From Coprobacillaceae bacterium (GTDB taxonomy: Bacteria; Bacillota_I; Bacilli_A; Erysipelotrichales; Coprobacillaceae), in the NCBI GenBank assembly GCA_963675915.1, contig OY780959.1, positions 420,001 to 452,000 of the forward strand: a stretch of 32,000 nucleotides of DNA. The letters are read 5' to 3'. The notes below the pieces were generated by a model that did no database searches, had not been told where the DNA came from, and saw nothing but the letters and a program-made list of their open reading frames with translations. The position numbers and the translations under genes were made by a program. Shown here piece by piece: positions 1-32,000 of this stretch (position 1 is its first letter; every line of letters begins with the position of its first letter).

Positions 1-387
1 CAAATCATCAATTCAATCAACTGTCTAGGCCAAACTGATATCTCTTATCATCTAGTCAAAGAATATCTGGACCAAAATCAAGATATCGATGCTTTGATGG
101 CCTTGAACGATACCAGTGCTCTGGGCGCTTTGGCGGCAATCAATAGTGAAAATCTGGACATCAAGGTGTATGGCGTGGATGGTTCTCCCGAAATCAAGAA
201 ATTGCTGATCAGCAATAAAAATATCCAGGCTACGGCCGGACAGTCACCGATTCAATTGGGTCAGGGTGCCATTGAATCCGGCTATAAACTAATTTTTGAA
301 CAAGACGTGCCCAAGATTGTCAAGATGGATGTAAGTCTGATTACCAAGGAAAACGTCAAAGATTATAATATTCTGGGGTGGCAGTAA
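1..387 (+). CDS. Type I periplasmic sugar-binding protein (RbsB/XylF-like), C-terminal part; 5' end lies outside the window
   Basis: Frame 1 is open from base 1 (QIINSINCLGQTD...) to TAA at 385-387. ALNDTSALGALAAI...VYGVDGSPE...ATAGQSP resembles the second lobe of LacI/RbsB-type binding proteins. The stop overlaps the kinase ATG (TAATG). Confidence 0.7.
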   Translation, partial: QIINSINCLGQTDISYHLVKEYLDQNQDIDALMALNDTSALGALAAINSENLDIKVYGVDGSPEIKKLLISNKNIQATAGQSPIQLGQGAIESGYKLIFEQDVPKIVKMDVSLITKENVKDYNILGWQ

Positions 388-1709
388 TGAAAATCGTCAA
401 CTATCTTAATCTCAAATACATCAAATACATCATGCTATGCCTCAATTTCATCGTGATAACCTACATGGGTTGGGTGATTCTTTCAACCACCAATTACGTG
501 GTCAGCAATTCTCTGGCGACTGTCTTTTTGACCAGCATCAAGTATCTGCCTCATCGTCCGGAGATTGTCTATTTTGCTACCACGATTGCCTATTTATGTC
601 TTTGTGTGATCATTCTCTATTTCGAGAACAGCCGGATGTCGCTGTCACGTTCGATTATGATCATTCTAGTCGAGCTGGTCATTTATTTCATTATCGCCTA
701 TTACGTTTACTTTGGTTATACCGGTCTGATTCTGGTGATCTTCATTGATTTCATTGTCAAGATTGAAAAGAATCATAATATTCCCTGGGTCTTGGGAATC
801 ATGTTCATCATTGCAACTTTGACCCGGTACAATGTCATTTCCGCTTTGATTGACATTCCCTCATTTGCCAATTACATCGAATTTTCACCCGATAACGGGG
901 CTAATACGATCAACTTCATCATGAGCATTTTCGATGCAACCAATTTTTTGCTGTTCATCATCTATCTGATTATTTTCATCTCACATCAGATCATTGAAAA
1001 TGAACGGATTACCAACGAGTTGGAGATGCTCAGCAATGTCAATGTCAAATTGGAGGAGTATGCCCATATCACCGAAAAAATCGGAGAAAACAACGAACGT
1101 AAACGGTTGGCTCGGGAGTTGCATGACACTTTGGGTCACGCTTTAACCGGGATTGCGGCCGGAATTGATGCCTGCATCACTCTGATTGATATCGATGTGG
1201 AAGTGACCAAAAAACAACTCAATGTCTTGTCGAAAGTCGTTCGAACCGGGATTGGCGATGTCCGCAATTCCCTTGAAAAATTGCGTCCTGATGCCCTCAA
1301 GGAAAGCACATTGCATGAAGCCCTGGTCAAGGTAGTCGACAATTTCAAGGAAGTATCCAATATCGAAATCATTCTTGATTACAACCTGCCGGATATTGAT
1401 CTGGACAACTTGCGCGAAGATGCCATTTTTCGGACCATCCAGGAAGCAATCACCAACGCCAAACGCCACGGCAATGCAAGCCTGATCAAGATATCGATCA
1501 GTTGGATCTATGATTCGATTGTCATTGTCATCAAAGACAACGGCGTCGGTTGCGGCAAGGTGGTTGATGGCTATGGCCTCAAACAGATGAAGGAGCGGAT
1601 CCATTCTCTCAATGGGGAAATCTTCATCGAACATCAAAATGGTTTCACGCTGACAATAAAAATGAAACTGCCAAAGGAGAAAATCAATGATAAAAGTAAT
1701 GATAGCTGA
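387..1709 (+). CDS. Sensor histidine kinase, HisKA_3 (NarL-partner) type, with a multi-TM N-terminal domain
   Basis: H-box RLARELHDTLGHALTGI. N-box EAITNAKRHG. G-box DNGVGC...GYGLKQMKERI. The first roughly 200 aa are about 6 hydrophobic helices with no large extracytoplasmic loop. ATG 387 is preferred over GTG 378 because of the TAATG coupling and the GGGGTGG RBS. Confidence 0.85.
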   Translation: MKIVNYLNLKYIKYIMLCLNFIVITYMGWVILSTTNYVVSNSLATVFLTSIKYLPHRPEIVYFATTIAYLCLCVIILYFENSRMSLSRSIMIILVELVIYFIIAYYVYFGYTGLILVIFIDFIVKIEKNHNIPWVLGIMFIIATLTRYNVISALIDIPSFANYIEFSPDNGANTINFIMSIFDATNFLLFIIYLIIFISHQIIENERITNELEMLSNVNVKLEEYAHITEKIGENNERKRLARELHDTLGHALTGIAAGIDACITLIDIDVEVTKKQLNVLSKVVRTGIGDVRNSLEKLRPDALKESTLHEALVKVVDNFKEVSNIEIILDYNLPDIDLDNLREDAIFRTIQEAITNAKRHGNASLIKISISWIYDSIVIVIKDNGVGCGKVVDGYGLKQMKERIHSLNGEIFIEHQNGFTLTIKMKLPKEKINDKSNDS

Positions 1710-2361
1710 TGATCAGGAACTGATCAGGGAATCCCTGCGGATTGTCCTGTCAACCCATGATGACATCCAGATAGTTTCCACCGCCTGCAATGGCCGTGAA
1801 GTTCTTGATCTGATGAAAATCAATCCCGCCGATGTAATTCTGATGGATATCCGGATGCCTGAAATGGACGGGGTTCTGGCGACCAAGGAAGTCAAAGATG
1901 CCTATCCCGACACCCGGATCATCATCCTGACCACTTTTGACGATGATGAATATGTCTTCAGCGCCCTTAAAAACGGAGCTTGCGGCTATCTTCTCAAAGG
2001 GATATCGATGGACAAGCTGTATGAGTCGATTGTGGAAGTTGCCGATGGGGGAGCGATGATCAATCCTGATATCGCAATGAGGATCCTGCAGTCCTTTTCC
2101 AACCAAAGCAATCAAAACACTAATATCGAAGTAGACCAGAAACTGGTGGGCACGTTGACCATCAAGGAAAAACTGGTAGCGCAGCAGATTGGATTCGGGC
2201 TCTCGAACAAGGAAATAGCCGACAAACTGTACTTCTCCCAGGGGACAGTAAGAAATTACATCTCAGTGATTCTCAATAAACTCCAATTGCGTGATCGCAC
2301 CCAGGTAGCAATCTGGGCGGTCCAGTCGAATCTGATCAATGAGGATTTGACCAGTGAATAA
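1687..2361 (+). CDS. Response regulator, NarL/LuxR family (REC plus HTH_LuxR)
   Basis: MIKVMIADDQ...DVILMDIRMPEMDG (receiver Asp), TTFDDDEY...GYLLK, C-terminal LSNKEIADKLYFSQGTVRNYISVILNKL. AAGGAG RBS 7 nt upstream. Overlaps the kinase 3' end. Confidence 0.9.
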   Translation: MIKVMIADDQELIRESLRIVLSTHDDIQIVSTACNGREVLDLMKINPADVILMDIRMPEMDGVLATKEVKDAYPDTRIIILTTFDDDEYVFSALKNGACGYLLKGISMDKLYESIVEVADGGAMINPDIAMRILQSFSNQSNQNTNIEVDQKLVGTLTIKEKLVAQQIGFGLSNKEIADKLYFSQGTVRNYISVILNKLQLRDRTQVAIWAVQSNLINEDLTSE

Positions 2362-3643
2362 ACACAAGCCGCTTTTGGTCGGGATTGCGGCCATTCTGGC
2401 TTTAGGAACCTATTATTTCCAGGTTGTCAGCAGTCATGACAAACTGACAATCGGTCTTTTTGCCGGCAGTCCCTGGTCCAATATCAATTCCGATCTCTAT
2501 GATGTTGTTGATGATGTAATTGCCAAATACAACCAGAACTATGATATCGAGGTCGAGTATATCAATGGAATCCTCAAAGACGATTATGAAAACTATCTCA
2601 ACAGTATGATTGTAGCTGGTCATGAACCGGATATCTATCTGATTCTTGATGATGACTTCCCGATACTGTCTGGAACCAATTTCCTGACGCCGTTGGATTC
2701 GTTCATGAATAATGATGCCACTTTTGACTTTGACTATTATTATCCGGCCAGTCTTGCCGCCGGTCAGAATAACGGAATCACTTATGCTTTGCCGGTTGAT
2801 TGCAATCTTGATTTGCTTTTTGTCAATGAAAGCCTGTTGGAGCAGGAAGGAATCACCATTGACGGCCAGCTTGATCTTGATGATTTCTACGATATCTGCG
2901 CCAAGGTTACCCGGGATACCAATGGTGATGGGATGATCGATCAGTTTGGTTTTTGCAACTACACGCTCGATGATGTTTTGGCAACTTATGATTTTGAAAC
3001 ATACGGAGCAGATTCGATTTCACTTGATGTGGCTGCCACCAAAAATGCCATCGAATATTACAAGAAACTAATAGCGATCAACCAGGGCTTCGAAGTCACG
3101 CTCGATGATTTTGACTCGGGTCGGGTGGTCTTTGCCAAACTGCCGTTCTCACAATTTCGGACTTACCGCTTTTCGCCATACAATCTCACCAAATATTCGA
3201 CTTTCAAGTGGGATTGCATCAACTTGCCGACCGATACGGCCAAATCCGGAGAACTTGATACTCTGTTGATGGGGATTTCCTCACGGTGTAAGGACAAATA
3301 CGCGGCGTTCAGGTTGCTTAAGCTGCTTTCGAATGATCCGGACATTCAGCAGGAATATTTTCAACATTCCCAAGGCATCTCCCCCCTTCAAAACATTGTC
3401 AGTTCAGTTGATACGAATATTTTTTTAAACGAAGAGTCGCTTGATTCCGATTTTGACTTTGAAGTCATTGATACTGCCATGGACCAGGCATTTAATCCGG
3501 TCAATATGATTGATTTCAATCTGATCAAAGATCAACTCAGCAATCTGCTTGTAGATGGCTTGACCACCGATGAAGATATTGATCTCTATTTGATGGATGT
3601 CCAACGCCAGATCAATCAACTTTTGATTGCGAAAAACAAATAA
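2354..3643 (+). CDS. Extracellular solute-binding protein (ABC family 1-like), membrane-anchored, with no adjacent permease genes
   Basis: GTG start overlapping the regulator stop, GAGGA RBS 8 nt upstream. N-terminal hydrophobic anchor LLVGIAAILALGTYYF without a lipobox Cys. The body resembles sugar-type SBP_bac_1 proteins. Confidence 0.65.
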   Translation: MNKHKPLLVGIAAILALGTYYFQVVSSHDKLTIGLFAGSPWSNINSDLYDVVDDVIAKYNQNYDIEVEYINGILKDDYENYLNSMIVAGHEPDIYLILDDDFPILSGTNFLTPLDSFMNNDATFDFDYYYPASLAAGQNNGITYALPVDCNLDLLFVNESLLEQEGITIDGQLDLDDFYDICAKVTRDTNGDGMIDQFGFCNYTLDDVLATYDFETYGADSISLDVAATKNAIEYYKKLIAINQGFEVTLDDFDSGRVVFAKLPFSQFRTYRFSPYNLTKYSTFKWDCINLPTDTAKSGELDTLLMGISSRCKDKYAAFRLLKLLSNDPDIQQEYFQHSQGISPLQNIVSSVDTNIFLNEESLDSDFDFEVIDTAMDQAFNPVNMIDFNLIKDQLSNLLVDGLTTDEDIDLYLMDVQRQINQLLIAKNK

Positions 3644-3652
3644 CAGTTCCCC

Positions 3653-3691
3653 AGACAAGAAACAGCAACGGCTGAATCTTGTCTTTTTTGG
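3653..3691 (+). terminator. Intrinsic terminator after the sensor module
   Basis: AGACAAGA (3653-3660) pairs with TCTTGTCT (3678-3685), followed by TTTTT. Confidence 0.7.
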
Positions 3692-3700
3692 TTAAAATGA

Positions 3701-3746
3701 TAAATGTAACAATTTCATGTGATTATTGTAAATGTAACCAGTTACT
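3701..3746 (+). promoter_or_regulatory. Two direct TAAATGTAAC repeats and a cre-like palindrome upstream of the PTS operon
   Basis: TAAATGTAAC occurs at 3701-3710 and 3729-3738 (28-bp spacing). TGTAACCAGTTACT at 3733-3746 contains GTAAC-N2-GTTAC. It fits the CcpA cre consensus WTGNAANCGNWNNCW except that the central CG is CA. Confidence 0.35.
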
Positions 3747-3804
3747 TTTTTCAATTATGATTGATTTGCGCTTGTATTAGAATAAAGGTGCAAGGAGGGA
3801 ATTT

Positions 3805-4230
3805 ATGAAATATGTAGTTTTGGTTTCCCACGGCAAATTCGCCGCGGGGTTGAAAGACAGCCTGGAAATGCTGTCAGGAAAACGTGAAGATCTGATCGCC
3901 TTGGGCTTGCTTGATGGCACCACCGTTGGGGATTTCAGTGAATTAGTCAATACAACTTTCAAGAAGTTTACCAGTGATGACGAACTGATCATTCTGGGTG
4001 ATTTGATTGGTGGTTCGCCACTGACCACAACTTTGAATGTTGCTGGAGAATTGGAATTGTTGTCAAAATGCGTTGTCATCGGAGGGATGAACCTGCCGTT
4101 GGCATTAACTTGTCTTTTGATGAAAGATACCATGGACCTGTCAATTTTACCGGGAGCGGTATTGGCAGAGGGTAAAGAAGCATTGAAGGAATTTACAGTT
4201 GCATCAGATGATGAACTGGAAGAGATATAA
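3805..4230 (+). CDS. PTS mannose/fructose/sorbose family EIIA
   Basis: MKYVVLVSHGKFAAGL (phospho-His in SHG), GDLIGGSP motif. AGGAGGG RBS. Confidence 0.85.
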   Translation: MKYVVLVSHGKFAAGLKDSLEMLSGKREDLIALGLLDGTTVGDFSELVNTTFKKFTSDDELIILGDLIGGSPLTTTLNVAGELELLSKCVVIGGMNLPLALTCLLMKDTMDLSILPGAVLAEGKEALKEFTVASDDELEEI

Positions 4231-4242
4231 GGAGGAGAGGAT

Positions 4243-4737
4243 ATGTCAATATCATTTATCAGAATTGATGACCGCATGATTCACGGTCAAACTGTGACTC
4301 GTTGGTCACTTGAATATCCTTGCGATGGTTTAATTGCTGTCAATGACAAAGCAGCCAATAATTCGGTTTTAAAAGCCGCATACAAATCCGCAAGTGATAA
4401 AAAAACATTTGTCTGGACGCTTGACGAGTTTATCGCCAAAGCTCCCAAAGTACTTGAAAGCAAATCACAGTACTTCCTGATTGCCAAAAATCCGGTCGAT
4501 ATGGCCGAAATTCTGGTCAACCGTGGCTTTGAACCGGGAATCAAGGATGTTATTGTCGGACCATGCAATGACCGCGAAGGAGCAGTCAAACTGGGGAACA
4601 ATCAGTCAATCACTCAAGAAGAGGCTGAGGCGCTTGAAGCAATGATGCAAAAAGGATACAATATCGAATTTGCCTTGATCAAAGAGGCGGCAATCGGTAA
4701 CTGGACCAAGTTCCGCAAGAACTTCGGTTTTGAATAA
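4243..4737 (+). CDS. PTS mannose/sorbose family EIIB
   Basis: N-terminal IRIDDRMIHGQTVTRW signature of sorbose-type IIB (phospho-His). GGAGGAGAGG RBS. Confidence 0.9.
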   Translation: MSISFIRIDDRMIHGQTVTRWSLEYPCDGLIAVNDKAANNSVLKAAYKSASDKKTFVWTLDEFIAKAPKVLESKSQYFLIAKNPVDMAEILVNRGFEPGIKDVIVGPCNDREGAVKLGNNQSITQEEAEALEAMMQKGYNIEFALIKEAAIGNWTKFRKNFGFE

Positions 4738-4754
4738 TACAAAGGAGAGAAATT

Positions 4755-5600
4755 ATGGAAATTAGTTGGTTACAAGCAGCATTTTTAGGTTTATTTGCCT
4801 GTCTGTCGAGTTTGCCTGGGCTAGGGGGGACCACTTTTGGTAACTACACCCTGGGACGTCCGTTGGTGGCAGGTTTGTTTGTCGGTTTGATTTTGGGAGA
4901 TATCAGAACCGGAATTATGGTCGGAGCGGCCATGCAGTTGGTTTACATCGCTTTGGTTACTCCAGGGGGAACTGTCAGTGCCGATGTACGGGCAATCTCA
5001 TATATTGGGATTCCTTTGGCAATGGTAGCCTTGAAAGTCTATGGACTTGATCCTGCAGCTGCCGATGGAGTATCTCTAGCAACCGGTTTTGGGGTGTTGG
5101 TAGGAACTGTCGGGACAGTTTTATTCTATCTTACTGCCACTATCAACCTGGTATGGCAAGGGATCGGATGGAATGCCATCCAAAAAGGAAACTTCAAAGA
5201 GATTTATCGGGTAAATATGCTTTATCCTTGGATTTCTCATATCATCTGTTCATTCGTACCGGCTTTGATCATGTGTCATTTGGGAGCGCCGGCGGTTGAA
5301 GCAATCAAAAATTATCTGCCAATGGATGGTTTGGCAATGAAAACAATCTTTACAGTCGGATCATTGCTTCCGGCAGTCGGGGTTGCCATCCTGTTGAAAC
5401 AAATCTGCTTAAAAGCGACAGATTTCATTCCATTTTTCTTCGGATTCACTTTAGCTGCATCAATGGGACTGAACCTGGTTTCAGCCACTGTTATCGCTGC
5501 AATGTTTGCTTTCATCAAATATGAAATCAAAACAGTCAAAATGTCCAAGGGTCTGGCACCAGCCGGAGCGGGAGATTTTGATGAAGAGGAGGATATTTAA
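4755..5600 (+). CDS. PTS mannose family EIIC
   Basis: Polytopic membrane protein. LGRPLVAGLFVGLILGD and GGTVSAD segments are typical of ManY/ManM-type IIC. Confidence 0.85.
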   Translation: MEISWLQAAFLGLFACLSSLPGLGGTTFGNYTLGRPLVAGLFVGLILGDIRTGIMVGAAMQLVYIALVTPGGTVSADVRAISYIGIPLAMVALKVYGLDPAAADGVSLATGFGVLVGTVGTVLFYLTATINLVWQGIGWNAIQKGNFKEIYRVNMLYPWISHIICSFVPALIMCHLGAPAVEAIKNYLPMDGLAMKTIFTVGSLLPAVGVAILLKQICLKATDFIPFFFGFTLAASMGLNLVSATVIAAMFAFIKYEIKTVKMSKGLAPAGAGDFDEEEDI

Positions 5601-5602
5601 AA

Positions 5603-6436
5603 ATGGAAAAAAAGTTAAGTAAAAAAGCCCTTAATAAATCGTTCTGGTTATGGTTCTATGGAAACCTGACTTGTTTCTCACAAGAACATATGCAGACATT
5701 CGGATATCTTTCAGCGATGCTGCCAATTTGTGAAGAGTTGTACAAAGGTGACGATGAACAACTGGCCCGTTCAATGCAGACTTACACAGCTTTCTTCAAT
5801 ACCGAACCGCAAATCGGATCGGTTGTAGTCGGAGTTACTGCCGGGTTGGAAGAAGCACGTGCCAACGGTGAAGATGTTGATGATGAAACAATCAACGGTT
5901 TAAGAGCTGGTTTGATGGGACCGCTGGCAGGAATCGGAGATTCCCTGATTGTCGGAACTGTCATCCCAATCCTGTTGGGGATTGCTTTGGGACTTGCCAG
6001 TGGCGGATCAATTGTAGGACCACTGTTCTACATTGTCTTATGGAACCTGTTTGCAGTACTGGGAATGCGTTTTATCTATTTTAAAGGATATGAACTCGGG
6101 GGAAAAGCGGTTGAAATCCTGGTCGGAGAAAAAGCTCAGGCAATCCGTGAGTCAATCCAAATTGTCGGTGCAATGGTCATCGGGGCGGTTGCAGCATCAT
6201 GGATTAATGTCACTACGGCAGCTAAAATGCTGGACTCAAACGGTCAAGTAATCGTCGATCTTAACGGTTCATTGAATGCAGTTTATCCAAAATTCCTGAC
6301 AGCTCTTACCGTAGTACTTTGCTGGTGGTTGATGTCGAAAAAGAAAATCTCACCGACTAAAGTGATGGGAATTCTGGTTATCATCGCCTTTATCGGGGTC
6401 TTGGTTGGATTCTTTGATCCAGGTCTGCAATACTAA
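5603..6436 (+). CDS. PTS mannose family EIID
   Basis: FWLWFYGNLTCFSQEHMQTFGYLSAMLP and FFNTEPQIGSVVVG are characteristic of ManZ/ManN-type IID. Starts 3 nt after the IIC stop. Confidence 0.9.
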   Translation: MEKKLSKKALNKSFWLWFYGNLTCFSQEHMQTFGYLSAMLPICEELYKGDDEQLARSMQTYTAFFNTEPQIGSVVVGVTAGLEEARANGEDVDDETINGLRAGLMGPLAGIGDSLIVGTVIPILLGIALGLASGGSIVGPLFYIVLWNLFAVLGMRFIYFKGYELGGKAVEILVGEKAQAIRESIQIVGAMVIGAVAASWINVTTAAKMLDSNGQVIVDLNGSLNAVYPKFLTALTVVLCWWLMSKKKISPTKVMGILVIIAFIGVLVGFFDPGLQY

Positions 6437-6711
6437 TGACAACCCAAGAATTACACACTGACATGGATACAATCAGAATGATCAGATATCATAAAACCAT
6501 GATTCAACGCTTGAAAAAATGGTTTCTCGATGTTTTGATTGTGCTGTTCATCCTGCTGGGTTTGCTGCTAATCAACCGCAACAATCAGCTAATCTTGACG
6601 ATTCTGGCAGTTTTGGCAGTGCTTACGGTTGGAATCGATTCGATTATCGGTTATGGCATTTATCGGGGAAAATCAAAATTTGATTCATTACTAGCCACCC
6701 TTGATGAGTAA
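6436..6711 (+). CDS. Small two-TM membrane protein translationally coupled to EIID
   Basis: The ATG overlaps the IID stop (TAATG). 91 aa with two hydrophobic helices. No family recognised. Confidence 0.5.
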   Translation: MTTQELHTDMDTIRMIRYHKTMIQRLKKWFLDVLIVLFILLGLLLINRNNQLILTILAVLAVLTVGIDSIIGYGIYRGKSKFDSLLATLDE

Positions 6712-6732
6712 TCGCCAAATAGAAGATAATAC

Positions 6733-6758
6733 AAAAAAGAGCCTGAGGCTCTTTTTTT
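6733..6758. terminator. Bidirectional intrinsic terminator between the PTS operon and pdxT
   Basis: AAAGAGCC-TGA-GGCTCTTT, flanked by an A-run upstream and a T-run downstream. Serves convergent transcripts. Confidence 0.8.
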
Positions 6759-7332
6759 AGCTTTGCGCTGCTTTAACCATCGCAATGAACTCCTGATGGA
6801 TTCGCTTGTCGGCTGTAAGTTCCGGATGGAAGGCCAACGCCAACTGATTATGGTATCTCACTGCGACAATCTTATTGTCGACTTCAGCCAGGATTTCAAC
6901 CCCGGTATCCACTGTTTCAATATATGGGGCTCTGATGAACACCAATTCGAACTCGCCGATTCCGGTTATTGGAGCAGTAGTGGCAAAGCTGGAACTTTGG
7001 CGTCCATAGGCGTCGCGTTTGACGGTGACGGGCAGGGTCGCCAGATACTGATGGCTGTCATTGACAGTCTCCCGCACCAGCAAAATCAAGCCGGCACAGG
7101 TAGCCAAGACGGGCACTCCGTCCTCAATCATTTTCTGGAGTTGTTCTTTCATGCCAAGCTCTTCAAGCAGTTTGCCCTGAACCGTGCTTTCACCTCCGGG
7201 CAGGACGATACCATCTAGTTTCCTGTCAAGATCGGATTGCTGGCGCAATTGGACGCATTGACAGCCAAGACTCTCCAGGATCCGTTGATGTTCGATAAAC
7301 GCCCCCTGCAGGGCAAGTACTCCGATTTTCAT
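6757..7332 (-). CDS. pdxT: Pyridoxal 5'-phosphate synthase glutaminase subunit PdxT
   Basis: MKIGVLALQGAF..H, GGESTV, TCAGLILL (catalytic Cys), FHPELT. Sits 1 nt downstream of pdxS. Confidence 0.95.
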   Translation of the reverse strand: MKIGVLALQGAFIEHQRILESLGCQCVQLRQQSDLDRKLDGIVLPGGESTVQGKLLEELGMKEQLQKMIEDGVPVLATCAGLILLVRETVNDSHQYLATLPVTVKRDAYGRQSSSFATTAPITGIGEFELVFIRAPYIETVDTGVEILAEVDNKIVAVRYHNQLALAFHPELTADKRIHQEFIAMVKAAQS

Positions 7333-7333
7333 C

Positions 7334-8209
7334 CTAAACTCCCCGATTGGCCATCAGGATTTTGATTTCACCTTCATTGATTCCGACCATTGCTTCACCA
7401 AGGTCCTTTGAAAGTTCTCCAATCATTTTGGCATCCTGATAGTTGGCCACAGCTTTGACGATGGCCAAAGCCCTTTTTTTGGGATTGCCTGATTTGAAGA
7501 TACCGGAACCGACAAAGACTCCCTGAGCTCCCAGTTGCATCATCAATGCGGCATCGCCAGGAGTTGCCACGCCGCCGGCTGCGAAGTTGACCACGGGCAG
7601 AGTACCGTTTTCGTGAACGAATCGGATCAGCTGGTAGGGTACTGCCAATTTTTTGGCTTCATCGTATAATTCCGCTTCATCCATTGATTTGATTCGGCGA
7701 ATGGCACTTTGCATCTTGCGCATATGACGGACAGCCTGAACAACATCTCCAGTTCCGGGTTCGCCCTTGGTTCTGATCATTGCCGCTCCTTCATTGATTC
7801 GGCGCAGGGCTTCACCAAGATCCCCCGCCCCGCAGACAAATGGGACCTTGAATTTGGTTTTGTCGACATGATAGATATCATCAGCTGGTGAGAGTACCTC
7901 ACTCTCATCGATATAATCGATATCGATGGCTTCAAGAATCTGGGCTTCGACAAAGTGTCCGATTCGGCATTTGGCCATGACTGGAATCGATACGGCATCC
8001 TGGATTTCCTTGATCATTTTGGGATCGCTCATCCGAGAAACTCCACCGACAGCCCGGATGTCGGCTGGAATTCTTTCCAACGCCATAACGGCACATGCTC
8101 CCGCCTGTTCGGCAATTCGGGCCTGTTCTGGGGTGGTTACGTCCATAATCACGCCGCCTTTTAACATTTGGGCTAATTCACAGTTTAATTTGTATTGATT
8201 TTCTTTCAT
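7334..8209 (-). CDS. pdxS: Pyridoxal 5'-phosphate synthase lyase subunit PdxS
   Basis: [41 protein letters not shown] and [25 protein letters not shown] are PdxS/SNZ hallmarks. GAGAGGT RBS. Confidence 0.95.
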
Positions 8210-8323
8210 TTTATCTACCTCTCTTTACAAAGCTTATGGGTTCCATTATACTGAGGATTGACCTTGTTGAAATATCCAAATCAAAATTAATTTATATGGT
8301 CAGTTTGCAAAGAGGAGGTCAAG

Positions 8324-9727
8324 ATGAAGACATATTCGTTTCTCGATATAGGGTCAGATAACCTGTATCAACATTTATATAAGTGCATCAAGGAAGATAT
8401 CATTTCCGGCGAACTCCAGCCAGATGAGAAGTTACCATCCAAACGCAGCTTCGCCAAGCATCTGGGGGTTTCGACTATCACGGTGGAAAATGCCTATGGT
8501 CAGTTGAGTGCGGAAGGTTGGATCTATTCATTGCCCCGCAAGGGCTTTTTCGTCAGTAAAATCGCCCCTGAAAATATCGTAGTGCCAATCACGCAAGAAC
8601 AGTATCCCGAAAGCCCGGCTGTGGCCAAAGAATATTTTGCGGATTTTAGCTCCAATGAAAACATTCCGGAAAACTTCCCTTTTTCCATCTGGACCAAACT
8701 GATACGCGAAGTGATCACCAGTGATAGTAAGCGGCTGATGACCAACTCACCAGGAAATGGGATGATTGAACTGCGCCAGGCCATTTGTGATTATCTCAGT
8801 CAGTTCCAGGGCATGAATGTTCATCCCAGCCAGGTGGTGGTTGGGGCGGGAACCGAATATCTATATGGGATTTTGATCAAGTTACTGGGCCGGGATAAAG
8901 TGTATGCCGTAGAAAATCCGGGATACAAGAAAATTGCCAAAATATATGAGAGCCACCAGGTCAACTGGTGCTACCTCGATATCGACGAACAAGGTCTGAG
9001 CATTGACAAGTTGAAAGAGAGCGCCAGTGATGTCATCCATATCTCCCCATCGCATCATTTTCCCACCGGAATCACAACTCCCATTAGCCGGCGCTATGAA
9101 CTGTTGGGGTGGGCGGCTGGCAGTCCTGATCGCTATATCATTGAAGATGACTATGATTCCGAGTTCCGGCTGGTCGGAAAGCCGATTCCAAGCCTCCAAA
9201 GCATCGATGTATCCGACAAGGTCATCTATCTTAATACCTTCACCAAAAGTCTGGCCTCGACAATCAGGATCAGTTATCTGATCTTGCCTAGACCTCTGGT
9301 GGAAGCTTATCACCGAAAACTGGATTTTTACAGCTGTACGGTATCCAATTTCGAACAGCTGACGCTGGCGCGATTCATCGACGAAGGTTATTTTGAAAAA
9401 CATATCAACCGGATGCGCAGCCATTATAAAAAACAGCGCGACAAATGGATTGAGGCCATTGACAATAGTTCGCTAAGTTCCAAGTCGCAGATCCGGGAAG
9501 CCAATTCCGGACTCCATTTTCTACTTAAAATCGAAACTAAAATGACCAGATGTCAACTAGAAAAAAAGGCGGAAAAAGCCGGTTTGAAACTGTCGTTGCT
9601 TAACACCTATTACTATGATGAAAAGAACATCAACCGCTATGGTCCGACTTTAATTATCAACTATTCATCGATTCCCGGGGCGCGGATCGCAGCGGCGGTA
9701 GCCAAACTGGCCGCCTTGTTTGAATGA
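8324..9727 (+). CDS. pdxR: MocR/GntR-family regulator with a fold-type I aminotransferase-like domain, PdxR-type
   Basis: N-terminal winged HTH (LPSKRSFAKHLGVSTITVENAY) plus a C-terminal AAT-like domain (NTFTKSLAST with the PLP Lys). Divergent from pdxST, the canonical PdxR arrangement. Confidence 0.8.
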   Translation: MKTYSFLDIGSDNLYQHLYKCIKEDIISGELQPDEKLPSKRSFAKHLGVSTITVENAYGQLSAEGWIYSLPRKGFFVSKIAPENIVVPITQEQYPESPAVAKEYFADFSSNENIPENFPFSIWTKLIREVITSDSKRLMTNSPGNGMIELRQAICDYLSQFQGMNVHPSQVVVGAGTEYLYGILIKLLGRDKVYAVENPGYKKIAKIYESHQVNWCYLDIDEQGLSIDKLKESASDVIHISPSHHFPTGITTPISRRYELLGWAAGSPDRYIIEDDYDSEFRLVGKPIPSLQSIDVSDKVIYLNTFTKSLASTIRISYLILPRPLVEAYHRKLDFYSCTVSNFEQLTLARFIDEGYFEKHINRMRSHYKKQRDKWIEAIDNSSLSSKSQIREANSGLHFLLKIETKMTRCQLEKKAEKAGLKLSLLNTYYYDEKNINRYGPTLIINYSSIPGARIAAAVAKLAALFE

Positions 9728-9776
9728 TGCATTTTGAATATTTGTTGCTTCTTATGCTACTTTTTTATTAAAAATG

Positions 9777-9805
9777 TCGACTCAATAAATAAATAATGAT
9801 ACAAT
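9777..9805 (+). promoter_or_regulatory. Putative sigma-A promoter with extended -10
   Basis: TCGACT (9777-9782), 17-nt spacer, TGaTACAAT (TG 9797-9798, -10 at 9800-9805). It would give a roughly 174-nt leader before ATG 9986. Confidence 0.45.
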
Positions 9806-9985
9806 TTTTTATATAGGGGCAATCGATTTGGTGGGAATTGCCGGACTTGGATCCGTTGAAATCGTCCAACCAATCAGAGGCCAACCACCAGGGAATGAAA
9901 GTCATCCAGTTGGGTCGGGCTGCTATTTCCTTGATATTTGATCGAAGTTGATAGAAAGTTATTTTCCAAGATAAGGGGAATTATT

Positions 9986-10543
9986 ATGGATGAAGATAAA
10001 CTTGTAAAAATAAAAGAGATTCAAGTGGGATTGCTGTTCTTTTTTTTGGTGCTTTGTCTGATCTCAACCATGGCATTTTCCAACACAATCGCGCCACGGC
10101 TTACCGATGAGATTCTCAGTTCCTTGGATACAACCATGCTCTATGTGATTTCTGATGAAATCTGGTCAACGATGATTCCGGTACCATTTTTTCCGGTAAT
10201 GGTTTTGCTGCTGAAGTTTTTTTCAATCACCATTTTTTTCGGGCTGAATCTCTATTTCCTGACGGCTTTGAAAGGGAAGAAATTGTTGATCAATTTCACT
10301 TATCTGATTTTAGGCGGCCTTGTCTGGGGAATTCATTTTGTCGGTTTTGAATCGACCAGCCAGTTGGCGATTCTGATTAGAAAGTTTTACATTTCATATC
10401 TGATCGGGATTACATCGTATCCGCTGGTGCTCTACTATGGGACTGTGATTTTAGTAGTGGTGGTTATGATAGCGGTGCTTCTGTGGGAACTTAAACAAAG
10501 TCGCAGCCGTTTCAAACGCCCAATCAAATTCCCGCTGGAATAA
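9986..10543 (+). CDS. Polytopic membrane protein, unknown function
   Basis: ATG 9986 is preceded by the AAGGGGA RBS (the tracked ORF begins earlier at 9938). About 5-6 TM helices. Followed by a strong terminator. Confidence 0.6.
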   Translation: MDEDKLVKIKEIQVGLLFFFLVLCLISTMAFSNTIAPRLTDEILSSLDTTMLYVISDEIWSTMIPVPFFPVMVLLLKFFSITIFFGLNLYFLTALKGKKLLINFTYLILGGLVWGIHFVGFESTSQLAILIRKFYISYLIGITSYPLVLYYGTVILVVVVMIAVLLWELKQSRSRFKRPIKFPLE

Positions 10544-10573
10544 AAAATCGGGTTTATTTTTAGGATATCCATC

Positions 10574-10606
10574 AGACCCCGCATGAATTTGGCGGGGTCT
10601 GGTTTT
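10574..10606 (+). terminator. Intrinsic terminator
   Basis: CAGACCCCGC (10574-10583) pairs with GCGGGGTCTG (10592-10601), then GTTTT. Confidence 0.8.
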
Positions 10607-10641
10607 AGAATATTCAACAACAACAACAACTAGGAGTCAAA

Positions 10642-10956
10642 ATGAAAAAAGTAAAAATTACGGTCATGAAAATGGCCCGCTACGATGATTTGATCGAGCA
10701 ATATGAAAATCCTATTCTTCATGCCTGCAGCATGCAGCTTGACCAAGTCTTCATCGCCAACGGATGGCAAAAGCCTGAAGGTATGTGTGAAAGTGCCTGG
10801 GAGACGATGTCGCCCTTTGTGATGGCATTGGCCCATGGCGCCCGGGATTTTTATGATGGCTGGATGAAAAATCCGGCATCGGCAATGATTTCCTGCAATG
10901 ACGGATTCCGTCCAGTCAGTTTTTTGCTGGAAACAATGGAAGAGGAGGCTGACTGA
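10642..10956 (+). CDS. TIGR04076-like small Cys-containing protein
   Basis: The 104-aa sequence MKKVKITVMK...CSMQ...KPEGMCESAW...FVMALAHG...ISCNDGFRPVSFLLE matches my recollection of the TIGR04076 family pattern (C...PEGxC..AW...ALxHG...CNDGxRPVxFxLE). TAGGAGT RBS. Confidence 0.6.
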   Translation: MKKVKITVMKMARYDDLIEQYENPILHACSMQLDQVFIANGWQKPEGMCESAWETMSPFVMALAHGARDFYDGWMKNPASAMISCNDGFRPVSFLLETMEEEAD

Positions 10957-11025
10957 TCACACTGGTTATCAGTTGGCAAAAAACCAACTAGAGTGGTTGG
11001 TAGCTATTTAACAGGGGGAGCAACA

Positions 11026-11595
11026 ATGAATCATTTAGGAACAATCAAACTGGAGACCAAGCGGCTGGTTCTCCGCCAATTTCAAACTAGCGATCTTGAT
11101 GACATGTATGACAACTGGTGTAGTGATGACAAGGTCACCAGATACCTGACCTGGCCGACCCACCAGTCCAAACTGGAAACCAAGGCGGTTTTGGATCAGT
11201 GGGTAAGCAATAACCGGGATTCTCAAAACTACCAATGGTGCATTGAAATCAAGGATAATCATCAGGCCATCGGCAGTATCGGGGTCACTGCTATTGCTCA
11301 AAATATTGGAGCGGTAGAAATCGGATACTGTATTTCTAGGAAGTACTGGAATCAGGGAATCACCAGCGAGGCCTTTGTGGCGATAATTGAATTTCTGTTT
11401 GACCAGGTGGAAGTCAACCGTATTTGTGCCCATCATGATATTAAAAATCCAAATTCCGGCAAGGTTATGGCCAAATCCGGTCTTAATTATGAGGGGACTT
11501 TGAAAGCAGCAGCTAAAAACAACACCGGAGTCTGTGATGTTTCAGTCTACGGATTGCTTCGTAGCGAATATGTCCAAAGTAAAACCGGAGAATAA
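11026..11595 (+). CDS. GNAT N-acetyltransferase, RimJ/RimL-like
   Basis: LETKRLVLRQF...D...YLTWP...IGSIGV...IGYCISRKYWNQGITSEA... is typical of Acetyltransf_3. ATG 11026 lies behind the GGGGGAG RBS and is preferred over the tracked 10993. Confidence 0.8.
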   Translation: MNHLGTIKLETKRLVLRQFQTSDLDDMYDNWCSDDKVTRYLTWPTHQSKLETKAVLDQWVSNNRDSQNYQWCIEIKDNHQAIGSIGVTAIAQNIGAVEIGYCISRKYWNQGITSEAFVAIIEFLFDQVEVNRICAHHDIKNPNSGKVMAKSGLNYEGTLKAAAKNNTGVCDVSVYGLLRSEYVQSKTGE

Positions 11596-11605
11596 TGAAA
11601 TTGAA

Positions 11606-11650
11606 AAAACACAACCATTTTTGAAATTGATTCAAAGCGGTTGTGTTTTT
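11606..11650 (+). terminator. Intrinsic terminator
   Basis: AAAACACAACC (11606-11616) pairs with GGTTGTGTTTT (11639-11649). An inner TTGAA/TTCAA pairing sits in the loop. Confidence 0.65.
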
Positions 11651-11734
11651 AAGTTGGTTCAAATGCAAGATTAACCTGAATAATTATTTCTTTTTCAAAC
11701 AAATGATTTGAATCATTGGCGTTCAACCAACCGG

Positions 11735-11920
11735 CTATTCGCCGGTCTTGACTACAATCAAAAGAAAATCTACCCGGGCAGTTGCTCCCATCCATAAAAA
11801 TGTCGGTTTGACATTAGGGATGATTGAGACTACTTCGCCTTCAACGTTATTAAGAAACTGTTCTATTCGCATCTGGTCTTTTTTCAAGTCGACATCCAAG
11901 CGGTAAACTCGATATTTCAT
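11735..11920 (-). CDS. Small hypothetical protein (61 aa)
   Basis: GAGGAGG RBS 6 nt before ATG at 11920 (MKYRVYRLDVDL...). No family recognised. Confidence 0.5.
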   Translation of the reverse strand: MKYRVYRLDVDLKKDQMRIEQFLNNVEGEVVSIIPNVKPTFLWMGATARVDFLLIVVKTGE

Positions 11921-12363
11921 ACGCATCCTCCTCAAAAGACAATCCAGTCACGGCAGTTGCCTGAAAGACAACAGCGTAACTTGGATCAAACAGGAAAGAA
12001 AATATTATGAGGTCGAAATTGGTTTTGGTAATTCTGTGAATATATTATATCATTTGAACAACTTTTGTTACTTAAATTATAGCAAAGAACAACCGTGATT
12101 ACAACCTGACTTCCCGGGATAAGCGGGCTTATTCAAGTTACACTAATACCCTTAAATCAGATAACTGAGGCTTACGTAAAATAATATGAAAAATGTAAAT
12201 TAATTAGGTGTTAATGTCCGGTAAAAGGAGTATAATTAAGATAGAAGAGGGGCCAGCGAATGTTGGGCTCCTTTTGCATTTATAAATGCGGCGCGATAAT
12301 CATATCCCGCTTATCCAGATCATCTTGTCTGAAGTTTCATGACGTTATGAAGAGGTGAATAAT

Positions 12364-13584
12364 ATGAAAAAAACAAACAGATTGAAATTGTTATTAACGT
12401 CATTTATTTTTAGTTTTATGATTATCGGTTCGCTAAGCCCAACAGTCAACGCGGCAACGAGCCAATTGATTTCCCGGGTGGCCACTACCGATAAAGTAAT
12501 TGCCCTCACTTTTGATGACGGTGATGATGGTGCCAATGACCAGGCGATTCTTGACATCCTGGCCGCCAATAATATCAAGGCGTCATTTTTTATCACCGGT
12601 AGAGCGGCAGAACGTCACCCTGACTTGATCAAGAAAATCGTCACTGCCGGACATGATATCGGAAACCACTCTTATTCGCATCCGTATTTCACCCAGATAT
12701 CGGCAACCGAGATGGTAAATCAGCTGACTACAACTGAAAACATCATCAAGAACCTGACGGGCAAAACAACCAAACCGTATTTCCGTCCGCCATACGGGGC
12801 TTATGATTCCAATGTACTTCAGGTAGTGGGCGATGCCGGTTACACCAAAACCATCTATTGGACCATCGACACCATCGACTGGTCAGGCAATTCGACTGAA
12901 GTTATCGTAAACAAAGTTATTGATAATGCTGTTCCGGGAGCCATTGTACTGATGCATACCGGTACCGGTGCTTACAATACCAAGTACGCACTGCCACAAA
13001 TCATCACTACCCTCAAAGCGCGAGGCTACCAGTTTGTGACATTGACGCAGTTGATCAATCATACTTATGACACTGACCCGGAACCATCAACCGCTCCGGT
13101 AAGTGATGCAACCATTGACAGCTGGCCGCTGCTTAAATACGGATCAGTGGGAACCGCAGTCAAACAGCTCCAACAGATGCTGACCTATTATGGCCTTCCG
13201 TTATATGCCGATGGCGTATTCGGACCAAAAACCCTGGCTGCAGTCAAATCATTCCAAAGCAGCCATAATCTGGTCGCCGATGGAATCGTAGGACCACTGA
13301 CCAGAGCTCAACTGAAAACCGGAACGAGCACAATGCCGCCGCCGACTACCACGGCTCCAGTAAGCAATGCAACCATCGACAGTTGGCCGTTGCTTAAATA
13401 CGGATCAGTTGGAACCGCAGTCAAACAGCTCCAACAGATGTTGACCTATTATGGTCTGCCGTTATATGCCGATGGCATATTCGGACCAAAAACCCTGGCA
13501 GCAGTCAAATCATTCCAAAGCAGCCATAATCTGGTCGCCGATGGAATCGTGGGACCACTGACCAGAGCTCAGCTCAAGACCTAG
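12364..13584 (+). CDS. Secreted polysaccharide/peptidoglycan deacetylase (NodB domain) with two C-terminal PG_binding_1 domains
   Basis: Signal peptide MKKTNRLKLLLTSFIFSFMIIGS...VNA. NodB motifs LTFDDGDDG, GNHSYSHP, RPPYG, LMH. Two LKYGSVGTAVKQLQQML...DGxFGPKTLAAVKSFQ modules. Confidence 0.9.
   Translation: MKKTNRLKLLLTSFIFSFMIIGSLSPTVNAATSQLISRVATTDKVIALTFDDGDDGANDQAILDILAANNIKASFFITGRAAERHPDLIKKIVTAGHDIGNHSYSHPYFTQISATEMVNQLTTTENIIKNLTGKTTKPYFRPPYGAYDSNVLQVVGDAGYTKTIYWTIDTIDWSGNSTEVIVNKVIDNAVPGAIVLMHTGTGAYNTKYALPQIITTLKARGYQFVTLTQLINHTYDTDPEPSTAPVSDATIDSWPLLKYGSVGTAVKQLQQMLTYYGLPLYADGVFGPKTLAAVKSFQSSHNLVADGIVGPLTRAQLKTGTSTMPPPTTTAPVSNATIDSWPLLKYGSVGTAVKQLQQMLTYYGLPLYADGIFGPKTLAAVKSFQSSHNLVADGIVGPLTRAQLKT
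13093..13581 (+). repeat. Intragenic tandem duplication of a 228-nt PG-binding module
   Basis: 13093-13320 versus 13354-13581: 16 differences in 228 nt by direct codon-by-codon comparison. Of these, 14 are synonymous and 2 conservative (D to N, V to I). Confidence 0.95.
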
Positions 13585-13689
13585 AGGTTTGAGATTTAGT
13601 AAATTATTCGATTGGCAAACCTTGCTTTATTTTCAAGCGGGGGTTGGTTTTAAAATGGAACCGGCAAGGACCGGTTCAGGAGGTGGCAT

Positions 13690-14712
13690 ATGAAAAAGAT
13701 CTCTATTATTGCTTTGGTGCTGGCTGTCTTGATGGCAATCGGACTTTTCAATCGGTTAGACAATCCCCAGGATTCATGCACGATTTTCACGGTCCAAGAC
13801 AATGATCAGGTTTATTTTGCCAGCAATGAAGACTGGCATGAGAGTGAACTGTTTTTAGGCTTTTCCAGAGCTACCGCCACCAGCTACGGAGCCATGCGAA
13901 TCGGCTATCTGATCGACGGCAATGTCAATTTCCAGTCAGCCATCAATAGTGTTGGACTGGCTTGGGCGGTCAACAGTGTCCCGAAAGCCAAACTAAGTTA
14001 TGATCAAGAGATGACTTATGATCTGGAGACTGACAATTTCTTTGCGATGCTGATCAACGATACCGCTACTGTCAGTGAGGCGATTGAATTGGCCCGGCAG
14101 TTCGACTTTGGCGATGAGATGAGCTTCCAGATTCATATCGCCGACAAGTCCGGAAACGCAGTTGTGATTTCACCTGATGGTAATGGCAGCTTGGGCTTTA
14201 CTATCAAAGAGCCCGGACAGGAGTATCTGATTTCGACCAACTTCAACCGGGCCAACCCCGATAGCGGCATTCATGACGGCCGTTATGAAACCGTGACCCA
14301 GTTACTTGACTCCCGTTATAACGGCGAGCCCCTCAGTTATCTTTCCAGGATTATCGAAACGGTAAGTATCCACACTTTGACGACCTATACGATGATTTCT
14401 TCAGTGACCAATCTGGTCAGCGGCGAAAGTGTATTTTATTATATGTCCCAGTTTGACGAGGCGACCACGTTCAATTTCTACGAAGAGATGAACCGGGGCG
14501 ACCGGATTATTTCGATGCGGGAATTTTTCAGTGAAGCTACCGTCACTGCCGGAGATCAGGCTTACCGCAGTTTCGAACGACGGTTTTTCCTGGCGATTGG
14601 AGCGGTTATCGGTGGCGGAGTCCTGGCGGCTAGCGTCATCGTGATTTTGATTGTCAAAAAGGTCAAAAAACGCAACCGGAACCACCAAAAGGATGGGATC
14701 GCCAATGGATGA
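13690..14712 (+). CDS. Secreted, C-terminally membrane-anchored Cys-Ntn hydrolase (choloylglycine hydrolase / linear amide C-N hydrolase-like)
   Basis: Signal sequence, then CTIFTVQDNDQVYFASNEDW, which resembles the N-terminal nucleophile Cys plus NxDW motif of this superfamily. C-terminal TM helix followed by KKVKKRNRNHQ. AGGAGGTGG RBS. Confidence 0.5.
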   Translation: MKKISIIALVLAVLMAIGLFNRLDNPQDSCTIFTVQDNDQVYFASNEDWHESELFLGFSRATATSYGAMRIGYLIDGNVNFQSAINSVGLAWAVNSVPKAKLSYDQEMTYDLETDNFFAMLINDTATVSEAIELARQFDFGDEMSFQIHIADKSGNAVVISPDGNGSLGFTIKEPGQEYLISTNFNRANPDSGIHDGRYETVTQLLDSRYNGEPLSYLSRIIETVSIHTLTTYTMISSVTNLVSGESVFYYMSQFDEATTFNFYEEMNRGDRIISMREFFSEATVTAGDQAYRSFERRFFLAIGAVIGGGVLAASVIVILIVKKVKKRNRNHQKDGIANG

Positions 14713-15148
14713 AGGCAGAATCAAACTAAGCAGTTTTCTCAAAGCGGTTATCATGCTGGCATCGGGCGTCCTTTTCTGGTTGATTCTGGCCATATCCCTG
14801 ATGATATTCTTCAATACGCTGGATACCTACAATGTTTACCGGGCGTCTTTGGTTTCCAAATCGGTCTATGTGGCTTTGTTTTGGATTACTCCGGCGCTAT
14901 TATGGAAGTTTAAGGCCGGTGACACCACCAAGGCGACTCTTTTGATCATGGCGGTGATGGCAACTTTCGCAATGGTTGTCATCAGTTTTCATCAATATGG
15001 TGGTCTGTTCATCCCGGCGCTGGGACTGGGATCCATCGCCCTGACCTCAGCATTTCTGCACTGGCTCAAGGCTGCCTGGCAATACTATTTCGCCGTTATT
15101 TATGGCATTTTGATTGTCCTGGTGATCTGGTTTTTCAACGCCCTGTGA
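14705..15148 (+). CDS. Membrane protein, unknown function
   Basis: ATG 14705 overlaps the upstream stop (ATGGATGA). Four hydrophobic helices. The start is ambiguous; the tracked ORF begins at 14651. Confidence 0.5.
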   Translation: MDEGRIKLSSFLKAVIMLASGVLFWLILAISLMIFFNTLDTYNVYRASLVSKSVYVALFWITPALLWKFKAGDTTKATLLIMAVMATFAMVVISFHQYGGLFIPALGLGSIALTSAFLHWLKAAWQYYFAVIYGILIVLVIWFFNAL

Positions 15149-15181
15149 CCTATGACAAATATCCAATTGAACATATATTAA

Positions 15182-15225
15182 AAGACCGGAATCCATGGCT
15201 ATGTTAGGATTCCGGTCTTGTTTTT
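15182..15225. terminator. Bidirectional intrinsic terminator between convergent operons
   Basis: A 13-bp perfect stem, AAGACCGGAATCC (15182-15194) with GGATTCCGGTCTT (15207-15219). T-run downstream, A-rich upstream. Confidence 0.85.
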
Positions 15226-15248
15226 ATTTTTATCAGGTCGGGTGAAAA

Positions 15249-16202
15249 TCATTTTTCTTCGTGGTAGCCATTGGCGGTGAAATATTCCAGCACCCGCATC
15301 GCACGCAAAGTGTTCCACCGACTGGGTTGGCCGGCCTTTTCCATCTGGAAATGAAGGGCACTGCCGGGATAATGGGCGGGCACTTTCCAGCGACCGTCTT
15401 TAAGCTGTTTTTTCCGGACAATCTCCAGGGCTTCTTTCATCCGGGGATCATAGGGCGCTTGGGCAGTTCGAAAATAATCCAAGGCCCGGAGGATATCATA
15501 TTTCCAACGGGTTGGATAGGCCAGTTTGAGAAATCCCTTATTGATGATTTCTCCGGTTTTGTCAGAGCGGAACAGCTGGTGACATAGTAAAAACTCCTGG
15601 GCCTGAAGCTCGATTGCTTCGAGTTCATCTTTGCGGTAACTGTAACCTTGAATCAGGTATTCCCGGATTCCTTCGAGAATATTGATGGTCGTATGCACCG
15701 AGCTGTGTTTGGCTCCATAACGGTTGAGTCTGCAGTTGAAAGCCCCATCGGGCATCTGCTGAGTGATGACAAAGTCGATTACCGATTTTAGATGCTTGGG
15801 GTCGATCTGGAAATAGCAACCGTAATTCAAAAACATCCCGTTGATGCAAAGGTCGCTTTCCTTGACTGTGACTGCCCCGTTGATTCCGCCATCTTCGCCT
15901 TTTTCATTCAGGGCAATGGCGATAAGGGCTTTGGAGATTCCGGGTGTAATATTGGCACCCAGGTGTTTCAAGTCCAACAGGGTATAATTGGTCGAGGTCC
16001 ATTTGGGCTGATAAAAAGCTTTGCCCCAATGACCCTCGGGATGTTGGCGCTCAAGAAAATCCCGGCCCCATCCTTCGGTATTGATGCGCTGCTTCAGTTT
16101 TTTCAAAGTTCCGGCCTTGGAATGGAGCAGATCCCGGTGAGTCTGATATTGAATCGCCACATCACCTTTAAGCAGCCATTCGATTATTTCATTGCGTTCC
16201 AT
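15249..16202 (-). CDS. Alpha/alpha-toroid repeat protein (prenyltransferase / squalene-cyclase-like fold), function unknown
   Basis: Repeated QxxDGxW-like motifs (HPEGHWG, QQMPDGAFN, KQLKDGRWKV). AAAGGAG RBS. Last gene of the operon. Confidence 0.45.
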   Translation of the reverse strand: MERNEIIEWLLKGDVAIQYQTHRDLLHSKAGTLKKLKQRINTEGWGRDFLERQHPEGHWGKAFYQPKWTSTNYTLLDLKHLGANITPGISKALIAIALNEKGEDGGINGAVTVKESDLCINGMFLNYGCYFQIDPKHLKSVIDFVITQQMPDGAFNCRLNRYGAKHSSVHTTINILEGIREYLIQGYSYRKDELEAIELQAQEFLLCHQLFRSDKTGEIINKGFLKLAYPTRWKYDILRALDYFRTAQAPYDPRMKEALEIVRKKQLKDGRWKVPAHYPGSALHFQMEKAGQPSRWNTLRAMRVLEYFTANGYHEEK

Positions 16203-16223
16203 GGTTTGACTCCTTTCAATTGA

Positions 16224-17333
16224 TCAAATCGTTGATAAAGGATTTTTCGATAACACCATCCGGGTTGGGTTTGGTTTATCAGTTTGAAGATCACCGGCCA
16301 GTCTCCTGGTGAGATCGCAGATCAAATCAGGCAAGGCGATTACGTCTTCAAAGGCTAGCGGACTCATCAAGCAGATCTGGACACAGTTGCTGGAAACTAG
16401 ATATTCGCTCTGGTAGCTTAAAAGATACCCTTGATTTTTCAGGAGATGACCTAGCTGCAGAGATGATACCGGTTCGGGGATTTTCAGGGTGAAAACCGCC
16501 GGTGATGAGTTGTTTTTGTCAATCATCACCATCAAATTAAGCTGCTCGAATCGTTGTCTTAGCCGATTTGAGATCAGGCTCAGGCGTTTATCAAGCTGTT
16601 TGGCCAGGTGGATTTCGGTTGCGGTTTTGAGTCCGTAAAGCAATCCGGATGAAATTGTGAACGGAATCCCGGATTTGCTGTGGTACATCCCCAAATCGAG
16701 ACAATAGGGGATTGCGGGATTGGCAGCTATTTCATGGTTCGAAAAGATCATTGCCAGTCCGGCATAACTTCCCAAGGCTTTGCCGCTGGTGGCGGTGGCC
16801 AGATAGACGGATTCGAGGTCTAATGGTACGGTCCCAATAGAGCTGATGCAATCAAGGCATAATTTGACCTGGTGGTCCTGGGCTATCCGGGTTATCCGGC
16901 TCAAATCGAACATGAATCCACTTGAAGTTTCACAGTGGGTGGTCCAGATCCAGGAAATTTTTTTTGGTTCACTGCTCAGCTGCGCTTCCAACTCGTCAAG
17001 ATTGAAAATTTCACCCATATTCTTGCTTAACTCCTGGAAGTTTAGTTGCTGGCGGGTGGCAATTGTCAAAAGGCGCCTGGAGAATTCGCCACAGGTAATT
17101 ATCAATCCCGTCCCGTCAAGTTGGGATAGCTGGGCGGCAACCATTTCGTTGGCCAAGGTTCCCGGTCCGGTGATAATCTCGACATTGGTACAATTGACCA
17201 GCTGACACAATTTTTCCTTGGTAGTATTGAAATCGGCTTTGAAGGAATCGCACCGATGGGATATTGGAGTTTTGGCGATGGCGCTAATCACTTCAGGTCG
17301 GATAGCTACCGGTCCTGGGGAAAGGTTAATCAT
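16224..17333 (-). CDS. Class V (fold type I) PLP-dependent aminotransferase, PhnW / serine-pyruvate aminotransferase-like
   Basis: MINLSPGPV, HCETSSG, DCISSIGTVPLD, SGKALGSYAGLA (PLP Lys). The ATG overlaps the upstream GNAT stop by 8 nt (AATGATTAA). Confidence 0.8.
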   Translation of the reverse strand: MINLSPGPVAIRPEVISAIAKTPISHRCDSFKADFNTTKEKLCQLVNCTNVEIITGPGTLANEMVAAQLSQLDGTGLIITCGEFSRRLLTIATRQQLNFQELSKNMGEIFNLDELEAQLSSEPKKISWIWTTHCETSSGFMFDLSRITRIAQDHQVKLCLDCISSIGTVPLDLESVYLATATSGKALGSYAGLAMIFSNHEIAANPAIPYCLDLGMYHSKSGIPFTISSGLLYGLKTATEIHLAKQLDKRLSLISNRLRQRFEQLNLMVMIDKNNSSPAVFTLKIPEPVSSLQLGHLLKNQGYLLSYQSEYLVSSNCVQICLMSPLAFEDVIALPDLICDLTRRLAGDLQTDKPNPTRMVLSKNPLSTI

Positions 17334-17898
17334 TGTTAGAACCTCCCAGGTTTTTAGTGAAAAAATAGCTCAGACTCTTTTGGAGATTCTCGAGGGTCAG
17401 ATACATCGGTTGGTAATAGGCTCCTTCTTTGCCGACAAGCTGGTAGAAGGGGATGAATCCGATGTGGCTATAGAGCCGGATCTGCCGGGTGGTGCCGGAG
17501 ATGATGCAATAGTCAAAAGATTGTTGCAGGCATACTTCAAGCAGTTTTTCGCTAAGGCCAAAAAACACGGTTCCCTGACGATAGTCTTTCTTGATTGAAA
17601 GCAGCCGGATCTCGCAGATTTTCTTTTTTTCCGGCAAATAACTGTCCAAATCCGGGATTTTATGATCAAGAGAAAACGGCCGTTGTCCCCGAAGCGCCAG
17701 CATCCCGACCAGTTCCTGATCATCCTTGGCGATGATATAAGTGTTTTGATGGTGGAATTTGTCAATCAGCTGCTTTTGGGTGTTGATTTCATGTTGGGGA
17801 ATCTCCTCGACGAAAGTCTCGTAATTTAGGGCATGGATAGCCTCATACTCCTGCGGGGTATCGGCAATTTTATAGATGAATTTGTCATTGATAATCAT
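17326..17898 (-). CDS. GNAT-fold N-acyltransferase resembling N-acyl amino acid synthases (Acetyltransf_5 / OlsB-FeeM-like)
   Basis: DKFHHQNTYIIAKDDQELVGMLALR and CEIRLLSIKKDYR...LYSHIGF fit the DxxD...vGt.Rl...E.sRl.v...yR...Y...GF pattern of that family as I recall it. AGGAGGG RBS. Confidence 0.5.
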   Translation of the reverse strand: MIINDKFIYKIADTPQEYEAIHALNYETFVEEIPQHEINTQKQLIDKFHHQNTYIIAKDDQELVGMLALRGQRPFSLDHKIPDLDSYLPEKKKICEIRLLSIKKDYRQGTVFFGLSEKLLEVCLQQSFDYCIISGTTRQIRLYSHIGFIPFYQLVGKEGAYYQPMYLTLENLQKSLSYFFTKNLGGSNND

Positions 17899-17913
17899 AA
17901 TTTTCCCTCCTGG

Positions 17914-18513
17914 TTATTTTTTTGATTGGAATCGTGACTCCAGATAGGTCTTGATATTGGTTTTATGGCGATAGAGAATCAGGGCAATGATTAAGGTGAA
18001 GTAACTAAGTTCAATCACATCTTCCCTCATGAGCCAGTCAACTGGGATCAAAAGGGCCAAAGCCAAAATCCCGCTGATGGAAAACTTTTTGATCAGGGGA
18101 AAATTGAGCACAAAAATAATGGCAATCACCGCTATTAGTTTTGGCTGATACATTGCAATCCCGCCCAGGATTGCCGCCACACCTTTACCACCTTTGAAAC
18201 CAAGCTGGATTGGATAAATGTGGCCAAGCACGACACAACCCAGACAGCTAAGAACAACCACCTGAGGCATGTTGAAATATCTGGCGATACCCACGGCAAT
18301 CAGTCCCTTGGTAAAATCTATGGCAAAGACCACGATAAAGGCAAACTTGCCAAAAACCCGCAGGGTGTTCAATGCCCCGGGATTAGTGCTGCCCTGAGTT
18401 CTGATGTCGATTTTTTTGAACAATTTGCCATAGTAATAGCCGCCGTTAAAACACCCCAGCAGATAAGCCAGGCCGATTAGCGCCATTGAAAACAAATAGT
18501 TGTCATAGTTCAA
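17914..18513 (-). CDS. PlsY-family acyl-phosphate acyltransferase paralog with a divergent acceptor motif
   Basis: YLLGCFNGG, IDIRTQGSTNPGALN (canonical motif is GSGNxGATN), GHIYPIQLGFKGGKGVAA, YRHKTNIK. A TTG start at 18513 lies 8 nt after GGAGG. The tracked ORF runs to 18552 and ATG 18486 is an alternative. Confidence 0.7.
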   Translation of the reverse strand: MNYDNYLFSMALIGLAYLLGCFNGGYYYGKLFKKIDIRTQGSTNPGALNTLRVFGKFAFIVVFAIDFTKGLIAVGIARYFNMPQVVVLSCLGCVVLGHIYPIQLGFKGGKGVAAILGGIAMYQPKLIAVIAIIFVLNFPLIKKFSISGILALALLIPVDWLMREDVIELSYFTLIIALILYRHKTNIKTYLESRFQSKK

Positions 18514-18649
18514 AAAAATCACCTCCACAGCCAACCAATTATTACCTTGCAAAAACCTATAATCCCATTATAACGCATCTTGGTTGCGCTTACATCCGCA
18601 AACCGGATTTTTTGCCAATTAATTTTCAAAGAATAAGTTATGGTAGTTG

Positions 18650-18678
18650 TTACAACAGGATAATTTATGGGTTATAAT
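18650..18678 (+). promoter_or_regulatory. Sigma-A promoter for the small membrane protein gene
   Basis: TTACAA (18650-18655), 17-nt spacer, TATAAT (18673-18678). Confidence 0.55.
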
Positions 18679-18750
18679 GGAATCAGGTTTTGTGATAGAT
18701 CAATAAAAGGAGGAACCGAAGTATTTTTAGATGAAAAGGGGATTGATTAG

Positions 18751-18990
18751 ATGAAAAGAAATATAATCGGGGTAATCACTTCCGCACTAATTTTCATGTT
18801 GATTGGTTTTTGGGCCGGTCTGCTTATCGGGGCATATATCGGAGGGAATTATATGGTCGACTTTGAATTTGCGGGGGTTCGCGGTTATGAGGCCGTGGGG
18901 AATATCGGGATGATAGTTGGAGCATTTTTTGGACTTATCTTCGGGACTGGGGTTGGTCTCAAACGAGATGCTAAAACCTCCAAATCTTGA
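18751..18990 (+). CDS. Small Gly-rich two-TM membrane protein
   Basis: 79 aa with GxxxG-rich helices (GFWAGLLIGAYIGG, GMIVGAFFGLIFGTGVG). AAGGGGA RBS. Confidence 0.5.
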   Translation: MKRNIIGVITSALIFMLIGFWAGLLIGAYIGGNYMVDFEFAGVRGYEAVGNIGMIVGAFFGLIFGTGVGLKRDAKTSKS

Positions 18991-19187
18991 GTGCTATTTT
19001 ATCTGGTATAGCTTCAGTAAGAAAAAGGGCCGGACTAATATGCCTGAGTCAATCGAATGAAAAGATTACCTGTTTTGAAGACCAAAAAATCAAAATATTA
19101 TGGTATTATCGGACAAATGGTGTTATATTATTCATTATAAATAATTAAGGGCACAGTAATTTTAAACAAGAAAAGGGGAATTTTGAA

Positions 19188-20372
19188 ATGAATTACAATT
19201 ATGCAAACAGAATGGGAAATATCCAAGCTTCAGAAATCAGGGAAATCTTAAAAGTTACCGGAAGGCCGGAAATCATCTCTTTTGCGGGAGGGCTCCCGGC
19301 ACCGGAACTATTTCCGATTGAGGAAATCATCAAGGTCAATCGCCTGGTTCTTGAAGAAGACGGTCAAGGAGCGCTGCAGTATGCAACTACCGAAGGTCAT
19401 GAACCTTTGCGGGAATGGTGTGCACAGCGGATGAACAAGCGGCTTAAAACCAATTTTGAAACTGAGAATATCATGATCACTCACGGATCACAACAGGCGT
19501 TGGATCTGGCGGGTAAGGTATTCTTGAACAAGGGCGACGTGGTATTGTGTGAAAGTCCGACTTACCTGGCGGCAATCAGTGCCTTCAAAGCCTATGAATG
19601 TGAATTTGTCGAAGTTCCGACTGATGAAAACGGAATGATTTCCAGCGAACTGGAAAAAATTCTGGCGACAACAGCCAATGTTAAACTAATCTACGTAATT
19701 CCGGAGTTCCAGAATCCTACCGGAAGAACCTGGAATCTTGAACGTCGTCAAGCCGTAGCTGAGTTAGCTTCAAAGTACAACGTGATTGTATTGGAAGACA
19801 ATCCGTATGGCGAACTGCGTTTTGAAGGTGAGACTTTGCCATCAATCCAGTCATTTGACCAGACCGGAAATGTAATGTGCATGGGTACTTTCTCGAAAAT
19901 CTTCTGTCCGGGGTACCGGATTGGCTGGATTGCCGGAGCCAAGGAAATCATTGAACACTTTGTCTTTGTAAAACAAAGTACAGATCTGCAATGCAACACC
20001 ATTGCCCAACGCGATATCGCCAAATATCTGGAACTTCATGATATTGACAAACATATCGAAAAAATCCGGGGAGTTTACAAAAAAAGACGTGATCTGGCCT
20101 TGGAAGTCATGGCCGAGAAATTCCCATCTGAAGTTAAATTCACTCGTCCCGAAGGGGGCTTGTTCATGTGGGTCGAACTTCCTGAGGGAATTGATGCCGG
20201 AGAAATCTTGCTTAAGTGTATCGACCGCAATGTAGCCTTCGTTCCTGGGGGACCGTTCTTTCCTAACGGCGGCAACAAGAATACCCTGAGAATCAATTTC
20301 TCGAATATGCCTGACGAAAGAATCGTTGAAGGTTTGACAATCATGGCTGATATTCTTCATGAATATGTCTAA
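19188..20372 (+). CDS. Class I/II PLP-dependent aminotransferase (ARO8 / 2-aminoadipate aminotransferase-like)
   Basis: SEIREILK...ISFAGGLPAPELFP, PTYLAA, YVIPEFQNPTG, LEDNPYGELRF, GTFSKIFCPGYRIGW (PLP Lys), RINFS. Confidence 0.85.
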   Translation: MNYNYANRMGNIQASEIREILKVTGRPEIISFAGGLPAPELFPIEEIIKVNRLVLEEDGQGALQYATTEGHEPLREWCAQRMNKRLKTNFETENIMITHGSQQALDLAGKVFLNKGDVVLCESPTYLAAISAFKAYECEFVEVPTDENGMISSELEKILATTANVKLIYVIPEFQNPTGRTWNLERRQAVAELASKYNVIVLEDNPYGELRFEGETLPSIQSFDQTGNVMCMGTFSKIFCPGYRIGWIAGAKEIIEHFVFVKQSTDLQCNTIAQRDIAKYLELHDIDKHIEKIRGVYKKRRDLALEVMAEKFPSEVKFTRPEGGLFMWVELPEGIDAGEILLKCIDRNVAFVPGGPFFPNGGNKNTLRINFSNMPDERIVEGLTIMADILHEYV

Positions 20373-20417
20373 AAACCAGCTAAGTAACATACTTTGAATT
20401 ACAATCACCATCAGATT

Positions 20418-20463
20418 AAAAGACCATTCCAGTTGCTTGAAACGACCCGGAGTGGTCTTTTTG
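20418..20463. terminator. Bidirectional terminator between convergent genes
   Basis: A 12-bp stem, AAGACCATTCC... (20419-20430) with GGAGTGGTCTT... (20449-20460). T-run on the plus strand; TTTT after the stem on the minus strand. Confidence 0.75.
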
Positions 20464-20476
20464 TGTTGAGATTCGG

Positions 20477-21652
20477 TTATAGTCGGGAAATTCCTTCTTT
20501 GATGGCCTGATCTTTCACAGCCAGAGAAACGGCATCTTTGACGCGCTGGTCAAAAATCGAAGGCAGAATATTATCAACGTTGATTTCCTCGGTAGTCAAA
20601 ATTGCGGCAATCGCCTGGGCAGCGGCAATTTTCATGCCCTCGGTGATTCGCGCAGCCCGGGCATCAAGGACACCACGGAACAGTCCCGGGAAGACCAGGA
20701 CATTGTTGACCTGGTTGGGAAAATCACTCCGGCCGGTACAGACGATTTTGGCTCCGGCTTTTTTGGCTTCATCTGGGTATATTTCCGGAGTCGGATTGGC
20801 ACAGGCAAAAATAATCGGATTATCATTCATCGATTCGATCATTTCCGGGCTCAGACATCCCGGAGCACTGGTTCCAATGAAGACATCGCTGCCTTTGATG
20901 GCATCTCCCAAGGTCCCGGAGAGCTTTTCGGGATTGGTCTTTTTAGCCAGGTCGAGTTTATATCCGGACAGTCCGGCCTCGCGACCTTCAACCAGGATGC
21001 CTTTGGAGTCAATCGCGACTATGTTTTTGACCCCAAGTTCCAAAAGCATATTGATGATTGCGGTTCCGGCAGCTCCAGGTCCGTTTTGGATGACTTTGAG
21101 CTCCGACATCTTTTTGTCAGTGAGTTTCAGGGCATTGATCAAAGCGGCGGCAACAACAATTGCGGTCCCATGCTGGTCGTCATGAAAAATCGGGATATCG
21201 CAGGACTCAATCAGTTTCCTTTCAATTTCAAAACAGCGCGGTGCACTGATATCTTCAAGATTGACCCCGCCAAAACTGCCCGAAAGCAAAGTCACGGTTT
21301 TGACGATTTCGTCGACATCCTTGCTTTTGATGCATAACGGGATGGCATCGACATCACCGAACTCCTTGAAAAGAATGCATTTTCCTTCCATAACCGGCAT
21401 TCCGGCTTCCGGTCCGATATCCCCAAGACCCAGAACTGCAGTTCCGTCAGTGACGACGGCAACCGTGTTCCAGCGCCTGGTCAATTCGTAACTTTTGTTG
21501 ATATCTTTTTCAATTTCAAGACAGGGGGTTGCTACTCCCGGGGTGTAGGCCCAGGCAAGATCGTCGCGGGTTTCCAGGGATACCCGCGATTTGATCTCCA
21601 GTTTTCCTTTCAATTCATAATGAAGCTCAAGTGCTTTTTTGGAATTATCCAT
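20477..21652 (-). CDS. NAD(P)-dependent malic enzyme (short bacterial type)
   Basis: LAWAYTPGVA, VVTDGTAVLGLGDIGP..GMPVMEGK, FGGVNLEDI, NGPGAAG. ATG 21652 (MDNSKKALELH) behind the AAGGGAG RBS. The 27-codon upstream extension in the track is rejected. Confidence 0.9.
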   Translation of the reverse strand: MDNSKKALELHYELKGKLEIKSRVSLETRDDLAWAYTPGVATPCLEIEKDINKSYELTRRWNTVAVVTDGTAVLGLGDIGPEAGMPVMEGKCILFKEFGDVDAIPLCIKSKDVDEIVKTVTLLSGSFGGVNLEDISAPRCFEIERKLIESCDIPIFHDDQHGTAIVVAAALINALKLTDKKMSELKVIQNGPGAAGTAIINMLLELGVKNIVAIDSKGILVEGREAGLSGYKLDLAKKTNPEKLSGTLGDAIKGSDVFIGTSAPGCLSPEMIESMNDNPIIFACANPTPEIYPDEAKKAGAKIVCTGRSDFPNQVNNVLVFPGLFRGVLDARAARITEGMKIAAAQAIAAILTTEEINVDNILPSIFDQRVKDAVSLAVKDQAIKEGISRL

Positions 21653-22018
21653 AGTTATTCTCCCTTGCAATGGATTAGGTGGACCGTAATTTGAATCCAC
21701 TCGTATAGAAACATTATACCACCAATACCACAATCAGGGAATTGATGTGAATGTTCCCGGGCACTTATAAAGCTTTGATTTTTAGATTAGATGATTTCCG
21801 GTGAACAATAATAACCGAAAACAAATAATATATCCGGTTTTTTTGGCTGGAAAGTTGTCAATGAAGATGTTATCGAAAATAGATCAGTTCGTTAATTATC
21901 AAAAAAATTACGATGAAGGACTAACTTGTGATTAGTCCTTTTTCTATCGCTACAATTTTCTAGGTAAGTTTAAAAGACAGCACTTACAACAGGACTGTCT
22001 TGATTCGAGCTTTGAATT

Positions 22019-22858
22019 TTAGCTGATAAAAAGTGATTTGTGCCAGATATTCATCGATTCGATTGAACCGGCAATCTGGGTATTGTTTGTCAAAGTGCCA
22101 CCAAAACCATATCCGGCTTTTTTGAAGGTGGCATTCATTGGCAGTGAGATGCTGCGGGCGATTGTATAGACCGTTTTAATTCCCGATTGTCTCATCTCTT
22201 GCTCCATTCTTGCCAAAAGATGGCGGGCCAGTTTTTTACCGCGATGACCACTCAGTACCGCAAAATCGGTCATTTCGGCGGCTTGATCTTTTTGCGCCAC
22301 CTCGCAGTTTCCAATTCCAACGAGACGTCCCTGGTGGAAAGCACCGAAATAACGGCAGCCCTCGGCCATGGTTTTTTTAAGATATTCCGGGTCAAAGATG
22401 TCAAAAGGATAAGTGGTAAAAACCTGTTTGAAAACAGCCGCCATTTCCGGAATATGGGTCTCATCGATTCTTGATATTTCATACGCGTCATCAAGCGGTC
22501 CCAATATATCCGGTTGGATGTTTTCTAACTTCTTGAAAACTTCATCGATTGCAGGGCTGCGGTATTTCCGGGTTTTCTTCAGAAACTTGGACATGAAGAC
22601 CGCATCGTCTTGGCCATTTTTGTAATTGGGAATCGCAGCTTCCTGAAGATATCCATAATCTTGGAGGAAGTGTTGCTGATCGGGACTTGCTTTGATGATT
22701 ATTTTCGAATAGTTGTGGTAATGGGCCAACGACTCCAGATTGGCAAGAATTTTGTCATTGCTTTTGCAAAGATAACCCATCAAATAGACCCGGTTGCTGA
22801 CTTTGCCGTGATGGATTTTGAAGTTGTCCAGTTTTCTGATTGTGTCTGTCGGGCTCAT
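22019..22858 (-). CDS. ablB: Beta-lysine N6-acetyltransferase (AblB/YodP-like GNAT)
   Basis: 279 aa, C-terminal GNAT core (GRLVGIG...[15 protein letters not shown]). ATGA overlap with kamA. The pairing with a lysine 2,3-aminomutase is the known ablAB / kamA-yodP arrangement. Confidence 0.75.
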
Positions 22859-24105
22859 CGGGAATCCTCGCTTGGAGTCAGCGTTATAGTTTCGTGGTTA
22901 TCCGAAAGCAGTCGTTCAATTCCAATTGACTTGTAATTCTGGTTCTTGTCGTATTTGAATTGCAGATTACAAGTATTGCATTTCAAGTCGCAATAGTTAT
23001 GTTCGTAATTTGCCGGCTCTTCATAAGTTGTAATGACTCCTTCATAGTTTCTTAGAATCACCTTGTTGGTCGACCACGACATTAGATAGTTGGGCATGAT
23101 CGGTATTTTTCCACCACCGCCGGGAGCATCGATGACATAGGTAGGAACCGCAAATCCGCTGGTGTGGCCGCGCAGACTCTCCATGATTTCAATCCCTTTT
23201 CCGACACTGGTACGGAAATGTTCAAGTCCTTCGGAAAGATCGCACTGGTAAAGATAATAAGGGCGAACCCGATGGGAAACGAGCTTTTGAACCAGTTTCT
23301 TCATGATTTTTGAACAGTCGTTGACATTGGCCAACAAAACGCTTTGGTTCCCCAACGGAATCCCGGCATCACTGAGTTTGTCGAGAGCTTCGATAGACTC
23401 AGGTGAAATCTCTTTGGGGTGATTGAAGTGGGTGTTGATCCACAGATTCTTGTGTTTTTTAAGAATTCTCACCAGATTATCGGTGATTCTAAACGGCAGC
23501 ACGACCGGTGTTCTTGTCCCGATTCTGATTACTTCCACATGCTCGATTGCACTCAGGTTTTCCAACAGATATTCAATCATGTCATCTTCAAGTAAAAAAG
23601 GATCACCACCGGAAAGCAATACGTCTCTTACTTCAGGATGGTTTTGGATATATTCAAAACCTGATTGATAATGGTCTCTGTTTGGATTGTAGTCCGTGTC
23701 ACCGACTTTCCGTTTACGGGTACAGTGACGGCAATACATTGCACATACATTGGATACATGGAACAAGACGCGATCGGGATAGCGATGGGTTATTCCCTGT
23801 ACCGGGCTGTCACCTTCTTCGTTAAGGGGATCGGCGATATCACAATTGGAAATCTCCAACTCCCTGATATTGGGGAAAGCCTGTTGGAAGACCGGATCGT
23901 TCTTGTAATCTGATGCATCAACCAAAGACAGATAATATGGGGTGATTGACAGTGGGAACGTGTCCAGTGTCTTTTGCAGCTGGCTGCGATGATATTTTTC
24001 AAACTGCATTTCCAGAATTTCTTCAACCTGATCGATTTTGGTAATTCGATTTTGAAGTTGCCATTTCCAGTCCTGCCATTTTTCATTTTGATAGTCTAAA
24101 TTCAT
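22855..24105 (-). CDS. kamA: Lysine 2,3-aminomutase (KamA/AblA, radical SAM)
   Basis: [11 protein letters not shown] radical-SAM cluster, [28 protein letters not shown]-terminal CDLKCNTC cluster. ATG 24105 behind the GGAGAG RBS. The tracked GTG 24147 lies inside the terminator stem and is rejected. Confidence 0.9.
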
Positions 24106-24135
24106 TAAATCTCTCCATTCTTTATAATTTTTGTC

Positions 24136-24173
24136 AAAAAAAAGCACTCCAACTCCTAATAGAGTTAGAGTAC
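24136..24173 (-). terminator. Strand-specific intrinsic terminator (attenuator) inside the kamA 5' leader
   Basis: Minus-strand RNA GUACUCUAACUCU-AUUA-GGAGUUGGAGUGC followed by U8. The stem is 13 bp including 4 G-U pairs, so the plus-strand transcript would carry C-A mismatches. It lies 30 nt upstream of the kamA ATG. Confidence 0.8.
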
Positions 24174-24390
24174 TTAAACTTCGCCGAAGCTCGAATCATA
24201 CCACTTTCGTAGTATGGGTCATGATAATTAATCCTAACCAAGTCCCAGTTCTAATGTAATCGATTTTTCACTCACAATTTCCTTCTCGCGATAAACTTGT
24301 CATTACCGACCCGGGGCCTGAAATGACTCGTAAATCAAATACTCATGCGGTTACTTTACCGTTAATTATTTTTGGTTTTATTTGACAACG
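24174..24390 (-). promoter_or_regulatory. Structured 5' leader of kamA-ablB, candidate riboswitch or attenuator of undetermined class
   Basis: Lies between the consensus promoter and the terminator. Local helices on the minus strand: GUCAUU...AAUGAC, CAUACUAC-GAAA-GUGGUAUG (8 bp with a GNRA loop) and GAGCUUC-GGC-GAAGUUU. GAGUAUUUGA (24344-24335) can pair with UUAAGUACUC (24177-24168), overlapping the terminator 5' arm. Confidence 0.5.
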
Positions 24391-24396
24391 TTTACA

Positions 24397-24425
24397 ATTG
24401 TACCAGATAATTTACAAAATGTCAA
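24397..24425 (-). promoter_or_regulatory. Consensus sigma-A promoter of kamA-ablB
   Basis: Minus strand reads TTGACA (24425-24420), exactly 17 nt, then TACAAT (24402-24397). Confidence 0.75.
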
Positions 24426-24657
24426 ATTTGCTTTAATCTGTAACTTGATTAATAGGTGAATATTGATCTACAAGTGTAAACAAATGTGAAGATGATGAAA
24501 TCGTTTTTACGGTAATTGCAAGCAACAAAAATTGTTCAATGTTTAAGACAAAAACCGGGTTTTGATTAATTAAATTATCCCGACTCACAATAATAAACTG
24601 CGATTGATGGCTGGAATTAAATTAAACAAAGATTTGGCTTCAAAGAATTGAAATTGG

Positions 24658-24685
24658 TTGCTATCACCAGTTCCTTTGTTATAAT
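24658..24685 (+). promoter_or_regulatory. Extended -10 sigma-A promoter, now separated from its gene by the IS
   Basis: TTGCTA (24658-24663), 16-nt spacer, TGtTATAAT (TG 24677-24678, -10 at 24680-24685). It points toward the gene at 26446. The IS begins 54 bp downstream. Confidence 0.6.
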
Positions 24686-24730
24686 GGGGGTGCAATTTGG
24701 ACCAAAACTAATAAAGCACAGATCCAACCA

Positions 24731-24738
24731 TTACAATT
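24731..24738. repeat. Target-site duplication, left copy (TTACAATT)
   Basis: Identical 8-mer directly abuts both IS termini (24731-24738 and 26424-26431). Confidence 0.9.
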
Positions 24739-26423
24739 GGTAGTGTCAAACGTTTATGAAAAGTATGATTAATTGATGATAGTGGTATTTGTTATGTAGT
24801 CGTTGGCCATATCAATGATCATATTCCATTTTTTAGGCATGTTGGTAACTCCTTTGAATGCTTCAAGTTCTACAGGCGGTTTGTATTTCAATGAGCTGTG
24901 ATTTCTTAGAAAATTGAAGTACGTGGTAAATAGACACATGAATTCATTTGCCTTATCAAAATCTGTAAAACCATTCTTTACGTAATATGAGAACTTGAAT
25001 GTTCTATTCAATCTCTCAATTATTTGCTTTTGAGATCGATACATCTTTGAAGTTTCATCTTTGTTTTCTAAACCGATTACCTGATGAACTTTGAATCTTA
25101 TTTTGTTTATATGTAAATATTGTTGGGCAGCGAGGTAGATTGGATTGCCATCAACGACGAAATTCAAATCTTCAGGCAGGTCTTCTGGAATGACTGTAAA
25201 CTTTCTGATTACTGAATAGAAAGCTTGAATTGCTGAAAATGTATCTCTTTTCATGAAGATGTTGTAAGAGGTTATTATTTTTCTGACACTGTCACACATG
25301 AAAAAGACATAGGCTTTCTTGCCTTTGACTTTCACGTAAGTTTCATCACCGCACTGATCTACAGTCAAATTGTCATACTGGTAGTTGTCCAACCAAGGGT
25401 TGATCAGACAACTGGCTGCTTCGGCATAGTTGGCGACAGTCTGATGAGATACTTTGACGTCATGAACTTCTCGCATAATCAACGCGGTTTTCCTCAAAGA
25501 TAAGCCGTAGTTGATGTGGTATGTGAGGATTAGGCCCAGTATGTGCTTTGAATTATGGATTCTCGACAATTGGACCTTTGAAGGGGTTATGGTTGCCTGA
25601 AGTCTTTCCAATTGTTCTATGGTAGCACTGAAAACTCTGGTTATGTAGTGGAGTTTGAAGGCGGAAGGATTTCTCTTGTAGAGTTTCTTCTCCTTGCGGT
25701 TCATCATTCTGAGATTGTGCTTGTAGTAAGTACACATGTTGTTAGGACAACGATATACAGTGAAATGTTCACGGGTATGACGTGGATCCAGTTTTACCCC
25801 GCAATAAGGGCAGTAATGTGCCACTTGTTGGATATATGGTTTTCCAGGAACGAAGGCGGTATCGCATACTTTGCAGCGACACTGCTTTGATATTTTGCCG
25901 GACTTGTTGTCATAAAGATATTCGTAAGGAGCTCCACAGTGAGGGCAAACAGTATCTTTTGGTATGTTTAAAGGAACCCGTCTATTTATAGGTTTGGGCG
26001 AGCGACCTTTATGTTTGGATTTATATATTTCTACCGCTTCATCAAATGAAATCGGGAGATTTTCTTCTTTGATGAAAGGAACTGGATCAACCTTGAATTT
26101 GCGGTATTGTTCGCTCATGACCAATGTAGCGGGTTCCTTAGGTAGAAATTTCATTAAAAAGCATTCGGATTTGAAAGAAATTTTATTGATGATGTTCAGT
26201 AATTTGATAATTAGTGATATAATCTTAGCCATGGTAATAGTTCTCCTTTACTTTAGGTTTGGTCACTTACAATTATAGGAGCTATTACCTTTTTTGTATA
26301 ATGAAAAGGCTAAGTTATATGTCAATCCCGGAGGGGAATGACTAAAATAGATAAAAAACCAAGGTAGAATGCGGTTTTCTAGTTAATTATGACTATAAAT
26401 AACTAACTGGTTTTGACACTACC
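24739..26423 (-). mobile_element. IS6-family-like insertion sequence, 1685 bp, apparently intact
   Basis: 12-bp perfect terminal IRs, GGTAGTGTCAAA (24739-24750) and TTTGACACTACC (26412-26423), which resemble the GG..TGT..CAAA ends of IS26/IS257. 8-bp TSD. A single transposase ORF. Visibly more AT-rich than the flanks. Confidence 0.85.
24769..26232 (-). CDS. DDE transposase, IS6-like catalytic core with a long N-terminal multi-zinc-ribbon extension (487 aa)
   Basis: Core GDETYVKVKGKKAYVFFMCD...RD...VVDGNPIY...IIERLNRTFK parallels IS26 DETYVKVNGRWAYLYRAVD...TDKAPAY...NNVIECDH. The N-terminus has CPHCG...CRCKVC, YCPYCG and RCPNNMC CxxC pairs. AAAGGAGAA RBS. Confidence 0.85.
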   Translation of the reverse strand: MAKIISLIIKLLNIINKISFKSECFLMKFLPKEPATLVMSEQYRKFKVDPVPFIKEENLPISFDEAVEIYKSKHKGRSPKPINRRVPLNIPKDTVCPHCGAPYEYLYDNKSGKISKQCRCKVCDTAFVPGKPYIQQVAHYCPYCGVKLDPRHTREHFTVYRCPNNMCTYYKHNLRMMNRKEKKLYKRNPSAFKLHYITRVFSATIEQLERLQATITPSKVQLSRIHNSKHILGLILTYHINYGLSLRKTALIMREVHDVKVSHQTVANYAEAASCLINPWLDNYQYDNLTVDQCGDETYVKVKGKKAYVFFMCDSVRKIITSYNIFMKRDTFSAIQAFYSVIRKFTVIPEDLPEDLNFVVDGNPIYLAAQQYLHINKIRFKVHQVIGLENKDETSKMYRSQKQIIERLNRTFKFSYYVKNGFTDFDKANEFMCLFTTYFNFLRNHSSLKYKPPVELEAFKGVTNMPKKWNMIIDMANDYITNTTIIN

Positions 26424-26431
26424 TTACAATT
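26424..26431. repeat. Target-site duplication, right copy (TTACAATT)
   Basis: See the left copy. Confidence 0.9.
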
Positions 26432-26445
26432 GCCAAGGGGAAATT

Positions 26446-27705
26446 ATGAAAATAGGAAAGCGAATTATCAAATCTTTTTTTGCGGTGGTATTGAGTTTTG
26501 TCATCTACCTGCTACGGGGCAGTGTGGGGATGCCATTCTATACCGCGATTGCGGCATTGCAGTGTATGCAGCCGTATAAAACGAGCACCAAGAACATGGC
26601 GGTGCAACGGACAGTCGGAACCCTGATTGGGGCCGGGTTTGGACTGATTGTCAAATTGATCGAATTATATCTGCTCCCGGAAAACAGCGGCGTCATCTAT
26701 TATGGAATTGTCTCGCTGGCAGTCGGGGCAGTCTTGTATACAGCAACAGCTGTAAAAAAGAAGAACACAGCTTATTTTTCCTGTGTTGTCTTTTTGAGTA
26801 TTGCGGTGGTTCATATGGATGATCCCAATCTGTTACTCTTTGTCTGGGGTCGGGTTTTGGATACCATGATTGGAATTGGTGTGGGGATTGCAGTCAATTC
26901 ATTTGAAATCCCCCGCAAAGTCAATCGTGATATTCTATTGGTGTCCGGACTTGATGGAACCCTGTTTACCATCGGGAATTCCATTTCCGATTACAGCAAG
27001 ATTCTGTTGAACCGGATGATTGAATCCGGGGCCCAGTTCACCATTTCTTCGGCGCGGACACCCGGGGCGGTGGTTGAAGCCACTGAAGGCATCCATCTCA
27101 ATCATCCCATCATTGCGATGGATGGGGCGGTTTTGTACGATATCAAGGACAAACGTTATGTCAAATATTACAGCATCGATAGCCAGTTGGTCGATGATAT
27201 CCGGGATTTTTTAAGGGATAAGGATTATCATTACTTTATCAACGGCTTGCTGGAAAATGTATTGTTGATCTACCGGGGAGAATTCAACAACGAAGTCGAA
27301 CAGGATGTTTATGACAAATGTCGGGTTTCACCGTTTCGAAACTATCTTGGATATGAACACTTCGACCACAGAATCAAGGTTATCTACTTCATGTTCGTTG
27401 AAAAGACTGCGAAACTGGAGCTGCTCTATCAGGAGTTGCTTGACTCGCCCCTGTCAAAACAAGCGAAGATTCTATTCTATCGCTCAACCGATTATCCAGG
27501 CTACAGTTATCTAAAAATCTTCCACAAGGATGCATCCAAGGCAGCCATGCTCGAGTATTATGCCAAGACGCTAAGTGCCACCAAGACGGTAACCTGTGGA
27601 TCTGTTGAAGGGGTTTATGATATCTATATCCCGGAAAACAATCCCAATAAGGCGGTCAGAAAACTGTATCGCGTTTTCAAACCATATTTCTGGGAAAAGC
27701 AATAA
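26446..27705 (+). CDS. Fusion of an ArAE/FUSC-like membrane domain (UPF0421/YgaE-like) with a degenerate Cof-type HAD domain
   Basis: N-terminus MKIGKRIIKSFFAVVLS...ALQCMQPYKTST...QRTVGTLIGAGFG matches the aromatic acid exporter family. The C-terminus is HAD-IIB-like, but motif I reads GLDGT (not DxDxT) and motif IV reads GSVEGVYD (not GDxxND). ATG 26446 behind the AAGGGGA RBS. Confidence 0.65.
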   Translation: MKIGKRIIKSFFAVVLSFVIYLLRGSVGMPFYTAIAALQCMQPYKTSTKNMAVQRTVGTLIGAGFGLIVKLIELYLLPENSGVIYYGIVSLAVGAVLYTATAVKKKNTAYFSCVVFLSIAVVHMDDPNLLLFVWGRVLDTMIGIGVGIAVNSFEIPRKVNRDILLVSGLDGTLFTIGNSISDYSKILLNRMIESGAQFTISSARTPGAVVEATEGIHLNHPIIAMDGAVLYDIKDKRYVKYYSIDSQLVDDIRDFLRDKDYHYFINGLLENVLLIYRGEFNNEVEQDVYDKCRVSPFRNYLGYEHFDHRIKVIYFMFVEKTAKLELLYQELLDSPLSKQAKILFYRSTDYPGYSYLKIFHKDASKAAMLEYYAKTLSATKTVTCGSVEGVYDIYIPENNPNKAVRKLYRVFKPYFWEKQ

Positions 27706-27712
27706 CCAGCCT

Positions 27713-27738
27713 AGCACCGATTTTTTCGGTGCTTTTTT
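27713..27738 (+). terminator. Intrinsic terminator
   Basis: AGCACCGA-TTTTT-TCGGTGCT followed by TTTTT. Confidence 0.8.
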
Positions 27739-27748
27739 GGTCGTTCAA

Positions 27749-27757
27749 TGGTATAAT
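27749..27757 (+). promoter_or_regulatory. Extended -10 element (TGGTATAAT) upstream of rpiR
   Basis: TGg plus TATAAT at 27752-27757, 35 nt before ATG 27792. The -35 is weak. Confidence 0.4.
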
Positions 27758-27791
27758 TGAATAAGAACAATCGTTGAAATCGGGAGGCATT

Positions 27792-28583
27792 ATGACACTA
27801 CTTGAACAATTAGAAAACGCGACCAATCTGACTCCAGTCGAACAGGAAGTGGCGGAATATATTCTGGAAAACAAGGATGAGATCATCAATCTGACCATCC
27901 TTGATTTGGCTAATGTGACCTATACTTCCAATGCGACCATTATCAGGCTTTGTCGCAAACTGGGGGCCAAAGGTTATAAGGATTTCAAGGTGCAACTGGT
28001 CAAGGATATCGAAAGGCGTAGGAAAAAACAGCGCGACATCAATATGAACTTCCCGGTTGAACAGCTTGAAAGCAGTGATGACATCACCAAAATGATGGCC
28101 GATCTTAGCAAAGAGGCCATTGATATCTGTTATGAGACAATTGACAATCGCGATCTGGAAAAGGCCGCCAAAATGATTATGGAATGTAAAAATGTCTACT
28201 TCTTCGGGACTGGGGATTCCCTGATCAATGCCATCGCTTTTTCCAACCGGCTGATCAAACTGCGCAAACCGGCAATCATCGCCAGCCAGTACGGTGAGGT
28301 GGACGCCCATGCCTACAGCATGAAAAAGGATGATCTGGGAATTTTCGTTTCCTATTCGGGACGCTCTTTTGCACGAACCCGGACCATGAATATCGCCCGC
28401 AAACGCGGTTCCAAACTGATTTTGATTTCTTCGGAGCGTAATATTCCGGGATTTGACCTGGTTGTCAACTTCCCCAAAAAAGAGGCTTATGATGGCAAAA
28501 TGGCAACTTTCTACTCGCAAATATCGATCAATTACATTTTCAATTGTCTTTATGCAATCCTTTTTACCAAATATCTCAAATAA
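27792..28583 (+). CDS. RpiR/MurR-family transcriptional regulator (HTH_6 plus SIS)
   Basis: LTPVEQEVAEYILEN...LANVTYTSNATIIRLCRKLGAKGYKDFK (HTH), then a SIS domain (VYFFGTGDS...FVSYSGRS). GGGAGG RBS before ATG 27792. Confidence 0.85.
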   Translation: MTLLEQLENATNLTPVEQEVAEYILENKDEIINLTILDLANVTYTSNATIIRLCRKLGAKGYKDFKVQLVKDIERRRKKQRDINMNFPVEQLESSDDITKMMADLSKEAIDICYETIDNRDLEKAAKMIMECKNVYFFGTGDSLINAIAFSNRLIKLRKPAIIASQYGEVDAHAYSMKKDDLGIFVSYSGRSFARTRTMNIARKRGSKLILISSERNIPGFDLVVNFPKKEAYDGKMATFYSQISINYIFNCLYAILFTKYLK

Positions 28584-28601
28584 CATTATGCCATAATGGC
28601 T

Positions 28602-28652
28602 AAAAAGTTCGAAAGGGTTTGGGGGACACCGGCTATATTCGAACTTTTTTTT
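28602..28652 (+). terminator. Intrinsic terminator with a long loop
   Basis: AAAAAGTTCGAA (28602-28613) pairs with TTCGAACTTTTT (28638-28649); the T-run continues to 28652. Confidence 0.6.
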
Positions 28653-28720
28653 CAGTTTCAGCCGGATTATGGATTTTCAAATTTTCAGATGATAAGATAG
28701 TTGCGAAAGGTGGTATACAT

Positions 28721-29707
28721 ATGAAAACAGGAATAGTAGGAGCAGGTACAATCGTACCGGATTTTCTTGAAGCAAGTAAAAATATCAAAGATATCGAGGT
28801 TCAAAGCATCTCAGCTACCGCAGCTGACATGGATCGAATGAAAGAACTGAGTGACAAATACGGGATTGAAAAAATCTTCACAGATTACAAGGAACTGTTG
28901 GCTGACGATGTTGAAATCGTCTATATCGCAGTGCCTAATCATCTTCATTACATCTTCGCCAAACAGGCAATCGAAGCTAAGAAGAACGTAATTTTGGAAA
29001 AACCATTCGCATCATCATATGCTCAGGCCAAAAACCTGATCGAACTGGCGGCAGCCAACAACGTGGTTATTTTCGAAGCCATTTCCAACCAATTCTTGCC
29101 TAATTACACCAAAACCAAAGAATTGGTGCCACAACTGGGGGATATGAAAATCGTGCAGTTGAATTACTCGCAATATTCACGTCGTTACGACTTATTCAAA
29201 CAAGGAACAACCTTACCGGTATTTGATCCGAAAAAATCAGGTGGGGCGTTGATGGATCTTAACATCTACAACATCCATTTCGTGGTCGGGCTGTTTGGAG
29301 CGCCACAAAAAGTCAGCTATATTGCCAATATCGAAAAAGGGATTGATACTTCTGGGATTTTGACAATGGAATATCCGACTTTCAAATGCGTGGTTGTCGG
29401 AGCCAAAGACTGCAAATCACCAGTATCAATCAATCTCCAAGGGGATAAAGGCTGCATTTATTCGAACAATCCGGCCAATGTCTATAATGATTTCACTTAC
29501 AGCACCAATGACGGTCAAGATGAATCATTCAGCCTTAACAACGGAGAAAACCGGCTTTATTTTGAAATCGCGGAATTTGTCGATATCGTCAAAAACGACA
29601 ACACTGCCAAATTGAAATTGTTGAATGACAATACGCTGACCGTGATGAAAATCGCCGATGAAGGACGCAAACAGGTGGGAATCGAAATTCAGGAGGACCT
29701 ATGTTAA
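28721..29707 (+). CDS. Gfo/Idh/MocA-family NAD(P)-dependent oxidoreductase
   Basis: MKTGIVGAGTIVPDF Rossmann start, ILEKPF motif. AAAGGTGG RBS. The 34-codon upstream extension in the track (28619) spans the terminator and is rejected. Confidence 0.85.
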   Translation: MKTGIVGAGTIVPDFLEASKNIKDIEVQSISATAADMDRMKELSDKYGIEKIFTDYKELLADDVEIVYIAVPNHLHYIFAKQAIEAKKNVILEKPFASSYAQAKNLIELAAANNVVIFEAISNQFLPNYTKTKELVPQLGDMKIVQLNYSQYSRRYDLFKQGTTLPVFDPKKSGGALMDLNIYNIHFVVGLFGAPQKVSYIANIEKGIDTSGILTMEYPTFKCVVVGAKDCKSPVSINLQGDKGCIYSNNPANVYNDFTYSTNDGQDESFSLNNGENRLYFEIAEFVDIVKNDNTAKLKLLNDNTLTVMKIADEGRKQVGIEIQEDLC

Positions 29708-30726
29708 CAATTGCCTATATCGCCAACGGTAAAAGCACCAATCGTTATCATCTGCCCTTCGTCTTGCAACGCAAAGACAAGATCAAAGTCAAAAAAATCT
29801 ATGCCCGTCATCTCGACAAAACCGAATGGCAACGCATCGAGGGAGTTGAATATACCGACAATCTTGATGATTTGCTTTTCGATGATGAAATCGACATGAT
29901 CGTGGTATGTACCCGTCATACCGACGACCTTCATTACAATTATGCCAAAATGGTTTTAAATCACGGCAAACACTGCCTGGTGGAAAAACCGTTTATGGAG
30001 ACAACAGCGCAGGCTCAGGAGATTTTCGCATTGGCCAAAGAGAAGAATCTGATTGTCCAGGCCTATCAAAATCGCCGCTTTGACAGCGATTTTTTGACTG
30101 CCATCGATGTGATTGAAAGTGGCAGACTTGGTGAACTGTTGGAAGTTGAAATGCATTTTGACTATTACCGTCCGGAGATTCCTGAATCGATAGACTACTT
30201 CGATGCGGCAACATCTTATCTTTACGGGCATGCCTGTCATACTCTAGACCAGGTGATCAGTTACTTTGGCGAACCGGACCATATCCATTATGATGTCCGC
30301 CAATTGCTGGGAAGCGGTCGGATGAACGATTATTTCGATCTAGACCTTTACTATGGGACTTTGAAAGTTTCCGTCAAATCAAGTTATTTTAGAGCCAAGG
30401 AAAGACCAAGCTTTGTTGTCTATGGCAAAAAAGGATGTTTTGTCAAAGAGAAAAAAGACCGTCAGGAAGAACACCTCAAACTGTTCTACATGCCTGATAA
30501 GGCTGACTTCGGGATGGATCTGCCCGAACACTATGGCACCATCACTTACTATGATAAAGACAACAATTATCATGAAGAAAAAGTGGTCACCCTCCGCGGT
30601 GATTATGGGCGGGTTTATGATGACCTGTATGAAGCAATTATCAACGGCAAAGAAAAGACGATTACCGACAAACAAACTCTGTTGCAACTCGAAATTCTCG
30701 AGCGCGGGGTCCGGGATTTGAAATAA
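29701..30726 (+). CDS. Gfo/Idh/MocA-family oxidoreductase, YdgJ-like
   Basis: LVEKPF, QNRRFDSDFLT (compare E. coli YdgJ HNRRWDSDFLT), HFDYYRPE. The start overlaps the upstream stop (ATGTTAA). Confidence 0.85.
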   Translation: MLTIAYIANGKSTNRYHLPFVLQRKDKIKVKKIYARHLDKTEWQRIEGVEYTDNLDDLLFDDEIDMIVVCTRHTDDLHYNYAKMVLNHGKHCLVEKPFMETTAQAQEIFALAKEKNLIVQAYQNRRFDSDFLTAIDVIESGRLGELLEVEMHFDYYRPEIPESIDYFDAATSYLYGHACHTLDQVISYFGEPDHIHYDVRQLLGSGRMNDYFDLDLYYGTLKVSVKSSYFRAKERPSFVVYGKKGCFVKEKKDRQEEHLKLFYMPDKADFGMDLPEHYGTITYYDKDNNYHEEKVVTLRGDYGRVYDDLYEAIINGKEKTITDKQTLLQLEILERGVRDLK

Positions 30727-30736
30727 GGGAGAAAAT

Positions 30737-31186
30737 ATGGAATTTACATTGGAGCAAGTATTGGAACAAGAGGCGAATCTGCAATTTGATGAATTCAAGC
30801 ATGAAGATGCCCTCAACTTGGCGCTTCTTATCAATGAAGAAGTGAAAAACAATTATGAAAAACCGGTTGGAATCCGGGTGGTTCATCAGGGCTTGGAAGT
30901 ATTCCACTTTTTGATGAATGAACGCAAAAGACCGGCGACGTGGCTGGTCCGCAAGGAGAAAACCGTTAACGAAAGCGGTCATAGTTCGCTTTATACTTTT
31001 TTGAAAATGGAAGTAGAACCGAAATTTAAAGAGTGGCAGAGTGATGATACCCATGCCATTTGCGGTGGTGGGTTCCCGCTTATCGAAAATGGTGAAGTTA
31101 CCGGATCAATCTGTGTTTCGGGACTGGAACACTGGGATGACCATGCGGTTATCATCAAGTGTCTTAAAAAATATTTAAACAAATAA
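30737..31186 (+). CDS. UPF0303 / heme-degrading-domain (GlcG/HbpS-like) protein
   Basis: FDEFKHEDALNLA...PVGIRV...ICGGGFPL...GEVTGSICVSGLEHWDDH matches the UPF0303 family pattern. Confidence 0.7.
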   Translation: MEFTLEQVLEQEANLQFDEFKHEDALNLALLINEEVKNNYEKPVGIRVVHQGLEVFHFLMNERKRPATWLVRKEKTVNESGHSSLYTFLKMEVEPKFKEWQSDDTHAICGGGFPLIENGEVTGSICVSGLEHWDDHAVIIKCLKKYLNK

Positions 31187-31191
31187 CCATC

Positions 31192-31217
31192 AGCCAAAGC
31201 TCAGTCTTTGGCTTTTT
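31192..31217 (+). terminator. Intrinsic terminator
   Basis: AGCCAAAG-CTCAGT-CTTTGGCT followed by TTTT. Confidence 0.8.
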
Positions 31218-31289
31218 GCTTGGTAAAATGATTGAATTTTTTTAGCAACAATAATATAATTTGATTAAATCTGAAAAAAGGAGAAAATC

Positions 31290-31736
31290 ATGGAAAGAAT
31301 TACAAGCTTCAGTGTTGACCACAGTCAACTTACCAAAGGGGTTTATGTATCAAGAGTGGATGGTGATATCACAACTTACGATATCCGGATGACCACACCA
31401 AATCTGGAAGACGCTCTGGATCCCAAAGCGGCTCATACAATCGAGCATCTGGGGGCGACTTTGCTTAGAAACGGCAAATACAAGGATCATATCATCTATT
31501 TTGGTCCGATGGGGTGCATGACCGGGTTTTATCTGATCACCCGGGGGATGGAATTTGATCAGATCAAGGAAATGGTCAAAGACCTGTATAATCAAATCGC
31601 CACTTGGGATGGGGAGATTCCCGGAGCCAAAGCAGAAGAATGCGGCAACTTCAGCTTCATGGATCTAACCAAAGCCAAAGCCGCGGCGCAGTATTTTGTG
31701 ACCAGCGAATGGGAACATGAATATCATCTTTTATAG
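31290..31736 (+). CDS. luxS: S-ribosylhomocysteine lyase LuxS
   Basis: SFSVDH, HTIEHL metal-binding motif, GPMGCMTGFY (catalytic Cys). AAGGAGAA RBS. Confidence 0.95.
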   Translation: MERITSFSVDHSQLTKGVYVSRVDGDITTYDIRMTTPNLEDALDPKAAHTIEHLGATLLRNGKYKDHIIYFGPMGCMTGFYLITRGMEFDQIKEMVKDLYNQIATWDGEIPGAKAEECGNFSFMDLTKAKAAAQYFVTSEWEHEYHLL

Positions 31737-31744
31737 CAATAATC

Positions 31745-31775
31745 AAGGCAAACTGGAAAGTTTGCCTTTTGTTTC
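31745..31775 (+). terminator. Intrinsic terminator
   Basis: AAGGCAAACT-GGAA-AGTTTGCCTT, followed by a T-rich tract. Confidence 0.8.
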
Positions 31776-31862
31776 TTTTAACGGGTAAAATACCGGGTTC
31801 TATCCCAAGTTTGCTACCAGGGCCGGATAATTGTGATATAATGGTTCCCAGGAGGAATGACA

Positions 31863-32000
31863 ATGGAACTGATACTGGACGAGTTTATCGACAACAAGGA
31901 TGGCAATCCCTACTATATCTATCAAATATGCGAAGAGAATCAAGAAATCGGGCGGATCGTGTTTCGCCTCGGTTCCAATACTGATCATTATTATGATGGT
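31863..32000 (+). CDS. GNAT-like acetyltransferase, N-terminal fragment (runs off the window)
   Basis: Absent from the ORF track because no stop falls in the window. AGGAGGAATGACAATG, then MELILDEFIDNKDGNPYYIYQICEENQEIGRIVFRLGSNTDHYYDG, open to base 32000. The family call is tentative. Confidence 0.5.
   Translation, partial: MELILDEFIDNKDGNPYYIYQICEENQEIGRIVFRLGSNTDHYYDG

Follow-up and report, generated by a model that had tools for sequence, protein, structure and literature searches.

Do the four genes at positions 15249 to 18513 of the window (the whole 32,000-nucleotide stretch of Coprobacillaceae DNA analysed here) encode an aminolipid pathway, and do all four belong to it? The first-pass annotation had read them as one transcription unit for an undescribed pathway that includes an alpha/alpha-toroid protein. 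Our analysis supports a narrower version. The first three genes (G1 to G3) represent a diverged, 'split' version of a module from hundreds of bacterial species, whose probable product is a membrane lipid built on a nitrogen-containing glycerol phosphate analogue. The fourth (G4) appears to be co-transcribed with them but to lie outside the conserved module.

The layout of the unit was borne out by the list of open reading frames, the ribosome-binding sites (RBS) and the RNA fold. All four genes lie on the minus strand, with a gap of 15 nt between G1 and G2, an 8-nt overlap, ATGATTAA, by which G3 is translationally coupled to G2, and a gap of 21 nt between G3 and G4. A strong GGAGG-type RBS precedes each of the downstream genes G2, G3 and G4. 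G1 is listed as an open reading frame at 17914-18552 (minus strand); we prefer the start of the first-pass annotation, a TTG at 18513, because the RBS GGAGGTG lies 6 nt upstream of it. This RBS and a TATAAT box are found in the divergent intergenic region (18514..18750, minus strand), which separates the operon from its upstream neighbour (18751-18990, plus strand). The operon promoter is presumed to lie there, since a consensus scan of the region gave no strong minus-strand match; the region had no Rfam match either. At the other end, the operon terminator is a hairpin common to the convergent genes (15182..15219), with a 13-bp stem (arms 15182-15194 and 15207-15219) and a 12-nt loop, followed on the operon strand by UUUUAAUAU. 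It folds with -22.2 kcal/mol (z = -5.6), and none of 200 shuffled sequences was equally stable. The terminator scan showed nothing strong within the operon, only two weak minus-strand matches of 5-6 bp inside G1 and G3, and its total number of matches did not exceed chance expectation.

Gene neighbourhoods were read at 88 loci in all, and synteny was counted over the 80 related species loci among them. The conserved unit consists of three genes, encoding a diverged PlsY paralog (PlsY*), a FeeM/LuxI-type N-acyltransferase and a class-V aminotransferase. N-acyltransferase and aminotransferase form one polypeptide in 70 of the 80 loci, in agreement with the functional coupling of G2 and G3 that had been proposed. 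In 63/80 loci, PlsY* is encoded directly upstream of the N-acyltransferase, the median distance being about 1 nt. The module occurs in Bacillaceae, Desulfitobacteriaceae, Verrucomicrobiota, Chloroflexi, Planctomycetes and Proteobacteria, and the linkage of the three genes holds across several phyla and on plasmids. Its parts can work apart: the fusion stands without a neighbouring PlsY* in 17 of the 80 loci, and 6 (7 of all 88 read) combine PlsY* and GNAT but have no aminotransferase close by. PlsY* and the fusion also form an isolated two-gene unit on a conjugative Bacillus toyonensis plasmid, where the flanking genes look unrelated; the unit is therefore a mobile, self-sufficient accessory and not a housekeeping plsY. 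The operon continues, in 33 loci from named Bacillaceae or Planococcaceae or from unclassified Bacillota/Bacillales MAGs, with an LtaS-family gene that overlaps the fusion at its 3' end. A TMEM164-like acyltransferase gene is found upstream in 9 of these 33 and at the plasmid locus L092. Such neighbours point to a membrane-bound product.

G2 (17326..17898, minus strand; 190 aa) is a FeeM/LuxI-type GNAT and presumably a long-chain N-acyltransferase. Its best Pfam matches are PF21926 FeeM (35.4 bits, cutoff 27) and PF13444 (34 bits, cutoff 22.4), and the best full-length structural matches of its AlphaFold model (pLDDT 91) are BjaI, FeeM (2G0B), LasI and TofI, with TM-scores of 0.70-0.76. Homologs (549, about 55% identical) are spread across phyla. 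The earlier likening of G2 to FeeM is upheld by both Pfam and fold. One could instead suppose that the aminotransferase produces a soluble amine which the GNAT acetylates, for an osmolyte, detoxification or antibiotic modification, with PlsY* unrelated to either. In its favour, G2 also clears two broad acetyltransferase models (PF00583 at 27 bits, PF13673 at 26.6 bits), public records name it 'GNAT family N-acetyltransferase', and its fold is matched at similar E-values by small GNATs, SACOL1063 among them. Such a small-molecule pathway is nevertheless very unlikely in view of the best matches in Pfam (FeeM and PF13444) and in structure (FeeM and AHL synthases), and of the neighbourhood, which consistently contains membrane acyltransferases and an LtaS paralog.

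G3 (16224..17333, minus strand; 369 aa) is a class-V (AGXT/PhnW-like) PLP aminotransferase by PF00266. Its best NCBIfam match, PhnW-AepZ, stays at 116 bits far under the cutoff of 360.8, and the aminotransferases of the module are closest to the PhnW and SerC models, which are phosphonate- and phosphate-handling. Lys185 and Asp161 are present in G3, and both residues are kept in the family, together with an SHR motif that is invariant. Where the AGXT 'RIGHMG' motif has its substrate Arg, all 75 family sequences with a residue at this position have an invariant Gln.

G1 (17914..18513, minus strand; 199 aa) is a PlsY-family membrane acyltransferase (PF02660, E = 1.3e-41), as had been annotated. 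It is a diverged paralog and not an equivalog by TIGR00023, the PlsY equivalog model, against which G1 scores 131.4 bits and other PlsY* 134 and 90.7 (the latter a Bacillus ortholog), all under the cutoff of 137.2. Aligned to Aquifex PlsY (5XJ5), G1 retains the phosphate clamp and the GGKG loop. Residues that bind the acyl-phosphate and the acceptor phosphate in PlsY (PMC5700162) are retained among 158 PlsY*-type sequences (Ser35 in 149, Arg45 in 155, His92 in 157, Lys104 in 142, His177 in 147). The acyl-phosphate 'phosphate hole' and the clamp are common ground with the PlsX/PlsY/PlsC pathway, from which PlsY* differs in its TIGR00023 score, in YY and PQLG signatures and in relaxed Asn37 and Thr41 (Leu in the window). 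It also differs in being always paired with an N-acyltransferase and not with plsX or gpsA, and in that it can be plasmid-borne. The remaining difference is at position 142, which is Gly in 134/158 PlsY*-type sequences versus Ser in 26/31 canonical-like ones. In Aquifex PlsY, the T41A exchange leaves 4.75% of the activity, and Ser142 of PlsY contacts the 2-OH of G3P (PMC5700162). Since the phosphate-site residues are kept and Ser142 is changed, the residue pattern suggests that the acceptor of PlsY* should still be a phospho-alcohol, but one that is different at C2; among G3P-like molecules that a transaminase could provide, serinol phosphate is the obvious choice.

The first-pass annotation had reached a non-G3P acceptor by another route, from the motifs GSTNPGALN and GCFN, both of which are contained in the translation of G1. 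This argument does not hold, as T43 and L48 are lineage-specific and most PlsY* carry the canonical residues there (G, and T or R, respectively).

From gene order, coupling, protein families, fusion, synteny and residue patterns, we infer the following substrates, steps and product. The aminotransferase would turn dihydroxyacetone phosphate (DHAP) into serinol 3-phosphate (2-amino-2-deoxy-glycerol phosphate), or alternatively act on 1-acyl-DHAP previously produced by PlsY*. The GNAT would use acyl-ACP or acyl-CoA to put a long acyl chain on the 2-amino group, and membrane PlsY* would esterify the leftover free 1-hydroxyl using acyl-phosphate. The resulting 1-O-acyl-2-N-acyl-serinol-3-phosphate, an amide-linked phosphatidic acid analogue, would then feed envelope lipid metabolism; the places of GpsA, PlsY and PlsC would be taken by the aminotransferase, PlsY* and the GNAT, respectively. 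We give this specific route from DHAP through serinol phosphate an even chance of being correct. The more general proposal, an aminolipid formed by N-acylation and PlsY-type O-acylation of a phospho-amino-alcohol, is supported as the most economical reading. [quoted passage not shown] Neither an experiment nor a database name linking the aminotransferase-GNAT family to serinol was found.

The pathway had been called undescribed, which is right only in part. The databases searched give the module no functional name, but its N-acyltransferase and aminotransferase half may match a Gemella enzyme. The Gemella N-acyl serinol synthase is reportedly a two-domain protein made of an N-acyl synthase and an aminotransferase (Cohen et al., Nature, 2017), presumably the same fusion as in the 70 relatives. 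With that architecture, the window copy would differ in having separate, overlapping genes. No Gemella protein was among the best 120 matches of the homolog search. Like G2, the Gemella haemolysans enzyme (hm-NAS, gene nas) is a PF13444-type N-acyl synthase, but the conserved unit here includes a PlsY paralog, which implies an additional O-acylation of a phosphorylated intermediate. For the acylation of N-acyl serinols, a 2025 review by researchers of this field considered host enzymes alone (PMC12594153).

Expression of the nas gene by itself in E. coli gives N-acyl serinol (PMC13012048), and GNAT and aminotransferase could likewise release an N-acyl amine in free form, for instance N-acyl serinol, that serves as a signal or surfactant. 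PlsY* would then be a co-expressed, ordinary G3P acyltransferase, for example to balance acyl flux. Its intact phosphate-clamp and acyl-phosphate residues and the 17 loci without an adjacent PlsY* would fit. Gly at position 142 is also compatible with a G3P acceptor, because Ser142 is conserved in only 52.6% of PlsY homologs (Ala in 33%, Gly in 5.2%) and S142A keeps 32% activity (PMC5700162). We still regard a free amine as unlikely. Without a shared pathway, it is difficult to account for the tight stop/start coupling in 63/80 loci across phyla and for the stand-alone pair on a conjugative plasmid. PlsY* is a separate clade with its own signature, scoring below the equivalog cutoff and with Asn37 and Thr41 relaxed, and the LtaS-like and TMEM164-like neighbours suggest a product bound to the membrane.

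In the ornithine and glycine lipid pathways (OlsB/OlsA and GlsB/GlsA), N-acylation by a PF13444 GNAT is followed by O-acylation by a membrane acyltransferase, and this order is the rule for known aminolipids, all of which share PF13444 (PMC11631085). As G2 exceeds the PF13444 cutoff, it might couple a 3-hydroxy fatty acid with an amine or amino acid from the aminotransferase, with PlsY* acylating the 3-hydroxyl in the role of OlsA or GlsA. Such an acyloxyacyl lipid seems distinctly unlikely, however. G2 reaches 13 bits against the OlsB model (cutoff 350), a PlsC/OlsA-type acyltransferase is absent, and the clamp of PlsY*, which is PlsY-type and uses acyl-phosphate, implies a phosphorylated acceptor that known acyloxyacyl aminolipids do not have. 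The module also differs from these two pathways in that its O-acyltransferase is not of the PlsC/LPLAT type and that a fused transaminase would produce the amine in situ.

The window copy of the module is itself unusual. Its aminotransferase is changed at 7 of 24 near-invariant positions and its PlsY* carries T43, L48 and L51. Both being unusually diverged, G1 to G3 may here have shifted or lost function, as judged from residue patterns.

G4 (15249..16202, minus strand; 317 aa) had been included in the proposed pathway. Its 21-nt distance from G3, with an AAAGGAG RBS and without a terminator, would suit a dedicated four-gene pathway in which G4 binds, cyclises or prenylates the lipid, as would its fold: the AlphaFold model (pLDDT 91) is an alpha/alpha toroid, which Foldseek matches best to class II terpene cyclase domains, squalene-hopene cyclase (SHC), C3d and the beta subunit of farnesyltransferase (FTase) (TM about 0.5, E = 2.6e-5 to 1e-3, identity 12-16%). 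This inclusion could not be sustained, and a role of G4 in the pathway is highly improbable. G4 is tied to the module solely at locus L001, from the same species as the window; none of the 87 other related loci read carries a homolog, not even L005 with its 74% identical GNAT. Elsewhere, G4 homologs form a very large stand-alone family (more than 7469 members, 58-72% identical) in unrelated contexts. No match to Pfam was obtained, including the prenyltransferase and SQHop_cyclase models. G4 thus appears to be a passenger peculiar to this lineage, carried at the transcript's 3' end. It shares the toroid fold with terpene cyclases, prenyltransferase beta subunits and C3d, but has no DxDD motif in its sequence; instead, Cys and His residues are conserved.

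Four closely spaced genes on the minus strand encode a PlsY-family protein (G1, 17914-18513), a GNAT (G2, 17326-17898), a class-V aminotransferase (G3, 16224-17333) and a toroid protein (G4, 15249-16202). The first-pass annotation had described them with gaps of 15 and 21 nt, an 8-nt overlap and a 13-bp hairpin, and the open reading frames, the spacings and the hairpin were all confirmed. For G1, a TTG start at 18513 is preferred, with a GGAGGTG ribosome-binding site before it. GGAGGG lies inside the 15-nt spacer between G1 and G2, GGGAGG upstream of the 8-nt overlap of G2 and G3 (ATGATTAA), and AAAGGAG inside the 21-nt spacer between G3 and G4. After the 13-bp stem (15182-15194 and 15207-15219; -22.2 kcal/mol, z = -5.6), the operon strand continues with a U-rich tract. 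Within the operon, a consensus scan detected no strong terminator (its two weak hits on the minus strand, in G1 and G3, are at chance level), and the gene upstream of G1 is divergent. Taking these features together with the short spacers, the overlap and the terminal hairpin, a single transcription unit is the natural reading. No convincing operon promoter was found by consensus scan, and Rfam gave no match anywhere in the window.

We compared the neighbourhoods of homologs. Seven neighbourhoods of G2 homologs contained PlsY-GNAT-aminotransferase triads without G4, which was linked to them only in L001, the 99%-identical locus of the source species. Conserved synteny, proposed as a check of a four-gene pathway, was thus found for the triad but not for G4. 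When one genome per species was scanned, at least 560 species were seen to carry a relative, and locus statistics were taken from the best 80 of these, a set outside which the source species falls. Several "long" GNAT homologs extend into the aminotransferase when aligned, and GNAT and aminotransferase form a single ORF of about 535 aa in 70 of the 80 loci. They are separate genes in 4 of the 80, and an aminotransferase is not nearby in 6. A PlsY-family gene lies directly upstream on the same strand in 63 of the 80 loci (median distance from its stop to the GNAT start about 1 nt), and an adjacent PlsY paralog is missing in 17. Carriers include Cytobacillus, Rossellomorea, Virgibacillus, Halobacillus, Planococcus, Desulfosporosinus, Verrucomicrobiota, Chloroflexi, Planctomycetes and Proteobacteria, as well as the probiotic Shouchella clausii (Bacillaceae); among the best 80 loci, the closest is that of a Desulfitobacteriaceae MAG (60%).

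We take Gemella hm-NAS to be a single protein with an N-acyl synthase and an aminotransferase domain, and the GNAT-aminotransferase half of the module presumably corresponds to this known N-acyl serinol synthase. If so, the fused relatives (70 of 80 loci) would agree with this architecture; the window copy is split into overlapping genes. A profile built from 29 Bacillales fusion proteins matched at least 4053 protein clusters. The search was meant to find the Gemella homolog, and the 120 matches listed were of Bacillaceae or Planococcaceae type wherever an organism was named. NCBIfam holds no model for the GNAT-aminotransferase fusion, and the names given to fusion homologs by their sources are generic or wrong (for example, "aminotransferase class V-fold PLP-dependent enzyme" or "GNAT family N-acetyltransferase"). 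The fusion proteins P0495, P0427, P0431 and P0450 (Virgibacillus, Bacillus, Jeotgalibacillus) are labelled "septum site-determining protein", an evident propagated annotation error.

The G4 protein had been called an alpha/alpha toroid, and its AlphaFold model (pLDDT 91) does show this fold, but the searches proposed for it with PF13243 and PF13249 gave nothing: G4 has no Pfam match at E <= 0.1 (PF13243, PF13249 and PF00432 included), and its sequence has no DxDD motif. Foldseek reported a weak likeness to class II terpene cyclase domains, drimenyl-diphosphate synthase, squalene-hopene cyclase, MstE, C3d and farnesyltransferase-beta. PF13249 is recorded on 1 of the 120 G4 homologs listed. The family has more than 7469 members of about 310 aa, lacks a Pfam model and shows 58-72% identity across Chloroflexi, Bacteroidia and Bacillota. 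C119, C157, H166, H170, H208 and H284 are invariant in it, which hints at a metal site. Two neighbourhoods of G4 homologs are both unrelated contexts. Given the size of the family and these contexts, G4 is, as judged from genome comparison, a co-transcribed passenger in the source lineage that stands outside the module, and we ruled it out as a pathway member. No record matches the G4 protein exactly, nor that of its homolog P0145. Another homolog, P0122, lies in an 11-kb stretch (L089, ERZ21869602:ctg94834l) that is otherwise nearly devoid of called genes; oddly, repeated small ORFs (93 and 73 aa) flank it on either side, and these are the sole others.

G1 matches PF02660 with E = 1.3e-41 (142.8 bits, gathering score 24.1) and aligns over its full length to Aquifex PlsY (5XJ5), whose numbering we use for the active-site residues and whose residue roles are taken from the structure paper (PMC5700162). 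The cutoff of the PlsY equivalog model TIGR00023 (137.2) is not reached by G1 (131.4) or by its orthologs in the related loci L065 (134.0) and L012 (90.7). The diverged PlsY paralogs were defined as a clade by Y26-Y27, G51 and Q103, features independent of the active-site residues that were then counted, and among the 150 nearest representatives of 50% clusters, 101 had at least two of these features. Residues were counted in 158 paralog and 31 canonical-like sequences (cluster representatives and locus sequences). The E. coli and B. subtilis PlsY sequences, extra references in the signature comparison, serve as illustration only.

The phosphate clamp is largely kept in the paralogs, with Ser35 in 149 of 158, Arg45 in 155 of 158, and Lys or Arg at position 104 in 142 and 14 of 158; all three residues are invariant in the 31 canonical-like sequences. 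The same applies to His92, which binds the acyl-phosphate (157/158 versus 31/31), and to His177, which contacts the 2-OH of glycerol-3-phosphate (147/158 versus 31/31). Ser142, the other residue at the 2-OH, is replaced by Gly in 134 of 158 paralogs, whereas the canonical-like sequences have Ser (26) or Ala (3 of 31). Thr41, at the acyl-phosphate carbonyl, is invariant in the 31 canonical-like sequences and variable in the paralogs (T72, R63, K9 and L6 of 158). Asn37 of the oxyanion site is likewise found in 30 of the 31 but gives way in the paralogs to a mixture (N75, S41, T17, A14 and G7 of 158). G1 itself keeps the clamp Ser35/Arg45/Lys104/Asn180, His92 and the GGKG phosphate hole, and carries Leu in place of Thr41 and Gly in place of Ser142. 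In the Aquifex enzyme, T41A leaves 4.75% activity (PMC5700162). The residue pattern as a whole suggests an acceptor that is changed at C2. We dropped the change from Ser142 to Gly as proof of an acceptor other than glycerol-3-phosphate, since Ser142 is conserved in only 52.6% of 7288 PlsY homologs and the S142A mutant retains 32% of the activity (PMC5700162).

The motifs GSTNPGALN and GCFN, read earlier as marks of the family, turned out to be lineage-specific. The family consensus is GSG(N/S/A/T)xGA(T/R)N, and in most paralogs position 43 is the canonical Gly and position 48 Thr or Arg. The description of G1 as a PlsY-family enzyme for another acceptor therefore keeps its family assignment (PF02660, with a TIGR00023 score below the cutoff) but loses the motif argument. 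No other plsY lies within the 32-kb window. A conjugative plasmid of Bacillus toyonensis carries the PlsY paralog and the fusion on their own, as an overlapping gene pair; this plasmid-borne state and the scores below the TIGR00023 cutoff argue that G1 is not the housekeeping PlsY.

The two best Pfam matches of G2 are PF21926 (FeeM, 35.4 bits, cutoff 27) and PF13444 (34 bits, cutoff 22.4), and the same two domains are precomputed for nearly all of its homologs. G2 had been proposed to be OlsB/FeeM-like rather than a small-molecule acetyltransferase. The FeeM side of this proposal agrees with the best matches, but the OlsB equivalog model NF052554 is not matched (13.1 bits versus 350) and G2 also passes two general acetyltransferase models. 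Its AlphaFold model (pLDDT 91) gave FeeM (2G0B) and the acyl-homoserine-lactone synthases BjaI, LasI and TofI as top full-length matches (TM 0.70-0.76), with small acetyltransferases at equal E-values, and a search of its sequence profile against the PDB found nothing significant. The G2 family, with 549 matches, is about 55% identical across phyla.

G3 matches PF00266 with 40.4 bits, and the Schiff-base lysine K185 and the PLP-binding D161 are present in all 76 aminotransferase family sequences. S25-H26-R27, G56, G58, R87, S183 and D213 are, like these two residues, near- or fully invariant in the 76. The assignment as a PhnW/AGXT-type transaminase holds at this level, but not more narrowly: the best named relatives are PhnW/AepZ models whose equivalog cutoffs are missed by far (116 versus 360.8 bits, 72 versus 400.8 bits), and a Gln occupies the place of the Arg in the "RIGHMG" motif of P. 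horikoshii 2DR1 in all 75 sequences in which the residue is present. In AGXT this Arg binds the carboxylate of the substrate, in PhnW the phosphonate, and an SHR motif binds phosphate in SerC. If these roles hold here, the substrate site of the family would be re-modelled, and would thus fit a substrate without a carboxylate, for example a phospho-ketone.

G3 itself departs from its 75 relatives at 7 of 24 near-invariant positions (N81C, R210Y, Y211C, H227I, N230G, R315S and W317C). Other split forms, in L003 and L005, show a similar count of departures at positions partly shared with G3. Specificity may have relaxed or shifted once the genes had split, which would account for these departures. 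The window operon is a diverged member of the family, and its function might be shifted or weakened.

The genes around the module point to the cell envelope. On a 690-kb replicon of Cytobacillus spongiae, the PlsY-fusion pair lies between a gene for a TIGR02206 (TMEM164-like) acyltransferase and an "LTA synthase family" gene. In 33 loci (L012:7571-9406 and 32 others), from named Bacillaceae or Planococcaceae or from unclassified Bacillota/Bacillales MAGs, the fusion overlaps at its 3' end with the gene for an LtaS-family paralog, which reaches 642 bits where the LtaS cutoff is 970. A further copy is found in the plasmid locus L092 (7584-9437), and the TIGR02206 acyltransferase is encoded just upstream of the PlsY paralog in 9 loci and in L092. 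It is because of these LtaS-like and TMEM164-like neighbours that the product would be placed in the envelope.

Other neighbours were seen in single or few loci. In Anaerolineales without a nearby aminotransferase, the end of an ORF falls only a few bases from the PlsY paralog start (L052:1-2253, 4 nt before; L081:5013-5384, about 10 nt of overlap). The L052 ORF is a FAD dehydrogenase (DAO, Fer2_BFD, Pyr_redox_2) resembling the anaerobic glycerol-3-phosphate dehydrogenase that makes dihydroxyacetone phosphate (DHAP), and the 124-aa L081 ORF clusters with it. In an Ereboglobus MAG, a gene of the transaldolase / fructose-6-phosphate-aldolase family (L033:3715-5100) lies 76 nt upstream of the PlsY paralog, a single case. 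In a Bacteroidia MAG without an adjacent PlsY paralog, a convergent acylphosphatase gene (L006:7599-7871) comes right after GNAT and aminotransferase.

On this evidence from sequence and gene context, the PlsY paralog and the GNAT-aminotransferase probably share one membrane-lipid pathway. PlsY chemistry requires a hydroxyl beside a bound phosphate, the partner enzymes would form an amine and then N-acylate it, and the fusion would pass the amine straight to the N-acyltransferase. These three points lead us to propose a route through serinol phosphate. The aminotransferase would convert DHAP to serinol phosphate, the GNAT would form N-acyl-serinol phosphate, and the PlsY paralog would yield 1-O-acyl-2-N-acyl-serinol phosphate. 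This is the simplest scheme fitting the three points, and in our estimate it has an even chance of being correct. A variant that matches the gene order would have the PlsY paralog acylate DHAP first, and the aminotransferase then act on 1-acyl-DHAP. Amination of DHAP to serinol phosphate has a precedent in RtxA (PMC3222319), and the Gemella nas gene expressed in E. coli gives N-acyl serinol (PMC13012048), which could stem from dephosphorylation where a PlsY paralog is lacking. With more reserve than for the scheme itself, we consider it possible that the module makes unrecognised bacterial membrane lipids, namely serinol-phosphate phospholipids with an amide chain at C2 ("amido-phosphatidic acid" and derivatives).

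The Ols and Gls aminolipid pathways follow a two-step acylation logic like that of the module (PMC11631085), and where N-acyl serinols are acylated further, a 2025 review from workers in the field considered host enzymes only (PMC12594153). In the non-subscription literature, queries for serinol and PlsY, PlsY paralogs, and NAS and PlsY returned no relevant match, and neither a PlsY-type partner nor a serinol-phosphate lipid is mentioned. The earlier description of the pathway as undescribed thus fits the PlsY-type partner, but the GNAT-aminotransferase half is presumably known.

PlsY is regarded as near-universal and as having a single purpose, the commitment of acyl chains to glycerol-3-phosphate. 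Were a conserved paralog of it to work with an enzyme that makes and N-acylates an amine, the acyl-phosphate route would prove to feed a nitrogen-backbone lipid as well. Serinol-backbone lipids differ by just 0.984 Da from ordinary glycerolipids, and their amide bond should withstand phospholipase A2 and mild base, so that they could be widespread yet overlooked. If the proposal is true, the GPCR-active N-acyl serinols of the human microbiome would be recast as by-products of membrane synthesis, arising as a shunt or breakdown product of the module pathway. It would also supply a candidate substrate for the operon-linked LtaS-family paralog of the Bacillaceae-type loci (33 loci), which would extend a serinol-phosphate anchor with a polymer or head group.

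Other features of the window were noted in passing. On the minus strand, a lysine 2,3-aminomutase (radical SAM and LAM_C) overlaps a downstream GNAT (22019-24147), the ablA/ablB arrangement for the osmolyte N-epsilon-acetyl-beta-lysine. A 487-aa DDE transposase (rve_3, DDE_Tnp_IS240, zinc ribbon) is encoded at 24769-26232, also on the minus strand, in a stretch of low GC (0.33). It is missing from the 99%-identical L001, where the flanking genes adjoin each other (3213-3792), and it is therefore a recent IS insertion. On the plus strand, a polysaccharide deacetylase (12355-13584) contains two peptidoglycan-binding repeats, each about 75 aa long and almost the same in sequence, which represent a recent internal duplication.
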